Positions 1 through 46,880 of a stretch of DNA of 46,880 nucleotides are shown one piece after another. The notes below the pieces were generated by a model. It saw only the letters and a program-made list of their open reading frames with translations. It made no database searches and had not been told where the DNA came from. The translations under genes were made by a program, and so were the position numbers. Position 1 is the stretch's first letter, and each line of letters opens with the position of its first letter. The stretch is taken from the sequence record MN158206.1, one strand, 5' to 3'. This stretch comes from Escherichia phage BEK2.

Positions 1-507
1 ATGAGCAAAGCAGCATTAAAGATGGGCGAAGGAAATTTCAAGGCGCTCTACAACAAGAAGTATGGCGATATTGCTATGGTGGCAATCAACCGCAAGTACA
101 CGCCTGAGGAAGTTTTCGATTTTGCGGTGAGATACTTCTCTTGGGCTGAAAGTGAGGTAATCAAAGCTATTGAGACGGCGGCTTTCCATGGCGTGGTTAG
201 TGAAAGCCTTGTACACAAACCGCGAGTGTTTACATTAACCGGGCTGGCGCTCTTTATGGGTGTTAACATCAATAGATTCGCTCGATGGCGCACTGAGGCT
301 GGATACTCTGATGTGATGGAATTTATTGATAACGTAATCTACGAGCAGAAGTACCAGCTTGGAGTTGCGGGTATCATCAACTCTACCATCGTTGGTAAAG
401 AGCTTGGTATTGATAAACCGCAGGAGATTAAGATTAGCAACAACTCCACAGCTAATGACGTTGATAGTATGAAGGAAGCACTGGAGTCCGTGATTAGTAA
501 GCTATAG
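1..507 (+). CDS. terminase small subunit (begins at window edge; 5' end unverified)
   Basis: 168-aa ORF immediately upstream of the large terminase and HNH gene; synteny-based call; stop TAG lies inside a degenerate TAGCAC box at 505-519. Confidence 0.5.
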   Translation: MSKAALKMGEGNFKALYNKKYGDIAMVAINRKYTPEEVFDFAVRYFSWAESEVIKAIETAAFHGVVSESLVHKPRVFTLTGLALFMGVNINRFARWRTEAGYSDVMEFIDNVIYEQKYQLGVAGIINSTIVGKELGIDKPQEIKISNNSTANDVDSMKEALESVISKL

Positions 508-547
508 CACTTATTGTTAAAAGAAGAGGCCCAATCAATGAGATAAT
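505..547 (+). promoter_or_regulatory. composite early-type promoter (degenerate box TAGCAC-TTATT-GTTA + -10 GATAAT at +37)
   Basis: box 505-519, -10 542-547, same 37-bp phasing as the other copies; precedes HNH gene. Confidence 0.45.
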
Positions 548-575
548 GGGCCCAACAAACTAGCGAGGTGGCGAT

Positions 576-1088
576 ATGAATTGGCATGATTATTTTGAAT
601 ACAAAGATGGGAAGATTTACTGGAAAGATTACGATAGCGAGAGGCTTGGAAGGAGAAGGATACAGCGAAGATTCATAGGGAAAGAGGTTGGCGGCATTGA
701 TAAAAGCCTAGGGTATGTTAGGGTAAACATGCCTGGTAAAAAATATTGGGTTCATAGAATAATCTGGGAGATGCATAACGGAGTAATACCAGAAGGTATG
801 CAAATTGACCGTATAAATCATGTTAGAAATGTTAATAGGATAGAAAACCTTAGGTTAGTTACAATTCAGGAAAATAGAAAGAATCAGTCAATAAATTCGA
901 GGAATAAGACCGGGGTTACCGGAGTCTGCATAGTATCTAGGACTGGCAAATATGCAGCTCAAATAAAAAAGGATGGAGAGAATATTCACTTGGGATTCTT
1001 TGATAATATTCACGACGCGTCGATTGTCAGGGCGAGGGCTGAATTTATTCTTGGGTATCATAAAAACCACGGGAGGAAAGATGAGTGA
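576..1088 (+). CDS. HNH homing endonuclease with AP2-like DNA-binding domain
   Basis: HNH motif 'YWVHRIIWEMHNG...IDRINHVRNVNRIENLRLVTIQEN' followed by AP2-like 'TGVTGVCIVSRTGKYAAQIKKDG'; 3' end overlaps terL start by 8 nt. Confidence 0.8.
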   Translation: MNWHDYFEYKDGKIYWKDYDSERLGRRRIQRRFIGKEVGGIDKSLGYVRVNMPGKKYWVHRIIWEMHNGVIPEGMQIDRINHVRNVNRIENLRLVTIQENRKNQSINSRNKTGVTGVCIVSRTGKYAAQIKKDGENIHLGFFDNIHDASIVRARAEFILGYHKNHGRKDE

Positions 1089-2652
1089 TTTAATCGTATG
1101 GGATGAGCTGACATACGCAGAAAAGATGGCTATCAAGGCCATCTCTGAGCATAGTTTCGAGGGGTTCTTGCGGTGTTTCTTCCAGATAACTCAGGGCGAG
1201 AGATTCAAAATGAATTGGCATGCGAAGTACCTATGCCGTGTTATAGATGAGATTCTCGAGGGAAAGAGAAAGGATACCATCATAAACGTAGCTCCCGGAT
1301 CAGCCAAAACCGAACTTTTTAGCATTCACTTCCCTGTGTATAGCATGATTAAGATTAAGAAGGTCAGGAATCTTAGTTTGTCGTTCTCTGATTCATTGGT
1401 TAAGCGCAACTCCAAACGCGTCCGTGACCTTATTAAGTCAAAGGAATTTCAGGAGCTCTGGCCTTGCACCTTTGGAACGTGCAGGGATGACGAGATTCAG
1501 GTTCTGGATGAGAATGGCAAAGTTAGGTTTGAGTCTATATCCAAGGCGATGGCAGGACAGGTGACGGGAAGCAGGGGAGGCTACATGACTGACGATTATA
1601 GTGGTTGCATAATGCTTGATGACCCACTAAAGCCTGATGACGCGTTAAGTAATGTAAGAAGAGAGGCTGTCAACATGCTTCTCAAGAACACAATTCGTTC
1701 ACGTCGAGCTAGCTCAGTAAAGGGAAAGGAAACGCCAATACTTTCCGTGCAGCAAAGACTTCATGTTCTGGACACTAGCCACTTCATGGAGTCAGGGCAA
1801 ATGGGCATAAAGTTCGACGTAGTGAAAGTTCCAGCCATAGTCACAGAGGATTACGCCGACACGCTTCCTGATTGGATCAAGCAACAATTTATTGATGATG
1901 TTCTTTCATCACCATTTGTAGAGCGGGATGGGGTTAAGTATTACAGCTACTTTCCGGCAAAGGAGTCAATAGAAGACCTGATGGCCATGTGGGATGCTGA
2001 CCAGTACACGTTCCTTAGTCAGTATCAACAAGAACCAGTAGCACTTGGCGGCAATCTGATTAACGTGGATTGGTTCCAGCGCCTTAGCGATACATTCAGA
2101 CCTCCCGCTAAGTATGATTATCGATTCATCACATGCGATACTGCGATGACTACAAAGAGTTATAGTGACTTCTCTGTACTTCAGTTGTGGGGCTATAAGG
2201 ACGCCAAGATTTACCTGATAGACCAGCGCAGAGGTAAGTGGGAGGCGCCAGAGTTGGAAGCTGAACTGCTGGACTTCGAGAAGAAATCAAGGGCAACCAG
2301 TCAGGCAGATGGCATCCTCCGAAAGATTATCATCGAGAAGAAAGCCTCTGGTATCGGTCTTATTCAATCGGCAGGTAGAGTTATGCGAACACCGATAGAG
2401 CCATACGTGCCGGATAACGACAAGCTAACTAGGGTAATGAGCGCATTGCCACAGATTAAAGCTGGTAACGTAGTTCTTCCCGAGTCAGCGTCGTGGTTAA
2501 ACGGATTGCTTACTGAGGTTGCGGCTTTTACGGCAGATGATTCGCATAAGCACGATGACCAAATTGATACCATGACAATGGCAATCAACCTGGTTCTGAA
2601 CATTGCGGACGATCCTAAGGCGCGACTAATGCGCATAGCGGGAATTAAATAG
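1081..2652 (+). CDS. terminase large subunit
   Basis: ATG 1081 with GGGAGG RBS (track ORF 973 starts inside HNH gene); size and position between terS/HNH and portal; stop TAG embedded in TAGCAC box. Confidence 0.85.
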   Translation: MSDLIVWDELTYAEKMAIKAISEHSFEGFLRCFFQITQGERFKMNWHAKYLCRVIDEILEGKRKDTIINVAPGSAKTELFSIHFPVYSMIKIKKVRNLSLSFSDSLVKRNSKRVRDLIKSKEFQELWPCTFGTCRDDEIQVLDENGKVRFESISKAMAGQVTGSRGGYMTDDYSGCIMLDDPLKPDDALSNVRREAVNMLLKNTIRSRRASSVKGKETPILSVQQRLHVLDTSHFMESGQMGIKFDVVKVPAIVTEDYADTLPDWIKQQFIDDVLSSPFVERDGVKYYSYFPAKESIEDLMAMWDADQYTFLSQYQQEPVALGGNLINVDWFQRLSDTFRPPAKYDYRFITCDTAMTTKSYSDFSVLQLWGYKDAKIYLIDQRRGKWEAPELEAELLDFEKKSRATSQADGILRKIIIEKKASGIGLIQSAGRVMRTPIEPYVPDNDKLTRVMSALPQIKAGNVVLPESASWLNGLLTEVAAFTADDSHKHDDQIDTMTMAINLVLNIADDPKARLMRIAGIK

Positions 2653-2692
2653 CACGAATTGCTAAACATAAAAGCCAGGGATGGCTTATAGT
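2650..2692 (+). promoter_or_regulatory. composite early-type promoter (TAGCACGAATTGCTA + -10 TATAGT)
   Basis: box 2650-2664, -10 2687-2692 (37-bp phasing), spacer contains inverted repeat agcca/tggct. Confidence 0.6.
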
Positions 2693-2727
2693 TACTTCAC
2701 ACAAACGAGATGAGAGGAGATAAACAA

Positions 2728-3111
2728 ATGGGACGCACTTCAAAGGTTGTATATCTTGGAAGCAACACTGGAGAGTGTGGTGGTTTTACAGTAGGAAAGG
2801 AATATAAGGCTTACAATTATAATACTGAATATAATTACATTTCAACTTATGATGATAAAGGTAGCTATCGTCAAATCAAGAACGGAGCATTCCACCACTT
2901 CAAACTCCATGATGAGGATGACCATTTTGTAACTGAGACTGAGTGCGCAGTCATGCAGCCCAGCGAAGATAAAAAACCATCTCTAATATATTGCATAAAC
3001 GGTCATGAAGTTGACATGATTGAGTTTGAAAATGTGCGCCATAAGGTTCTAGAGCTTGATGCTTATGGCGTAAAATGCGACACAATCAAGTTCGAAGTAA
3101 AATTCGAGTAA
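2728..3111 (+). CDS. hypothetical protein (autonomous cargo gene between terL and portal)
   Basis: ATG 2728 with GAGGAG RBS; own promoter upstream and own terminator downstream; no recognisable domain. Confidence 0.6.
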   Translation: MGRTSKVVYLGSNTGECGGFTVGKEYKAYNYNTEYNYISTYDDKGSYRQIKNGAFHHFKLHDEDDHFVTETECAVMQPSEDKKPSLIYCINGHEVDMIEFENVRHKVLELDAYGVKCDTIKFEVKFE

Positions 3112-3132
3112 TCAAAAACTGTGTGATAAACT

Positions 3133-3158
3133 AGCCCCTAAATGGGGCTTTTTTTATT
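3133..3158 (+). terminator. intrinsic terminator
   Basis: hairpin agcccc-taaat-ggggct followed by T7 run. Confidence 0.7.
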
Positions 3159-3168
3159 GGAGAAAAAC

Positions 3169-4437
3169 ATGGTTAAGACAGACAGCTACGCCAATATATT
3201 TCTCGGCGGCAGTGATGGTAGTGAGATTTACGGGAGCTTACAGAATCAGGAACCTACAATTCTGGGTTCGCTTTATGCAAATAATGCCATAGTGCGTAGA
3301 ATTATCGACACAATCCCTGAGACAGCATTAGCGGCAGGATTCCACATTGATGGCATTGATGATGAGCCTGCCTTCTGGTCACGCTGGGATGATCTAGAAA
3401 TGACGCAGAATATTAACGATGCTTGGTCTTGGGCTAGATTATTCGGTGGAGCCGCTATTGTCGCTATCGTTAAGGACAATAGGGCGCTAACAAGTCCTGT
3501 CAGAGAAGGTGCCGAACTTGAAACTGTTAGAGTTTACGACCGCACACAAGTAAAAGTACAAACTCGCGAGGAGAATCCCCGTAACGCACGTTTTGGTAAG
3601 CCACTAACCTATCGCATTACCACAAATGAGAGCGATATGTTCTATGATGTGCATTACAGCAGAATTCACATCATTGACGGAGAGCGAATTCCTAACGTAA
3701 TGCGTCGGCAAAATGACGGCTGGGGCCGCAGCGTTCTATCCAGTGACATTCTTGACTCAATCAAGGATTACACCAACTGCGAACGACTGGCTACGCAACT
3801 ACTGAGAAGAAAGCAGCAAGCAGTGTGGAAAGCCAAAGGTCTGGCTGAGTTGTGTGATGATAGCGAGGGATTTGGTGCCGCAAGGTTGCGCCTAGCACAG
3901 GTTGATAATAATAGCGGAGTTGGTCAGGCGATTGGGATTGATGCAGAATCTGAAGAGTATAGCGTTCTAAACTCTGACATTGGCGGGATTGATGCGTTTC
4001 TGGATAAGAAGTTTGACAGAATCGTTGCTCTGAGCGGTATTCATGAAATTATCCTCAAGAACAAAAACGTTGGCGGCGTGTCATCAAGTCAAAACACTGC
4101 ACTTGAGACATTCCACAAGCTAATTGACCGCAAGCGTAACTCTGAGCTGCTTCCTGTTCTTGAGTTCTTAATTCCGTTCATCGTTAACGTTGACGAATGG
4201 TCGGTTGAGTTTAACCCCTTAGCTCAGGAATCAAGCAAGGACAAAGCGGAGATTCTGGAGAGGAACGTAAACAGCATCGCGACGCTAATTGCATCTGGCG
4301 CTATGGATATTGATGAGGCGAGAGATACATTGCGTACAATCGCTCCAGAGGTTAAGATTAGTGACGGTTCAGTAGAGACAGAGGTGACAATTAGTGAAAC
4401 CAGTAACGACCCGCTGGAAGTATCCGCAGACAATTGA
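3169..4437 (+). CDS. portal protein
   Basis: ATG 3169 after terminator (track start 3142 lies in the hairpin); ~420 aa, follows terL, precedes Mu-F-like head protein. Confidence 0.8.
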   Translation: MVKTDSYANIFLGGSDGSEIYGSLQNQEPTILGSLYANNAIVRRIIDTIPETALAAGFHIDGIDDEPAFWSRWDDLEMTQNINDAWSWARLFGGAAIVAIVKDNRALTSPVREGAELETVRVYDRTQVKVQTREENPRNARFGKPLTYRITTNESDMFYDVHYSRIHIIDGERIPNVMRRQNDGWGRSVLSSDILDSIKDYTNCERLATQLLRRKQQAVWKAKGLAELCDDSEGFGAARLRLAQVDNNSGVGQAIGIDAESEEYSVLNSDIGGIDAFLDKKFDRIVALSGIHEIILKNKNVGGVSSSQNTALETFHKLIDRKRNSELLPVLEFLIPFIVNVDEWSVEFNPLAQESSKDKAEILERNVNSIATLIASGAMDIDEARDTLRTIAPEVKISDGSVETEVTISETSNDPLEVSADN

Positions 4438-5122
4438 GAGCCAGGTTAACCGCAATCTAAGTATTGCGGTAACTGAGTTAATTTCAGCAATGAAGGAGTC
4501 AGCAACAAGGCTTAAAATTGATACTGCGGAGGAACTGGAGGAGGAGGATGGATACCTTGATGGGGTAATTGCGGCATTGGTGGCTTCCTTTATATCAACA
4601 ATCCCAGCCATAGGGGCGGCGATATACAGATACAATAGCTCTCAATTTCTTGCGCTTGCAATCAAGACCGGAGGAAGATCCAACCCTAGCGTTCTAGACC
4701 TTGAAGTTAATGGCATTAATGGCGATGAGCCGTGGTATAATGATGACCTTAATCAGTGGGTTTACACCACAAACAAGTCAGCGATTAAATTACTGAATAA
4801 CATTAAAGATGACTTCATTCAAACGGCATCAACAGCACAGAATGGTGACTACGTTGAGTTATCAGATAGGTACAAAACATACAGAAAGCGAACGGCAAAC
4901 ATCGCATCTGGGATTGTGTCAAGCCTAAACTCTACACTTATGAGGCGGAGGATTGATGATGCTGGCGTTAGTCGTTACATCTGGCATGGTATGCTGGACG
5001 ATAGGGAGCGCCAGTCTCACATAGCAAGAGAAGGCCTTAGCTTTAAACTTGGTGGTAACGATATATTTCCAGGTCAAGAATACGGCTGTCGTTGTTGGTC
5101 TGTTCCAGATTGGGAATCATAA
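4394..5122 (+). CDS. head morphogenesis protein (Mu gpF / SPP1 gp7-like)
   Basis: C-terminal motif 'RYIWHGMLDDRERQSHIAREG' typical of Mu-F family; GTG start at 4394 overlaps portal 3' end, start uncertain. Confidence 0.65.
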   Translation: MKPVTTRWKYPQTIESQVNRNLSIAVTELISAMKESATRLKIDTAEELEEEDGYLDGVIAALVASFISTIPAIGAAIYRYNSSQFLALAIKTGGRSNPSVLDLEVNGINGDEPWYNDDLNQWVYTTNKSAIKLLNNIKDDFIQTASTAQNGDYVELSDRYKTYRKRTANIASGIVSSLNSTLMRRRIDDAGVSRYIWHGMLDDRERQSHIAREGLSFKLGGNDIFPGQEYGCRCWSVPDWES

Positions 5123-5134
5123 TAGGAGAATTAA

Positions 5135-6223
5135 ATGAGTAAAATCCGCTATGATAGCGCGAAGGTGAAGGCTCGATTTGATGAAAACGGCTTTCTGGTT
5201 GATACCCCGATTGTTGCACGCGTCGGGGTGCAAACCTACTACCTTCCAGATGGCACAGAACGCAGAGAATTTAGACCAGCCTCGGAGGTCTTTAAGCCTG
5301 ATTCTCTGGATAGTTATCAGGGCAAACCAATTACATTAGGTCATGTATTTGTTAACTCAGATAATGCTAAAGAGGTCGTTGTAGGCGCGGTGTCTGGCTC
5401 AGCAATGCGTGAAGATTCAAATGTGATTGTTCCACTAACTGTTTACGACAAAGAATCAATCGAGAAGGCCAAAAATGGAATTGCTGGTGAGCTATCTGTA
5501 GGGTACTCAACTGTTGACGTTGAGTCCAAAGGCTGGGGTAGTAACGAAACTGGTGAGTATAAGCTAGATGGTGAGTATCAATCACAGGATGAAATTCCTC
5601 CTGACTGGGTTAGATTCGATGCGCTGCAAACTGAAATTAAAGTAAACCATGTCGCGCTGGTATACAAAGGAAGAGCGCAAGTAGCAAAGTTAAATTTTGA
5701 CGCTCAACAGGAAAACCCGTATACTACTGACGTTGATATCAATAAAGAGGATAAACAGGAAATGATTAAGATTAAACTCGACGGCGCGCAGGAATTCGAA
5801 GTTGCACCGGAAATCGCTTCTCACATCGAAGCACTGAACGCAAAGGCTGACACTGCAATCGCAGAGCGCGACGCACTGAAAGCCAAGGTTGATGCAATGC
5901 CTGCTGAAATCGAAGCTGCAGTTGCTAAAGCGAAAGCTGATGCTGATGCCCTGGCCGCTCTGGTTGCCGTTGCCGCTGAAGCTGGTGTCAAAGCTGATGG
6001 TCTGGATTCTAAAGGTATTAAAGTTGCCTACGTTAAAGAAATCTCCGGCCTTGATGTTAGTGAGAAGTCTGACGCATACATCGACGCGGCATTCGACATT
6101 GCCAAAGAATCTGATAAAATGGCTGAAGTACGTAAAGCGACTACCTCTTCCGATAAATCTGACAGCGCCGATGAGCCTAAGAAATTAGATCCGCGTGCTC
6201 GTTTAGCTAAAATTAAGAAATAA
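5135..6223 (+). CDS. scaffolding/prohead core protein
   Basis: N-terminal globular domain plus Ala/Lys/Asp/Glu-rich coiled-coil C-terminus 'AKADTAIAERDALKAKVDAMPAEIEAAVAKAKADADALAAL'; position before capsid genes. Confidence 0.55.
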   Translation: MSKIRYDSAKVKARFDENGFLVDTPIVARVGVQTYYLPDGTERREFRPASEVFKPDSLDSYQGKPITLGHVFVNSDNAKEVVVGAVSGSAMREDSNVIVPLTVYDKESIEKAKNGIAGELSVGYSTVDVESKGWGSNETGEYKLDGEYQSQDEIPPDWVRFDALQTEIKVNHVALVYKGRAQVAKLNFDAQQENPYTTDVDINKEDKQEMIKIKLDGAQEFEVAPEIASHIEALNAKADTAIAERDALKAKVDAMPAEIEAAVAKAKADADALAALVAVAAEAGVKADGLDSKGIKVAYVKEISGLDVSEKSDAYIDAAFDIAKESDKMAEVRKATTSSDKSDSADEPKKLDPRARLAKIKK

Positions 6224-6235
6224 GGAGTTATAAAC

Positions 6236-6757
6236 ATGGCAATTCGTTCCGTAGCACTGGCTGGTATGATTTCTGATACTTCGCTCTATAACATCGACGG
6301 CGCTTGCGTGGTTGGCGGTGCAGCACCAATTCCGGTTGGCACTTTTGTTGGCGTAACTTCAGCTCAGCCTGTAGATGGTCACAAGGTTGTTGGCCTACCA
6401 GTCGTAACTGGCTCGGCAGTTAAACCTTATGGTGTTGTTGTTAAATCTCATTACGAGACTCCAGATGGCACAGCTCGCGTAAATGAAGCAGTTAACGTAA
6501 TGACTCATGGTCGAATCTGGGTTCGTACAACTCTAGCGGCTGCGCCAGTTTTTGGTAGTAAGGTTTACGTAAACGCGAGTGGCGTTGTTACTACTGAGGT
6601 TGCTACCACTACTTGGGAGACTGGCTTTACATTTGCTGGCGGTTATGTGTCGGCTTACGCTGGCGGCGCTGACCCAATTAAGCAAGGTGAAAGCGTTGAT
6701 GGCGCACTGGTTGAAGTTCAGTTGATTCAATCCGCAGACTCAACCGTCGCCGCTTAA
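6236..6757 (+). CDS. head structural/decoration-like protein
   Basis: Gly/Val/Thr-rich 173 aa ORF with strong RBS AAGGAG, between scaffold and major capsid. Confidence 0.4.
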   Translation: MAIRSVALAGMISDTSLYNIDGACVVGGAAPIPVGTFVGVTSAQPVDGHKVVGLPVVTGSAVKPYGVVVKSHYETPDGTARVNEAVNVMTHGRIWVRTTLAAAPVFGSKVYVNASGVVTTEVATTTWETGFTFAGGYVSAYAGGADPIKQGESVDGALVEVQLIQSADSTVAA

Positions 6758-6772
6758 TAATTAAGATATATA

Positions 6773-6797
6773 AAGCCTCCTTCGGGAGGTTTTTTTA
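6773..6797 (+). terminator. intrinsic terminator
   Basis: aagcctcc-ttcg-ggaggtt + T7. Confidence 0.7.
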
Positions 6798-6802
6798 TAC
6801 CA

Positions 6803-6830
6803 TTGCGTGGGCTAAAAACTCGTGTATAAT
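6803..6830 (+). promoter_or_regulatory. sigma70-like promoter for major capsid gene
   Basis: -35 TTGCGT (6803-6808), 16-bp spacer, -10 TATAAT (6825-6830). Confidence 0.5.
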
Positions 6831-6868
6831 GAATCCGTAGACACCTAACCGAAAAGGAACAATAAAGA

Positions 6869-7813
6869 ATGGCCATTAAATTTGATGCAGAACAAGCAAA
6901 AATCACCGCTCATCTCGAGCAAATGGGCGTAGATAAGGCCGATGCCGCAGGTATCTGGACCGTTAGTCAGCTAACCGCATCTCTGAAACGTGCTTACGAA
7001 AAAGAGTATGCAGACAACTCAGTTGTTAACATTTTCCCTGTAACCAATGAAATCCCTGGTCACGCGAAGTATTTCGAATATCCAGAGTTTGATGGTGTTG
7101 GTATTGCTCAGATTATCGCTGATTACTCTGACGACCTGCCGCTGGTTGATGCATTCATGACCGAGAAGCAAGGTAAAGTGTTCCGTTTCGGTAACGCATT
7201 CCTGATTTCTACTGATGAAATTAAAGCTGGCGCCGCAACTGGTCAATCACTGTCAACTCGCAAGCAGGCGCTGGCTTTCGAAGCGCACGACAACCTGCTT
7301 GATAAACTGGTTTGGTCTGGCTCCACTCCGCACGGTATCCCAAGCGTATTCGATCAGCCGAACATCAACAACGTTGTTGCAACTCCAAACTGGAATTTGC
7401 CGCAGAACGCAATTAATGACGTCACCGCTATGATTGATGCGGTTGAGAGTGCAACTCAAGGCCTCCATCATGTGACTGACATTCTGCTCCCGGCCTCTGC
7501 TCGCCGAGTAATGCAGCAGCTAGTTCCGAATGCCGCCCTGAGCTACGGTGAATTGTTCACTCGTAACAACCCAGGTCTGAATATTCGTTTCTTGCAGTTC
7601 CTGGATAACTACGATGGTGCGGGTGGAAAAGCCGCTCTGGCGTTTGAGAAGAATCCGCTTAACGCTAGCATCGAGATTCCAGAGGCTACTAACGTACTTC
7701 CTGGCCAAGTGAAGGATTTGCATATCAAATACCCCGTAACTTCCAAATCGACAGGCTTGGTAATTTACAGACCTTTAACATTTGCAGTTATCAAAGGCAT
7801 CACCTTTGCTTAA
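6869..7813 (+). CDS. major capsid protein
   Basis: 314 aa, own promoter and terminator, central position in head module. Confidence 0.7.
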   Translation: MAIKFDAEQAKITAHLEQMGVDKADAAGIWTVSQLTASLKRAYEKEYADNSVVNIFPVTNEIPGHAKYFEYPEFDGVGIAQIIADYSDDLPLVDAFMTEKQGKVFRFGNAFLISTDEIKAGAATGQSLSTRKQALAFEAHDNLLDKLVWSGSTPHGIPSVFDQPNINNVVATPNWNLPQNAINDVTAMIDAVESATQGLHHVTDILLPASARRVMQQLVPNAALSYGELFTRNNPGLNIRFLQFLDNYDGAGGKAALAFEKNPLNASIEIPEATNVLPGQVKDLHIKYPVTSKSTGLVIYRPLTFAVIKGITFA

Positions 7814-7818
7814 TAAAT

Positions 7819-7852
7819 CGCCCTCTTCGGAGGGCTTTTTTTACGTCTGTAC
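7819..7852 (+). terminator. intrinsic terminator
   Basis: cgccctc-ttcg-gagggc + T7. Confidence 0.7.
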
Positions 7853-7862
7853 CAAATGGAAT

Positions 7863-7876
7863 TGTTGGGTTATAAT
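7863..7876 (+). promoter_or_regulatory. -10-only promoter candidate (TATAAT)
   Basis: perfect TATAAT at 7871-7876 downstream of terminator, no good -35. Confidence 0.35.
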
Positions 7877-7906
7877 CACTCAATCAGATAAACAAAGGAG
7901 ACAAAA

Positions 7907-8152
7907 ATGATTCGCTTAGAACACACTGGCGCTTGCCTTATCGTTTACAAGGGTGAGAAATATTTGCCTGGTGACACTTTTGAGGTTGATGTAATTTGCG
8001 ACGGACTCAAGCGTTTAATCGCAGAGGGTAAACTCACCATTGAGGGTGACGCCAAAGCAACCAAACAGATCGCGCAAGAAGTTGTTAGCAAGAAAAAGCG
8101 CAAGGAACCGAAAACCATCTCCGAAGCTGAGAGTGGCAACGAGTACAAATAA
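7907..8152 (+). CDS. hypothetical protein
   Basis: 81 aa ORF with RBS AAGGAG, flanked by terminators. Confidence 0.5.
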   Translation: MIRLEHTGACLIVYKGEKYLPGDTFEVDVICDGLKRLIAEGKLTIEGDAKATKQIAQEVVSKKKRKEPKTISEAESGNEYK

Positions 8153-8193
8153 CAAACAGGGCGCTTCGGCGTCCTTTATTGTATGGAGCTAAT

Positions 8194-8595
8194 ATGAATG
8201 ATGCAATTTTGGCGTTTATGCGCTCTCTTGTTCCTGCTCTCAAAGCGGTGGATGACGAATCAATTAATGTATGGATTGATTTGGCACGTCTATACGTATG
8301 CGAAAGCAAGTTTGGCGCAGACAAAGATAAGGCCGTAGGACTTTACGCACTACACCTAATGCTTGCTGATGGCGCGTTTAAGGGTGAGAGTGAAGGGCTG
8401 GAAACATACAGCCGTAGAATGGCAAGTTATGCACTGAGCGGTGAATTCTCTATCACCTATGATAGCCAATCAGCAATCCAAGGTGATTTATCATCTTCCT
8501 CCTGGGGGCGCATGTACAAAGCACTGCTCCGCAAGAAAGGTGGCGGCTTCGGTTTAATTACTTCCGCTGGTGGCGGTGGGTGCGGTTGCCGATGA
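8194..8595 (+). CDS. head-tail connector protein
   Basis: ATG 8194 with GGAG RBS; position after capsid; Gly-rich C-terminus. Confidence 0.45.
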   Translation: MNDAILAFMRSLVPALKAVDDESINVWIDLARLYVCESKFGADKDKAVGLYALHLMLADGAFKGESEGLETYSRRMASYALSGEFSITYDSQSAIQGDLSSSSWGRMYKALLRKKGGGFGLITSAGGGGCGCR

Positions 8596-8963
8596 ACTAC
8601 AACGAAATAGAATCAATTACTCGCGCTGGTATTAACTTCTTTAGTGATGCAAATGGTGTTTATGAAATGAGCACCGGAGCCGGTTATGTTGAAATCGTTA
8701 ACGGCGTTGAGGTAGAGGTTCCTTCGCAGACATCCCAGATAAAAGGATTGGTGCGAGAAATCAAGACGCGCGATATTGATGGCGAGTTTATCCAGTTTGG
8801 CGATAAGCGCGGAATCTTCACGGCACAGGTGGAAATTAAGCAGGGTTATCAGATTAAGGTTGATGGCGAGACTTTCGTTGTTATTGACCCACGGCCCGTT
8901 AAACCAACCGGAACAGTTGTTGGGTATAGACCGATTCTTCGTAGGGTGGCTACTTATGGCTAG
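8592..8963 (+). CDS. head-tail adaptor/head closure protein
   Basis: positional; overlapping start/stop with neighbours. Confidence 0.4.
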   Translation: MNYNEIESITRAGINFFSDANGVYEMSTGAGYVEIVNGVEVEVPSQTSQIKGLVREIKTRDIDGEFIQFGDKRGIFTAQVEIKQGYQIKVDGETFVVIDPRPVKPTGTVVGYRPILRRVATYG

Positions 8964-9405
8964 TTTTATACCGAAGGCTAATGGCGGGGTTATTGAATTT
9001 AGTCGCTCCATTTCTGAATGGATAGATAAGGTTGAATCTGGAGTTGATGGGGTTGTTGCAGGAACCATTATCAAGACAGCTAATGGCCTGGTAGATCAGT
9101 CACCAGTTGACACTGGTAGATTTAAAGCCAACTGGCAAATAACAGCAAACTCCCCGGCTCAGCAGTCAGTAATTGACTATGATAAACTTGGAACAGAGAC
9201 CAAAAGAGCACTCGCAAGACAGGCAAGGGCGGTAGCCAGAGCAAAGGGAACAAAGGTCATTTACATAACAAGCAGGCTTGATTACTCAATTCACCTTGAA
9301 TATGGCGGCTCGGGTCAGGCGCCAAACGGCATTATTAGGATTGTTCAGATGCGGCTTGGTCGATACTTCCAGGAAGCAGTAGAGGAGGCTAAACGTGCAC
9401 TATGA
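8956..9405 (+). CDS. neck/tail completion protein (HK97 gp10-like)
   Basis: ATG 8956 'MASFIPKANGG...' (track ORF 8776 extends into previous gene); positional. Confidence 0.45.
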   Translation: MASFIPKANGGVIEFSRSISEWIDKVESGVDGVVAGTIIKTANGLVDQSPVDTGRFKANWQITANSPAQQSVIDYDKLGTETKRALARQARAVARAKGTKVIYITSRLDYSIHLEYGGSGQAPNGIIRIVQMRLGRYFQEAVEEAKRAL

Positions 9406-9796
9406 ATTGTCTATAGCTGCTAGGAAATATGTTAATGATTTGCTGGTGAGCAGCTTCCCAGTCAGATATCCGGTATCTTGGGAAAACGTTGCTTTCACTC
9501 CTCCAGCAGATGGCTCTATCTGGCTAAAGTATGACTACATCGAGGTTGACACCGCAACATACGGGCTGAGCAGGAAGTGCAAATACTACGTAGGCATGGT
9601 GCAGATTTCTGTTTTCTTCAGTCCGGGAACTGGAATTGATAGGCCAAGACAAATCGCTAATCAATTGGCAGAATCTATCGTTGATGGTACAATGCTTGAC
9701 AGCGGGACCATTTATGAGTCTGGAGTTGTTAACCCGGTTATCAAATCCAAGTCTGGGTGGTTTATCCCGGTTCATTTTTATGTTCGTCTAGACTAA
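9395..9796 (+). CDS. tail terminator-like protein
   Basis: GTG start with GAGGAGG RBS; positional, immediately upstream of major tail protein. Confidence 0.4.
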   Translation: MHYELSIAARKYVNDLLVSSFPVRYPVSWENVAFTPPADGSIWLKYDYIEVDTATYGLSRKCKYYVGMVQISVFFSPGTGIDRPRQIANQLAESIVDGTMLDSGTIYESGVVNPVIKSKSGWFIPVHFYVRLD

Positions 9797-9811
9797 CAAA
9801 AGGAAAAATAC

Positions 9812-10468
9812 ATGGCTCATTTATCAAACGGCACTCAGGTGTTCGTAGAGGGTTCTCGTGGCGAAGCTGTTGCGGTTACAGCAATCTCTAACGCAGCAAG
9901 CCCTGTTTTAACCGTAGCTGACAGCTCTGGTATTGAGGTTGGTAATCACCTCCTGTTTACCGCGTCTTCCTCTACACTGCTTGCTGACAAGCACGTTCGA
10001 GTTACCGCAGTTACTGGTACATCAATCACAGTTGAAGGTATCGATACTTCTAACACCACAAAATTCCCGGCGGGGTTGACTGGTGAGGTGGTTAAGATTA
10101 TTTCCTGGTTCGAGGTTCCGTGCGTTCAGGACGTTTCCACTGACGGCGGCGAGCAGCAATTCGTTAACTTCCAATGCTTGTCCGATGACCGTGAGCAGCA
10201 GATTCCGACTTATAAATCTGCCGTAACTAACACCTTTACCTTTGCTCATGAGTACACCAACCCGGTTTATCCGGTTCTGCGTAACTACGATGAGTCAGGA
10301 CAGGTTGTCGCAATTCATCTGTATGTTCCACGTGCACAGGAGATGCGTTTGCAGTCCGGCACTATCGCTTTCAACGACACGCCAACCATCGGTGTTAACG
10401 AAATCGAAACGGTGTCCATCTCGGTATCAATTCGTGGTCGACTGTCCTCTGTGGCAGCACCAGTTTAA
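9812..10468 (+). CDS. major tail protein
   Basis: 218 aa, strong RBS, followed by terminator, upstream of chaperone/tape-measure genes. Confidence 0.6.
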   Translation: MAHLSNGTQVFVEGSRGEAVAVTAISNAASPVLTVADSSGIEVGNHLLFTASSSTLLADKHVRVTAVTGTSITVEGIDTSNTTKFPAGLTGEVVKIISWFEVPCVQDVSTDGGEQQFVNFQCLSDDREQQIPTYKSAVTNTFTFAHEYTNPVYPVLRNYDESGQVVAIHLYVPRAQEMRLQSGTIAFNDTPTIGVNEIETVSISVSIRGRLSSVAAPV

Positions 10469-10475
10469 AGCACAA

Positions 10476-10497
10476 ACCCTCTTCGGAGGGTTTTTTA
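10476..10497 (+). terminator. intrinsic terminator
   Basis: ccctc-ttcg-gaggg + T6. Confidence 0.7.
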
Positions 10498-10502
10498 TTG
10501 CA

Positions 10503-10545
10503 TAGCACTTTTTGCTAAAGCACTTATCCAATCTTCCTGTATAGT
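10503..10545 (+). promoter_or_regulatory. composite early-type promoter (TAGCACTTTTTGCTA + -10 TATAGT)
   Basis: box 10503-10517, -10 10540-10545, leader 'ctcATCGAAACGAAA'. Confidence 0.6.
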
Positions 10546-10578
10546 TAACTCATCGAAACGAAATGAAGGAATTAAGAA

Positions 10579-10827
10579 ATGAATAACGTTAAAAACATTA
10601 TCAAACTTACTGCGGTTCTGGTTGCTTTTTATGCGGTGGTTCAGATTGTTAACCCAACGGGTGAGGCTGATGCAAATAGCAAGGCAAACAAATATACCGT
10701 TGAGTTTGCCAAAGCCGAGCGAGCATGCCAGGAACTTGTAGGTGGTAAGGTTGATCAAATCATGAAGTATGGTAGTGAGATTTGCAAGGATACCGCCGCT
10801 AAGATTGCAAAAGAAAACACTAAGTAA
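10579..10827 (+). CDS. small secreted/membrane-anchored protein (cargo gene inside tail operon)
   Basis: N-terminal hydrophobic segment 'LTAVLVAFYAVVQIV' then soluble domain with 2 Cys; own promoter. Confidence 0.6.
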   Translation: MNNVKNIIKLTAVLVAFYAVVQIVNPTGEADANSKANKYTVEFAKAERACQELVGGKVDQIMKYGSEICKDTAAKIAKENTK

Positions 10828-10865
10828 TAGAATACATACTCACAAACAATAAGAGGATTAACAAA

Positions 10866-11180
10866 ATGGCAAAGTTCAAACTTTCACTGGCGGCACTCCC
10901 GGACTTTAAGCTACCAGTAAAATTTAAGCTGGCTAACGACCAGGATGTAGAGGTTATTTTTACAGTCAAACACAAGAAAACATCTGAGCTTCAGGAATTG
11001 CTCAGCAAGGAAGATTTGAGCACCAAAGAACTTATTATGGCAATTACCTCTGATTGGGATTTGGAAGAGGAATACAACGAGGATAACGTTAATGAGTTCT
11101 CAGACCTGTTCCCAGCCTCAACCGTAGCGCTAACTACCGCTTATATGCAAGCACTGGCTGGTCAGCGAGTAAAAAACTAA
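10866..11180 (+). CDS. tail assembly chaperone (lambda G-like)
   Basis: 104 aa, acidic, immediately upstream of tape measure; ends at slippery site. Confidence 0.65.
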   Translation: MAKFKLSLAALPDFKLPVKFKLANDQDVEVIFTVKHKKTSELQELLSKEDLSTKELIMAITSDWDLEEEYNEDNVNEFSDLFPASTVALTTAYMQALAGQRVKN

Positions 11181-11500
11181 AACGAGCGGTGTACCTCCAG
11201 TACCAGTCAGAGCCAACTGATGCCGAACTGGAAGCTATTGGGATGCGCCGCTCTGATTACGAAGATGAAGAGCCTGAGGTTTTACACTTTGACGATAACA
11301 TGATGAAGGCGTGGGACATTTATTGTTCAATGGCTACACAATGGAGAGTCGGAGCTAACGGAGCAACTGGCCTAGATTACAACGTGCTAAATTTCCTCTT
11401 TAGAGTGTATAATGTTTCTGAAGAAGAATTGGTGCTCAGCGATTTACGCATCCTTGAAGCTAAGGCTCTTGAGATGATGGATAACCTGAGAAAAAAATAA
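10866..11500 (+). CDS. tail assembly chaperone frameshift fusion (lambda GT-like), -1 shift at A_AAA_AAC 11171-11177
   Basis: heptamer A AAA AAC directly before stop TAA; -1 frame is open to 11500 and is the frame of track ORF 11189..11500. Confidence 0.55.
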
Positions 11501-11519
11501 CCCGCTTCGGCGGGTTTTC
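11500..11519 (+). terminator. intrinsic terminator/attenuator
   Basis: aacccgc-ttcg-gcgggtttt. Confidence 0.5.
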
Positions 11520-11535
11520 TATTATGGAGGCTTAG

Positions 11536-14520
11536 ATGGCAACAAATGAATTAGCCGGAATCACGCTAGCCGTAGACGTCTCGCAGGTAGACAGGGGAAC
11601 GCAATCCCTACAGAAGTTCAGACAGGCCAACCAACAGGCTGCCTCTGGGATTAGTGAGTTCGTCAATGCTGAGCAGGTAGCAAAAACTCAGGCCAGAGAC
11701 ACGGCTCGCGCACTTGCTGAGCAGCAAGCATCACTTGCTAAGCTGCAAACGGCTATTGATCCAACTGCGGCAAAGTTCCGTAAACTCCAGGAGGCTGCTG
11801 TAGGTCTGGATAAGGCTTTCGCGGCTGGCGTAGTTCCTGATGAGGAGTTTTTCCGGTTAGGTGAGGCACTTGAAACGCAGAACGCAAAACTTGCCCGATC
11901 ACGTGCGGCGCTAACTGAGGAGGGAAGGGCGGCAGCACAGGCTGCAAAGGATAAGGCAAAAGCAAAGGCAGAGGCTGACAGATTTATCGCATCACTTGAG
12001 CGCCAGGCTCAAGCGGCAACATTGACGCGTGAGGAGTACTTAAAGTTACAGGCTGCTCAGCTTGGGGTAAGTTCTCAGGCAGCGCCTATTATTGACAGAA
12101 TCGCCGATGCATCACAGAAGGCAAACACCCAGTTAATTGCCCAGAGCAAGGCTTTTCAACGCTCTGGCTTAAGCGCAGGTCAATACAAGGCTGCAATCTC
12201 TCAATTGCCAGCGCAGATTACAGACATTGGCACATCACTTGCTGGCGGCATCCCGATCTGGCTTATTGCAATTCAGCAGGGTGGGCAAATTAAGGATGCA
12301 TTTGGTGGTATTGGCAACACCTTTAGATTCGCGCTCGCAGCCTTAAATCCATTCAATGTTGCTGTTGGTGTTTTGGGTGGGGCGCTTGTAGCTCTTGGTG
12401 TCGGTGCAGCTCAGGCTGAAAGTGAATTCAGGGCGTTAAACTCAGCTATTGCATTCTCCAACAACTCTACAATCGCATCAATCTCGCAGGTTAGAGAGTT
12501 GGTTAGCTCTGTTTCTGATGCAACAGGTGCCACCAGAGGGCTTGTGACTAGCATCGCAACAAGCCTTATTGAGCAAGGGAACCTTACGCTGACGCAGATT
12601 GACAAGATTACCAAATCAACCGCCAGATGGGCGCAGCTTACCGGAAAAGATGCAAAGGAAATTACTGGTTACTACAACCAGATTGCGAGCGACCCAATCC
12701 AGGGTTTGGTTGATTTGGATAAGCGCTTTAACTTCCTCACCAAGGGGCAGTTAACGACAATCGAAAACCTTAGGAAGACAAAGGGAGAGGTTGAGGCTGT
12801 TACCGCCGCAATTGACATTTTCAGTAAGTCCCAGGAAGCCAACCTTAACGACATAGCAGCGCAGTTAACTCCACTTGAGCTAGCCTGGAATGATTTCAAA
12901 AAGTACATCTCCGATATCTGGGATGCAATTAGTCGCAGAACAGTTGGGGCACTGAACCTGTTTGTTGACGTAATCGCCGGAACAATTGAGCAGATCAGGG
13001 TATTCATTAACCAGGGGGATGCCCTGATTGGTGAATTCGTAATTAGCGCAACTCAGGCATTGCAGAATATCCCCGGCCTTGATGGTGTCGGTGATGATGT
13101 AATCAAGAGTCAGCAGAAGATTATCGATGCCGCCAAGAAGCAAAACCTTGAGTTAGAAAAGTCTATCAAGGAGCGCGATGCCAGAATCAGGGAGGGAGAG
13201 CTTGGTTACGTTACTCGCAGAGAAAATCAGAATACCAATGAGCAGTCAGGCACGGATGAGGAGTTTGCAAAAAGGAAGAAGGCGCTTCAGGATGAACTTG
13301 ATGCGATCAAGAAAAACAGAGCCGAGGAGAAGGGTAGGGTTAAAGAGCAAAGGGATCTAACGATAGGTTATGAATCTGGCGTGCTGGCACTTCAGGCCCA
13401 ACTCAAGGCTCTTAAGGAAAACAGGGATGTCGGCGCAGTAATAAGCAATGAGAGCAATCAGTATCGTCAGGAGGTTGCTAAATTCCAGATTCTTGAGCAG
13501 AGGCAACTTGATGGCTCAATTACCAAAGAGCAAGCAAGGCTTCTCATTGAAAAGGATAAAGTTCTTGAGTTGGCTAGGCAGAAGGCTGAACTAGGTGACC
13601 AGATTGTTTTGCAGGAGCGAGCCAATAAGTTAGCTGAAGATAACCGCAAGAAGATTCTTCAGATTAACAATGAAGCAAATAACATTGATTTGGGTGCTGG
13701 CCTGTCTTCTCGTGAACAGCAGAGAGCTAAGGAGATTCAGGCTCTTCAGTCCAATCAGGTTAATGCTGGTGGTTCTGTTGATGATGTTGATTTTCAGCAA
13801 TTGCTGGAAGCAAGAAAGGAATACTACAAGCAGGAGGATAATCTTAGGTCAGACTGGCAAGCTGGCGTAACGTCAACCCTCGCTGACTTGACTGAGAAGT
13901 ACACTGATTACAACCAGATTGCTAAGGACTTGACAGTTGCGGCATTCGATGGAATTACAGACCAGATTACAAACCTTGTAACCACTGGTGAGACCAACTT
14001 CAGGGAGTTCACCGCAAACATCCTCAAAATGATTGCGAAGATTGCAACTCAGTTACTTTTGGTTAAGGCTATTGAATCTACAATCAAGAGCTTTGGTGGT
14101 GACACTGGTGCAGGTAGCGCTTTCGAGTCAATAAAGTCAGCAATTGGTTTCGCTGGCGGCGGCTACACTGGTGACGGCGGGAAGTATCAGCCAGCAGGTA
14201 CGGTGCATCGCGGGGAGTTTGTATTCACAAAAGAGGCAACTAGCCGAATTGGTGTGAAAAACCTTTACGCACTAATGAAGGGTTATGCAAACGGCGGAGC
14301 GGTTGGCGGTCCATCTGGTTATGCTAATGGCGGCTTGGTTTCTGGTGGTGCTGATGTTAATGTTAGTGGCATCACTGTTAACGTAAACTCGGGTGTAGGT
14401 AGCGATCCGGAGCAAGCTAAGGCACTGCAAAATGGCGTCAAGGCTATCGTAGCGGAAGAGATTTCTCAGTCCTTCCAGCAAGGCGGAAGAGCTTATCAGT
14501 ACCTTCGAGGATTCAACTAA
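11536..14520 (+). CDS. tail tape measure protein
   Basis: 994 aa, long coiled-coil Ala/Gln/Lys-rich regions, Gly-rich C-terminus. Confidence 0.85.
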   Translation: MATNELAGITLAVDVSQVDRGTQSLQKFRQANQQAASGISEFVNAEQVAKTQARDTARALAEQQASLAKLQTAIDPTAAKFRKLQEAAVGLDKAFAAGVVPDEEFFRLGEALETQNAKLARSRAALTEEGRAAAQAAKDKAKAKAEADRFIASLERQAQAATLTREEYLKLQAAQLGVSSQAAPIIDRIADASQKANTQLIAQSKAFQRSGLSAGQYKAAISQLPAQITDIGTSLAGGIPIWLIAIQQGGQIKDAFGGIGNTFRFALAALNPFNVAVGVLGGALVALGVGAAQAESEFRALNSAIAFSNNSTIASISQVRELVSSVSDATGATRGLVTSIATSLIEQGNLTLTQIDKITKSTARWAQLTGKDAKEITGYYNQIASDPIQGLVDLDKRFNFLTKGQLTTIENLRKTKGEVEAVTAAIDIFSKSQEANLNDIAAQLTPLELAWNDFKKYISDIWDAISRRTVGALNLFVDVIAGTIEQIRVFINQGDALIGEFVISATQALQNIPGLDGVGDDVIKSQQKIIDAAKKQNLELEKSIKERDARIREGELGYVTRRENQNTNEQSGTDEEFAKRKKALQDELDAIKKNRAEEKGRVKEQRDLTIGYESGVLALQAQLKALKENRDVGAVISNESNQYRQEVAKFQILEQRQLDGSITKEQARLLIEKDKVLELARQKAELGDQIVLQERANKLAEDNRKKILQINNEANNIDLGAGLSSREQQRAKEIQALQSNQVNAGGSVDDVDFQQLLEARKEYYKQEDNLRSDWQAGVTSTLADLTEKYTDYNQIAKDLTVAAFDGITDQITNLVTTGETNFREFTANILKMIAKIATQLLLVKAIESTIKSFGGDTGAGSAFESIKSAIGFAGGGYTGDGGKYQPAGTVHRGEFVFTKEATSRIGVKNLYALMKGYANGGAVGGPSGYANGGLVSGGADVNVSGITVNVNSGVGSDPEQAKALQNGVKAIVAEEISQSFQQGGRAYQYLRGFN

Positions 14521-14550
14521 TTAATGGGGCTTCTGCCCCTAGGGATTTTT

Positions 14551-14901
14551 ATGGCTATTGATACTTTTAACTGGTGCACGCAAGTCCAGGGTGGATCAGC
14601 ATCATTCAGCAATACGAACAACGTGCGAATTGTTAGCTTCGGGAATGGTTTTGAGCAAAGAGGGACTGGTGGTTATCGCAGCAACAAGCGAAGCTACCAG
14701 ATGACCTATACTAACAATGACTGGCGAGAGGTAATGGAATTTTGCTTCAACCACATCATTACCCCGTTCTTCTGGACTACGCCTCAAGGTGACACATCAA
14801 TGTTTGTTATTCAGCAGGATAGCATTAGCGTCACGCCGCTCAGAAAGGATGTTCAGACTGTAAATATGCAATTCGTGGAAGTATTTAGCTCAATGCGTTA
14901 A
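14551..14901 (+). CDS. minor tail protein (lambda gpM-like)
   Basis: 'RIVSFGNGFEQRGTGG' resembles lambda M 'RFGDGYSQRAPAG'; start 14551 (track start 14524 lies in a hairpin). Confidence 0.7.
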   Translation: MAIDTFNWCTQVQGGSASFSNTNNVRIVSFGNGFEQRGTGGYRSNKRSYQMTYTNNDWREVMEFCFNHIITPFFWTTPQGDTSMFVIQQDSISVTPLRKDVQTVNMQFVEVFSSMR

Positions 14902-14904
14902 ACT

Positions 14905-14928
14905 AAGCCCCTATGAGGGGCTTTTTTA
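14905..14928 (+). terminator. intrinsic terminator
   Basis: aagcccc-tatga-ggggc + T6. Confidence 0.65.
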
Positions 14929-14940
14929 TTGGAGAAATAT

Positions 14941-15696
14941 ATGCTAAGTCCAAAGTTTGAGAATCAGTTGCAAAGCCTTTTCCCTGGCGAGATTGTGACA
15001 CTAATCCAGGTTGACGGAACCTCCTTCGGAAGTCTCGTTTACAACTTCCACAATGAGAACATTTCATACACGCCAGAAGAGATTATGATGGCTCAAATGA
15101 ATGGGGAGCCACTACCAGAGAAGACTATTACATTTCGCGGTGAAGAGTATGGTCCTAGACCTTTCGGTATCTCTGGCATCAATATGACTTCTGACGGCAA
15201 AGCCAACAAAGTAACGCTAACAGTATCAAACGTAGACCAGCGTATTAGCGCACTTATCCGTACTTACAATGGATTGGTTAAAGCTAAGGTTACTATCTGG
15301 ATTACTACGCGTGATAACATCAACGAAGACGGGAGCATCGCTGATGGGGACTATCGCAGATTCGTTTACTTCATTGAGCGACCAAAGCAGGTTGACTACA
15401 AAACCGCATCATTTGAGCTAAGTAGCCCAATGGATATGGATGGAATTTATATCCCAGCGAGACTTGTTCAGTCTGTTTGCTATTTCGCCTCTAGGGGTTG
15501 GTATCGTAGCGGTAATGGCTGCGCTTATGCTGGCAATAGATACTTCAACAAGGATGACGAGCCAGTGTCAGACCCATCATTAGACTTCTGTGCAGGAACT
15601 GTTAACAGTTGCAAACTTAGATTTGGTGAGAATAATCAGTTAGATTTCGGTGGTTGTGCTTCAGCAAGCCTTCAGGCTAAAGCCAACCAGAGTTAA
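14941..15696 (+). CDS. minor tail protein (lambda gpL-like)
   Basis: 'LTVSNV' and C-terminal Cys cluster 'CYF...C...C...C' as in lambda L. Confidence 0.75.
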   Translation: MLSPKFENQLQSLFPGEIVTLIQVDGTSFGSLVYNFHNENISYTPEEIMMAQMNGEPLPEKTITFRGEEYGPRPFGISGINMTSDGKANKVTLTVSNVDQRISALIRTYNGLVKAKVTIWITTRDNINEDGSIADGDYRRFVYFIERPKQVDYKTASFELSSPMDMDGIYIPARLVQSVCYFASRGWYRSGNGCAYAGNRYFNKDDEPVSDPSLDFCAGTVNSCKLRFGENNQLDFGGCASASLQAKANQS

Positions 15697-15706
15697 GGAG
15701 AAATAA

Positions 15707-16465
15707 ATGTTAACACCAAAAGTTAAGCTGGAAATCTTCCAGCACGCAAAGGAAGTGTACCCGCAAGAATGTTGCGGGGTTGTTACCCAGAAGGGTAGGG
15801 CACAGAAATACCACAGAATCAAGAACGCCAGCAAAGACCCCGAAAATGAGTTTGTGCTTGATTCAAATGAGTATTCTGATATCGCATTTGGCTTAGCTGA
15901 TAATGAGTCAATTGTTTACATAGTTCACTCACACACGGGAGATGGTGCGACAACAAGACCTAGCCCGGCTGACATTTGTAGCTGCAATGAATGCGAGATT
16001 CCTTATGTTATCGTCAGCATTCCGGAGGGAGATATGCGCATCCTTGATCCATCAGCTATGCCACTGATTGGTCGCCCGTGGGGTTTGGGTAGCTTTGACT
16101 GCTGGGAGCTGGTGATGGCATTCCACAAGAAATACGGCGTAAAACTGAATGACTACCGCGTTAATTACCCGTGGTGGGAGAAACGGTACAATGAAAATAT
16201 CTATGAAGACAACTGGATTAAGGAAGGATTTGAACTGGTAAAAACTTCAGATATTCCGATTGGCTCAATGATTATGATGCAGGTGCAAAGTGAGGTGGCA
16301 AACCACGCTGGAATCTACATTGGCAACAACAGATTCATTCATCACCTTTATGGTAAAATGAGTTCAGTTGATATCTACTCCGATTACTGGCGAGAGCGCA
16401 CTGTGCGAATCGTTCGCCATAAGGATTTACCAGAGGATGTAATTTATGACCCAGAAACTGATTGA
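15707..16465 (+). CDS. tail tip protein (lambda gpK-like; JAMM/MPN + NlpC/P60)
   Basis: JAMM motif 'HSHTGDGATTRPSPAD' and Cys/His C-terminal domain. Confidence 0.75.
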   Translation: MLTPKVKLEIFQHAKEVYPQECCGVVTQKGRAQKYHRIKNASKDPENEFVLDSNEYSDIAFGLADNESIVYIVHSHTGDGATTRPSPADICSCNECEIPYVIVSIPEGDMRILDPSAMPLIGRPWGLGSFDCWELVMAFHKKYGVKLNDYRVNYPWWEKRYNENIYEDNWIKEGFELVKTSDIPIGSMIMMQVQSEVANHAGIYIGNNRFIHHLYGKMSSVDIYSDYWRERTVRIVRHKDLPEDVIYDPETD

Positions 16466-17018
16466 TATTAAGTTAGGCCTATCTTTAGGGCGTAAGTTTG
16501 GCAAGATTCACAAAATGGCAGTGAGCAGCGTTCCTGAAGCAATGCGAGCGCTTTGCTCACAAATTCCTGCTTTCAAGGAGTTCATGAACAGTCATGTTGG
16601 TCAAAACACAAGGTACGCCGTGTTCGTTGATGGTAAAAATGTGAATGAGCATCGAATCTCTGATTTTGGCGCCGTTCAGGAGATACGAATCTTACCAATC
16701 CCGCAAGGTCGTAAGTCTGGCGGCTTGTTTCAGACTATTTTAGGCGCCGCTCTTATCACGGTTGGCATCTTTACCGGGCAGATTTATCTTGTTGGCGCTG
16801 GTGTTTCTCTGGCTGCTGGCGGTATTGCTCAATTACTCTCGCCGCAAGCGACTGGATTAAAGACCCAGAACAACCAAACAAGCAACCGCGCATCATACGC
16901 ATTCGGCTCCGCAGTAAACACGGTGGCAGCTGGCTATCCGGTTTGCCTTCCATATGGCTATCGAACGGTTGGCGGCTCTGTGTTTAGTGCAGGCAGTTAT
17001 TCCGAAGACATTGCTTAA
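16446..17018 (+). CDS. tail assembly protein (lambda gpI-like)
   Basis: 'AMRALCSQIPAFKEF' and 'GRKSGGLFQTILGAAL' parallel lambda I 'AIRALATQLPAFRQK' / 'GAKSGGVFQIVLGAA'. Confidence 0.7.
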   Translation: MTQKLIDIKLGLSLGRKFGKIHKMAVSSVPEAMRALCSQIPAFKEFMNSHVGQNTRYAVFVDGKNVNEHRISDFGAVQEIRILPIPQGRKSGGLFQTILGAALITVGIFTGQIYLVGAGVSLAAGGIAQLLSPQATGLKTQNNQTSNRASYAFGSAVNTVAAGYPVCLPYGYRTVGGSVFSAGSYSEDIA

Positions 17019-17024
17019 ATATCA

Positions 17025-17047
17025 TACCCGCCTAGTGCGGGTTTTTT
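17025..17047 (+). terminator. intrinsic terminator
   Basis: acccgc-ctagt-gcgggt + T6. Confidence 0.65.
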
Positions 17048-17098
17048 ATTTAGTGTAGAATGGCACAAATGATCAAAACAAACATGAGGCTTTGTGAT

Positions 17099-20000
17099 AT
17101 GGCTGAAGATATTAAGATTTATGGTGCTAAGGGTGGTAGTCAGAAGCCGCATCAACCGGTGGAGCAGGAAGATAACCTCATTTCACTAAACAAGGTTAAG
17201 GTGTTGCTTGCTGTCGCTGACGGAGAGGTTGATTCAAACTTCTCAATGAAGGATTTATACCTTGCTGACGTTCCGGTGCAAAACCAGGATGGTAGCTACA
17301 ACTACGAAGGTGTTCGCGCTGAGTTCCGTGCTGGAACGCAGTATCAGGACTATATCGCTGGCCTTGATGGTGCAAACTCAGAGATTCAGGCATCAAGGGA
17401 AATCAAAAACGATACCCCGTACATCATTGCGGTTAACAATACTCAGCTATCGGCGATTCGTGTAAAACTATATTGGCCTCGACTGGTTAAGCAAGAAAGC
17501 AATGGAGACCTGAACGGAACAACTTGTGAGTACGCAATTGACCTGTCTGTTAATGGTGGAGCGTATCAGGAATACACTCGAGGAGTTGCTAACGGGAAGA
17601 CAACTACAGGTTACGACCGCAGCATTCGTGTAAACCTTCCGGCTGAATTTGATAGCGCATTGGTTCGCATCAGAAAGATTACGACAGATTCGACGAGTAG
17701 CACATTGGTTAACGGGATGCAGATTACAACCTATCAGGAAGTAATTGACGCTAAATTCCGCTATCCGCTTACAGCTCTTGTTTACGTTGAGTTTGGCTCT
17801 GACCTTTTTCCTAACGGTATCCCGACAATCTCTATCAAGAAGCGATGGAAGTTGATTCAGGTTCCTACAAACTATGACCCTGAAAGCAGAACTTATAGTG
17901 GCACATGGAATGGTATATTTAAAATGGCATGGTCAAATAACCCTGCGTGGGTTCTTTATGACTTAGTGACAAACCGCCGATATGGTCTTGATCAGAGAGA
18001 GCTTGGTGTAGAGATTGATAAGTGGGGTCTGTACGAAGCTGCGCAATTCTGTGACCAAATGGTTCCAGATGGAAAAGGCGGCATGGAGCCGCGCTACCTG
18101 TGCGATATGGTTGTGCAGAATAAAGTTGAGGCTTACACGCTAATTCGTGATATCTGTTCGATCTTCCGTGGCCTGACTTTCTATGATGGCGAAAAGATTG
18201 GTATCGTAGTTGATAAGCCTCGTAATCCATCTTACATCTTCACGAATGATAACGTTGTAAACGGATTGTTCAGCCGCACCTTTGCCAGTGATAAAAGCCT
18301 TTACACCACGGCAAACGTTCAGTTTGATGATGTTGAGAACAACTATCAGCAGGATATTGAACCAGTATTCGAATTAGAGGCAACTCGTCGTTTTGGATTT
18401 AACCCTGTAGATTTAACTGCGATTGGATGTACTCGCAGAAGTGAAGCAAACAGACGTGGCAGATGGCTACTGAAAACCAACCTGAGAAGCGAAACCATCA
18501 GCTTCACTACCGGGTTGGAAGGTATGATTCCGATGATTGGTGAGGTTATTGCGGTCAATGACGCGGCATGGTCGAGCAACTATCAGTTAAACCTTTCCGG
18601 TCGCATTGAATCAGTCCAGGGATTGCAGGTTTTTACCCCGTTTAAAGTTGACGCAGCGCCTGGCGACAGGATTCTTCTGAACAAGCCTGACGGAAATCCA
18701 GAAGCAAGAACTATTGCAAGCATTTCGGAAGATGGTAGGACGATTAACCTAAACACGGCGTTCAGCTTTGTAGCTCAGCCTGATACTGTGTTCGCAATTG
18801 ATAAGGATAATCTGGCACTTCAGCAGTATGTTGTGACCGGTATTCAAAAAGCAGATACTGATGGTAAGGACTCATTCCAGTATACGATTACTGCGGTAGA
18901 GTACGACCCTAACAAGTATGACGAGATTGACTACGGCGTTAACATTGCTGACCGCCCGACTTCAATTGTGGAACCTGACAGATTGTCGCCACCAGAAAAC
19001 CTGACCGTTTCAAGCTATAGTAAGGTTGTTCAGGGATTATCAGTTGAGACGATGGTAATTGGTTGGGATAAGGCGCCATACGCTAAAACTTACAATGTTC
19101 AGTGGAGGAAAGAGAACGGCAACTGGATTAACGTACCCAGAACAGCTAGCACAGAGGTTGATATCGAAGGTATTTACGCAGGAATCTATGACGTCAGGGT
19201 TCGCAGCGTATCAGATACTGAAAACGTTTCTGCCTGGTCTGACATTGTAACTGTTTCGCTAACTGGCAAGATTGGTCGACCATCTGCGCCTACGGTTATC
19301 ACTGCGTCAACTGATGAAGTATTTGGTATCCGTGTTAAATGGGGATTCCCTGAAGGCTCTGGCGATACTGCTTACACTGAACTTCAGCAGGTTCCAGATA
19401 ATGGTGATGGTACTTACAATCCTGATAGCGCCAGTCTGTTAACTTTGGTCCCGTATCCTCAGTATGAATACTGGCACACACCGATTCAACCAGGCAAGGT
19501 GATTTGGTATCGCGCAAGATTGATTGACAGAATCGGCAATACCTCTGATTGGTCTTATTTCGCTAGAGGCATGAGTACTGACGACGCCAGCATCATCAAC
19601 GATTATATCAAGGTTGATATTGAGGGTTCGGAAGGATTCAAATACCTCGAGCAGAATGCGATTCAAAAGAATCAGGACATTCAGAATCAAGCTGAGGCAA
19701 TTATCGAGAACGCATTGGCTAATGATGGTGATGTTCGTCGCATGACAAAGGAGAACGGCAAACGTAAGGCTGAATATGTTCAGGCAGTTAATCTCATAGC
19801 CGATGAAACTCAGGCGCGTGTAGAGGCTCTCACGCAGCTTAAAGCGCAGATAGATGATGAAATTGTTGGTCAGATTACAACAATTGAAACAGCGCTAGCT
19901 ACAGAGACTGAAGCCAGGGCAACAGCTGACACGGCTTTAACCGCAAGGATTGGTGATAACGAGGCGGCAATAAACCAGAAGCTAGACGCGTTCTCTAATG

Positions 20001-20485
20001 CCACATCAACTGGCGTACAGTACGGAATTAGTTTGGGCCTTAAATACAATGGGCAGACTTATTCATCGGGTATGAGCATGGAACTTGTTGGCACTGGTGA
20101 CAATGTTCGCAGTCAATTCATTTTTGACGCAAACAGATTCGCGATCAGTAATGGCATTGGTTCTGGTTCCGGTCAGTGGCAACTCCCCTTCGTTGTCGAG
20201 AATGGAAACGTGATAATCCAGAGCGCAGTAATCGCCGATGGCTCAATCAGTAACGCTAAGATTGGTAACTTTATTCAGTCTAGTAATTACGTGGCTGGCT
20301 CAAATGGTTGGAGGATATCAAAGGATGGAGCAAGTGAATTCAATAATGTGGTTGTTAGGGGCGCCCTATACGCATCCGAAGGTAACTTTGCTTTTAACGG
20401 AACAAACAATACGGTACAGATTAACGGGAACGGAATCACTGTTAACTTACCTGGAGGAGGAAGAGTTGTGGTAGGTACGTTCTAA
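17099..20485 (+). CDS. central tail fiber / host specificity protein (lambda J-like)
   Basis: strong similarity in order and motifs to lambda J N-terminal 2/3 (e.g. 'LIQVPTNYDPESRTYSGTWNGIFKMAWSNNPAWVLYDLV', 'DKWGLYEAAQFCDQMVPDGKGGMEPRY'); start 17060-17099 uncertain. Confidence 0.9.
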   Translation: MAEDIKIYGAKGGSQKPHQPVEQEDNLISLNKVKVLLAVADGEVDSNFSMKDLYLADVPVQNQDGSYNYEGVRAEFRAGTQYQDYIAGLDGANSEIQASREIKNDTPYIIAVNNTQLSAIRVKLYWPRLVKQESNGDLNGTTCEYAIDLSVNGGAYQEYTRGVANGKTTTGYDRSIRVNLPAEFDSALVRIRKITTDSTSSTLVNGMQITTYQEVIDAKFRYPLTALVYVEFGSDLFPNGIPTISIKKRWKLIQVPTNYDPESRTYSGTWNGIFKMAWSNNPAWVLYDLVTNRRYGLDQRELGVEIDKWGLYEAAQFCDQMVPDGKGGMEPRYLCDMVVQNKVEAYTLIRDICSIFRGLTFYDGEKIGIVVDKPRNPSYIFTNDNVVNGLFSRTFASDKSLYTTANVQFDDVENNYQQDIEPVFELEATRRFGFNPVDLTAIGCTRRSEANRRGRWLLKTNLRSETISFTTGLEGMIPMIGEVIAVNDAAWSSNYQLNLSGRIESVQGLQVFTPFKVDAAPGDRILLNKPDGNPEARTIASISEDGRTINLNTAFSFVAQPDTVFAIDKDNLALQQYVVTGIQKADTDGKDSFQYTITAVEYDPNKYDEIDYGVNIADRPTSIVEPDRLSPPENLTVSSYSKVVQGLSVETMVIGWDKAPYAKTYNVQWRKENGNWINVPRTASTEVDIEGIYAGIYDVRVRSVSDTENVSAWSDIVTVSLTGKIGRPSAPTVITASTDEVFGIRVKWGFPEGSGDTAYTELQQVPDNGDGTYNPDSASLLTLVPYPQYEYWHTPIQPGKVIWYRARLIDRIGNTSDWSYFARGMSTDDASIINDYIKVDIEGSEGFKYLEQNAIQKNQDIQNQAEAIIENALANDGDVRRMTKENGKRKAEYVQAVNLIADETQARVEALTQLKAQIDDEIVGQITTIETALATETEARATADTALTARIGDNEAAINQKLDAFSNATSTGVQYGISLGLKYNGQTYSSGMSMELVGTGDNVRSQFIFDANRFAISNGIGSGSGQWQLPFVVENGNVIIQSAVIADGSISNAKIGNFIQSSNYVAGSNGWRISKDGASEFNNVVVRGALYASEGNFAFNGTNNTVQINGNGITVNLPGGGRVVVGTF

Positions 20486-20489
20486 AACA

Positions 20490-20509
20490 AAGGCCCCGAA
20501 AGGGGCCTT
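20490..20509. terminator. bidirectional terminator between convergent J gene and minus-strand operon
   Basis: aaggcccc-gaaa-ggggcctt flanked by T-runs on both strands. Confidence 0.65.
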
Positions 20510-20513
20510 ATCT

Positions 20514-21458
20514 TTAATACATGTCAGGAAGGTAAGGAAGTGGTGTTGATATTGTTACGTCAGGCCTATTCCCTATCTCGTATCTGACAATCCTTGAACC
20601 GGTTCCTGAGCGAACATAACCATTGCTCATCACGATTCCTTTGTTTCTCAACTCCTTATATGCTGGTATTGCCCTTGTGTTAAATCCACATCTAAGTATT
20701 GGGAAGTAAGAGTCACCAATGTACTGGTTGCTACCTGATAGGTTTATGAATCCAGAAACAACCAATGGCCTTGTGACGGTTGATAAAGTGCAGGCACCAT
20801 TTGAGTTAAATATGTTAAGTCCCGGACCAGGGGTTGGTGCTACCATCTGAAAAATAATCAAGTCCATAGTGACACTTCCTGGGGTATCACCAGTATCTTC
20901 AGTATTTATGTTTGTACATATTAACTGATTGCTCCCATTGTACTCAACTGACACACCGGAGTTGCTCCACTTTCCAAATGGAATTCCATAAATTGGCAGC
21001 GTGTAAGTGTCGGTGAAAGATATACTCTGAGCAAACTTGCACACCAACAACCTGTCAGTGGTGGTTATCGAAGTAAAATCAGTACTATTCGCAACATAAA
21101 TACCCTGGCCAGCCGATGCTCTTAGTACCTCAACAACAGTGCCAGAAAATTGCGTTATACGGTCAGAGTATCCATTCTCGTAACCAATTGATATTGTTCC
21201 GCTTGATTCTGTTGATGAAAATCCATTTATGTAGTAAATCTCAACTCCCCTATCAAGTTCGAATGAGTAGGCGCCATTGTTAGGGATAAGGAACCTTGAC
21301 GCTCCTTCATTGCCCTGAATTGAAAATGTCTTACTAAACCCGCCGCTAGAAACGTTGAAATTGCCAGCGAAATTCAATGCCCGCATCCCTGCGGTAATTG
21401 TCATTGGCTTCCTTCCATCATTGAGGTCTATATAAATACCTTGAGCCATTAATTCCAC
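20514..21458 (-). CDS. putative receptor-binding / tail-tip accessory protein
   Basis: 314 aa Gly/Ser/Thr/Asn-rich beta-type protein co-transcribed downstream of lipoprotein gene, adjacent and convergent to J; functional call is inference. Confidence 0.4.
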
Positions 21459-21679
21459 TCCTTAGAGCCATAATCACTAACAGATCCACCGGAGCCTTTA
21501 ATACCAGCGTAGCGAATATCAACCTCACCAGCAGGAACAACTACACCACCTTTCCACTTAGACACGCACACGCCGTTTGCTTGCGTTGCACACCAACCAT
21601 CCGGGCGAGGACCAGAAGAACAACCAACTGCCATGATTACTGCTGCTGCGATGATTGCTGATTTGATGAAGTTATTCAT
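21449..21679 (-). CDS. lipoprotein, Cor/Llp-like superinfection-exclusion candidate
   Basis: signal peptide + lipobox '[10 protein letters not shown]|SS'; ATG 21679 with AAGGAA RBS; small mature domain with 3 Cys. Confidence 0.65.
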
Positions 21680-21714
21680 TTTGTATTCCTTAGTAATTTC
21701 GTTTCGATGGAGTA

Positions 21715-21757
21715 ATAGTATCGCATCCTTGCGATCAGTGTTTAGCAATTAGTGCTA
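21715..21757 (-). promoter_or_regulatory. composite early-type promoter (box + -10 TACTAT)
   Basis: box 21743-21757 (minus sense TAGCACTAATTGCTA), -10 at 21715-21720, leader 'ctccATCGAAACGAAAT'. Confidence 0.55.
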
Positions 21758-22431
21758 TTCGCCAAAAATACAGCTCTTGCAAATCCACGAGGTGTAAGAC
21801 TGCGAATTACCTTTGTTTTCTTGCTCTTCCCGCCTAGCTTCTTGTGCTGGTCTGAGTATCCATCATTAACGTCAACTGGTGAGGCTTGAGGCCATTTAAA
21901 CCCATTGCCAGACCAAATGCACGTCTTCTTAGGATATGCGTCTCTTGGCTTTATTAGGTCGCTAAAAAACGGGTGTAAATCATCTTCCGGCAAATAGCCT
22001 CCGTATTCGTAAGGGTGAAACGTGTTATCAGGTTTACTCCAGAGCGATGACAGCACGCTGACTGGGTTCTCAATCATGTATGGAACTCCGTATTTTTCAG
22101 CCAGTTTAAAAGCAACCTTGCAAGTCTCTGCCGCCTCAATTTGGAAGTTTTGGTTGGCTAGGCGCTTACGCTCAAAGTGTGCTGCCCCGCTCACGGCTAA
22201 ATCCGTACAGGGCGGGAATGCCATGATAAAATCAGGCTTCACATCAAAATCAAAACTGGAATCTATCCAGGCATTAACGTATGTAATGTTCTCATGCTCA
22301 ACCTTTGCATTTAAGTCACTGTAGCTCCCGTGGTCGGAATCATCAAAGTTGAAGCAGCAGCATGTGTGGCCAGCTTCAGCCCAATCATTTACAGCCAAAC
22401 CAGAACCATCAAATAAAGACCAGATAACCAT
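21742..22431 (-). CDS. DNA methyltransferase (FxGxG / PPC / ENP motifs)
   Basis: 'LFDGSGLA', '[12 protein letters not shown]', 'MIENPV'; class (C5 vs N6) uncertain; C-terminus 'NSTNC' encoded by TAGCAC box. Confidence 0.55.
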
Positions 22432-22460
22432 TTCAAAACCCTCTTCGTTAAAGTGCGGCG

Positions 22461-22503
22461 ATTATACTGCACAAAATTTATTGTTCTTTAGCAATTCGTG
22501 CTA
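22461..22503 (-). promoter_or_regulatory. composite early-type promoter (box + -10 TATAAT)
   Basis: box 22489-22503, perfect TATAAT (minus) at 22461-22466. Confidence 0.6.
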
Positions 22504-23172
22504 TTTCTTTTCCAGCAGCAGCTTGATGTCAATGCCGAGATTATTCTCAATCAATCCGGTCAGCGCATCATTCTTTTCTTTAAGAGCGAAGCATTGCGCT
22601 TCATACTTAAATCTTTCCTCCATCTCATTCGAGCGACTAGCCCAACACTGGCGAGCCTCACAAGCCAGCATATCGAGTTTTTCATCGGTATTCTTATCCA
22701 TGAGTAAGATCTCATTTATTCTTTGCTCTGCAACAATGCGCTGGCTCAGGTGTGCATTTTGCGCATTAGCCACACCAAGCATCATTCGAGCCTCTTTTAG
22801 CTCATCAATGCTTACCATCCGGCTGATTACTTCTGCTTGTTTTTTAACTAACGCCTCGAGCTCATGAAGTCGACGGATAACTCTGCGACGAAGAACTACG
22901 CTGTAGCCAGTGATTAGCGTTTCGGTGAGTTCCTTGTTGAGTAAAATCTCAGATGTATAGCCTCGATTATCCGTAAGTACTTGATAATCATCATGACCCA
23001 AATCTGGGGCATCGTTATAATGTAACAATTCATTGATCATTTCCTTTGTGTCGCGAACGACGTGATCATGACGCTTACCTGTCAATTCAGCAATTTCCTT
23101 CGTGCTCATCATGGTTTTTGGCTGTTCTTTGTACGCTTCAATTTTCATTTTAGTCTCTCTTATGCTTTTCAT
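22501..23172 (-). CDS. Rha-family (phage regulatory protein Rha) domain protein with coiled-coil C-terminus
   Basis: 'MSTKEIAELTGKRHDHVVRDTKEM' matches Rha N-terminal domain; start 23172/23148/23112 uncertain. Confidence 0.65.
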   Translation of the reverse strand: MKSIRETKMKIEAYKEQPKTMMSTKEIAELTGKRHDHVVRDTKEMINELLHYNDAPDLGHDDYQVLTDNRGYTSEILLNKELTETLITGYSVVLRRRVIRRLHELEALVKKQAEVISRMVSIDELKEARMMLGVANAQNAHLSQRIVAEQRINEILLMDKNTDEKLDMLACEARQCWASRSNEMEERFKYEAQCFALKEKNDALTGLIENNLGIDIKLLLEKK

Positions 23173-23252
23173 GGCTCAGATTTGAGCCATCGCTTGGTTT
23201 TGCTCTACCGATTTTCGGTAGACCAAGCAGCACCATTGCCACCATGCGACTA

Positions 23253-23295
23253 AATATACCTAAAGATAGTCAGTTGTCTTTAGCAATTAGTGCTA
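23253..23295 (-). promoter_or_regulatory. composite early-type promoter (box + -10 TATATT)
   Basis: box 23281-23295, -10 (minus) 23253-23258. Confidence 0.5.
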
Positions 23296-23780
23296 TTTAT
23301 CGCCAATTTCACCACAAATCACAGTTACACGTAACCGATGTAACTCGATGTATACAATCTCATTCGCGGAAAATGATATACGCGCCGTTACGCAAATTTA
23401 CGCAATAGTTACATTAAAATATCTATATATATCAACCTTTTACTATTATTATTATTATATATATTACTGTGTATATCATGTAACTACTGTTCTGGAGTGT
23501 TCCGGTTATAATTTTAATATCATGTGGATTTATACAGTATTGTGTGGCAGCCATACCAATGCACCCCCCGCAAGAAACGGTATACACGATATACACGATG
23601 GTTACATTGAGCTATATCTGGGCTGAGATGCCATTTTACGTAACAAGTTGCAATGCCTACACGGAATTACAAGTATTCACGCGTAAGTTTAAATCAACGA
23701 TTGGCAAAACCAATTGGACTGGCTACGGTACCGAATATATAGTTACCTCATCGAAAGCAAGCAACCAGAGAGATACAGAA
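23296..23780. repeat. divergent control region A: iterons + AT-rich microsatellite tract (candidate origin/operator region)
   Basis: GTTAC-AC-GTAAC inverted repeat 23324-23335, TTACGCAA x2 (23386-23404), tandem TATACACGA x2 (23581-23598), (TA)n/(TTA)n tract 23415-23490, shared block 23604-23646. Confidence 0.5.
23714..23743 (+). promoter_or_regulatory. rightward sigma70-like promoter of region A
   Basis: TTGGAC ... TATAGT (23738-23743) followed by leader 'cctcATCGAAAGCAAGCA'. Confidence 0.45.
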
Positions 23781-23975
23781 ATGACCTACTACATTATCAA
23801 AGAGAAAAACAACGCACTGTTCGGCGATTGCTACTTTGGAGGCGAGGCCGGTTACACCACCGATAAGAATGAGGCAGACCGATTCGATACCAAAGAAGAA
23901 GCCAGGGATGTGCTGACTGGTTACTTCACTGAAGAAGATTTGAAGTCTGTTAAAGTAGTTAAGGTCAAGGGGTGA
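23781..23975 (+). CDS. hypothetical protein
   Basis: 64 aa ORF (internal start of track ORF 23544) directly after promoter/leader. Confidence 0.45.
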   Translation: MTYYIIKEKNNALFGDCYFGGEAGYTTDKNEADRFDTKEEARDVLTGYFTEEDLKSVKVVKVKG

Positions 23976-23978
23976 GTT

Positions 23979-24944
23979 ATGAGCTTTAAGGTTTTTACAA
24001 GGGAGGAACTATCAAACTCGGAGTACCACGCTGAAACTGAACACATCTCAGGTTCCTCACTTGTCGAGATTATTCAGGGTTCACCAGCCAAGTGGAGGTT
24101 TAAGCAACGCAATAGCGATAGCAAGGCTCTTAAGTTTGGAACGCTGAGTCACACGTATATCCTAGAGGGTGACATGTTTGATAAAGAATACCTTCGAGCT
24201 ACAGACCTTGATGCGATTGATGGATTAATTACAAGCCAAGCAGGATTATCAGCAGCACTTAAAAAAGTTGGTGTAGCTGGCACGTCCGGGAAGGGGTATA
24301 GCGAGCTCGTAGAAATGATGTATCGTTCTGGTGAGGATTGGCCTGTTAAATGGTTAATTGAGCAGCAGGAGGGCGCGCAGGCGCTCGTGGAGGGTAAGGA
24401 GTTGGTTAGCGCCGCAGACTATGACAAAGTGATAGCTATGCGTGAGGTTCTTTGCAACATTCCGGAATATGATGCAATTGTGAACAGCGAGACGGCGCAG
24501 AAAGAGTTATCAATATTCGGTGAGATTCTAGGTGTTGGAGTTAAGATTCGAATCGACCACGTAGATGTTATTGATGGTGTGGTTCGGATCACAGATTATA
24601 AAACGACAGCGGACGCAAGCCCAGAAGGATTTGGTAAATCAGCATTCAATCACGGATACCTTGCAAAAATGGCATTACAGCGTGATCTATTTGTTAAGGC
24701 ATTCAACGAGAAGCGCAAGGTTGTTGTAGGATTGCTGGCACAGGAGAAGGTGGAGCCATACTTACCAATGCTGTACACCTTAACTGACGAACAGCTTCGA
24801 ATCGGTAGGTTGCAGTATCTTGAGGCGCTGGCTACTTACAAGAAGTGTAAGGAGCTAGATAGCTGGCCAGGGTACTCTAATGGCATTACAGAGCAAGAGC
24901 TATTAGTTCCTGAGTGGGCATTAAAACAATATAAAGAAATCTAA
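23979..24944 (+). CDS. PD-(D/E)xK family exonuclease (recombination nuclease)
   Basis: 'VKIRIDHVDVIDGVVRITDYKT' D..D.K nuclease motif; upstream of Erf. Confidence 0.65.
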   Translation: MSFKVFTREELSNSEYHAETEHISGSSLVEIIQGSPAKWRFKQRNSDSKALKFGTLSHTYILEGDMFDKEYLRATDLDAIDGLITSQAGLSAALKKVGVAGTSGKGYSELVEMMYRSGEDWPVKWLIEQQEGAQALVEGKELVSAADYDKVIAMREVLCNIPEYDAIVNSETAQKELSIFGEILGVGVKIRIDHVDVIDGVVRITDYKTTADASPEGFGKSAFNHGYLAKMALQRDLFVKAFNEKRKVVVGLLAQEKVEPYLPMLYTLTDEQLRIGRLQYLEALATYKKCKELDSWPGYSNGITEQELLVPEWALKQYKEI

Positions 24945-24945
24945 A

Positions 24946-24988
24946 TAGCACGAATTGCTAAAACAAGGTGGGATAGCTGAGGTATAGT
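24946..24988 (+). promoter_or_regulatory. composite early-type promoter (TAGCACGAATTGCTA + -10 TATAGT)
   Basis: box 24946-24960, -10 24983-24988. Confidence 0.6.
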
Positions 24989-25020
24989 TATACCATCAAC
25001 AACGGACGAGGTTAAAGAAA

Positions 25021-25200
25021 GTGAGAATATTTGAAAGTAAAAGCTGTAGCGACATTGAGATATTCGTTAATGAAAATGATGGATTAATTCAAACAATAGA
25101 CATATACCAAGATGGAGATGTTGTCGTTATAAGTGAAAAATGTAAGGCGATAGAGATTGCAGAATATATTTTAAAAATTTCAGAATACCTTGAGGACTGA
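25021..25200 (+). CDS. hypothetical small protein (59 aa, below track threshold)
   Basis: GTG start with GAGG RBS; ends 1 nt before erf ATG. Confidence 0.3.
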   Translation: MRIFESKSCSDIEIFVNENDGLIQTIDIYQDGDVVVISEKCKAIEIAEYILKISEYLED

Positions 25201-25201
25201 C

Positions 25202-25852
25202 ATGCAAATTTCAGAATCATGCAAATCAATTTTAAAGGCGCTTCACACTGCAAAGGCTATGTTTGCAAAAGCGGAAAAAACAAAGTGTAACAATCACCTA
25301 AATAATAGATATGCAACTTTAGAAGACGTACTAGCGGCTGTTGAGCCTGGTTTAGATGAGTGCGGGTTGGTGATGTTCCAGAGTGTTCTTGATGATGAAC
25401 AAACGAATCGTATGAAGGTTGAAACTAAGTTGTTTCATGCAGAATCTGGAGAGTGGGTCAGCTTCTTAATGATTGTCCCAATCAGTAAGAATGATGCACA
25501 AGGTTATGGCTCAGCTTTAACATACGCTAGACGTTACGGAATCACGGCTGCCCTTGGTCTTAGCCAGGCAGATGATGATGGAAATCTGGCGGCTAAGGGA
25601 GTTAAAGACTTTAAACGAGAACTCGAGAAATGCAACACTCTTGATGAGCTTCGTAGTGTATGGAAGGAGGCCAAACAATCACTTGATGCGGCAGGATGGA
25701 AGGTTTTTGAACCTCACATTATCGAGCGAAAAGCAGAGATAGAGGCTAATGCAGCAACTGGCTTCAACCCAGCCACACCTAAGAAAGTTGCAGAAAAAAG
25801 TAGTGATAAAGAAAAGAATGAAGTAGAATCACAACAAATCGACACATTCTAA
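25202..25852 (+). CDS. erf: ERF-family single-strand annealing protein
   Basis: 'RYATLEDVLAAV' and 'GSALTYARRYGI' ERF signature. Confidence 0.8.
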   Translation: MQISESCKSILKALHTAKAMFAKAEKTKCNNHLNNRYATLEDVLAAVEPGLDECGLVMFQSVLDDEQTNRMKVETKLFHAESGEWVSFLMIVPISKNDAQGYGSALTYARRYGITAALGLSQADDDGNLAAKGVKDFKRELEKCNTLDELRSVWKEAKQSLDAAGWKVFEPHIIERKAEIEANAATGFNPATPKKVAEKSSDKEKNEVESQQIDTF

Positions 25853-25893
25853 TTTAATAGGGGCCTCGGCCCCAACAAACAGAGAGATAAAAT

Positions 25894-26319
25894 ATGCACG
25901 TAATTACTGGTCAGATTCGCCGCGCTCCATTCACTAAAGAAGGTCAAAACGCCAATGGTAACTGGAAAATGTTCGCGGTTGATTTGAGTGAGCGATACAA
26001 AGATAAAGATGGTCAATCGCAATATACGAATTACAGAGCCGTCTTCTTCGCTAAAGAATCCATGTTAGACTGGTATAATGAAGCATTTCAAGAGGGTAAG
26101 ATTGTTAGTGTTAGCTCTGAAAGCCTGGCTGTTGATGTTCGTGATAAAGATAGCAAGACTTACGTAACTGTTAACATGAACAATCCTCGTCTTGAGTTTA
26201 GCCAGCGTGGCGATACAGCACCACAACAGCATGGGCAAAAGCAACAACAGAAAACTCAGCAACAGCAGCGTCAGCAACCTCAGCAACAACAACAGGTTGA
26301 AGACGATATTCCCTTCTGA
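25894..26319 (+). CDS. ssb: single-stranded DNA-binding protein
   Basis: OB-fold N-terminus, Gln-rich linker, acidic tip '...VEDDIPF' like E. coli SSB 'DDDIPF'. Confidence 0.85.
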   Translation: MHVITGQIRRAPFTKEGQNANGNWKMFAVDLSERYKDKDGQSQYTNYRAVFFAKESMLDWYNEAFQEGKIVSVSSESLAVDVRDKDSKTYVTVNMNNPRLEFSQRGDTAPQQHGQKQQQKTQQQQRQQPQQQQQVEDDIPF

Positions 26320-26350
26320 TAAAAGATAAAGCCACTTTCTGATTTTGATA

Positions 26351-26374
26351 AAAAGGAGCCTTACGGCTCCTTTT
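26351..26374. terminator. bidirectional terminator
   Basis: aaaaaggagcc-ttac-ggctcctttt. Confidence 0.65.
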
Positions 26375-26379
26375 ATTAC

Positions 26380-27588
26380 TTAAACACCAGTCAGTCTAGA
26401 TAACTCCCTACGTAGAAGCGCGCACTCTAGAGCGAGGCACTCCTCCATTCGAACCATCCATATTTCTCCAGCATCCTTACTTTCATCGGCATCCCATTTT
26501 TCGTGAATAAGTATTCCGTAATCACATGCGTCCAGACCTGCTTTAAGGAACTTGTCTCTGATGTCTTGAGCAATTACACCAATGTGTAGACGAGCTTCAT
26601 TGTCTCCCTTCTCAGAAACTGCCCTCTTCATTTTCCACTGCTTGTAATTTACTGTACTCCAGGCATCAAGAACTTCGTCAGGAATATCACCTATAAAAAC
26701 CTTGTGGTTTTCATCGGAAACAACTGTAGGTGCGTTCTGAAAATACGCATTGTTATATGTCAGTGATGCATATCCAATGTTATGCGTCGCGGTAACGTCA
26801 GGTGCAAGTGTTCTTGTTCTAAGTATTCCCGACACATTACCTCCTCCGAAGTTTACAGCAGCAGTAGTATTTAGCTCTGCACCACTTACGAACTCCTGAA
26901 TCCAGGGGCCTACCGAAGATGAGGATATTTGTCGACGCCACCCCGTCTGCGATGCGCCATTAGTTCGCAATGTTTGTATGGTGTCGTTATTACCTATAAG
27001 GTACTCAACATCCATAATTGATGCACCAGTGCCTCTAGTTGGTACATCTGTGAACACAGAGAATACGGAGCCTGGAATGTAATATCGACCTGGTGTTTTT
27101 ATGTTAGACAGAAGGTTTCCGTTTGATGATGCACTAGAAGCCGTCATGAACTCGATCAATCCAAACTGAAAAACTTTATGCCAACCAGAATCCACGTAAT
27201 TAGCAGCGGCAGATCTATTTATGTGACGTGACCAAAGACCGTTTTCGTTCTGGTAAAAAAAAGAAATCTTATTGTTAGCCTCAAGTGAAGCGTAAACAGT
27301 TAGACGACCAGAAAGTCGTGCGCCGTTGGTTAGAGAAGGCATATCAAATTCTGTGTTTACACTCTGTGCAATCTCCGTCATAAATATGGCGTTATTTGGC
27401 ATTCTGGTAGCAATCAGAGACACAGTCGCTTCATCTGCGGTAATACCTAGTTCAGCAAGTTTAGTCAGAGTCATTACACCGGACTGGTCGTTGAGTCTAC
27501 CTATCTGAGACTCTATCATCATTAAGGCTTCGTCGAGGGAGTCTTTATTGGCAGTAAGAATGTTGGCATCGAGGGTTAATTTTTCCAT
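26380..27588 (-). CDS. tail fiber protein, possible C-terminal intramolecular chaperone domain
   Basis: Gly/Ser/Thr/Asn-rich body; C-terminus 'ARLHIGVIAQDIRDKFLKAGLD...YGILIHEKW' resembles auto-chaperone domains; low certainty. Confidence 0.45.
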   Translation of the reverse strand: MEKLTLDANILTANKDSLDEALMMIESQIGRLNDQSGVMTLTKLAELGITADEATVSLIATRMPNNAIFMTEIAQSVNTEFDMPSLTNGARLSGRLTVYASLEANNKISFFYQNENGLWSRHINRSAAANYVDSGWHKVFQFGLIEFMTASSASSNGNLLSNIKTPGRYYIPGSVFSVFTDVPTRGTGASIMDVEYLIGNNDTIQTLRTNGASQTGWRRQISSSSVGPWIQEFVSGAELNTTAAVNFGGGNVSGILRTRTLAPDVTATHNIGYASLTYNNAYFQNAPTVVSDENHKVFIGDIPDEVLDAWSTVNYKQWKMKRAVSEKGDNEARLHIGVIAQDIRDKFLKAGLDACDYGILIHEKWDADESKDAGEIWMVRMEECLALECALLRRELSRLTGV

Positions 27589-27598
27589 TTTAATATCC

Positions 27599-29116
27599 TT
27601 AAATTGTGAGGTCTACGTATAGTGGTTTGTGGTCACCTATAGCGAGAGGTGTATCTACAGAGCCATATTCACCTTGTTCTGAAAAACCTTTGTGGAATAT
27701 GCGATCAAGATACCATGTACCGCCGTTATTGCTGGTATTAATCTCCCCATTCCGGTTAACCATTGTGAAACCTGCGTCTATGAATGGTTGAAAATCAGAA
27801 TCGTTGTTGGTGTTCCAGTCACCCATCAATACGACATGGCTGTGTGTTTCTGCTGCAGCCATGCTTGCTAACTCGGTTATCATGGCACTAATGCGTTCCT
27901 GTGATAGCGCTAGATGAGTATTATAAACTACAACCGTTGTGCCGTTAACTTTCATCTCAGCTCTTACATAACTCCTGTATTCTGTGTCGCCTACTGTTGG
28001 TTGAGATAAGAAACGGGATCCGGTGACATTGGTTAGCGGTCGAGTTGAAGCTACCATGTTCCCGTAGTTTCTACCGAAGCTGAACCACTCTGAAGTTGAC
28101 TGGAAACCCGATCCGTAAGGGTAAAGCGCTAATTCGGATGCTCGCAAGTTGGGTACAGTATAGCTTTCCTGGCCGCCAACAAAATCCGCACCTATCCGTA
28201 GCCACCAAGTATTAATGTCAACGATTCGCTGCCTGTTAGCGTAGTCACCACCGAAATATCCACTTATACTGCCGGCTCCCCAGTTGTTCCAAGTGACGAA
28301 ACGAACCTTGTTAGAAGTAATTGCGTCTTCGCGCTCTCGAATCATCTGGCGTACGTTATCAGTTGAAGTTGCGACGATCTGTTCCCTAAGGGTAGCATCT
28401 GTTAGGCCAATCCATGCTGTCGGGCCTATTCCGCCAGTCGAATCCACGGTTGAGTTTGCTGGAACAACCTTAGGAAGTTCACCTCCCCACACGTAAGATG
28501 CTGCATTGCCATCTTTAATATCTATTATTTGCTGTGTTTTTGATTCAATTGTAACGCCATCCTGAAAGCTACCAATTAAGGCACCAGAAACAGAAGCGGC
28601 ACTTGCTGCGGCCTGTTGCGCAGATGTGGAAGCTGATGATGCGCTCAATTCGGATGATTGCTTATCCTGTGATACCTGATAAGCATCACTTGATACTTGA
28701 GCGCCAATGGTGACAATTTCTCCATATTGTGTGTTAATTTGGTTAACATCATTTGAAAATTTATCCTGATCAAAATCCTTAAAAACATCAACAGCTGTTG
28801 CAACTTCCGTTTCACGTGACTGGTAGTAACGAAGAGTTTCTGCAACATCCTGAGCCAAACCTTGAACGGTAATCCCATCGTGCGCAAGGATTGCGTAACC
28901 AGTTCCAGCAGGAACGGTTTCAGAGTTGGGGTTGTAAACATTAATCTGCGTATCGCTGATAATTTCTGAGATGGTGTAAATCTGTACCGGCTCTGTTTTA
29001 AATACAATGGTTGCACCAACTCTGATCAGTGTAAGTGGTGCCTTCCATGTTGTACCTACGCCAATAACCTCGCCATTTGCGGCCAGCGAAGCTGTTCCTA
29101 AGTCATAAATTGCCAT
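27599..29116 (-). CDS. tail fiber protein with C-terminal endonuclease/exonuclease/phosphatase (EEP) domain
   Basis: ATG 29116 with GGAGA RBS; Ser/Ala-rich linker; EEP motifs 'FVTWNNWG', 'NTHLA', 'VVLMGDWNTN', 'GDHKPLYVDL'. Confidence 0.7.
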   Translation of the reverse strand: MAIYDLGTASLAANGEVIGVGTTWKAPLTLIRVGATIVFKTEPVQIYTISEIISDTQINVYNPNSETVPAGTGYAILAHDGITVQGLAQDVAETLRYYQSRETEVATAVDVFKDFDQDKFSNDVNQINTQYGEIVTIGAQVSSDAYQVSQDKQSSELSASSASTSAQQAAASAASVSGALIGSFQDGVTIESKTQQIIDIKDGNAASYVWGGELPKVVPANSTVDSTGGIGPTAWIGLTDATLREQIVATSTDNVRQMIREREDAITSNKVRFVTWNNWGAGSISGYFGGDYANRQRIVDINTWWLRIGADFVGGQESYTVPNLRASELALYPYGSGFQSTSEWFSFGRNYGNMVASTRPLTNVTGSRFLSQPTVGDTEYRSYVRAEMKVNGTTVVVYNTHLALSQERISAMITELASMAAAETHSHVVLMGDWNTNNDSDFQPFIDAGFTMVNRNGEINTSNNGGTWYLDRIFHKGFSEQGEYGSVDTPLAIGDHKPLYVDLTI

Positions 29117-29140
29117 CGTGTAAAGTCTCCTTTTGTAAAA

Positions 29141-29155
29141 TAGCACGAATTGCTA
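29141..29155 (+). promoter_or_regulatory. orphan TAGCACGAATTGCTA box (no phased -10 for adjacent gene)
   Basis: perfect box between primase terminator and tail-fiber start codon, antisense to both. Confidence 0.4.
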
Positions 29156-29180
29156 AGTTGGATTGTAGCATCTTTCGGGT

Positions 29181-29202
29181 ATAAAAAACCTCCCGAAGGA
29201 GG
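29181..29202 (-). terminator. intrinsic terminator after primase gene
   Basis: minus sense cctcc-ttcg-ggagg + T6. Confidence 0.65.
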
Positions 29203-30126
29203 TTAGCTATTCAATAAGTCACTTGCCTTATATATCTTCTTCCTGATGCCGCTCTTGAATGAGTATTCATCATTTGGTATTACCACGTCAATACACCTGT
29301 CATCCGCAACGCAAAGCAACTCTCTGTCAAGTTTGCACGCCACTCTCAGCTTTTGGTTTCTAAGCGCGTAAGCAACCATTTCCATGTTGTAACTGGAGTA
29401 GCAAACAAGCACACAGCGGTTGCCAGTAGCAATGTGAACACGATAGCCGTCAATGAGATTATCGACCAGATAAGCGAACTCACCATCCTTAAGGGAACCA
29501 ATAACAGCCACAGACTGGCGAGTGTAATCTTTTGCGGCATAACTAACATCTCCTTCTTCATTGATAAACATTACATTGCACATTTCTTCTGATATACCAT
29601 CACCATAAGCCATGAAGCAAGGTATTGCATGGATTAATTCACCTGATTTTGCTCTACCAACATCAAAGCCAAACTCGCTATAGATTCCCTCGTATATACT
29701 GAGTGGGGTTGATTCTACTCTTTCCGTCCTTCCCATTATCTCTAAGCATCTTTCGTGGTCAATTTGAGCGCCCATTTTGTAGAGCTGGGTTCTTGATGCT
29801 TGCTTGTTTGCCTTGTTGACAACCTCAACCGGGATAAGGTTTAGCCACTCACCGAGAACGTCGATACACTCACTGAATGACTCGCCTCGCAGCTTCTGGA
29901 CCCAGAGAATTCCATCCCCTGAGCCGCACTGGTTGCAGATAATGCCACCATCACCATCTTCGCTAACCTTGTTTGTCCATCTCGCGCGATCGTTTCCACC
30001 GCAATAGATGCATGGCTTGTGCTTCTTGGTCTGGAAAAACTTAGGATCTGCGCCGCAGATGTTTATAAGCGCCTTATCCCACAGTCCGCGCATTCTTGGT
30101 AGAACCTCTTTCTTATCGTAGTGCAT
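29203..30126 (-). CDS. DNA primase (zinc-ribbon + catalytic domain)
   Basis: 'PCIYCGGNDRARW...GGIICNQCGSGDGI' matches primase Zn-ribbon pattern. Confidence 0.65.
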   Translation of the reverse strand: MHYDKKEVLPRMRGLWDKALINICGADPKFFQTKKHKPCIYCGGNDRARWTNKVSEDGDGGIICNQCGSGDGILWVQKLRGESFSECIDVLGEWLNLIPVEVVNKANKQASRTQLYKMGAQIDHERCLEIMGRTERVESTPLSIYEGIYSEFGFDVGRAKSGELIHAIPCFMAYGDGISEEMCNVMFINEEGDVSYAAKDYTRQSVAVIGSLKDGEFAYLVDNLIDGYRVHIATGNRCVLVCYSSYNMEMVAYALRNQKLRVACKLDRELLCVADDRCIDVVIPNDEYSFKSGIRKKIYKASDLLNS

Positions 30127-30208
30127 ATTAATCTATCTCTTAACAAATAAAAAAGGATGTACCTATTATGGCACATCCAATTCTTTACTCTTTAGCTTTT
30201 CGTGCCAA

Positions 30209-30397
30209 TTAAATAACAAAGTGATGAGTCATTCTTCGCGACAAAAAAGACTCAAGATATTTTTCAATTACGTCCTTTTTACCAGTTTTTTTGTTGTAGG
30301 CGTATGGAGTTCCGCTGGTGTTATCAACTTTACCAACAAATTTGTCGCCATCAACGTTAAAGATTGCTACGAATTTACATTTAGGTAATTTGTTCAT
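30209..30397 (-). CDS. hypothetical protein
   Basis: 62 aa ORF with AAGGAT RBS. Confidence 0.4.
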   Translation of the reverse strand: MNKLPKCKFVAIFNVDGDKFVGKVDNTSGTPYAYNKKTGKKDVIEKYLESFLSRRMTHHFVI

Positions 30398-30446
30398 TTT
30401 GTATATCCTTGTTTAGTTTATCGGCTTTCGATGTGTTAACCATACC

Positions 30447-30932
30447 TCATCCATGAGAAATGTCTTTAGCTTTTCGTGCTGCCTCGTTAGCGGCCTTAAT
30501 CTTGCGCCATGAGCGACACTCTGGCTTGGTGGCTAATTCTGCATCAGTGACCACGCGCAGCATGTGACGTTTTTTGCAGCGCAGGGTTAGAGGCTTGCCA
30601 TTGCCGTCGAATTGCAGATCTGGTCGGCAGAATGTGGCTCTAAAACCTTCCCCGGTTCGTTTGTAGTAGTTGTGCGATAACTGAGCACCACGTGCGGAAA
30701 TCATGCCGCGCTTAAACCATTCTTCTACAGCCTGTGGTGTTACCTTTAGCTGCTTTGCGATATTCGCTTTTGTGCCGAAGAAATCAAGAACTATATCTAG
30801 TCGCGCGCGTAGTCCGGCTCTTACTTCATCTTTTAAAACGTAGTAGCCTGAAGGTCGTTTGCGTTGTTTTTTGTCTTCAGTGCGGATAGTTCCGTTGTTC
30901 CCGTTGATTGTTCGCTTGTCGACTGTATTCAT
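30447..30932 (-). CDS. HTH DNA-binding protein (candidate transcriptional regulator)
   Basis: 'TKANIAKQLKVTPQAVEEWFKRGMIS' helix-turn-helix; first gene of leftward operon; GAGGT RBS. Confidence 0.55.
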   Translation of the reverse strand: MNTVDKRTINGNNGTIRTEDKKQRKRPSGYYVLKDEVRAGLRARLDIVLDFFGTKANIAKQLKVTPQAVEEWFKRGMISARGAQLSHNYYKRTGEGFRATFCRPDLQFDGNGKPLTLRCKKRHMLRVVTDAELATKPECRSWRKIKAANEAARKAKDISHG

Positions 30933-30945
30933 TTCATTACCTCAG

Positions 30946-30988
30946 TAGCATTTTTTGTTAAAAGTCATTCTGATTTGATGGTAGTATT
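30946..30988 (+). promoter_or_regulatory. degenerate composite promoter (TAGCATTTTTTGTTA + -10 TAGTAT/AGTATT)
   Basis: box 30946-30960, -10 ~30982-30988 at 36-37 bp; precedes helicase. Confidence 0.4.
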
Positions 30989-31033
30989 GTACTCAATTAA
31001 ACGCTACAAGACAATTTTTATAGGAATTTAGAT

Positions 31034-33028
31034 ATGTTGCCTATCGAGAAGCTGGTTGCCAACTTCGACAAAGAAAGAATCAAGCAGATTCAGAAAGACT
31101 ATCAGTTTGGTGAGATAACCCCTTACGAATTCCAGTGTGTAACATTTGATGCAATTGGCAAGGCTATTGGGAAGTACGAGGCCCCATTTATCGCTGACCT
31201 TTCAGTATCTGCGGGTAAGACAATCATTCTTGCCATGATTGGTAAGCGCATGGAGCAATTGGGGTTGCCTTATATGGTGCTCTCTCGCCAGTCAGAGATA
31301 ATCGGTCAGAACTCGGAAGAACTTCGCAATTTCGGCATCCGTAACAGCGTCTATTGCGCTGGCCTTAACGTTAAATCAGTTTACTACCCGACTATAGTGG
31401 CTAGTGAAGGCACTGCGGCTAACGGCTTGTTTAAGGGGCTTGGTGACTATGTTCCGGCAGTTATAGCTATAGATGAATGCCACATGGTAGATCACATGGA
31501 TATCGTGGAAGCAGAGGAGAACGAAGAAACATTTGAGCAAATGAGCACAAAGAAAGGCGAGATGGTTTTCAAGGATGGCGTTAATACCGGATTGCTTGGC
31601 ACTGGTCGCGCACAGTACACGCTAATAATTATTGAGATGAAGCGCCGATGCAAAGAAAAGTACGGTCGTGAGCTTCGTATCTTTGGCCTTACTGGCAGCC
31701 CGTATCGTAACAATGATCATATTGTCGTTAGCAATCCAAATGTTCGTGGATTCTGGCGCAAAACAGTGATTCAGGTTCCAACGAATTACCTTGTTGATTT
31801 GGGGTTTGTTGTACCAACCGTTTACGGAGAGGTTGGTGATTTGGGTTACGACCTTAGCGAATTTTCGCCAGACGGTAGTGATGGTGTGAAAGACTTTAGT
31901 AAGAAAGAAATGGATGCGATGACTGCGAAGATTCACGACAACCAATCCATGACTCAAAAGATAATGCAGTTTGTCGTCAAAATACTGGAGACTCGCAACG
32001 CCGCATTGGTCACCTGCGCTGGAAAACTCCATTGTGATGAGGCTGCTGCGGCATTGCCGGATGGATACCCTTACGCCATTATCACCGATTCTACCGGAGA
32101 GAGGAAGCGCAGAGAGATTCTTGCAGATTGCCAGACTGGAAAGTACAAGATTATCTTTCAGATTGGATGCCTAACTACGGGCGTAAACCAACCGCTGTGG
32201 GATACTAGCGTCATACTACGCAAGATTGGCAGTCTAACATTAATGATTCAGCTTCTTGGTCGTGGCATGCGAAAACTAAAAAAGGCGCACATAGATGCTG
32301 GGTTCAAGAAGGAAGACCACTTGGTATTAGACTTTGCCGGAGCGCTTGATGACATGGCAGAGCTTTACTTTGACCCAATAATTGAAGAGATTCAGGCTGA
32401 AAAGTTTAAATCCTCAAGAAAAGGTGGTGGTGAGGTTCGCCAGTGTCCGCAATGTGGATATGAGAACTCGCCATTTGCTAGACGCTGTAGCAATAAGATT
32501 GATGGTGTTAGATGCGATCACTTTTTCCAGTTCACAACATGTGATGATATTACCGACCAACAAACAAAGGCAGTAATCAAGAAAGGTTGTGGAACTAAAA
32601 ATGACATAGCAGCAAAAGTTTGTCGTGAATGCGGAGAAATGCTTAAAGACCCAAACGCTAACCTGACTGGAAAGATGTATCGTCGCGGAGACTATTTGCG
32701 TGTTTATGACTTCCAGGTTGGATTGAGCAAAAATCAAACTGGCATAGTAGTTAAGTATAATATCATGGCGCACAACGGAGAAAGATTTAACGCTTGGGAG
32801 TTCTTTAATCCAGAGTCTGACCATCGAGTTTGTAGTGTGCTGTGGAAAAACTTTTGCCTTTCTCATATTGAGAATCGCACAGAAGCAGCACGAATTGGCA
32901 GACTGAAGAATGCCAGAATGATTATGACTAACGCAGATAAGTTTCGTGCGCCAGTCCAGGTGACACACCGCAAGAATGGCAAAGGAAAGGACGTGATCGC
33001 TTTTAAGAATTTTGGAGAATTGTTATGA
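31034..33028 (+). CDS. SF2 DNA helicase (DEAH/DECH-box)
   Basis: Walker A 'SAGKT', Walker B 'IDECH', motif VI 'QLLGRGMR', C-terminal Cys cluster. Confidence 0.85.
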   Translation: MLPIEKLVANFDKERIKQIQKDYQFGEITPYEFQCVTFDAIGKAIGKYEAPFIADLSVSAGKTIILAMIGKRMEQLGLPYMVLSRQSEIIGQNSEELRNFGIRNSVYCAGLNVKSVYYPTIVASEGTAANGLFKGLGDYVPAVIAIDECHMVDHMDIVEAEENEETFEQMSTKKGEMVFKDGVNTGLLGTGRAQYTLIIIEMKRRCKEKYGRELRIFGLTGSPYRNNDHIVVSNPNVRGFWRKTVIQVPTNYLVDLGFVVPTVYGEVGDLGYDLSEFSPDGSDGVKDFSKKEMDAMTAKIHDNQSMTQKIMQFVVKILETRNAALVTCAGKLHCDEAAAALPDGYPYAIITDSTGERKRREILADCQTGKYKIIFQIGCLTTGVNQPLWDTSVILRKIGSLTLMIQLLGRGMRKLKKAHIDAGFKKEDHLVLDFAGALDDMAELYFDPIIEEIQAEKFKSSRKGGGEVRQCPQCGYENSPFARRCSNKIDGVRCDHFFQFTTCDDITDQQTKAVIKKGCGTKNDIAAKVCRECGEMLKDPNANLTGKMYRRGDYLRVYDFQVGLSKNQTGIVVKYNIMAHNGERFNAWEFFNPESDHRVCSVLWKNFCLSHIENRTEAARIGRLKNARMIMTNADKFRAPVQVTHRKNGKGKDVIAFKNFGELL

Positions 33029-33444
33029 AAATTACAGACAAAGTTGACTACATTGAGTTTTACCATGGCCCGGTTAAGTCTTGCCCGAAAGAGGATGACG
33101 AGCAAATCTTTTGCTCTGATTGGGTTAAGTATAACTATCCAGAGATGGTATTTTTCCACTGCGTGAATGAGGGTAAGAAAACCATTGGTCAGGCAAGAAA
33201 AGACCAGGCCAAGGGGCTTCTCAAAGGCGTATCAGACTGTATGTTTCTTATTCCCGAATCTATCCGAGGAAAGTACCCTTTCGGAGCCATAGAGCTAAAG
33301 AGGGCTGGGAAGACGCAGGCTAGTCCGGTCAGCGACGAGCAGAAGTCATTCCTTAAAAGCGTAAGAGAATCAGGAGGTTTTGCCGGGGTAGCCTACGGTC
33401 GCGAGGGTTTTCTAGCGGCGTTTAAAGAAATGATTTCAAAATAG
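33025..33444 (+). CDS. VRR-NUC domain nuclease
   Basis: 'DCMFLIPES...GAIELKR' D..E.K core; coupled to helicase (ATGA overlap). Confidence 0.65.
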   Translation: MKITDKVDYIEFYHGPVKSCPKEDDEQIFCSDWVKYNYPEMVFFHCVNEGKKTIGQARKDQAKGLLKGVSDCMFLIPESIRGKYPFGAIELKRAGKTQASPVSDEQKSFLKSVRESGGFAGVAYGREGFLAAFKEMISK

Positions 33445-33484
33445 CACGAATTGCTAAAGACGTTTCGTTGAGTTGGTGTATTAT
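33442..33484 (+). promoter_or_regulatory. composite early-type promoter (TAGCACGAATTGCTA + -10 TATTAT)
   Basis: box 33442-33456, -10 33479-33484, leader 'ttcATCGAAACGAAACG'. Confidence 0.6.
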
Positions 33485-33522
33485 CTATTCATCGAAACGA
33501 AACGCACAAAGAGAGAAAGAAA

Positions 33523-33723
33523 ATGGCTACTATCTTTACTGGTAAAATCTACGAATCACGCAAAACTGGTTATGAATATGAGTTGGTTATCACAGAAGAT
33601 GGTTACATACTTACTGATACTGATGATATGTCTTACGCATTCGAAGTTAGCCCGACTTACAAAGATGACCTGGAAACTGTTAAAAACGCATTTGGCGAAA
33701 AATTTGATGAGGTATTCGAATAA
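33523..33723 (+). CDS. hypothetical protein
   Basis: 66 aa acidic ORF after promoter. Confidence 0.5.
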   Translation: MATIFTGKIYESRKTGYEYELVITEDGYILTDTDDMSYAFEVSPTYKDDLETVKNAFGEKFDEVFE

Positions 33724-33944
33724 TGGCAATTTTTACATTTGAAAATCAATGGGAAGTTTTCCAGGCGATGGCGGCTAAGGAGTTGCATAAAGCTGGGTAT
33801 AAATATAATGGCTGGGATATGGTTTGGTGCCTGGACATGAGTTTTGAACATGATTACCTGAACACAGATATCGAAACATGGCGTGACCGTATGGTTGCAG
33901 ACATTACTGAAATGAAAAAAGATTGCCCAGAGGATTTTGAATAA
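33723..33944 (+). CDS. hypothetical protein
   Basis: 73 aa ORF, overlapping stop/start. Confidence 0.5.
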   Translation: MAIFTFENQWEVFQAMAAKELHKAGYKYNGWDMVWCLDMSFEHDYLNTDIETWRDRMVADITEMKKDCPEDFE

Positions 33945-34069
33945 TGAAAATTGCAGACAAAGAGATGTTCGAGATCGCACAGACTTATGCAAGTTACGCA
34001 GTTAAAACTGGTTCAGAATATTGCTGGATGTGCGCTAAAGAATACCTAAAAATGGCTTACGGACTATGA
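33944..34069 (+). CDS. hypothetical small protein (41 aa)
   Basis: TAATG and ATGA overlaps with neighbours suggest translational coupling. Confidence 0.3.
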   Translation: MKIADKEMFEIAQTYASYAVKTGSEYCWMCAKEYLKMAYGL

Positions 34070-34314
34070 TAGTTGAAACAGGACGAGCCGCAGTATGGGC
34101 GCACTGCGGAGAGGCGGGAATCCAGGATGACATTAAGCAGATCTCTCGCTTCTTTGACATAAAAGATATTAGCGTTGTGTTCAATGGTAAATTCTCTTAC
34201 ATGGATGATCGACCAAGAAAATACGTAAGAGTTAAGCCAGGTGTCGGGATTGATGTTAATGAGTTCCTCAAATCTGAGGGATACAAGTTTAAGATAAAGA
34301 AGCCTAAGGATTAA
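34066..34314 (+). CDS. hypothetical protein
   Basis: 82 aa ORF. Confidence 0.5.
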   Translation: MIVETGRAAVWAHCGEAGIQDDIKQISRFFDIKDISVVFNGKFSYMDDRPRKYVRVKPGVGIDVNEFLKSEGYKFKIKKPKD

Positions 34315-34316
34315 GC

Positions 34317-34568
34317 ATGTTGGGTTTAGATTTTCAGCCAGAGCATTACGATTTAGTGCATGGGAAAAGTGGCACAAAGTTTAGAGCGATACCTATTACT
34401 GACTGGTTTCCTCCTGATTATGTGGATGTGAATGCAAAAACTAAAGAAGGTAAGTGGGTGCAGATTTATCATTCTCCAGCATGCGGAAACCTGTGCATGA
34501 CTGACCTTGACCAGAAGTTAACAATTAGTGCTGATTTAATTGACTACTGGTTAAAAGAAGTTGAATGA
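34317..34568 (+). CDS. hypothetical protein
   Basis: 83 aa ORF. Confidence 0.5.
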   Translation: MLGLDFQPEHYDLVHGKSGTKFRAIPITDWFPPDYVDVNAKTKEGKWVQIYHSPACGNLCMTDLDQKLTISADLIDYWLKEVE

Positions 34569-34650
34569 AGATCATAATACTAGTAGCATTAGTCCCACTG
34601 TTTAGCTCTACTATCTTATACTTTATCGTAATGAATTAAGGAACTTATAA

Positions 34651-35781
34651 ATGGCAACTGCAAAGATTAGCAACGAACAACTACGCGAAGAACTGGCAAG
34701 TGGCATGACCAACAAGGCAATCGCAGAGAAGTACGGAATGAACATTCGCAATGTTGAATTGCGTCGTAGTAAATTGGCTAAGAGCGGGGAATTGCACGGG
34801 AACCCAGGCATCAAGAAACTAGTTCCTGACGGTTATATGGTTAAAGGCACATCAACAATGATTGACGCGGAAGGTAACGAGAAGATCAGATGGGTTAAAA
34901 CTTCAATAGATAATGAGCGACTTGAGGTTTTAATGGAGCAAGCGCGTGAGGCTTTTTGCTCTGATTTGCCAAAGGCAGATTCGGTCACCCACTCAGGTAA
35001 TGAGGTAAATTCTGAATTAATGACTCTTTACCCGATTTTTGATATCCATATCGGCATGATGGCTCATCGACATGAGTCTGGTGAAAATTATGACACCAAT
35101 ACCGCAGAGAAATTAATGGAATCATATTTCGATCATGCAATTTCTGTATCACCATCATCAGAGAAGGCTGTGATTTTGGTTGGCGGTGATTTCCTTCACT
35201 CTGACGGACTGGAGGCTGTAACTCCAGCAAGTGGGCACTGCCTTGATCAAGATAGTCGATATGCCAAGTTAGTTTATGTGGCAATTCGCTCAATTCGCGG
35301 TGCGGTAGAGAAGATGCTTAAGAAACACAAGGAAGTCGAGATTCAAATCATAGAGGGAAATCATGACCAAAGTGGTATGATTTGGCTTCGTGCGGCAATG
35401 GCTGCATTTTATGAAAGCGAGAGTCGCGTGTTTGTTGATACCAGCCCGGCAATCATGCACAAAACACGATTTGGCTCAACACTACTTGGTTACACGCACG
35501 GTCACACGATGAAGAAAGCAGAAGGCAGGCTTGCAGCTATGGCAACTGATTACAGGAAAGATTTTGGTGAGTGTGAATTTGTTTATTGCCACTCCGGGCA
35601 TTTTCACCACGCAACTGTTACAGAGTGCACTCTTGGGATTGATGAGGTTCACCCAGCTCTGGCTAGCAAGGATGCATATGCCGCTCGAGGAGGGTGGCGA
35701 TCATATCGCCAAGCGGCTGCAATTGTTTACCACAAGAATTTTGGCGAGGTTGGTAGACACATTTATCGCCCAGGTATGTAA
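34651..35781 (+). CDS. calcineurin-like metallophosphoesterase with N-terminal HTH
   Basis: 'DIHIGMM', 'GGDFLHSDG', 'EGNHD', 'GHTH' phosphoesterase motifs; N-terminal 'MTNKAIAEKYGMNIRNVELRR'. Confidence 0.65.
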   Translation: MATAKISNEQLREELASGMTNKAIAEKYGMNIRNVELRRSKLAKSGELHGNPGIKKLVPDGYMVKGTSTMIDAEGNEKIRWVKTSIDNERLEVLMEQAREAFCSDLPKADSVTHSGNEVNSELMTLYPIFDIHIGMMAHRHESGENYDTNTAEKLMESYFDHAISVSPSSEKAVILVGGDFLHSDGLEAVTPASGHCLDQDSRYAKLVYVAIRSIRGAVEKMLKKHKEVEIQIIEGNHDQSGMIWLRAAMAAFYESESRVFVDTSPAIMHKTRFGSTLLGYTHGHTMKKAEGRLAAMATDYRKDFGECEFVYCHSGHFHHATVTECTLGIDEVHPALASKDAYAARGGWRSYRQAAAIVYHKNFGEVGRHIYRPGM

Positions 35782-35782
35782 A

Positions 35783-35825
35783 TAGCACTTTTTGCCTAAA
35801 GCATGCCGTAGAAATGCGGCATAAT
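35783..35825 (+). promoter_or_regulatory. composite promoter variant (TAGCACTTTTTGCCTA + -10 CATAAT)
   Basis: box 35783-35798, -10 35820-35825, spacer inverted repeat atgccg/cggcat. Confidence 0.5.
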
Positions 35826-35866
35826 TACCACATCTAAACGAGATGAACTAAACGAGGAAACACAAA

Positions 35867-36043
35867 ATGACTAAAATGATTTATTGCACCAAAAACAATT
35901 CCAAGACCCTGCCATTTACAGTTAACCAGCCGTACAACGCAGAGTACCAGGGCGATGGATATTACAAGATTTATGGAGACGATATGAAGCACATCTTAGC
36001 GCCGATTGATGGTTCGTTGGTTGAATTTATTATCGCTGACTAG
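35867..36043 (+). CDS. hypothetical small protein (58 aa)
   Basis: ATG 35867 after promoter; followed by terminator. Confidence 0.35.
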   Translation: MTKMIYCTKNNSKTLPFTVNQPYNAEYQGDGYYKIYGDDMKHILAPIDGSLVEFIIAD

Positions 36044-36070
36044 CGCAGCAAAAACATAGTGTTACGAACG

Positions 36071-36096
36071 GGGAGCCTTTTGGCTCCCTTTTTTTA
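36071..36096 (+). terminator. intrinsic terminator
   Basis: ggggagcc-tttt-ggctccc + T7. Confidence 0.7.
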
Positions 36097-36173
36097 TGCT
36101 TCTTTTCCTAGCGGTGCTAATGTATCATTCTTTTATTAACTTAAACATTGACAAATACATAAAGGTGGATCAC

Positions 36174-36389
36174 ATGAGGGAGGTAATTAACGCCGCTACG
36201 GCATCAACTGGAGGCGCTGCGGTAACTGGCGCGGCAACTGGTCAAATGACTATAGCAATAATCAGCCTTATCGCTCTAATCATTTTTGGAGCCTGGGGTG
36301 CTTACTGGAAGTATAAGGATAGTCAAGCTATTCGTCGAGCCCTTGAGTCTGGCGACCTGAAAACGGCAATCAATATAAGGAGCAAGTAA
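36174..36389 (+). CDS. holin/pinholin-like membrane protein
   Basis: ATG 36174 with AAGGTGG RBS; TM segment 'MTIAIISLIALIIFGAWGAYW'; immediately upstream of endolysin. Confidence 0.55.
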   Translation: MREVINAATASTGGAAVTGAATGQMTIAIISLIALIIFGAWGAYWKYKDSQAIRRALESGDLKTAINIRSK

Positions 36390-36875
36390 ATGAAGCAGAA
36401 GCTGGCCATTAGTGCTGCGACAGCTGCGGCAATATACATAGCAGCGCCACTTATTGAGCTTGTGGAGGGTGTAGAGAATAAGCCGTATATTGACATTGCT
36501 GGGGTGAAAACAGTTTGTTCAGGGATCACTGGCAACGACGTAGTTTGGGGTAAAACTTACAGTAACAGGGAATGCAGAAACCTGCTGGAGAAACACATTC
36601 AGATTCATGGGAAGCATGTTCAGGATGCTGTAACCTACCAAATTGCACCGCAGACAAGGGCGGCTTTAATCAGCTTTAGCTACAATGTTGGCGGCTCTGC
36701 GATGAGGAAGTCTACGGCTGTTAAATTAATTAACCAGGGCAAGATTGAGCAAGGTTGCAAGGCTCTCGGGATGTGGGACAAGGCTCGAGTTAACGGGAAA
36801 CTGAAGGTAGTTAAAGGCCTGGTGAATCGCAGGAATGAGGAGATTAAGTTATGCTTAAGTGGATTGCAGCGTTAG
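36390..36875 (+). CDS. endolysin, T4-lysozyme-like, with N-terminal SAR-like segment
   Basis: catalytic triad context 'ELVEGVENKPYIDIAGVKT' (E..D..T); weakly hydrophobic Ala-rich N-terminus. Confidence 0.7.
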   Translation: MKQKLAISAATAAAIYIAAPLIELVEGVENKPYIDIAGVKTVCSGITGNDVVWGKTYSNRECRNLLEKHIQIHGKHVQDAVTYQIAPQTRAALISFSYNVGGSAMRKSTAVKLINQGKIEQGCKALGMWDKARVNGKLKVVKGLVNRRNEEIKLCLSGLQR

Positions 36876-37240
36876 TGATGTGCGTAGCTTTATCTGGATG
36901 CTCAGCAACATCTGCTCTGACCGGGTTAATTGGCAGCAAGCCAGAGATTAGCGCACAGGCTGGAGCAGAAAACAACAATGTTGGAGTTGGGTTAACGAAT
37001 AAGGTTGACCACAGTAACTCCAGCGATGCCACCGTCAAAGATTCTAAGGTTGGTTCACTAGATAGCTCGAGCGGGAAAAAGACTTCTGATAACTCTATTA
37101 AGGCATCAACAATCACGGCAGAAAAGATTGAGATTACAAACAACGAATCATCAGCGCTTCCGTGGGTTGGAACTGGGGCTATGGGGTTACTGGTTTTTGT
37201 TCTCCTGGCCGTAATCTTAAGACGTAAAAAAGCCTCCTAA
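36851..37240 (+). CDS. unimolecular spanin (lipoprotein N-terminus + C-terminal TM)
   Basis: lipobox 'LSGC|S' and C-terminal TM 'LPWVGTGAMGLLVFVLLAVILRRKK', the architecture described for phage T1 gp11. Confidence 0.7.
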   Translation: MLKWIAALVMCVALSGCSATSALTGLIGSKPEISAQAGAENNNVGVGLTNKVDHSNSSDATVKDSKVGSLDSSSGKKTSDNSIKASTITAEKIEITNNESSALPWVGTGAMGLLVFVLLAVILRRKKAS

Positions 37241-37247
37241 TGGAGGC
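37230..37247. terminator. bidirectional terminator between convergent operons
   Basis: agcctcc-taat-ggaggct with flanking A/T runs. Confidence 0.55.
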
Positions 37248-37265
37248 TATGCTTTTCTTTTCTAT

Positions 37266-37463
37266 TTAATCTCTTTCAACCGTGAAAGTTTTGCTAAATT
37301 GCTCATTTGTCATAGTTACAAATCCATTTCTGTGCTTAACCTTCATGTTTTCACTTCCGGCATACATATACTCATATACTCTACCGACAGTAAAGTAAAT
37401 GAAGCACATTTCCTCTCTCTCACTCAGGTTTGCAAAAGACATGCCTTTATATTTGGCCTTCAT
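37266..37463 (-). CDS. hypothetical protein
   Basis: 65 aa ORF. Confidence 0.4.
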   Translation of the reverse strand: MKAKYKGMSFANLSEREEMCFIYFTVGRVYEYMYAGSENMKVKHRNGFVTMTNEQFSKTFTVERD

Positions 37464-37543
37464 GATAATTTCCTTTCTCTTCTTAGTTTATATGGATTAA
37501 TAATAACAAAAGCCCACAAGGGGCTTTTAACAAAAGGTGCTAT

Positions 37544-37879
37544 TTAAGAGAATAACTCGTCGTCCGTCATTGTTCCTATATTCATCATCTCTTTTATGTA
37601 CTTGCTCTCATACCCGCTAAGTGCCTCGAAATTGAAATCAAACGGCCTCTTCAGGCTACCCTTGCTAACAAACTCACCACACTTACCATTAATGTAACCC
37701 GCACTCAACATCTTCGCGCAAAACTCCTTTGAAGCAGCGCTGCAAAATTCCCTATGCGACAACCCGGCGGCTTTGCTAAATCTCTGAGAGTCCTTGTGTT
37801 GGTAGATGAATCGCGCCAAATGCTGCCGTGTGAAATATGAATACGACTCGCAGAACTTAAATATATCTAGCAGGAACAT
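37544..37879 (-). CDS. hypothetical protein
   Basis: 111 aa Cys-containing ORF downstream of ATPase gene. Confidence 0.45.
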   Translation of the reverse strand: MFLLDIFKFCESYSYFTRQHLARFIYQHKDSQRFSKAAGLSHREFCSAASKEFCAKMLSAGYINGKCGEFVSKGSLKRPFDFNFEALSGYESKYIKEMMNIGTMTDDELFS

Positions 37880-37882
37880 TCA

Positions 37883-39466
37883 TCACCCCAGCAGTCGCGG
37901 ATTAATGTAAACCTTATCACCAATCAGGCACGTGTAGTTTTTCTCGTCAAGCATTGGCAGTAGGTGATCTTTAATCTTCGTCATTACCCCAGCCTGAGCC
38001 TCGAACGGCTTAACCTTTCGAGCAGCTTCATATAATGAGCGAATACCAACTACACCCTTGCCGTTCTTTCCTTGCTTGATCAGGATATCAATCAGCTTAT
38101 TCATCTCGGCATTATCGCCAGCGTGACCAGCGGCGTTAGCAGATGAAAGATAAGTCTTGCTAAGTTCATTGAACATAATTACAGCTTCTTGCATGGTATC
38201 AAGCTCAATCTCTCTTGACTTCTGTGGACTCCCGCCATTTGGGTTAAACCAGTTACGCACAGTGTGAAGAACCGCCGCAATCCTGATGGCCTGCTTATCG
38301 AACTTACCCAGGGCGCCGCGCAACATTGTGTGGGAATACTTCCCGCCGTCCGCAAGGTGAGGCTCCATCTCCTGACGTGCGCGGTTAAGATACTTCATTG
38401 CTGAGTTGCTCACTGTCAACTTAACATCTTGCTCATTCATTATTTCATGAACTAATCGGAAATAGTCGGCCTTGAGTCCACCATCAATTGGCTCATATGT
38501 TGAATCTCCATTCTCATCAACAAACACACGCTCGCCCAAAAATGACTTTTCACGCACAAGCAGAAATCGCTCCGACACACCGATACCACGTGCGCCAGCG
38601 TTCATGATTGCATTGATTGTTTCGTCTTGCGCAATTACTGAGATGCAACCCATAGCAACGAAGCTCATGTTGTTCTCTGCGTTCGCACGCGCAATGGACA
38701 CGTTACCAGCATCCCATGCCTTCAGTACAAGTTCGCTGTTCGTCTTCTTGGATCCGTCACCGTACGTCATACCTAGCAGTGAGTTGACGCTCGTCGCCTC
38801 ATCAGAGATAACCGCGAAGTTACCTTGTCGGTTGTTTATTCGTGCCAGACCTTCCGGCGTGGTGTCGGATACAGGGAAAACGATATCACAAAGTTTCTCG
38901 AGCTTTTCCTCAAGCTCCTCCTTCTCCTCAAAAAGAGAAGCCATCTCTGAAGGAGATTTCTCCTGCTTCATCTCTTTGGATAATGCAGATAGTTTGGCCA
39001 TGATCTTCTTGCGCTCACGCTTGCGAACTTCATTAAGACGCTCAGTCTCAGCAATCATTGGAGCAATCGATAGCGAGTTAATTGCTGATTTACCAGTTGA
39101 TGGCGGCTGGCTTGTCACGACGTAGAGCGCAGTTGGTTGTTGGGTTCCATGATACTCAACTGTAAATCGGCCCAGCATCGCAGCGGAAATACACCCCAGG
39201 AAGTGCATGTATGCGGACGACTCAGGAAACTGAACCGAACGAGCTATGTTAGATGACAGTTTGCCAACAACATCAATATCATTACCTAGTGAGATTACGG
39301 GATACTTGTCATTAGCTGCATCAATCTCGACCGGAGCCTTCCAAAATGATTGAGAATGACGATAGCCATTGGCATTGATAGCGACGCGCAGGGGTGGGAG
39401 GTTGTCCGCAGCAGCAATTGCCATAACCTGTTCAACAGACAGTTTATCTTCGTTGAAATCAAACAT
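37883..39466 (-). CDS. P-loop ATPase, putative replication initiator/helicase
   Basis: Walker A 'SQPPSTGKSA', Walker B 'FAVISDEAT'; N- and C-terminal segments paralogous to 42798..43322. Confidence 0.65.
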   Translation of the reverse strand: MFDFNEDKLSVEQVMAIAAADNLPPLRVAINANGYRHSQSFWKAPVEIDAANDKYPVISLGNDIDVVGKLSSNIARSVQFPESSAYMHFLGCISAAMLGRFTVEYHGTQQPTALYVVTSQPPSTGKSAINSLSIAPMIAETERLNEVRKRERKKIMAKLSALSKEMKQEKSPSEMASLFEEKEELEEKLEKLCDIVFPVSDTTPEGLARINNRQGNFAVISDEATSVNSLLGMTYGDGSKKTNSELVLKAWDAGNVSIARANAENNMSFVAMGCISVIAQDETINAIMNAGARGIGVSERFLLVREKSFLGERVFVDENGDSTYEPIDGGLKADYFRLVHEIMNEQDVKLTVSNSAMKYLNRARQEMEPHLADGGKYSHTMLRGALGKFDKQAIRIAAVLHTVRNWFNPNGGSPQKSREIELDTMQEAVIMFNELSKTYLSSANAAGHAGDNAEMNKLIDILIKQGKNGKGVVGIRSLYEAARKVKPFEAQAGVMTKIKDHLLPMLDEKNYTCLIGDKVYINPRLLG

Positions 39467-39539
39467 TACTTCTCTCCGTATTGTTTCTGAGCGGACATTA
39501 TATCAACGACCGCTTATAATTCATTATCAATTTTGCTAT

Positions 39540-39893
39540 TTACAGGTATTGCGCCTCAAAATGGTACGTCTGGCAAAGAGTGTAAAATCCAACATCCTCG
39601 CTGCGGTAAAGCTGCCAAGCATTACCATCCTCATCGTAAATGTAACCGGCATTTTGCCCTATCCCGGCATGCATAGATACCTGGTAGCGCTTTCCTTCTT
39701 TAAAGTCTTTTTTAACTCCTGACTTGTGGTTAACCTTTGTGCAGTAAAGCGTCTTAGTCTTGACGTACTTACCGCGCTCTTCGAGGTTAACCCATTTGCC
39801 ATCTTTCTTAATCTGCTCCACACCATCTTTAACGCGAGCTTTGTAGAGTACGTTTTCGTTGCTGATCCAGCTTTTAGTAATCGTAGTGGTCAT
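39540..39893 (-). CDS. hypothetical protein
   Basis: 117 aa ORF with own promoter. Confidence 0.5.
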   Translation of the reverse strand: MTTTITKSWISNENVLYKARVKDGVEQIKKDGKWVNLEERGKYVKTKTLYCTKVNHKSGVKKDFKEGKRYQVSMHAGIGQNAGYIYDEDGNAWQLYRSEDVGFYTLCQTYHFEAQYL

Positions 39894-39929
39894 TTTGTTT
39901 TCCTTTTCGTGTTTCGTTTCGATGAGATT

Positions 39930-39972
39930 AATATACAGGAAAAGCCCCGAAGGGCTTTAGCAATTAGTGCTA
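39930..39972 (-). promoter_or_regulatory. composite early-type promoter with embedded terminator hairpin
   Basis: box 39958-39972, hairpin aagccc-ttcg-gggctttt in spacer, -10 TATATT 39930-39935, leader 'tctcATCGAAACGAAAC'. Confidence 0.55.
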
Positions 39973-40208
39973 TTTATTTCCTTGAGTCCAAGTGGCGTTA
40001 TCACTACCTTATACCAAGTTCCAATCTCTGGCTTATTTACATTATATGCCAGCTCTACATAACCTAGCCGAAATAGTTTTGGTATACCTCTGGATGACTT
40101 GCCACAATCACGAATCCTGCCGCGATTAAGGTCATAGCTTATTTGATGAATCTCTCCATTATGAATACAGTGGAGGGTTTTTATTGCGGATTCAGAAATT
40201 TTAATCAC
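39957..40208 (-). CDS. hypothetical protein
   Basis: 83 aa, GTG start; C-terminus 'NSTNC' encoded by the box. Confidence 0.45.
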   Translation of the reverse strand: MIKISESAIKTLHCIHNGEIHQISYDLNRGRIRDCGKSSRGIPKLFRLGYVELAYNVNKPEIGTWYKVVITPLGLKEINSTNC

Positions 40209-40375
40209 TTATTTTCACCGTTAATATTCTTCGCATTCTCTATCGCCTTGAGCATAATTTCATGACTCTCAAGCAAGTCCTCGCGGAACCAGTCGCCGCA
40301 AGGCCAGCCCTTACCAGACATCTTTGACACAACTTCAAAATCCCAATAACTCAAATCTGAAGGTAATAGCATCAT
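40205..40375 (-). CDS. hypothetical small protein (56 aa)
   Basis: overlapping start/stop with both neighbours. Confidence 0.3.
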   Translation of the reverse strand: MMLLPSDLSYWDFEVVSKMSGKGWPCGDWFREDLLESHEIMLKAIENAKNINGENK

Positions 40376-40611
40376 TTCACCTCATCAAAAGTTGCAATCC
40401 CAGGAATAAACATTCCAACCTTCCATCCTGCAATGGCAATCCAGCCAGAATCGTTCTTGTGCGGTCGCTCAGCGCCTTTAATTAACCATTCGTTCGGGAT
40501 TGTCTTGCCGTTAATGATTAGTGGCTCAGCGTCGTACATAGAGCCTTTAACGAACGGTGTCAAAACCTTCTTATCGGTACTGGTAATAACGTTAGTGCAG
40601 CGAATTTTCAT
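40372..40611 (-). CDS. hypothetical protein
   Basis: 79 aa ORF. Confidence 0.5.
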   Translation of the reverse strand: MKIRCTNVITSTDKKVLTPFVKGSMYDAEPLIINGKTIPNEWLIKGAERPHKNDSGWIAIAGWKVGMFIPGIATFDEVK

Positions 40612-40781
40612 TGCACCACCTCAAACTCACCAGGGTGAATAACAAGCGGTTTAGATGTGCCATCCATTATTACCACCCTACCATCTCCGCAATCCATGAA
40701 TACATCGTAAACTTCGCCAATCTCAATGCCGTAATAATCTGTTGTGTAAATCGTGTCAAACTTAACAATCTTAATTTTCAT
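40608..40781 (-). CDS. hypothetical small protein (57 aa)
   Basis: GAGGAT RBS, ATGA overlap with downstream gene. Confidence 0.35.
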   Translation of the reverse strand: MKIKIVKFDTIYTTDYYGIEIGEVYDVFMDCGDGRVVIMDGTSKPLVIHPGEFEVVQ

Positions 40782-40791
40782 ATCTCAATCC

Positions 40792-40968
40792 TCAAAATGG
40801 AATGCAGTCTTGGCAGCCAAGTCCATCGCAGCACAGGAATTCATCCTCTGACTGGAATTGCTTAGCCAGATCAATATCTATTCGTCCGCGGACAACCATT
40901 TCGGTGTAATCTTCGTTAAGACCAATCAGTGCGCATTCGTGACGTAACTTATCTTTATCAATCTTCAT
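40792..40968 (-). CDS. hypothetical small Cys-rich protein (58 aa)
   Basis: 'CCDGLGCQDC' cluster; weak RBS. Confidence 0.3.
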   Translation of the reverse strand: MKIDKDKLRHECALIGLNEDYTEMVVRGRIDIDLAKQFQSEDEFLCCDGLGCQDCIPF

Positions 40969-41022
40969 ATCTATACCATCGTTTGGTTTGTGCCGGATGT
41001 CGTCCGGCGGCGATATAATTTA

Positions 41023-41262
41023 TTAGTGCTGCTTTGCTGTGTAAAACTTCCAGTCATCCTGGACTTCAATCAATGTCCCGTTGGCTATCATTGCACTAAG
41101 GCTATCTTCAGTAAGGAGAGTTCTCAGCCAGGTATATTTGTTTCCTACGCGAACATTGCCACAGTTATTAAACACGCTACCGTTTACCAGCATCATCTCA
41201 ACGCCTTTTGAGCCAGGCTTAGTGAAGAGGCGTTTTTCTGTTTTAGTGGTCTGGATGCTCAT
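41023..41262 (-). CDS. hypothetical protein
   Basis: 79 aa, GGAGA RBS, own promoter. Confidence 0.5.
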   Translation of the reverse strand: MSIQTTKTEKRLFTKPGSKGVEMMLVNGSVFNNCGNVRVGNKYTWLRTLLTEDSLSAMIANGTLIEVQDDWKFYTAKQH

Positions 41263-41300
41263 TTTTATCTCCGGTGTGTTCGTTTCGTTTCGATGAAGTA

Positions 41301-41343
41301 ACTATACGCCATCCGTGGCGGTGAGTTTTAGCAATTCGTGCTA
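41301..41343 (-). promoter_or_regulatory. composite early-type promoter (box + -10 TATAGT)
   Basis: box 41329-41343, -10 41301-41306, leader 'cttcATCGAAACGAAACG', spacer inverted repeat cgcca/tggcg. Confidence 0.6.
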
Positions 41344-41633
41344 TTGCGTTCGATGTATGCATTAATTTCTTCAGCAGTTTCCATTGCGGAGCGGAAAGCG
41401 CCTTTTGCGTGGCGAGAATCTCGGAATGACTGGAAAAATTTACGAGCAACGTTTGCGAACATCGCGCCAGTGATACGAGAATCACCGAAATTAGTTTCGA
41501 TTGAGTTACTGATGCCATCACGGAACTCATTCTCAGCCATGAACATCTCAGCCATTTCTGCGGTGGCGAAAAGGTCTGCCAGTGCTTGCATGTTTTCGTG
41601 GTCAGCTTTAGTGAAAAGGTTCATGTTAATCAT
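41328..41633 (-). CDS. hypothetical protein (first gene of leftward early operon)
   Basis: 101 aa; C-terminus 'NSTNC' encoded by box. Confidence 0.5.
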   Translation of the reverse strand: MINMNLFTKADHENMQALADLFATAEMAEMFMAENEFRDGISNSIETNFGDSRITGAMFANVARKFFQSFRDSRHAKGAFRSAMETAEEINAYIERNSTNC

Positions 41634-41670
41634 TTTTGTGTCTCCGTGAGTTCTTCGTTTCGATGGAGTA

Positions 41671-41714
41671 ATAATAGCGAATCACACCCGATCGGTCATT
41701 AGCAAAAAGTGCTA
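41671..41714 (-). promoter_or_regulatory. composite early-type promoter (box TAGCACTTTTTGCTA + -10 TATTAT)
   Basis: box 41700-41714, -10 41671-41676, leader 'ctccATCGAAACGAAGAA'. Confidence 0.55.
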
Positions 41715-42300
41715 TTCGTTAGATTTATGGATTGTTGCAGATATTGCAATGATTCACATAATTATTGCACATACAGCAATATTGCTTCAGATGCAATGAT
41801 GTTTTTGATTGTTGCGAAAAGTGAAATGAAGTGGGGAGTGAGCGAATGAAAGATGGATGGACTACCATACAAGTTGATTTTGATTCTGGCTGGGCCATTT
41901 TCACGCCTACACGTAACGCCAGTAGCGCGATGTAAGCCAAGGCCAATCGTTACGTGAGTTACGCGCAGCTACGCCCGGACTTACACTATAAGTGCTTAAT
42001 ATATATATATATCTTCTTTCTATTATTATTATTAATATTAATATTATTGTATGTAAGTCGTGTAACGTGGGTCCTAGCGATATCTATATGTTTTTTCCTA
42101 TCAGAATACATTATTGCTATTTTATGTGGGATTTAGCCAGTATGGGGCCATTGCACTCATTTGCCTCGTTACACGCACGACACGAAACTACATTGAGCTA
42201 TAGCTGGGCTGGTGTGCCATTTCGCGTAACGACCCCCAAAAGTTACCAAAAATTACACTTGACTACATGTGTAAGTCGGGATATGATGGACTCAACTTAA
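41715..42300. repeat. divergent control region B: ATTGCA iteron array, GTTACG repeats, AT-rich tract, two copies of the shared block (candidate origin)
   Basis: (A/G)TTGC(A/T) about 7 copies 41730-41815; block copies about 41887-41920 and 42190-42232; (TA)n/(TTA)n tract 41995-42055. Confidence 0.5.
42259..42287 (+). promoter_or_regulatory. strong sigma70 promoter (rightward early)
   Basis: -35 TTGACT, 17-bp spacer, -10 TATGAT. Confidence 0.65.
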
Positions 42301-42318
42301 ACGAGAGGAGTGATAGAG

Positions 42319-42798
42319 ATGAACGAGAAGGTAACATTAGGCCAAGTGATTCGTGAGATGGTAAAGGCGGCGCTTAAGTCTGAGGATAAGCAGATCAGCG
42401 TGACACTCAACAAGATTGAGAGCCTTATTGGCGCAGAGGAGGGTGGTCTACATAAGCTTAAGAGCTCATACATCTATAATACAACGGCTCGCATGCCTGA
42501 GTTGAGAGATGCCGGACTGAAGGCGACCCACCATTATGATGAGGATGAGGGTGATAGTGAGTTTGGTGAAACCACTCTGGCTGGGGAAAAGAAGTTAGTT
42601 ATCAAGCTGATTCCTGGAGCTGCAAACATTGGAATCAGGAAGAAGACCAACGACGCGATCAAGGATGAGGCAATCAATGGGTTCAAGGCCAAGATTTCGA
42701 AGGTGATGCCAGACCTCTCTGAGTATGAGGGTGAAGCGCTTGCAGCCGCCATGAAGGCCATTAAGGATTACCGTTTAATTATTGAGGAGATTAAGTAA
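42319..42798 (+). CDS. hypothetical protein (first rightward early gene)
   Basis: ATG 42319 with GAGGAG RBS (track GTG 42310). Confidence 0.55.
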   Translation: MNEKVTLGQVIREMVKAALKSEDKQISVTLNKIESLIGAEEGGLHKLKSSYIYNTTARMPELRDAGLKATHHYDEDEGDSEFGETTLAGEKKLVIKLIPGAANIGIRKKTNDAIKDEAINGFKAKISKVMPDLSEYEGEALAAAMKAIKDYRLIIEEIK

Positions 42799-43322
42799 TG
42801 TTTGACTTTAACGAGGATAAACTGACAGAAGAGCAGGTTATGCAAGTAGCCATGGCAGATAGCCTTCCACCACTACGTGTTGCAATCAGCGCTAACGGGT
42901 ATCGACAGTCAACGGCGTTTTGGGGTTCGATTGATACCTCAGAGGTGTATAGTGGTGATGAGCTTGGTGTACTGATTAAAATCATCAGGAAAATGGGAGT
43001 TAACGGCAAAGGAGTTGTCGGCATTAGGTCTCTATACGAAGGTGCTCGCAAGGTTAAGCCCTTTGAGGGTAGCAATGGAATCATGGCGCGTATTAAGGAT
43101 GAGCTCATCCCAGCTCTAGAGGAAATTAATATCGCTTGCCTAATTGGAGATAAGATTTATGTCCACCCAGCTATCATTGATGAGTACTGGCAACCCAACT
43201 TCAAAACTTACGAAGGTGAGCACCCCAGTAGACTACCACACCACTTGCGATACAGTGACGATGAGATAATAAAGGCGATTCGGTTCTACTGGGAAGCTAA
43301 ATCACTGCTTAGCGGCGGATAG
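42798..43322 (+). CDS. truncated paralog of the 37883..39466 ATPase (N- and C-terminal domains only)
   Basis: 'MFDFNEDKLTEEQVMQVAMADSLPPLRVAISANGYRQS' and 'NGKGVVGIRSLYEGARKVKPFE...CLIGDKIYVHP' match both ends of the 527-aa protein. Confidence 0.6.
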   Translation: MFDFNEDKLTEEQVMQVAMADSLPPLRVAISANGYRQSTAFWGSIDTSEVYSGDELGVLIKIIRKMGVNGKGVVGIRSLYEGARKVKPFEGSNGIMARIKDELIPALEEINIACLIGDKIYVHPAIIDEYWQPNFKTYEGEHPSRLPHHLRYSDDEIIKAIRFYWEAKSLLSGG

Positions 43323-43362
43323 CACGAATTGCTAAAAGGGGATTCATCCTGACTGGTATAAT
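43320..43362 (+). promoter_or_regulatory. composite early-type promoter (TAGCACGAATTGCTA + -10 TATAAT)
   Basis: box 43320-43334, perfect TATAAT 43357-43362. Confidence 0.6.
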
Positions 43363-43516
43363 CCCCACATCAACCACGCGAATGGAAGTTAAGTGACCAT
43401 ATACGAACATAGATTCAGCAGCAGGGGTATTGATATGCTTCTGCACTATATAGACGAAAAATACGCAAAGCTCATGCTTAAGACGCATGGCGGCACAATA
43501 ACGAGGATTAACAAAA

Positions 43517-44149
43517 ATGGCTAAAATTATCATTCTTAACGGACCCGCTTCTATTGGTAAGGACACTATTGGCAACGCGTTATGCTATGATTACCGATGC
43601 ATCAAAACCAGCCTTAAGCGTCCAATGTTTGAAATTGCCGAGTCAATCCTGGGGGTGGAGGCATTCAGTAAGTTCATCACGGCTTATGATGACCGAGATC
43701 AGAAAGAGATGCCTCAGAGCTTCCTTGGTGGCAAGACCTGCCGCGAGTTCATGATCTGGATTAGCGAAACGGTAGTCAAGCCTCTATTTGGCAACCAGCA
43801 ATTCGGTAAGCTGATGAGCGAACATATAAATCTGTGTGATGAAGGATTCACGTTCGTTTGCACTGATGGCGGGTTCACTGATGAAGTCATAAAGCTTGTT
43901 GAAGATGGTCACGATGTTACCGTTGTGCGTCTATTTATGGATGGCAAGACCTTCGCAGGCGATAGTCGTAATTACATCCACATTGAAGAATCTCAGTTCC
44001 ATTACTGCTCGTGGTATCAGGAGTGTGACGTGCATCTAATAAGTGGTGACATTGATGGCGGTGTCCTGGCGGTGGCTGAGGCTTGCGGTATTAGCTCATC
44101 AGTCCCAGAGGTTGATGTTTACGAGTGGGAAGATGGATTGCCCTGGTAA
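43517..44149 (+). CDS. P-loop nucleotide kinase (dNMP-kinase-like)
   Basis: Walker A 'LNGPASIGKDT' resembling T4 gp1 'GVKRSGKDT'. Confidence 0.55.
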   Translation: MAKIIILNGPASIGKDTIGNALCYDYRCIKTSLKRPMFEIAESILGVEAFSKFITAYDDRDQKEMPQSFLGGKTCREFMIWISETVVKPLFGNQQFGKLMSEHINLCDEGFTFVCTDGGFTDEVIKLVEDGHDVTVVRLFMDGKTFAGDSRNYIHIEESQFHYCSWYQECDVHLISGDIDGGVLAVAEACGISSSVPEVDVYEWEDGLPW

Positions 44150-44150
44150 A

Positions 44151-44193
44151 TAGCACTTTTTGCCTAACCCTCTTCGGAGGGTTTTGTTATAGT
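44151..44193 (+). promoter_or_regulatory. composite promoter variant with embedded terminator (TAGCACTTTTTGCCTA, hairpin, -10 TGtTATAGT)
   Basis: box 44151-44166, hairpin ccctc-ttcg-gaggg + T4 (44167-44186), -10 44188-44193, leader 'tcccATCGAAAGCAAAC'. Confidence 0.55.
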
Positions 44194-44231
44194 TATCCCA
44201 TCGAAAGCAAACAACCAAACGGAGCTACAAA

Positions 44232-44324
44232 ATGATTTCTTTACTGATGATTATCCCTGCTGTTATCGCCCTGGGTCTGATGGTTAGTGCTGGTGAGTTC
44301 TACGTCCCAGTCAACAAGAAATAG
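44232..44324 (+). CDS. hypothetical small hydrophobic peptide (30 aa)
   Basis: 'MISLLMIIPAVIALGLMVSAG...' single TM; own promoter; stop in next box. Confidence 0.3.
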   Translation: MISLLMIIPAVIALGLMVSAGEFYVPVNKK

Positions 44325-44363
44325 CACGAAATGATAAGCCGCTCCGGCGGGTTTTGTTATAGT
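44322..44363 (+). promoter_or_regulatory. degenerate composite promoter (TAGCACGAAATGATA + hairpin + -10 TGtTATAGT)
   Basis: -10 44358-44363 at 36 bp. Confidence 0.4.
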
Positions 44364-44392
44364 TAGTTCACACCAAGCGAGAGGAAAGAGAA

Positions 44393-44485
44393 GTGAAGCA
44401 ATACCCATCAAGCAATCACCATAACGGTCACATCATGCAGTTCTATCGCCACAATCTGAAGACTAATGGAGTATTTGGAAAATGA
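44393..44485 (+). CDS. hypothetical small protein (30 aa)
   Basis: GTG with GAGAGGAAAGAG RBS; ATGA overlap with next gene. Confidence 0.3.
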
Positions 44486-44721
44486 TTACAATTAACCTGT
44501 CAGATAAAGACGCAGAAATGCTAAAGAGTATTATTATGAAACCAATGTACTCCACGCTCTCATTCGAGCAGATGCGAGTAGTGAAAGAAGTTGGCACACA
44601 GATTAATAATCAGCAGTTCGACGTTAGCGACTTCGATTCATCTCGTCAATACGAGTCGCTTAGCGTCAATGCTGCGTACATTGATAAAGCAGTATGGGAA
44701 AAGGCGAGAAATAAAAAATGA
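44482..44721 (+). CDS. hypothetical protein
   Basis: 79 aa ORF. Confidence 0.5.
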
Positions 44722-44855
44722 TTTACATCCACACGTACTACACTGGTAAGTTTAATAGCGTTAAGCATGCTCGAGTTCACGATAGCTACGATAGTGCAAA
44801 GGCTCAATGGTTGGTTCTTGGTGGTGATATTAATTCATATAGAGTCGCTGAATAG
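44718..44855 (+). CDS. hypothetical small protein (45 aa)
   Basis: ATGA overlap upstream; stop TAG inside box. Confidence 0.35.
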   Translation: MIYIHTYYTGKFNSVKHARVHDSYDSAKAQWLVLGGDINSYRVAE

Positions 44856-44895
44856 CACTAATTGCTAAAACAGTATTGGGGTAATTTGTTATAGT
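44853..44895 (+). promoter_or_regulatory. composite early-type promoter (TAGCACTAATTGCTA + -10 TGtTATAGT)
   Basis: box 44853-44867, -10 44890-44895, leader 'ccccATCGAAACGAACGAGG'. Confidence 0.6.
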
Positions 44896-44925
44896 TACCC
44901 CATCGAAACGAACGAGGAAGCAGAA

Positions 44926-45105
44926 ATGAAATTCCAACAAGGCGACCCCAAGCTCCAGGCCAACCACTTCGATGGCTACGCAACATTCATCATCGCCCAG
45001 GCATGCGGAATGTGTGAAGAGCCTCAGGTTCACACAATCCACTTAACCGAAGAGCAAGCCCGAGAGCTGGCTTACGAAATTCTAGAGCAATTGAACCGAA
45101 TTTAA
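44926..45105 (+). CDS. hypothetical protein (59 aa)
   Basis: ATG 44926 downstream of promoter/leader; antisense track ORF 44830..45042 rejected. Confidence 0.45.
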   Translation: MKFQQGDPKLQANHFDGYATFIIAQACGMCEEPQVHTIHLTEEQARELAYEILEQLNRI

Positions 45106-45156
45106 CGCGCCTAAAGCGCATTCTAACGAACGATAATTTAAGTAAGGTGATTCATC

Positions 45157-45288
45157 ATGGAAGTACAAGAAAGCCCAGTAGGGTGGTGTAAGAGAATGCA
45201 GGACGAAGCTAAGACTGGTGAAGAGGCAATGGCTTACTACGAACTGGCGCAAATGTGGATGGAACGGGAGAAGAAGAGAAATGACTAA
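45157..45288 (+). CDS. hypothetical small protein (43 aa)
   Basis: AAGGTG RBS. Confidence 0.35.
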   Translation: MEVQESPVGWCKRMQDEAKTGEEAMAYYELAQMWMEREKKRND

Positions 45289-45433
45289 CACTTGTGTATT
45301 TTTTTATGACGGTGAATTTATTGATGACTTAATCTACTTCAATGAAAAGTATGGCGACACATTCGAATGCGACGGCGACAATCTCGAGGTTCTGTCAACT
45401 TTCAATAGGGGTGGAAAAAATGAACTTCACTGA
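45281..45433 (+). CDS. hypothetical small protein (50 aa)
   Basis: internal ATG of track ORF 45218; overlaps neighbours. Confidence 0.35.
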   Translation: MTNTCVFFYDGEFIDDLIYFNEKYGDTFECDGDNLEVLSTFNRGGKNELH

Positions 45434-45572
45434 ATATGTGATTGCATGTGAACGACTGGTTTTCGATATGAAGACTTTCCACTGGTTCATCATTAAGGAT
45501 CTAATTAAGCCTTATAAGCAATGCGTTACGCCAGAGGCATTTATAAAGAACTTCTATAGCACTAAAAGCTAA
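45420..45572 (+). CDS. hypothetical small protein (50 aa)
   Basis: internal ATG of track ORF 45342. Confidence 0.35.
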   Translation: MNFTEYVIACERLVFDMKTFHWFIIKDLIKPYKQCVTPEAFIKNFYSTKS

Positions 45573-45629
45573 ACGCAGTCGCCACGGATGGCATATAATT
45601 ACCATATCAAAACAAAGAGAGATTGAGAT

Positions 45630-45740
45630 ATGACAAGTTATGGTTCTTACACACTTGGTGAGCTATATGACGCTTATTACTCATGGGGTTCAGCATCAGA
45701 ATGCGATGCAGACACAAAGGCAGTAATAATTGAGGATTGA
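45630..45740 (+). CDS. hypothetical small protein (36 aa)
   Basis: RBS-like GAGAGATTGAG upstream. Confidence 0.3.
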   Translation: MTSYGSYTLGELYDAYYSWGSASECDADTKAVIIED

Positions 45741-45743
45741 GAT

Positions 45744-45983
45744 ATGTTCGGACTAAACGAGTCAATGTTCAATGCGGTAAAGCGCCAGGCTAAAAAGCTC
45801 AACGATAAGTATGAGTCATTAAGCAAACTGGAACGCAAGAATGATAAGTTTGTTGCGTGTGTAATCACTGAAGTTTGGGAGCCAGTTTCTACGGTAATCA
45901 GCAGAGATCGCTTTGTCTGGGTAGCTGGTTATTTGCGAGGCCGCGTTGGTCATGACGAGAATGGGGATAGTCTTTATGAGTGA
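45744..45983 (+). CDS. hypothetical protein
   Basis: 79 aa ORF. Confidence 0.5.
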   Translation: MFGLNESMFNAVKRQAKKLNDKYESLSKLERKNDKFVACVITEVWEPVSTVISRDRFVWVAGYLRGRVGHDENGDSLYE

Positions 45984-46040
45984 ATTAACAATCTGGTTTA
46001 TCGCGGGGCTGATTGCTTGGGGTTACTTTATGGTGGTCGC

Positions 46041-46283
46041 ATGAGAACACTTAGGCAGATCTTGAACGGTTGCAAGAAGCATCATTATGTATTTAACAAG
46101 TCTAGAGTGCCCCAGGGTCGTATTGGTTGTGATGAGTACTTTTGCATAAAATGCTTGCACATAATTCACATAAACCATAGGCCATTAAGCTTAAGAAAGC
46201 CTAAGATAGAATCCCTATACGGATACCAGCCGAAAGATAGTGGACATATGTGGGTGATTGGAAAACCGCCAGTTAAACGGTAA
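46041..46283 (+). CDS. hypothetical Cys-containing protein
   Basis: ATG 46041; 'C..C...C' pattern. Confidence 0.45.
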   Translation: MRTLRQILNGCKKHHYVFNKSRVPQGRIGCDEYFCIKCLHIIHINHRPLSLRKPKIESLYGYQPKDSGHMWVIGKPPVKR

Positions 46284-46297
46284 TTGTTAAAAAGAGC

Positions 46298-46326
46298 TTG
46301 CATCACTGACTGGAATTATCTAACAT
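46298..46326 (+). promoter_or_regulatory. sigma70-like promoter upstream of tRNA
   Basis: -35 TTGCAT, 17-bp spacer, -10 TAACAT. Confidence 0.4.
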
Positions 46327-46492
46327 TAACCACGTAGACAAACGAGCCATCCAAGATGGAACGGCGCACGGAGCGCAACTACTAAGTCCGTTGCTCATTA
46401 TGTAGCTCATGCGGCATTAAGACCTAGCGCAAATAGGCATATTAACCGGCTGTATCAGGCAGCCCCGGAGCCGTAACCGGGACTCATTCAAA

Positions 46493-46569
46493 GCTCGAGT
46501 GGCGAAAGTGGATATCGCAAGAGACTTCTAATCTCTAGATTGCTGGTTCGAATCCAGCCTCGGGCGCCA
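46493..46569 (+). tRNA. tRNA-Arg (anticodon UCU)
   Basis: hand-folded cloverleaf: acceptor GCTCGAG/CTCGGGC (one G-U), D-stem GCGA/TCGC with GG in loop, anticodon stem AGAGA/TCTCT, loop CT-TCT-AA, T-arm GCTGG-TTCGAAT-CCAGC, discriminator G, encoded CCA. Confidence 0.8.
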
Positions 46570-46584
46570 ATAAAGGAGTTCATT

Positions 46585-46767
46585 ATGTGGGATGTGAAGT
46601 TGTCCATTCGCTTAATGGGCCGCTCGTGCAAGAATTGCACTCAAGATTATATCGCGTCAGTTGCCGCAATCAGCGCTGAGGATGCGGTAGCGAAAGTAAA
46701 AGAGATGTCAGGCGCTGACCCTGATACTCACAAATTCCTGGTTGCTTACGTTCGTGAGCGAAAGTAA
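46585..46767 (+). CDS. hypothetical protein
   Basis: 60 aa from ATG 46585 with AAGGAG RBS. Confidence 0.45.
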   Translation: MWDVKLSIRLMGRSCKNCTQDYIASVAAISAEDAVAKVKEMSGADPDTHKFLVAYVRERK

Positions 46768-46811
46768 AAAGTGTTATACCCTCGTTAAGTTTCGTTTCTC
46801 TCGTTGTTTTT

Positions 46812-46837
46812 AGCCCTCGCTTGAGGGCTTTTTTTCG
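46812..46837 (+). terminator. intrinsic terminator
   Basis: agccctc-gcttg-agggct + T7. Confidence 0.7.
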
Positions 46838-46846
46838 CCTGCAATA

Positions 46847-46855
46847 TGGTATAAT
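46847..46855 (+). promoter_or_regulatory. extended -10 promoter (TGgTATAAT) for a gene starting beyond window end
   Basis: followed by RBS AAGGAGG at 46871-46877, no start codon inside window. Confidence 0.45.
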
Positions 46856-46880
46856 CTGACCTCAACAAAGGAGGATTAAC

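Follow-up and report, generated by a model that had tools for sequence, protein, structure and literature searches.

The window analysed here comprises 46,880 nucleotides of Escherichia phage BEK2 (MN158206.1) and is essentially the complete genome of a T1-like siphovirus (Drexlerviridae, Braunvirinae). It differs from the record of Escherichia phage BEK3 (MN158207.1) by seven substitutions, one homopolymer A and one TAT unit, the last of these in the AT tract of the region called A below. Region B is a gap of 689 bp without genes (41634-42322). It separates two operons, one of small genes read leftward (the first from 41633, minus strand) and a rightward one whose ATG lies at 42319. The second gap, 23149-23780, is called region A and has a leftward Rha-domain gene on one side and a rightward exonuclease/recombinase operon on the other. 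The first-pass annotation had described both regions as flanked by divergent operons, and this was borne out for A as well as for B. GC and AT skew tracked gene orientation and gave no replication signal; since both loci are switch points of transcription, GC skew says nothing on replication. In addition to the Rha-domain protein, the phage encodes a Cro-like regulator, and several homing endonucleases are encoded in the genome.

A promoter scan and a comparison of repeat families placed a leftward early promoter with one copy of a 21-nt repeat at 41671-41718 on the minus strand. The -10 sequence TATTAT occupies positions 41676-41671 and the -35 sequence ATGACC positions 41699-41694, and the repeat, aaATAGCACnnnTTGnTAAAA, is located on the minus strand at 41718-41698. 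This repeat is known from TLS, T1 and Rtp (PMC11447400). As expected for the promoter-associated 21-nt repeat of Drexlerviridae, copies that match the consensus, run with transcription and precede a start codon were found at the head of each leftward operon, at 41698-41718 (minus strand) and at 23279-23302 (minus strand). These 21-nt repeats are flanking elements that lie outside the module shared by the two regions. At the other end of region B the promoter scan revealed a rightward early promoter, TTGACT-17-TATGAT (42242-42287, plus strand), with a 10/12 match.

Regions A and B had been reported to share a block of about 43 bp with about 85% identity. A blastn search of region B against the window detected this block at 42189-42230, matching 23603-23644 with 85.7% identity over 42 nt (E 3e-8); the similarity thus holds, and the coordinates given earlier were off by 1-2 nt. 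Collinear with it is another match, at the AT tract (41998-42066 to 23418-23484, 78%, E 7e-10), which is of low complexity and hence weaker evidence. The distance between the two matches is 185 bp in A and 191 bp in B. The pairwise alignment of A and B therefore supports a statistically significant, collinear similarity that extends over a module of about 340 bp rather than over the 43-bp block alone. A partial third copy of the block, noted earlier near 41887-41920, is real, if short, and turned out to be the left bracket of module B. It follows the pattern GCCAWTTT-N(0-25)-ACGTAAC, which occurs in the genome only at 23302, 23630 and 41894 (0 expected), and a near-copy of the element, GCCATTTCGCGTAAC, was found at 42216-42230. 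Thus, the same element brackets both modules.

Both modules have the same anatomy: three to four direct repeats of 6-7 nt (GTTACGC/CTTACAC type) are followed by a tract of about 60 bp with about 90% A+T, by inverted repeats beyond it, by a spacer and by a second group of repeats that continues into the block. From bracket to bracket, module B spans 41894-42230. Its left bracket, GCCATTTTCACGCCTACACGTAAC, occupies 41894-41917 (plus strand). The first iteron cluster follows at 41948-41987 (plus strand) with four direct 7-mers spaced 9-12 bp apart, GTTACGT, GTTACGC, GCTACGC and CTTACAC. Next comes the AT tract (41996-42055, 92% A+T), a candidate DNA-unwinding element, and directly to its right are two iterons in the opposed orientation, GTAAG and GTGTAAC (42053-42067, minus strand). 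The sequences 41948-41962 and 42053-42067 form an inverted repeat with 80% complementarity and 90 nt between the arms. The right half of the module consists of a conserved box, GATATCTATATGTTTTTTCCTATCAG (42079-42104), near-invariant in the module alignment, a variable spacer (42105-42165), in place of which AugustePiccard and UALMA_PCEc3 carry unrelated sequence, and a second iteron cluster (GTTACAC, GACACG and CTACAT; 42166-42230, plus strand). This cluster leads into the shared block TACATTGAGCTATAGCTGGGCTGGTGTGCCATTTCGCGTAAC (42189-42230), the right end of which consists of an inverted repeat and the right bracket. The first iteron cluster and the AT tract of B are 200-300 bp away from either promoter.

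Module A, the paralogue, occupies 23302-23644 (plus strand) and consists of bracket, iterons, AT tract, inverted iterons, spacer, iterons and block. Its first iterons (ATACGC, TTACGC, TTACGC and GTTACAT) were located at 23378-23414, the AT tract at 23405-23466, the inverted iterons at 23469-23484, the second iterons at 23580-23609 and the block at 23603-23644. Order and orientation of the iterons agree between A and B, and in both modules the AT tract is spanned by iterons or inverted repeats that face each other.

The repeats are strongly concentrated in the two modules. The GTTACG-type repeats seen at first reading were confirmed by counting GTAAC/GTTAC, of which 15 of the 102 copies in the genome fall within the 772 bp of the modules (1.5 expected, p 6e-11). 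For TACACG, 7 of 20 genome copies are in the two modules, and when 400-bp windows were ranked by their content of the pattern [TAC]TAC[AG]C, the top two of the genome were exactly A and B, with nine copies each compared with a mean of 1.2. An AT tract in region B had also been picked out at first reading. No other 60-bp window of the genome is less stable than the tract at 41996-42055, with -52.9 kcal/mol compared with a genome mean of -79.7 (sd 4.6), and the AT tract of module A comes second.

The conservation of the modules was examined in related phages, where variants of the block were present in both the A and the B modules. The sequence variant of the B type was detected in 21 phage records, compared with 133 for the A module; other relatives have a different module variant at the B locus. 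Paired modules at the same two loci were found in T1, TLS, KP36 and several Braunvirinae. Seven modules of the B type, drawn from three subfamilies, were aligned. Near-invariant parts were the first iteron cluster, the AT tract, the promoter and the inverted repeats, the AT tract being the same in all seven phages apart from changes of TAT/TAA units, while the spacer of 60 bp varies. That iterons and AT tract are kept while the spacer drifts indicates selection on the former. The modules might alternatively be functionless relics or vehicles of recombination, that is, cassettes bounded by GCCATTT...CGTAAC and swapped between phages. The short direct element that brackets each module would fit this idea, and so would the limited distribution of the B-type variant, the different variant at this locus in other relatives and the homing endonucleases of the genome. 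However, the architecture is retained at both loci throughout the family despite turnover of the sequence, and near-invariant iterons and AT tracts next to a drifting spacer point to selection. Swapping of cassettes would, moreover, be compatible with a function. Taken together, we regard modules without function as quite improbable.

Family members with diverged sequences can be compared by the stability of their DNA. The two least stable 60-bp windows always corresponded to the A and B loci in this phage, DTL, EC3a, T1, TLS, KP36, JeanPiccard and RobRod40, the scan covering about 27 kb of the genome for JeanPiccard and RobRod40. In these eight genomes the A and B windows ranged from approximately -53 to -56 kcal/mol, the third window from -60 to -62 and the means from -80 to -85. 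We extended the comparison to 80 viral contigs that encode the helicase. Nearly all of those loci that had a full upstream flank of 6 kb showed an AT tract 1.6-5.6 kb upstream of the helicase gene; L050 was the one clear exception, and L055 was marginal (-62.8 kcal/mol). Among 28 non-redundant AT tracts, the flanks carried short repeats specific for the lineage (GGGAC, ATAACA, GAAAC, GAACA and ATCTTACC). The number of 5-mers common to both sides of these 28 tracts was in modest excess, 95 inverted and 96 direct compared with 62 in shuffled sequences, so that the two orientations were equally frequent.

The iteron word varies by lineage, yet it is common to A and B within a genome. In this phage and in T1 the word is TTACRC/GTTACA. 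In TLS it is GAACA, with 13 copies compared with 2.1 expected, and in KP36 it is ATCTTACC, for which all five genome copies are in A or B and two of the three copies of the complement in the modules. The recombination operon of KP36 is inverted, and module A is inverted along with it. When the 160-bp cores of A and B were compared within each genome, the identity was clearly above background only in KP36 (0.8), and elsewhere the cores grouped by locus. Concerted evolution at the sequence level is thus not general, and only the iteron word is common.

The left part of region B differs from the module. In the first-pass annotation all of region B was treated as one iteron region, with about seven (A/G)TTGC(A/T) repeats at helical spacing. 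Seven copies, counting both orientations, are indeed present in 41734-41797, at spacings of 9, 2, 19, 11, 6 and 11, which fit a helical period only loosely. They belong to an array of GATTG/TTGCA repeats at 41719-41830, which contains TTAGATTTATGG, with an 8-nt match to the P22 pac core, and which is the densest 110-bp window of the genome for RTTGCW (7 copies, 0.44 expected). The array is entirely missing from region A, and the segment 41719-41880 is separately conserved, being kept in 129 phage records. The idea of a single iteron region was therefore abandoned. That of duplicated regulatory or origin modules fared better: the duplication is supported by the collinear homology over about 340 bp and by the presence of modules at the same two loci in relatives, and the anatomy fits an iteron/AT-rich origin.

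Several lines of evidence suggest that the array is the recognition and cleavage region for packaging. The T1 record begins and ends within the homologous array; its last gene stops at 48674 and its first gene starts at 539. A terminal repeat of 2.8 kb is annotated in T1 from position 1, which aligns to about 41738/41739 here and is taken as the terminus from the annotation of that record. The records of ESCO41, Rtp, Rogue1, TLS and KP36 likewise begin or end in the homologous array; many record starts may merely follow the T1 convention. For TLS, restriction mapping has put the pac site at a distance of about 5,882 bp to a HindIII site (PMC11447400). The TLS record, which is cut in this locus, has its sole HindIII site near the left end at 5876, and position 1 of the record thus corresponds to the mapped pac. 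In the description of SU57, the pac site of T1 and T1-like phages has also been assigned to this untranslated region (PMC7718038). In this phage the start of the terminal redundancy is placed in the array by synteny. Taken together, the GATTG/TTGCA array is probably the pac site, at which headful packaging would start, and this is more likely than a function of these repeats as replication iterons. We infer that the terminase of this phage would itself cleave here. Region B would then sit at the physical left end of a T1-like genome.

Two further comparisons concern the pac site. The consensus of the P22 pac, AAGATTTATCTG, was the criterion used for the pac site of TLS, and an 8-nt match to the P22 core, AGATTTAT, is present at 41721-41728. 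It is not significant on its own, as approximately 1.4 such 8-mers are expected per genome (2 x 46.9 kb / 4^8), and the match is absent from T1. Ends of metagenomic contigs were used as an independent sign of termini; 3 of 10 fell within 300 bp of the AT tract, which is not significant in view of the way in which the loci had been selected.

With a probable pac site in its left part, the whole of region B, AT tract and GTTAC repeats included, could serve packaging by binding of terminase and bending of the DNA, in which case A would be a secondary pac-like site. Some pac and cos sites, such as SPP1 pac and lambda cosB, comprise bent AT-rich DNA and repeated boxes. This precedent and the position of region B at the genome ends of T1 and TLS would speak for such a function. 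Against it, the GATTG/TTGCA array is entirely absent from A, no record begins in region A, and T1 and TLS have been described with a single pac site. We consider it very improbable that packaging accounts for the entire region.

Between the array and the module lies a conserved segment (41831-41893) with a Shine-Dalgarno-like GGGGAG and a short ORF starting with the ATG at 41847. Conservation of this segment is at the nucleotide level, without a third-position pattern. The ORF has 29 codons here and 15 in most relatives, with a stop at codon 16 in G8, IME542 and DTL, and it was rejected as a coding sequence. A small protein or a small non-coding RNA was also considered as the product of the block or the module. 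Open reading frames called mechanically run across the region (41992-42300 and 41954-42136 on the plus strand, 41725-41946 on the minus strand), and a permissive Rfam scan of region B gave one weak match, ES003, with an E value of 0.063 and a score below the gathering threshold. However, these ORFs cross the AT tract and the spacer, where indels and replacement occur, and the annotated ORF 23559-23975 overlaps the block of A only by a start that was probably called too early. No Rfam family reached the threshold, and the gathering scan of the whole window returned just a tRNA. RNAalifold, applied to the seven B modules, gave a covariation term of +0.6, and the predicted pairs correspond to the inverted iterons. 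A structured RNA was thus rejected, there being neither a covariance-model match at threshold nor a structure supported by covariation, and a coding or RNA-specifying function of the block or module appears scarcely credible.

The rightward promoter of region B connects the iterons with transcription. Its -35 sequence is bracketed by inverted iterons, TTACAC (42253) and GTGTAA (42269), a layout that resembles an operator. The -35 sequence lies between inverted iterons also in G8, IME542, JeanPiccard and T1, and in Sf12 both arms are altered together (TTACGC...GCGTAA). The joint change of these arms would be understandable if the modules were purely transcriptional, that is, operators at which an early or middle regulator would act on the divergent operons, with an AT tract that is bent or UP-like and without a role in replication. 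A purely transcriptional function would also agree with the position of both modules between divergent promoters, with the probable winged-helix protein encoded by the first gene downstream, and with the presence of the Cro-like regulator and the Rha-domain protein. However, the AT tract and the first iteron cluster are 200-300 bp from either promoter, and the modules are common to A and B despite different types of rightward promoters at the two loci. An extreme AT tract with opposed short repeats is the layout of an origin and not that of any known operator, and the Rha-domain gene beside A is missing in T1, DTL and JeanPiccard. Some of the repeats might well act as operators in an origin, as is the case in iteron plasmids. 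An exclusively transcriptional role is, in our opinion, unlikely.

Judged from the sequence, the module of about 340 bp at 41894-42230 is probably one of two paralogous replication-origin-like elements. For region B as a whole we lean slightly towards a composite control region, made up of the leftward promoter, the pac array, the origin-like module with its paralogue in A, and the rightward promoter.

The phage encodes several candidates for proteins that would act at such an origin. The leftward operon beginning at region B has as its last large gene (37883-39466, minus strand) one for a DUF3987 protein of 527 amino acids, an SF6, MCM-like helicase with a C-terminal winged helix, which is the candidate replicative helicase and initiator. 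Searches of PDB sequences with the helicase gave no match; matches were obtained only by comparison of folds. According to the AlphaFold model, which is confident (pLDDT 89.8), the predicted fold is MCM-like with a C-terminal winged helix and resembles that of SaPI Rep and SCCmec Cch. An AAA+ helicase that ends in a winged-helix domain, as is characteristic of SaPI-type origins, is thus present in the phage. In the literature, DUF3987 proteins are counted among the replicative SF6 helicases that carry a winged helix at the C-terminus, and for one member unwinding of DNA and binding to its own primase have been demonstrated (PMC4889955, PMC11724360).

Two genes to the right of region B are also of interest. 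The first gene of the rightward operon (42319-42798, plus strand) codes for a DUF7174 protein, a candidate binder of the iterons or the operator. Its model, of moderate confidence, predicts a winged helix and two long helices and yielded weak matches to winged-helix proteins, among them the iteron-binding initiators RepE and Pi. One source calls this protein a transcriptional regulator. Its promoter is the one placed between inverted repeats. The second gene (42798-43322, plus strand) encodes a 174-aa paralogue of the helicase, in which the N-terminal 45 or so amino acids (55% identity) and the C-terminal winged helix (59% identity) are kept but the ATPase core is missing. Only Braunvirinae have this gene; in T1 and TLS no separate gene of this kind was detected. 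A DnaG/Toprim-type primase with a zinc ribbon is encoded at 29203-30126 (minus strand), and its homologue in T1 is annotated as "similar to P4-type alpha replication protein".

The N-terminus and the winged helix are the most variable parts of the helicase. The winged helix is 49% identical to that of T1, which has the same iteron, and 60% identical to that of TLS, which has a different one; the helicase of JeanPiccard is 99% identical to that of this phage, and their B modules differ. The similarity of the winged helix does not track the iteron class in this phage, T1, TLS and JeanPiccard, a pattern at odds with a simple reader role of the helicase.

A mechanism can be proposed for the origin-like modules. 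A winged-helix protein of the phage would bind the short iterons, which are opposed across the AT tract; the C-terminal domain of the DUF3987 helicase, the truncated helicase paralogue and DUF7174 are candidates for this binder. The AT tract would then melt and the MCM-like helicase would load itself, followed by priming by the phage primase and elongation by the host polymerase. The same binder might also control the adjacent rightward promoter via the inverted repeats at its -35 sequence. What the analysis establishes is the anatomy of the sequence with its statistics, its conservation in the family and the predicted folds of the proteins; binding of protein to the iterons, melting and firing of the origin are inferred. 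A more general version, in which all Drexlerviridae would have two origins with repeat words that coevolve in each lineage, one of the origins being fused to pac, and in which both would be run by the helicase, its truncated paralogue and an autoregulated, Rep-like DUF7174 protein with its promoter inside an iteron palindrome, is put forward as a tentative and rather doubtful possibility.

If the two-origin design is true, the onset of replication and that of packaging could be coupled through the origin beside pac. T1 belongs to the seven classical T phages, and T1-like phages are known all too well as contaminants of laboratories and fermentations. For this group the analysis offers two precise candidate origins, 23302-23644 and 41894-42230, as well as a rule by which they may be found in any member of the family, namely as the two 60-bp windows of lowest stability, each with a lineage-specific 5-8-mer on its flanks. 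The separation of the probable pac array from the origin-like module is of relevance to phage engineering, to vectors that can be packaged or replicated, and to consistent genome starts.

Our search of the literature detected no paper that assigns a role to region A or B. The authors who described TLS found no iterons (PMC11447400), and recent descriptions of T1-like phages found neither an origin nor iterons (PMC11447400, PMC7718038). We also looked for signals of a host-type origin such as oriC or a lambda-like origin. Each region contains one DnaA box with one mismatch, which corresponds to background, and 0-1 GATC sites; IHF sites were at background level as well, and the modules are intergenic. 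This lack of host-type signals fits an initiator encoded by the phage, although it is negative evidence.

For the left part of region B the closest counterparts are the pac sites of T1 and TLS, as this part is syntenic with the mapped pac of TLS and with the start of the terminal repeat of T1 and consists of a dense array of short repeats. In P22, on the other hand, pac lies within terS, whereas the array described here is located approximately 5 kb upstream of terS.

The origin-like modules can be compared with those of SaPIs, plasmids and other phages. SaPI origins contain 6-12 penta- or hexanucleotide iterons and a central AT-rich region, with the iterons on its two sides opposed, and the iterons are read by the winged helix of the self-loading Rep helicase, which melts the DNA without ATP (PMC9371898). 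As in SaPI origins, at least six short repeats of 5-7 nt are concentrated in each module here (nine in each), and both modules have a central AT-rich tract with opposed iterons on either side. The location differs: the SaPI origin lies immediately downstream of rep, whereas B is about 2.4 kb upstream of the start of the helicase gene, at the head of its operon, and A is about 14 kb away. The likeness to the iteron plasmids (F oriS-repE, R6K gamma ori-pir and P1 oriR-repA) consists in inverted copies of the iteron that overlap the promoter of the initiator gene.

Two distant cis elements that carry the repeats of the initiator occur in SPP1 (oriL and oriR) and in the satellite phage P4 (ori and crr), and in P4 a primase-helicase that has a DNA-binding domain at its C-terminus acts on the two elements. 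In contrast to P4, primase and helicase are separate genes here, and crr of P4 is itself no origin. SPP1 is a siphovirus of the pac type, and our phage would share with it the two related repeat-bearing elements many kb apart, but there is neither sequence nor protein homology to G38P of SPP1. If the proposed reading is true, the modules represent an iteron/AT-rich origin with a self-loading helicase, notable for its two paralogous copies, one of them beside the packaging site.

Throughout the window we found a 21-nt repeat, AATAGCACnnnTTGCTAAA, which forms the partial palindrome TAGCA-N5-TGCTA. Examples are the copies at 2647-2666, 24943-24962, 29138-29157 and 33439-33458, and further ones lie at 43317-43336, 44149-44206 and 44850-44908; copies on the minus strand are located at 21741, 22487, 23279, 39956, 41327 and 41698. 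Many operons are preceded by the repeat, which is usually followed by a -10 element and a conserved leader, TATAGTTAnCnCATCGAAA. It seems likely that the repeat is the site of a dimeric regulator and overlaps the UP/-35 position. Its function is listed among the open questions in the TLS paper (PMC11447400).

Two further conserved segments lie in region B, a gap between divergent operons. The segment at 41831-41893, which separates the pac-like array of GATTG/TTGCA repeats from the origin-like module B, shows nucleotide-level conservation and carries a strong Shine-Dalgarno-like GGGGAG together with an ATG at 41847, from which an open reading frame extends for 29 codons in the window and is stopped after 15 codons in most relatives. 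Seven B-type modules have the box GATATCTATATGTTTTTTCCTATCAG (42079-42104), which is not an iteron, in almost unchanged form. No clear counterpart of this box was seen in module A, the paralogue in region A.

The 138-aa ORF annotated to the right of region A (23559-23975, plus strand) probably has the ATG at 23781 as its start codon, and its match to PHROG 5247 is limited to residues 75-137. Its annotated N-terminus contains a promoter, TGGACT-17-TATAGT (23715-23743), as well as the block shared between regions A and B, which accounts for a spurious protein-level match of this ORF to region B. Region A has at its left edge two hairpins, ATGGCTCAGATTTGAGCCAT (23171-23190) and CTCTACCGATTTTCGGTAGA (23207-23226), in the 5′ leader of the leftward Rha-domain gene, directly before its start codon; region B does not share them.

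Compared with GenBank MN158207.1, the window differs by one TAT unit, one homopolymer A and seven substitutions (sites named: 23444 and 29189). The TAT-unit difference affects the (TAT)n repeat within region A's AT tract (23444). Among relatives, the number of TAT/TAA units differs in the tract of region B.

A 174-aa protein (42798-43322, plus strand) resembles, at the protein level, the DUF3987 helicase without its ATPase core. Residues 1-69 are 55% identical to helicase residues 1-73, and residues 51-127 are 59% identical to the winged helix (helicase residues 448-526). This protein may serve as a decoy or regulator at the sites, whatever they are, to which the helicase termini bind. Its gene is carried by Braunvirinae, apparently split in IME542; a separate gene of this kind was not found in T1 and TLS.

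A homing endonuclease gene (576-1088, plus strand) separates the small terminase gene from the large one. In relatives, HNH genes occupy other sites, beside the primase, the helicase or tail genes, a sign of active endonuclease traffic. The tRNA gene at 46493-46566 (plus strand; Rfam, 63 bits) corresponds in position to an annotated tRNA-Arg in relatives.

Finally, in Klebsiella phage KP36 (L098 34514-35010) the exonuclease/recombinase operon and module A are inverted together when compared with region A of BEK3, and hence the polarity of the module is fixed relative to this operon.

Follow-up and report, generated by a model that had tools for sequence, protein, structure and literature searches.

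The interval 44150-46283 of the analysed window (the whole 46,880-nt stretch of DNA) is very probably a variable accessory-gene block of an Rtp-like (T1/Rtp-like) Drexlerviridae coliphage, a confidence that we attach jointly to the whole explanation set out here. The window was 99.98% identical to Escherichia phage BEK3 (Drexlerviridae, Braunvirinae). A dNMP-kinase-like gene and the tRNA-Arg/terminase module border the block, which is directly upstream of the terminase and structural genes and co-oriented with them (Table 1). It contains twelve plus-strand ORFs (A to L) of 22-80 aa, nine of which are under 60 aa. We propose that these mini-genes form four short units (A; B-C-D; E-F-G-H; I-J-K-L), each of which would be headed by an intergenic cassette conserved in the family and comprising an 18-nt repeat (ATAGCACnnnTTGnTAAA), a 20-nt spacer that is usually a hairpin or terminator, a -10 hexamer that within the block is mostly TG-extended (TGnTATAGT), and a conserved 5'UTR with RBS. 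Most genes inside a unit would be translationally coupled through start/stop overlaps of 4-14 nt. The first gene of the second unit encodes a homolog of the T4 anti-restriction peptide Stp.

Table 1. Coordinates of cassettes, ORFs and flanking elements in the window
Feature	Coordinates	Strand	Description
Cassette 1	44150..44231	+	18-nt repeat 44150-44167; GC hairpin with U-run 44166-44183 (-11.8 kcal/mol); TG 44185-44186, TATAGT 44188-44193; 5'UTR and RBS
ORF A	44232..44324	+	30-aa hydrophobic peptide, predicted single-TM; absent from GenBank annotation
Cassette 2 (class I)	44321..44392	+	degenerate repeat 44321-44338; GC hairpin; box 44354-44365, TATAGT 44358-44363; 5'UTR and RBS
ORF B	44393..44485	+	30-aa Stp homolog, GTG start; absent from GenBank annotation
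ORF C	44482..44721	+	79 aa, DUF7180 / phrog_16063; ATGA-coupled to B; pN/pS 0.33
ORF D	44718..44855	+	45 aa, phrog_3955 (Rtp9 / T1 gp04 family); ATGA-coupled to C
Cassette 3 (class II)	44852..44925	+	perfect repeat 44852-44869; hairpin GGGGTAA/TTACCCC (-14.7 kcal/mol) enclosing box 44886-44897, TATAGT 44890-44895; 5'UTR CCCCATCGAAACGAA and RBS
ORF E	44926..45105	+	59 aa, phrog_7411; highly conserved, CxxC motif; pN/pS 0.12
ORF F	45157..45288	+	43 aa, phrog_1312
ORF G	45281..45433	+	50 aa; 8-nt overlap with F; pN/pS 0.20
ORF H	45420..45572	+	50 aa, phrog_22596; 14-nt overlap with G; pN/pS 0.11
Cassette 4	45556..45629	+	repeat 45556-45573 overlapping H stop codon; TATAAT 45594-45599, no TG before it; 5'UTR and RBS
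ORF I	45630..45740	+	36 aa, inserted module; absent from GenBank annotation
ORF J	45744..45983	+	79 aa, phrog_303 (Rtp15 / T1 gp59 family), helical
ORF K	45976..46044	+	22-aa hydrophobic micropeptide MSELTIWFIAGLIAWGYFMVVA; absent from GenBank annotation
ORF L	46041..46283	+	80 aa, rare family; absent from GenBank annotation
tRNA-Arg(UCU)	46493..46569	+	downstream of array
ORF M	46585..46767	+	just before intrinsic terminator
Strong intrinsic terminator	46812..46829	+	-12.5 kcal/mol; ends rightward unit ahead of terminase genes

Coding status of the small ORFs

With the exception of ORF A, the small ORFs are genes: they are conserved, under purifying selection, and carry phage-like codon usage and RBSs. 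Homologs were found in relatives for 11 of the 12, and the ten with divergent homologs (up to 21 related phages) showed pN/pS values of 0.11-0.39 in pairwise comparisons that are non-independent of one another, together with an excess of third-position changes and conserved length. Codon-usage log-odds were highest in the proposed frame for 13/13 ORFs tested, a Shine-Dalgarno core of at least 4 nt preceded 7 of the 12 starts as against 13% of all genomic ATG/GTG codons, and PHROG or Pfam families were known for seven of the ORFs. Every ORF listed in the first-pass annotation was present with the ends given there, and the same interval held three more (E, I and J).

Coupled ATG/stop junctions numbered seven, compared with 1.2±1.2 in shuffled sequences (at least seven in 1/500 shuffles; p≈0.002) and two on the minus strand; six of the seven are real gene junctions and one, at 45952, is incidental. 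The chaining by ATGA and TAATG overlaps described in the first-pass annotation stood in part: 4-nt ATGA overlaps join B/C, C/D and K/L, but a TAATG junction occurs nowhere, the others being overlaps of 8 nt (F/G and J/K) or 14 nt (G/H) and, at I/J, a 3-nt gap.

It is highly improbable that the array consists of frames left open by chance in a spacer that is non-coding or regulatory. ORF counting was dropped as evidence, since simple tiling with ORFs of 20 aa or more did not exceed chance (plus strand 0.80, shuffles 0.65±0.07) and the minus strand tiled almost as well (0.75); such a reading can also point to the five ORFs skipped by GenBank and to ORF A, which had no homolog in any search. Against it stand the homologs, selection signatures, families, coupled junctions and codon usage given above, as well as the homologs of ORF I, some near-identical and others ~55-60% identical, all of which keep its length. 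It is only for ORF A that the chance-frame explanation survives.

Because ORF A lacks a homolog, its coding status rests on context, RBS and codon usage (0.53 bits/codon). No match to it was obtained when 50,697 phage records were searched with tblastn, E. coli genomes with blastn, or IMG/VR and JGI metagenomes with a degenerate peptide pattern, and relatives have a single cassette at its position. Two identical direct copies of a 17-nt sequence (GGGTTTTGTTATAGTTA), at 44179-44195 and 44349-44365, flank the module. As for its earlier description as a 30-aa single-TM peptide, the strong hydrophobicity was borne out (Kyte-Doolittle mean 2.49 over 19 residues), but this ORFan, without comparative support, is the least supported ORF of the block, and by our own estimate there is a sizeable, though minority, chance that it is non-coding.

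Intergenic cassettes as candidate promoters

The 12-nt box (TTGTTATAGTTA) that recurs in the block was found exactly at 44184, 44354 and 44886 and with one mismatch at 37307, against a chance expectation of 0.31, and each occurrence within the block belongs to a larger cassette. The repeat consensus (aaATAGCACnnnTTGnTAAAA) matched 26 sites when up to 3 mismatches were allowed, in comparison with 6.25 expected; 13 of the matches are perfect, and four copies are in the block. Among the 20 repeat copies counted genome-wide, TAnnnT followed exactly 20 nt after the repeat in 14, compared with a background of 1.6%. The distance from the start of the repeat to the start codon was 82 nt for A, 72 nt for B and 74 nt for both E and I, in line with the figure of about 76 nt for TLS-type repeats, and all cassette copies are oriented toward the downstream gene at this constant 72-82 nt. 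The ORF D stop codon (TAG) falls inside the repeat that follows it, and cassette 1 is a hybrid with an upstream half of class I and a downstream half of class II.

The first-pass annotation had called the boxes promoters, a reading that their form upholds: they contain a TG-extended -10 element (TGnTATAGT), and the motif TGTTATAGT matches a TGnTATAAT-like pattern with conserved TG, A-11 and T-7. Across 40 copies in relatives, a set anchored on TATAGTT whose constancy alignments show independently, TATAGTT was constant and TG present in 36-37, while the one variable base (T, A, C or G) was exactly the 'n' of the pattern. No canonical -35 element (TTGACA-like, 16-18 nt upstream) was found; because TTGnTA lies 22 nt upstream of the -10 instead of 17, the repeat does not qualify as a canonical -35 and might require a further factor. 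A canonical sigma-70 consensus scan did not call the boxes and was uninformative, its match count lying below the shuffle mean. We suggest that host sigma-70 RNA polymerase would start at the extended -10 elements with no need of a -35, in which case the block would be expressed from the start of infection.

We consider it rather unlikely that the boxes and repeats are not promoters at all and serve instead as terminators, as 'stoperator'-type operator sites bound by a phage regulator, or as RNA processing or stability elements. The missing canonical -35 would fit such roles, as would the class I spacer, a terminator-like GC hairpin with a U-run that is 91% paired and shows compensatory changes at two pairs, and the palindrome TAGCA-N5-TGCTA that the repeat holds, centred near -42; stoperator or enhancer roles were also proposed in the available part of the report on TLS repeats (PMC11447400). 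Against these roles stand the fixed 20-nt position of TAnnnT, the constancy of TG and TATAGT while 'n' varies, and the uniform orientation and distance relative to the downstream gene. The palindrome, moreover, is degraded in two BEK3 copies, and as a candidate RNA hairpin it was rejected because its pairs are only conserved or broken, with no covariation. Promoter and terminator roles are compatible, and a composite terminator-promoter is the likeliest reading.

The boxes do not by themselves mark an early class, because copies of this cassette, with its repeat, 20-nt spacer and -10 hexamer, are found ahead of late genes as well (504, 2649 and 10502 among them). It is conceivable, although we hold it to be the weaker position, that the genes are real and yet the block is not one of early host-takeover or anti-defence functions but is expressed constitutively, at middle or late times, with assorted accessory roles (superinfection exclusion, regulation or help in morphogenesis, for instance). 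In addition to the late-gene copies, the position of the block immediately upstream of and co-oriented with the terminase and structural genes is in keeping with this, no T1-like phage transcriptome was found in the literature, and 10 of the 12 products had no functional lead in PHROG, Pfam, NCBIfam and fold searches. On the other side, TG-extended -10 elements would need no activator, the region of the block holds four of the genome's five TG-extended copies, the strong terminator at 46812 parts the block from the terminase operon, and stp in T4 is a delayed-early gene whose product must act before restriction (PMC3014915). The earlier suggestion that such arrays harbour host-takeover and anti-defence factors held for at least one gene (B, of the Stp family), but 10 of the 12 products remained without an assignable function.

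Relation to the Rtp and TLS genomes

The early-left region of phage Rtp, rtp6-rtp15 (NC_007603), presents a syntenic scaffold, namely cassette, Stp (rtp6, already annotated as Stp-like), C, D, cassette, E, F, H, J and K. BEK3 differs from it by the extra or alternative modules A, G, I and L, by a P-loop kinase gene in the place of rtp5, and by the absence of the rtp4 PNKP-phosphatase.

The repeats correspond to the 21-nt direct repeats (aaATAGCACnnnTTGnTAAAA) described for phage TLS (PMC11447400), which agree in consensus, intergenic site, orientation and distance of ~72-82 nt to the start codon; in BEK3 there are ~20 copies genome-wide. In the accessible text of that report stoperator, enhancer or UP-element roles were considered and the function was left open. 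Relative to it, what is new here is the -10-like hexamer fixed 20 nt downstream, the spacer that is usually a hairpin or terminator, and the TG extension of the hexamer mainly in the accessory block.

ORF B, a homolog of Stp

By sequence, ORF B is a Stp-family peptide: it scored 48.1 bits against Pfam PF08133 (Nuclease_act; cutoff 25, E 8.5e-13), matched phrog_6763 with E 1.9e-13, and is 76% identical to the RB10/T4-type Stp. Stp had reportedly been pointed out for phage Rtp already by Wietzorrek et al. in 2006, and Kaufmann's group noted that Rtp encodes Stp and yet is without RNA repair. In T4, Stp (26 aa, 'suppressor of three-prime phosphatase') inhibits type Ic restriction (EcoprrI, EcoR124I) and not type Ia, and activates the latent PrrC tRNA-Lys anticodon nuclease (PMC3014915, PMC12707154); residues 4-14 (FHNEHVMQFYR) are needed for both activities, and no other anti-restriction peptide of its size class has been characterised experimentally (PMC3014915). 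This N-proximal functional segment is kept in ORF B, with 8/11 residues identical, and T4 stp likewise has tiny ORFs clustered around it (ndd-stp-ac region). In contrast to T4 Stp, ORF B is 30 aa long, starts with GTG and is extended by five residues at its N-terminus, and its carrier is a siphovirus with unmodified DNA.

By analogy with T4 Stp, ORF B would bind host type Ic restriction enzymes of the EcoprrI/EcoR124I type and block DNA cleavage, whereas on prr+ hosts it would unleash the PrrC tRNA-Lys nuclease. An Rtp4-type PNKP end-healing phosphatase is absent from BEK3 and no RNA ligase appears in its annotation, on which grounds the phage is probably unable to mend PrrC damage. A link between Stp and an Rtp4-type polynucleotide kinase/phosphatase was rejected, the latter being absent in BEK3 and its co-occurrence with B inconsistent in relatives.

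We judge it unlikely that the homolog is not anti-restriction here, being a hitch-hiking or decaying module or having another target. Its patchy occurrence (7 of 21 sampled relatives; ~17 Drexlerviridae records), the GTG start where relatives have ATG, and the N-terminal extension could be taken in that sense, as could the statement, in the available part of the BASEL study, that most Drexlerviridae are sensitive to R-M systems. ORF B nevertheless shows a pN/pS of 0.22 and a constant length of 30 aa in 6 relatives, retains the functionally critical segment, and has a good RBS as the first gene after a promoter cassette; furthermore, the R-M systems in that part of the BASEL study include EcoKI (type Ia) and EcoRI (type II), and type Ic, the target of Stp, goes unmentioned there.

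Other products of the block

Apart from B, a search of the remaining ORFs against NCBIfam and Pfam returned a single match, DUF7180 for ORF C. ORF E had 88 homolog clusters, every one of them consisting of unnamed phage proteins. The AF2 model of ORF J (pLDDT 83) had no PDB match with E below 0.6 and matched only its own family in BFVD, and an HMM search of 1.8 billion representatives gave only 21 clusters with no functional lead. ORF K was conserved at 21-22 aa in 104 phage records (pN/pS 0.34) and was coupled to the downstream gene in all cases. Only two homologs of ORF L were found among 5.8 billion proteins, and its AF2 model (pLDDT 55) was unusable; on the basis of the family's invariant residues C11, H14, H15, C35 and C38, the protein is putatively zinc-binding. 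The tRNA was the sole match in an Rfam scan.

Proposed modular remodelling and implications

Comparison of relatives revealed a conserved scaffold with optional slots, G for example being present in 5/21 relatives. A 12-nt translation-initiation region (GATTGAGATATG) occurs in duplicate, at 45621-45632 and 45735-45746, on either side of ORF I, which has homologs in phiA2-1 and Kagunavirus phages (29 records). The comparative maps suggest that recombination has reshaped the array, with the conserved cassettes and translation-initiation regions as its sites; ORF A with its 17-nt repeat, ORF I with its 12-nt repeat and the optional modules B, G and L would have arisen in this way. The arrangement resembles the PeSL cassettes of T4-type phages (PMC2839356, PMC4122927), in which composite terminator/promoter motifs lie between small variable ORFs and indels or ORFans lie between two copies, as A and I do here between the 17-nt and 12-nt repeats. 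Unlike PeSLs, with which they share no sequence relationship and which belong to another phage family, the BEK3 cassettes are also used in conserved late regions, and recombination at them is suggested by comparative maps only.

One joint reading, which we offer tentatively and regard as doubtful in its entirety, is that the cassettes are the Drexlerviridae counterpart of PeSL, mobile regulatory cassettes doubling as recombination targets, which might have captured the ORFan A and genes of unrelated phage families (Stp, common to T4-like phages, and I, common to Kagunavirus-like phages). The TG-extended subclass might then be an activator-independent immediate-early regulon, the TG-less copies of the late region might depend on a putative factor binding the TAGCA-N5-TGCTA palindrome, and the universally conserved 22-aa K might be an overlooked membrane-acting host-takeover factor of that regulon.

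With repeat, 20-nt spacer and -10 element in a fixed arrangement, the cassette supplies a testable promoter model for a repeat that had been listed without a function. The five ORFs omitted from the BEK3 GenBank record (A, B, I, K and L) comprise an ORFan, a Stp homolog, a 36-aa Kagunavirus-shared peptide, a 22-aa peptide and a Cys/His protein, and show how much of the coliphage accessory proteome sits under gene-caller thresholds. With Stp in ~17 T1-like phage records and no tRNA-repair enzymes seen in BEK3, the Stp-bearing T1-like phages are natural test cases for the idea of PrrC as a second line of defence able to stop a phage. The variable restriction phenotypes among Drexlerviridae were, in the available part of the BASEL study, unexplained by genome features, and the presence of Stp may account for part of this variation where type Ic systems are concerned.

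Coding content of the small-ORF array

All of the small ORFs noted in the first-pass annotation were recovered with the same ends, and with the addition of E, I and J the array comprises 12 co-oriented ORFs (A to L) of 22-80 aa. The proposal that these ORFs are chained by overlaps held for the ATGA type, which joins B to C, C to D and K to L, and failed for the TAATG type (0 found); the other junctions are overlaps of 8 nt (F/G and J/K) or 14 nt (G/H) and a gap of 3 nt (I/J). As evidence for genes, tiling with ORFs of 20 aa or more was weak: coverage was 0.80 on the plus strand and 0.75 on the minus strand, and shuffles gave 0.65 ± 0.07. Coupled ATG/stop junctions exceeded chance (7 observed versus 1.2 ± 1.2 expected, 7 being reached in 1 of 500 shuffles), a Shine-Dalgarno core preceded 7 of the 12 starts as opposed to 13% of all ATG/GTG, and codon-usage log-odds were best for the proposed frame in every ORF.

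The homologous region was compared across 21 relatives. C, D, E, F, H, J and K were each present in 17-21 of these. B was found in 7, as was at least the N-terminus of L; G occurred in 5 and I in a single one, and A was absent from all 21. Pooled pairwise pN/pS values, which derive from non-independent comparisons, ranged from 0.11 to 0.39, and the third-position excess was clear. PHROG families matched B, C, D, E, F, H and J. The GenBank record carries only seven CDS in the interval, leaving out A, B, I, K and L. We conclude that the array genes are real, with A unproven as a coding gene: A has a good RBS and phage-like codon usage and exactly fills the space between two promoter-like cassettes, and no homolog of it was found in 50,697 phage records, in E. 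coli genomes or, by degenerate peptide pattern, in the IMG/VR and JGI metagenomes.

Among the unannotated ORFs, K was found in 104 phage records whatever the gene upstream, was 21-22 aa long in nearly all sampled relatives (two had truncated versions) and was always coupled to the next gene by ATGA or TAG-ATG. L had only 2 matches in a search of 5.8 billion proteins and was otherwise seen in a few phages; its residues C11, H14, H15, C35 and C38 are invariant, a Cys/His pattern that suggests zinc binding. ORF I shared 97% identity with its counterpart in phiA2-1 and ~55-60% with those in ~25 other records, several from Kagunavirus or K1-specific phages. A 504-aa metagenomic protein (P0047) contains seven tandem stretches matching the family of the 79-aa ORF J and could be either a genuine repeat protein or an artefact of assembly.

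Features of the array, its borders and the genome-wide repeat
Feature	Coordinates	Strand	Remarks
P-loop, dNMP-kinase-like gene	43517..44149		210 aa; upstream border of array
ORF A	44232..44324	+	hydrophobic, predicted single-TM peptide
ORF B	44393..44485	+	GTG start; Stp homolog; unannotated
ORF I	45630..45740	+	homologs in other phages
ORF K	45976..46044	+	MSELTIWFIAGLIAWGYFMVVA
ORF L	46041..46283	+	rare family
tRNA-Arg(UCU)	46493..46569		downstream border of array
Gene M	46585..46767		60 aa; downstream of tRNA-Arg(UCU)
Strong terminator	46812		downstream of M
Repeat ATAGCACnnnTTGnTAAA	504, 2649, 10502		ahead of late genes
Repeat ATAGCACnnnTTGnTAAA	24945, 33441, 43319 and others
Repeat ATAGCACnnnTTGnTAAA	21758, 22504, 23296, 37543, 39973, 41344, 41715	-

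Putative promoter cassettes and timing of expression

Box promoters had been proposed within the array, and the box pattern indeed resembles an extended -10 element, TGnTATAAT. The 12-mer TTGTTATAGTTA occurs in three copies (44184, 44354 and 44886) and recurs at the same slots in relatives; over 40 box copies, a set selected on the TATAGTT core, TATAGTT was constant, TG almost so, and the intervening base free to vary (T26/A6/C5/G3). The box is one part of a larger cassette headed by the 18-nt repeat ATAGCACnnnTTGnTAAA. The same repeat is on record for phage TLS (PMC11447400), with 18 intergenic copies ~76 nt upstream of start codons; T1, Rtp and Rogue1 carry it as well, and roles as a stoperator, enhancer or UP-element have been put forward. 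The present genome carries ~20 good copies on both strands, each directed at a downstream gene. A TAnnnT hexamer lay exactly 20 nt past the repeat in 14 of 20 copies compared with a background of 1.6%, and most other copies had TAnnnT or a near match at that position or 1-2 nt off. Since TTGnTA lies 22 nt from the -10 hexamer, there is no canonical -35. The 20-nt spacer forms a hairpin in most cassettes; in those of class I the hairpin is a GC stem with a U-run after it (-11.8 kcal/mol), and two of its pairs show compensatory changes. The TG-extended -10 was confined to five copies, 4 of which fall within the array block, where the cassettes set the units A, B-C-D, E-F-G-H and I-J-K-L. Genome-wide, the promoter-like cassette (ATAGCACnnnTTGnTAAA, 20 nt, TAnnnT and a conserved 5'UTR, yyCATCGAAACGAAA) fronts genes from all functional classes.

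We infer that the array may be expressed early, on the basis of its putative extended -10 promoters, the terminator that separates the block from the terminase operon and, by analogy, the T4 precedent for stp; the same cassette family, however, also precedes late genes, which argues against early expression. No transcriptome of a T1-like phage was found in the literature.

Modular architecture and genome setting

On a comparative map the scaffold proved to be conserved, in the order W, X or an alternative, cassette I, (B), C, D, cassette II, E, F, (G), H, a cassette, (I), J, K, (L), the tRNA, M and TerS; W and X lie upstream of the array, and the optional modules, in parentheses, occupy fixed slots. 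From X to B/C this phage has two cassettes, with ORF A between them, and its relatives have one; the cassettes flanking A have a perfect 17-nt repeat in common (44179-44195 and 44349-44365), and the first of them is a class I/class II hybrid. A 12-nt initiation region, GATTGAGATATG, is present on both sides of ORF I, and in relatives lacking I the same cassette directly adjoins J. This layout resembles that of the PeSL "mobile regulatory cassettes" of T4-type phages, which, it has been proposed, shuffle small ORFs within hyperplastic regions (PMC4122927); T4 stp also lies within a cluster of tiny ORFs of that kind. An rtp5-family 86-aa protein encoded just upstream of cassette I is labelled "terminase large subunit" in several records (EC3a 2111-2371; L024; L025), which looks like a propagated mis-annotation.

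By megablast, 44000-46880 matched Escherichia phage BEK3 (MN158207.1; Drexlerviridae, Braunvirinae) at 100% and 96 other records at 80-95%, nearly all of them Rtp-like coliphages. Aligned end to end, the window and MN158207.1 share 99.977% identity; the differences, 7 mismatches and 2 gaps totalling 4 nt, all fall within 3252-43410; from 43411 on there is no difference, and because of the gaps MN158207.1 coordinates equal window + 4 in the array region. The 209 nt between L and the tRNA (46284-46492) contain no convincing ORF; a 37-aa minus-strand CDS is annotated in the equivalent gap of BEK6, and a terminator-like hairpin lies on the minus strand at 46365-46346. The tRNA-Arg(UCU) reads AGA, has an encoded CCA end, lies 15 nt upstream of M and is kept in most relatives; it could serve in codon supply or in evading tRNA-targeting defences (cf. 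PMC10264068). The terminase genes start at position 1 and are reached across the window ends, the window being the whole genome sequence. A further TG-extended -10 (TGGTATAAT, 46840-46858), which directly follows the terminator at 46812 and precedes terS, is a plausible promoter of the packaging and structural operon. An HNH homing-endonuclease gene (576-1088) separates the genes for the small and large terminase subunits, an insertion present in some relatives (Rtp rtp20, 2725-N35) and not in others.

The Stp homolog and its implications

Of the suggestion that the array is a site of host-takeover and anti-defence factors, the anti-defence part was supported for one gene, B, purely on grounds of homology. 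Against Pfam, B scored 48.1 bits (cutoff 25) for PF08133, "Anticodon nuclease activator family", and it also matched phrog_6763, "activator of host PrrC lysyl-tRNA endonuclease"; compared with the T4-type Stp of RB10 it shows 76% identity and is longer by 5 residues at the N-terminus. By tblastn, the family occurs in 623 phage records, ~600 of them T4-like at ~75% identity and ~17 Drexlerviridae at 80% or more, and rtp6 of Rtp already carries the Stp annotation. T4 Stp is a 26-aa, delayed-early peptide that blocks type Ic R-M enzymes (EcoprrI, EcoR124I) and not type Ia, and this inhibition unmasks the PrrC tRNA-Lys nuclease (PMC3014915). Its residues 4-14 are critical (PMC3014915), and 8 of these 11 are kept in B.

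Kaufmann's group pointed out that PrrC could restrict an Stp-encoding phage of the Rtp kind that lacks RNA repair. For Rtp4 (Rtp 1444-1983), annotated as "polynucleotide kinase", the match is limited to the HAD-type phosphatase domain of PNKP (PF25109); in Rtp, ZL19 and JulesPiccard its gene lies two genes ahead of the Stp homolog, and it is absent from this phage.

The T1/Rtp-like small-ORF array, the Stp homolog and the 18-21-nt repeat are already in the literature. Our analysis adds five gene calls missing from the BEK3 record and shows how widely the 22-aa peptide K is conserved. It further adds the constant spacing of the repeat and the -10 hexamer across a 20-nt spacer, with TG-extended forms found mainly in the accessory block, and two insertion events flanked by repeats of regulatory sequence. 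In its remarks on the Drexlerviridae, the BASEL study describes most members as R-M sensitive with no genomic correlate; the presence of Stp is a candidate for such a correlate, limited to type Ic systems.

Follow-up and report, generated by a model that had tools for sequence, protein, structure and literature searches.

The genome of phage BEK3 (Drexlerviridae, Braunvirinae) carries an intervening sequence of about 170 nt between a candidate promoter and a tRNA-Arg gene. The question that this locus raises is whether the sequence serves as the leader of that tRNA or encodes an RNA in its own right. The first-pass annotation framed the locus, within the window (the whole 46,880-nt stretch of DNA that was analysed), as a tRNA with a long leader. 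This framing does not stand: the structured RNA is the older, family-wide element and is present where the tRNA is absent. We consider it very probable that the leader is an independent conserved structured RNA and that the tRNA is an insert. The features of the locus, by position in the window and strand, are the following.

46289-46296, +: A-tract AAAAAGAG just upstream of the -35 hexamer, similar to a proximal UP-element subsite (sequence reading)
46298-46303, +: -35 hexamer TTGCAT (sequence and Braunvirinae alignment)
46306-46313, +: word CTGACTGG in the promoter spacer, also kept in this promoter in other subfamilies
46321-46326, +: -10 hexamer TAACAT (sequence and Braunvirinae alignment)
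46333-46334, +: predicted transcription start, C46333/G46334 (from the -10 spacing and a conserved YG dinucleotide)
46333-46492, +: conserved structured leader RNA, 160 nt (model R1 and covariation)
46333-46346, +: single-stranded 5' tail CGUAGACAAACGAG, 14 nt, consensus YGUnnACAnAAGAG, common to the subfamilies
46347-46359, +: hairpin HP1, CCAUC-CAA-GAUGG, with CG/CG pairs extending it to 46343-46363
46364-46376, +: hairpin HP2, GCGC-ACGGA-GCGC, its loop kept family-wide as RCGRWW
46386-46415, +: P4, G.CCGU/GCGGC enclosing GCU/AGC (Braunvirinae alignment)
46423-46437, +: P5, CCUA-GCGCAAA-UAGG (predicted from Braunvirinae comparison)
46449-46463, +: P6, GCUGU-AUCAG-GCAGC (compensatory changes in 3 of 5 pairs)
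46464-46481, +: P7, CCCGG-AGCCGUAA-CCGGG (compensatory changes in 2 of 5 pairs; CCGUAA loop family-wide)
46482-46492, +: linker ACUCAUUCAAA from P7 to the tRNA, family consensus A-C-n-n-AUUC
46493-46569, +: tRNA-Arg, anticodon UCU, 77 nt, CCA encoded (ARAGORN and Rfam)
46573-46578, +: AAGGAG, ribosome-binding site for the ORF that follows, 4 nt past the tRNA CCA (sequence)
46585-46767, +: 60-aa CxxC protein QGH76845.1 (annotated), the unit's universal protein cargo
46812-46836, +: intrinsic terminator, AGCCCUCGCUUGAGGGCU then U7, closing the unit
46847-46855, +: TGGTATAAT, resembling an extended -10, upstream of terS, the small terminase gene (sequence reading)

The tRNA, its promoter and the downstream ORF

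The tRNA is as the first-pass annotation had described it, canonical, 77 nt long, and with a TCT anticodon and an encoded CCA. ARAGORN accepted the cloverleaf and called 46493-46569 (+) as the sole tRNA across the whole window, a tRNA-Arg(tct) with the anticodon set at position 35. The Rfam tRNA model RF00005 matched the full length of the gene (model positions 1-71) with 63.1 bits (E = 1.8e-11; gathering score 29). In both predictions the cloverleaf is complete, its 7-bp acceptor stem being joined by the D, anticodon, and T arms. The DNA itself supplies the CCA at 46567-46569, and the anticodon loop CUUCUAA places UCU at 34-36, preceded by U33 and followed by a purine at 37. The identity set of E. 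coli ArgRS comprises A20, C35, U/G36, and A/G73. By inspection A20, C35, U36, and the discriminator G73 are present, A20 being found in the D-loop AAGUGGAUA at the position equivalent to 20 in our reading of the D-loop numbering. These features indicate a bona fide but ordinary elongator tRNA-Arg of the bacterial type.

AGA and AGG usage, to which the first-pass annotation had also pointed, amounts to 11.4 and 6.7 per 1000 codons in crudely called BEK3 ORFs, and the two codons together account for 37.7% of Arg codons. In E. coli K-12 they occur at about 2 and 1 per 1000 codons. As judged from usage, an AGA plus AGG share of about 38% fits codon supplementation by tRNA-Arg(UCU). Like other phage tRNAs (the T4 and T5 clusters and Braunvirinae tRNA-Arg), that of BEK3 combines a canonical cloverleaf with an encoded CCA, and its anticodon serves a codon that the phage uses often and the host seldom. 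Unlike the tRNA-Arg(UCU) of most relatives, the BEK3 copy has a different sequence with no host-like counterpart. The tRNA-Arg itself is not new: a tRNA-Arg at the same position is annotated in several relatives (e.g., ACG-M12, SU57, JeanPiccard, and MSK) and has been reported for MSK in the literature (PMC8421802). It is unannotated in BEK3's own GenBank record and is also missing from the Rtp and DTL annotations, an omission that has already produced a wrong statement in the literature.

Upstream of the leader, the previously suggested promoter TTGCAT-N17-TAACAT is present as described, and comparative conservation bears it out. It is weak by consensus, with 7 of 12 matches against a scanner threshold of 9 of 12, and the scanner found no promoter-like site in 45500-46880. 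Taken alone, the predicted BEK3 promoter is no better than chance; it is comparison across lineages that validates it. Its hexamers, separated by 17 nt, are conserved in the aligned Braunvirinae, and in all lineages TAnnnT lies 5-7 nt before a conserved YGTnnAC. Other lineages have a near-consensus TTGACR-N17-TAnnnT at 5-7 nt from the conserved YGTnnAC start, with TTGACR in the other subfamilies occupying the position homologous to TTGCAT. At the homologous promoter of three other lineages the scanner makes its only + strand call, and in ES this place is taken by a non-homologous TTGACA-N17-TACATT. Of the two predicted start nucleotides, G46334 is favoured because initiation tends to follow the rule of a pyrimidine at -1 and a purine at +1. 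The UP-element proximal consensus is AAAAAARNR at -46 to -38; the A-tract AAAAAGAG, kept as TTGTTAAAAAGAGC in the Braunvirinae alignment, resembles this subsite and is putatively assigned to it. The spacer word CTGACTGG occurs in 28 copies genome-wide versus 4.5 expected. As CTGAYYGG it was considered as a promoter-class signature or Q-binding-like site and rejected, since the 6-fold over-represented copies are scattered, in coding DNA, and on both strands.

Downstream, the CxxC ORF was found in the unit in 19 of the 19 lineages examined. The AlphaFold model of the protein (pLDDT 86.8) has a beta-beta-alpha-beta fold. The protein has no Pfam match, the best PDB match in a fold search (E = 0.25) is uninformative, and structure searches revealed no recognisable RNA-binding fold; in BFVD, significance is reached solely by two uncharacterised phage proteins (E = 1.8e-06 and 1.0e-04). 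Terminators equivalent to that of BEK3 precede terS in vojen, L082, and T1, and in one of the three other scanned lineages the promoter was called and a + strand terminator was not. The small terminase gene begins beyond the window end and appears to have its own putative extended -10 promoter, TGGTATAAT, which the scanner passes over because it lacks a -35 hexamer. Collectively, these comparisons point to a conserved unit that opens with the promoter and leader, may include one or more tRNAs, continues with the CxxC protein, and, in the lineages checked, closes with a terminator ahead of terS. The unit lies at the boundary of small early-type genes and structural genes, all on one strand.

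Compensatory changes in the leader RNA

The first-pass annotation had suggested that a second structured RNA might lie between promoter and tRNA, and comparative analysis showed a conserved structure there. Within the window, model R1 matches at 46333-46492 only (192 bits). In an alignment of 19 Braunvirinae, the seven helices (35 pairs) are paired in 98.3% of cells, versus 25-42% for slid partners, and double changes occur at 10 pairs, versus 0-2 in slid controls; these values were reached by 0 of 500 shuffles. The G·U pairs (37 cells) fit the + strand only. Helix 2, which comprises the five HP1 pairs and the two CG/CG extension pairs, shows compensatory changes in 4 of 7 pairs. P4 is supported by one G-C to A-U double change together with U·G/C-G/U-A variation, and P5 is invariant where present (it is absent in TR2 and ES) and has no covariation support.

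HP2 is invariant in Braunvirinae, and in other subfamilies 4 of its 5 pairs covary, as do 4 of 4 pairs of HP1. Outside Braunvirinae, HP1 and HP2 together are 97.2% paired, versus 21-52% for slid partners, with double changes at 8 of 9 pairs, which points to independent support for both hairpins. A hairpin homologous to P6 is present in XT34, Rogunavirus, and T1, and the CCGUAA loop motif of P7 recurs in these and in Tempevirinae. Taken together, the alignments argue that the secondary structure of the leader is conserved on the + strand and maintained by compensatory substitutions.

A single-sequence fold of the leader on either strand is no better than that of shuffles (reported z = -1.07), and an earlier failure to fold the region by eye matches this unremarkable result. 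The overall explanation given below is set against three such observations, namely the weak consensus match of the BEK3 promoter, the unexceptional single-sequence fold, and the invariance of P5.

The region 46327-46492 had been described as free of ORFs, and indeed no + strand ORF of at least 20 aa was found in it. Two small - strand ORFs were considered as a cause of the conservation and rejected, as they vary in frame, strand, and length among relatives. Neither at gathering thresholds nor with E relaxed to 10 did Rfam 15 yield a leader match in 46327-46492, and the homologous regions of 17 other loci gave none; the authors of the MSK study likewise reported 'no sRNA' from cmsearch (PMC8421802).

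No terminator was identified between P7 and the tRNA in the BEK3 leader. Of the layout of a free-standing Hfq-type sRNA, BEK3 has the promoter and not the terminator, and Tempevirinae homologs have both. The features of a transcription-attenuating riboswitch or leader are likewise not found: the BEK3 leader has no terminator, the leader alignments show no conserved alternative pairing, and a U-run hairpin follows the leader in only about a third of lineages.

Three further candidates were rejected. Kissing of the HP2 and P7 loops (ACGG with CCGU) could, by eye, form 3-5 bp in many lineages and is unsupported, because XT34, L113, and phiJLA23 break the contact and the bases are nearly invariant. 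P6 (GUAUCAGGCAGC) looks like the repeat hairpin of type I-F CRISPR, as an RNA anti-CRISPR might; covariation pairs CAGCC with GGCUG, in another register, and the P6 sequences of other lineages are unrelated, against such a reading. A reading of the 5' tail as a boxA-like sequence in reverse complement was set aside because the G·U pairs fix the + strand.

Distribution of the leader and contents of the tRNA slot

The leader is a previously undescribed conserved RNA in T1-like phages, T1 included. Leader, promoter, and CxxC ORF were found in every Drexlerviridae lineage sampled. The leader is 90-96% identical across most Braunvirinae, and its 5' core (promoter, 14-nt tail, and two hairpins) and last hairpin lie at the same position in other subfamilies. 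Model R1 matches in XT34 (36.1 bits, E = 2e-11) and T1 (26.2 bits, E = 1.4e-8), with no tRNA in either place, and in Rogunavirus the model R1 element is followed by tRNA-Arg(CCU). Leader size ranges from 55 to 240 nt across lineages: P4-P7 make the leader much elaborated in Braunvirinae, and in Webervirus it is shortened to about 55 nt and the HP2 loop is different. The Tempevirinae RNA ends in a hairpin and U-run, as do some Webervirus copies.

At least 560 sequenced genomes (88 + 125 + 348 records, of which the 125 and 348 were left out of the tRNA scan) contain sequence homologous to the leader; their annotations nearly always miss it or place dubious 'hypothetical protein' calls over it. 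An exact 16-mer scan of IMG/VR for AACGGCGCACGGAGCG gave 18 matches, 6 of them true homologs, all on Braunvirinae-type contigs, and the rest chance. A BLAST search of the leader against 5,426 E. coli genomes gave no match, and a host origin is rejected on this ground.

Where a tRNA is present, it is placed exactly between the 3' linker of the leader and the ribosome-binding site of the ORF, and the same linker precedes either the tRNA or the ribosome-binding site, depending on lineage. This slot holds Arg-UCU, Arg-CCU, Trp + Arg, Arg + Val, Ser, or none; it has no tRNA in T1, Nouzillyvirus, Tempevirinae, and Webervirus phages, in which the leader occupies the same position. Among 72 non-redundant leaders, 17 lead to tRNA(s), about 25 to a hairpin and U-run, and about 29 to a ribosome-binding site. 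Since the 5' core and last hairpin recur in other subfamilies, mostly without a tRNA, the leader appears to be older than the tRNA, which would be a lineage-specific and exchangeable insert.

Exchange is also suggested within Braunvirinae. The tRNA of the BEK3/T145P1 type has no E. coli match and is found at 95% identity or more in only 5 phage records, and the Rtp-type tRNA shares about 80% identity with a tRNA-Arg that 5425 of the 5426 host genomes carry. The leaders flanking the two types are 93-96% identical between these phages. This suggests that the BEK3 tRNA was swapped in, one unrelated tRNA-Arg replacing another within near-identical flanks. The locus thus offers a clean natural example of a tRNA slot, in which one promoter-leader module drives different tRNAs by lineage, and it bears on phage tRNAs both as codon supplements and as countermeasures to tRNA-cleaving defences.

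Possible modes of action of the leader

From the sigma-70 promoter at 46298-46326, host RNA polymerase would start at about G46334. RNase P would cut at the tRNA 5' end, G46493, and free a leader of about 159 nt with a 3'-OH; the tRNA 3' end would be trimmed to the encoded CCA, with the ORF mRNA left over. We regard this processing scheme for the leader-tRNA-ORF transcript as likely. The tRNA would supplement decoding of AGA and, more weakly, AGG, a proposal that follows from the far greater use of these codons by the phage than by the host. The leader would be a functional RNA in its own right and a binding platform for a protein or RNA polymerase, the co-conserved CxxC protein being an obvious candidate partner, and lineages would have exploited its strong promoter as a slot from which to express tRNA cassettes. 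On balance, and with moderate confidence, we explain the locus as a short transcription unit upstream of the packaging genes that comprises the leader, an inserted tRNA, and the CxxC ORF.

That the leader is a cis-acting regulatory 5' leader of the operon, rather than a trans-acting RNA, is proposed tentatively; the reading that we favour is a cis-acting regulatory leader that is also freed as a stable RNA by RNase P. Cis action is in keeping with the position of the leader, always at the extreme 5' end of the transcript, and with its heterogeneous 3' end, the linker running directly into the ribosome-binding site in many lineages. Translational control in cis is harder to reconcile with BEK3, where cutting by RNase P would detach the leader from the ORF mRNA, an event equally compatible with a trans-acting stable RNA. 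More speculatively, and in our judgement doubtful, the leader may represent a new class of regulatory RNA, common to every T1-like lineage sampled, that acts via RNA polymerase, the CxxC protein, or a host factor and that doubles as a docking and expression site for tRNA cassettes. If so, an RNA polymerase partner would imply factor-independent antitermination into the packaging and structural operon, and the exchange of tRNA cassettes (Arg-UCU, Arg-CCU, Trp, Val, and Ser) is possibly a response to tRNA-targeting defences or to the codon usage of the host.

A trans-acting stable small RNA would use the 5' tail YGUnnACAnAAGAG as a seed, or its loops to bind or sequester a host factor, and would obtain its 3' end from RNase P in BEK3, an intrinsic terminator in Tempevirinae, and endonucleolytic processing elsewhere. 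Its own strong promoter, the conserved 14-nt single-stranded 5' end, and loops that are kept while stems covary would suit such an RNA; the hairpin and U-run end in Tempevirinae and some Webervirus copies is typical sRNA architecture, and in BEK3 RNase P would free a discrete, highly structured, and hence probably stable RNA, for which T4 'species 1 and 2', co-transcribed with tRNAs, provide a precedent. However, about 29 of the 72 leaders have neither tRNA nor U-run and lead straight into the ribosome-binding site, so that they would have no defined 3' end, and the leader has no similarity to any host sequence. We rate a trans-acting RNA as rather unlikely.

Processive antitermination was weighed by comparison with HK022 put RNA and the Bacillus EAR element, which are cis-acting antiterminator RNAs, and with the late leader of lambda PR'-6S RNA-tR'. 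Like these, the leader is a promoter-proximal structured RNA, with terminators and the late or packaging genes of a phage following downstream. Nascent HP1 and HP2 would bind RNA polymerase and allow read-through of the terminator before terS into the late operon of about 20 kb on the same strand, and of the U-run hairpins in some lineages. On architecture, which is the level of the comparison, this is compatible: in every lineage HP1 and HP2 adjoin each other directly at a constant distance from the start, strong terminators separate the unit from terS in vojen, L082, T1, and BEK3, and the unit lies at the early-type/structural gene boundary on one strand. Yet the operon, unlike those systems, has its own terminator, terS appears to own an extended -10 promoter, and Braunvirinae have elaborated P4-P7; moreover, no such family is in Rfam, RNase P would cut the RNA tether in BEK3, and Webervirus has only about 55 nt and a different HP2 loop. 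This mechanism is improbable in our estimate.

Two remaining readings are highly improbable. A passive transcribed spacer before the tRNA, with no function of its own, would suit the single-sequence fold and the lack of a matching known family, but it is already contradicted by the compensatory changes in seven helices and by occurrence without a tRNA in T1 and the scanned Nouzillyvirus, Tempevirinae, and Webervirus loci; the 90-96% identity across most Braunvirinae and the homologous sequence in the 125 + 348 further records, outside the tRNA scan, also speak against it. The other reading, held at the same very low level, takes the region as an element that acts at the DNA level (packaging site, replication origin, or operator array) or as a decayed tRNA or small protein gene. 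It has in its favour the adjoining terminase genes and the over-represented word CTGAYYGG in the promoter spacer, and it is already largely contradicted: the many G·U pairs would turn into C·A mismatches if the opposite strand were read, the distance from the promoter is fixed, and in T1 the terminal repeat (pac end) at 1-2800 lies about 4.8 kb from the element at 7623-7743. As for decayed genes, a tRNA-model search of 46100-46880 at E up to 10 recovers the true tRNA alone, ARAGORN calls a single gene and nothing in the leader, and relatives share no conserved ORF.

Drexlerviridae (T1-like phages) have long served as model phages, often contaminate laboratories, and are frequently considered for therapy against E. 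coli and Klebsiella. In the literature we found nothing published on gene-expression control in T1-like phages, and no transcription start map, Northern blot, or RNA-seq for any Drexlerviridae phage; papers on retron Eco2 and CBASS that name the family have no bearing on the leader. Conserved from T1 to Klebsiella Webervirus at the junction of early-type and packaging genes, the leader provides a handle on such control.

The favoured cis-acting leader that is also freed by RNase P has partial counterparts among other RNAs associated with tRNAs. GOLLD and ROOL are large structured RNAs of phages and prophages (500-800 nt), ornate, often beside tRNA genes, and represented by Rfam families. The leader shares with them a phage-borne structure and a tRNA neighbour; unlike them, it spans 55-240 nt and matches neither Rfam model. 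As in MALAT1-mascRNA and tRNA-linked sRNAs, RNase P at the tRNA 5' end would make the 3' end of the upstream RNA, whereas in other Drexlerviridae lineages a terminator sets that end, if it is set at all. The T4 stable RNAs 'species 1 and 2' (rnaC and rnaD) are co-transcribed with tRNAs, including tRNA-Arg, and matured by RNase P; the second T4 tRNA subcluster includes tRNA-Arg. These RNAs and the leader are alike in being structured, non-coding, 120-160 nt long, and co-transcribed with a phage tRNA whose processing sets an end. They differ in that the leader lies upstream of the tRNA, also occurs free of tRNA, and always heads a protein-coding operon, and a sequence relation between them is not expected.

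The tRNA-Arg gene and its locus

Over the 981 bases around the locus, the sequence matches Escherichia phage BEK3 at 100% identity (MN158207.1, 46,884 bp; Drexlerviridae, Braunvirinae), and subtracting 4 from a BEK3 record coordinate gives the window coordinate. The BEK3 record carries no tRNA or other feature between the CDSs at 45748-45987 and 46589-46771 (record coordinates). The first-pass annotation had placed a promoter, a tRNA-Arg(UCU) with encoded CCA and a possible second structured RNA in this interval; the observation was confirmed, and its interpretation was supported in part only.

Features of the locus (window coordinates, strand, identity and basis)
46298-46326, +, promoter TTGCAT-N17-TAACAT (comparative)
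46347-46359, +, leader hairpin HP1 (A1 structure)
46364-46376, +, leader hairpin HP2 (A1 structure)
46386-46415, +, leader helix P4 (A1 structure)
46423-46437, +, leader helix P5 (A1 structure; without covariation)
46449-46463, +, leader helix P6 (A1 structure)
46464-46481, +, leader helix P7 (A1 structure)
46493-46569, +, tRNA-Arg, anticodon tct (ARAGORN and Rfam)

ARAGORN called this tRNA as the only one in the whole window, and the Rfam tRNA model was covered in full at 63.1 bits (gathering score 29; E = 1.8e-11), bearing out the initial call. The acceptor stem has 7 bp, including one U3·G70 pair; the anticodon loop is CUUCUAA, the T-loop UUCGAAU and the discriminator G73, and the gene encodes its CCA. 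By our reading of the sequence, the gene carries A20, C35, U36 and A/G73, the arginine identity elements in E. coli. A tRNA-Arg occupies the equivalent position in 16 of 16 fetched Braunvirinae loci and is annotated in several; it is a phage tRNA of an ordinary, already known type.

The phage MSK paper lists 'one tRNA-Arg of 78 bp', records 'no sRNA' and describes the tRNA as missing from Rtp and DTL (PMC8421802). Since ARAGORN detects tRNA-Arg in both (Rtp, locus L004, 993-1069; DTL, locus L011, 914-991), this absence is wrong, an annotation artefact arising because the gene is unannotated in their GenBank records, as it is in that of BEK3. Two CDSs overlap the tRNA gene, a minus-strand ORF in BEK6 (locus L012, 905-1018) and 'ORF 26' of DTL (L011 929-1189, 86 aa), the latter being the 60-aa CxxC ORF over-extended at its N-terminus; both are probably mis-annotations.

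Among 55 crudely called phage ORFs (12,929 codons), AGA and AGG occur at 11.4 and 6.7 per 1000 codons and jointly make up 37.7% of Arg codons. The corresponding E. coli K-12 values are ~2 and ~1 per 1000. Codons read by tRNA-Arg(UCU) are thus strongly enriched in the phage relative to its host. This is the classic codon-supplementation pattern, and the usage suggests such a role.

Directly upstream of the promoter lies an unannotated 80-aa Cys/His-rich ORF (46041-46283, +; MRTLRQILNGCKKHHYVF…CDEYFCIKCLH…) that had no match in a Pfam search. Its 3' end is common to PCEc3 and missing in most relatives.

Promoter and conserved structure of the leader

A promoter scanner made no call at TTGCAT-N17-TAACAT, a 7/12 match only. 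The aligned Braunvirinae keep its hexamers and spacing, phage ES has a non-homologous TTGACA-N17-TACATT at equal distance from the RNA start, and 58 further Drexlerviridae loci have a near-consensus TTGACR-N16-18-TAnnnT located 5-7 nt upstream of a conserved YGTnnAC. Independently, in ~1-kb regions of three other lineages, this promoter was the scanner's sole plus-strand call. Comparative evidence therefore supports a promoter at the position first claimed, though the scanner passed over it in the window. The conserved pyrimidine-G at the start suggests that transcription would initiate at G46334.

The promoter spacer contains a copy (46306) of the octamer CTGAYYGG, a word kept there in other subfamilies too. 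The window holds 28 copies (15 on the plus and 13 on the minus strand, mostly within coding regions; e.g., 1868, 5601, 11050, 43349) versus 4.5 ± 2.1 expected, a count reached by 0 of 100 shuffles. Could this be a Chi-like, protein or methylase site?

The 160-nt leader (46333-46492) folds no better alone than shuffles (z = -1.07; opposite strand, z = +0.26), and an Rfam search gave no family for it, even with E allowed up to 10. It is conserved in 88 phage records. RNAalifold, applied to an alignment of 19 Braunvirinae leaders from the start to the tRNA (A1), predicted 35 pairs, and compensatory double substitutions occur at 10 of these. Standard pairs fill 98.3% of cells, versus 25-42% after sliding the 3' partners 1-3 columns, and the 10 pairs with double changes compare with 0-2 in slid versions. 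In 500 shuffles, neither the paired fraction nor the double-change counts nor the covariation score ever attained the observed value. G·U occurs in 37 cells that would be C·A on the opposite strand, which assigns the structure to the plus strand, that of the tRNA.

While the stems covary, loops and junctions are near-invariant (CAA, ACGGA, GCGCAAA, AGCCGUAA, AACG, UAAGA). Some phages have added hairpins between P4 and P5, between P5 and P6 or after P7, giving leader lengths of 157-243 nt. An 11-nt linker joins P7 to the tRNA. No ORF in the leader, on either strand, is conserved across relatives.

Distribution of the leader and its variable tRNA cargo

R1, a covariance model derived from the A1 alignment, was searched unfiltered against loci retrieved around small-terminase relatives. 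It matched XT34 (Nouzillyvirus; 36.1 bits, E = 2e-11), whose locus lacks a tRNA, and phage T1 (locus L130, 7623-7743; 26.2 bits, E = 1.4e-8), where the leader lies between gp58 and gp57 in a gap of 164 nt that has no annotation, also without a tRNA. Lower scores were obtained for phiJLA23 (Rogunavirus; 14.1 bits), with a tRNA-Arg(CCU) directly 3', and vojen (Hanrivervirus; 10 bits), and further loci gave weak matches at the syntenic position. The T1 leader is ~4.8 kb from the annotated terminal repeat (L130 1-2800).

Reading of the sequences reveals a graded series. Its members have in common the promoter, a 14-nt 5' tail (YGUnnACAnAAGAG), HP1, AACG and HP2 (loop RCGRWW), then a middle part that varies, a final hairpin whose loop is CCGUAA and the linker A-C-n-n-AUUC. 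The Klebsiella Webervirus leader keeps only ~55 nt: the tail, HP1 and a terminator-like HP2. In 16 non-Braunvirinae sequences, independent of A1, HP1 and HP2 are paired in 97.2% of cells versus 21-52% when slid, with double changes at 8 of 9 pairs. By BLAST, 125 records contain the Tempevirinae-type leader and 348 the Webervirus type; in nearly all of them it is unannotated. We found no paper describing the leader, and Rfam 15 has no family for it. Collectively, the suspicion of a second structured RNA proved correct, and the leader represents a new structured RNA family that has strong support and is present in all sampled lineages of Drexlerviridae. By its distribution, it predates the tRNA and is independent of it.

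Some records with unlikely host names carry these E. coli T1-like sequences at at least 90% identity, among them 'Pseudomonas phage PsgS01F' (PP134917.1, hits H2/H68; 44,679 bp, equal in length to Escherichia phage PCEc3) and ~20 'Campylobacter phage' records (H169-H174 and others, MG0656xx). Their names may reflect mislabelling or contamination.

At at least 95% identity, the BEK3 tRNA is confined to five records, that of BEK3 itself and four Veterinaerplatzvirus T145P1 assemblies; the next most similar tRNA-Arg genes (~80%) belong to unrelated Vibrio, Rhodococcus and jumbo phages, and BLAST of 5,426 E. coli genomes gave no match. Rtp and most other Braunvirinae have a tRNA-Arg that differs from the BEK3 one in the acceptor, D and anticodon stems and is ~80% identical to a host tRNA-Arg found in 5,425 of the 5,426 genomes. 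Directly 5' of these differing tRNAs, the leader is 93-96% identical between the same phages. These comparisons show that the tRNA behind the leader has been exchanged. In TR2 (L008 935-1010) and ES (L009 869-944), the anticodon is CCU, not UCU.

In a set of 72 non-redundant leaders, tRNA(s) come next in 17 (Arg-UCU 11, Arg-CCU 3, Trp+Arg 1, Arg+Val 1, Ser-GCU 1), a hairpin and U-run in ~25 (the XT34 'U-run' call was spurious), and a ribosome-binding site directly in ~29. The tRNA position is invariably between the linker and the ribosome-binding site. By lineage, the alternatives are Arg-CCU for Arg-UCU, Trp(CCA)+Arg(CCU), Arg(CCU)+Val(AAC) and Ser(GCU) (loci L008, L009, L045 2091-2166 in phiJLA23, L058, L060, L063). 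Directly 3' of tRNA-Arg, BEK6 (L012 995-1093) and PCEc3 (L002 1358-1456) have a second, ~99-nt tRNA-like element (Rfam tRNA, 39 bits; no ARAGORN call) that PQ314493 annotates as a 102-nt 'tRNA-Ile'; an insertion into a tRNA, or the decay of one, may account for it.

The downstream operon and the role of the leader

A homolog of the 60-aa CxxC protein (…KLTIRRMGRxCxSC…) lies within the unit in 19 of 19 lineages examined, sometimes with a 55-77-aa ORF ahead of it and in most cases with a small membrane protein after it. The structure model of the CxxC protein is confident (beta-beta-alpha-beta, pLDDT 86.8); Pfam gave no match and a structural search no informative neighbour. The T1 homolog, gp56, is apparently annotated too short (47 aa). 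In BEK3 (46812-46829 + U7), vojen, locus L082 and T1, the unit ends in a strong intrinsic terminator just 5' of the small terminase gene, terS.

Transcription from ~G46334 would yield a leader-tRNA-ORF precursor, from which RNase P cleavage at G46493 would release a ~159-nt leader and the tRNA; 3' processing would then free the ORF mRNA, whose ribosome-binding site starts 4 nt past the CCA. We favour a cis-acting regulatory leader, predicted to bind a protein or RNA polymerase, because the operon transcript invariably starts with it, its 3' end is not conserved and the CxxC ORF is conserved along with it. A serious alternative is a trans-acting stable RNA, given the conservation of the single-stranded 5' tail and loops, the terminator that ends the Tempevirinae leader and the predicted release of the leader by RNase P in BEK3. 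The two promoter-proximal hairpins, with terminators downstream, are also compatible with a putative put-like antiterminator.

The data contradict four further readings of the leader: as a passive spacer, as a DNA-level site, as a decayed tRNA and as a small ORF. In concept, the leader comes nearest to the T4 stable RNAs, which are co-transcribed with tRNAs, the promoter-proximal phage leader RNAs HK022 put and the lambda 6S/tR' region, and the tRNA-adjacent GOLLD and ROOL RNAs; it could be assigned to none of these groups.

Between the terminator and terS, BEK3 reads GCCTGCAAT…TGGTATAAT, an extended -10-like sequence (window 46812-46855, terminator included). The GCCTGCAAT stretch also follows the terminator in vojen (L047 2391-2430), pointing to a possible conserved promoter or control region close to terS.
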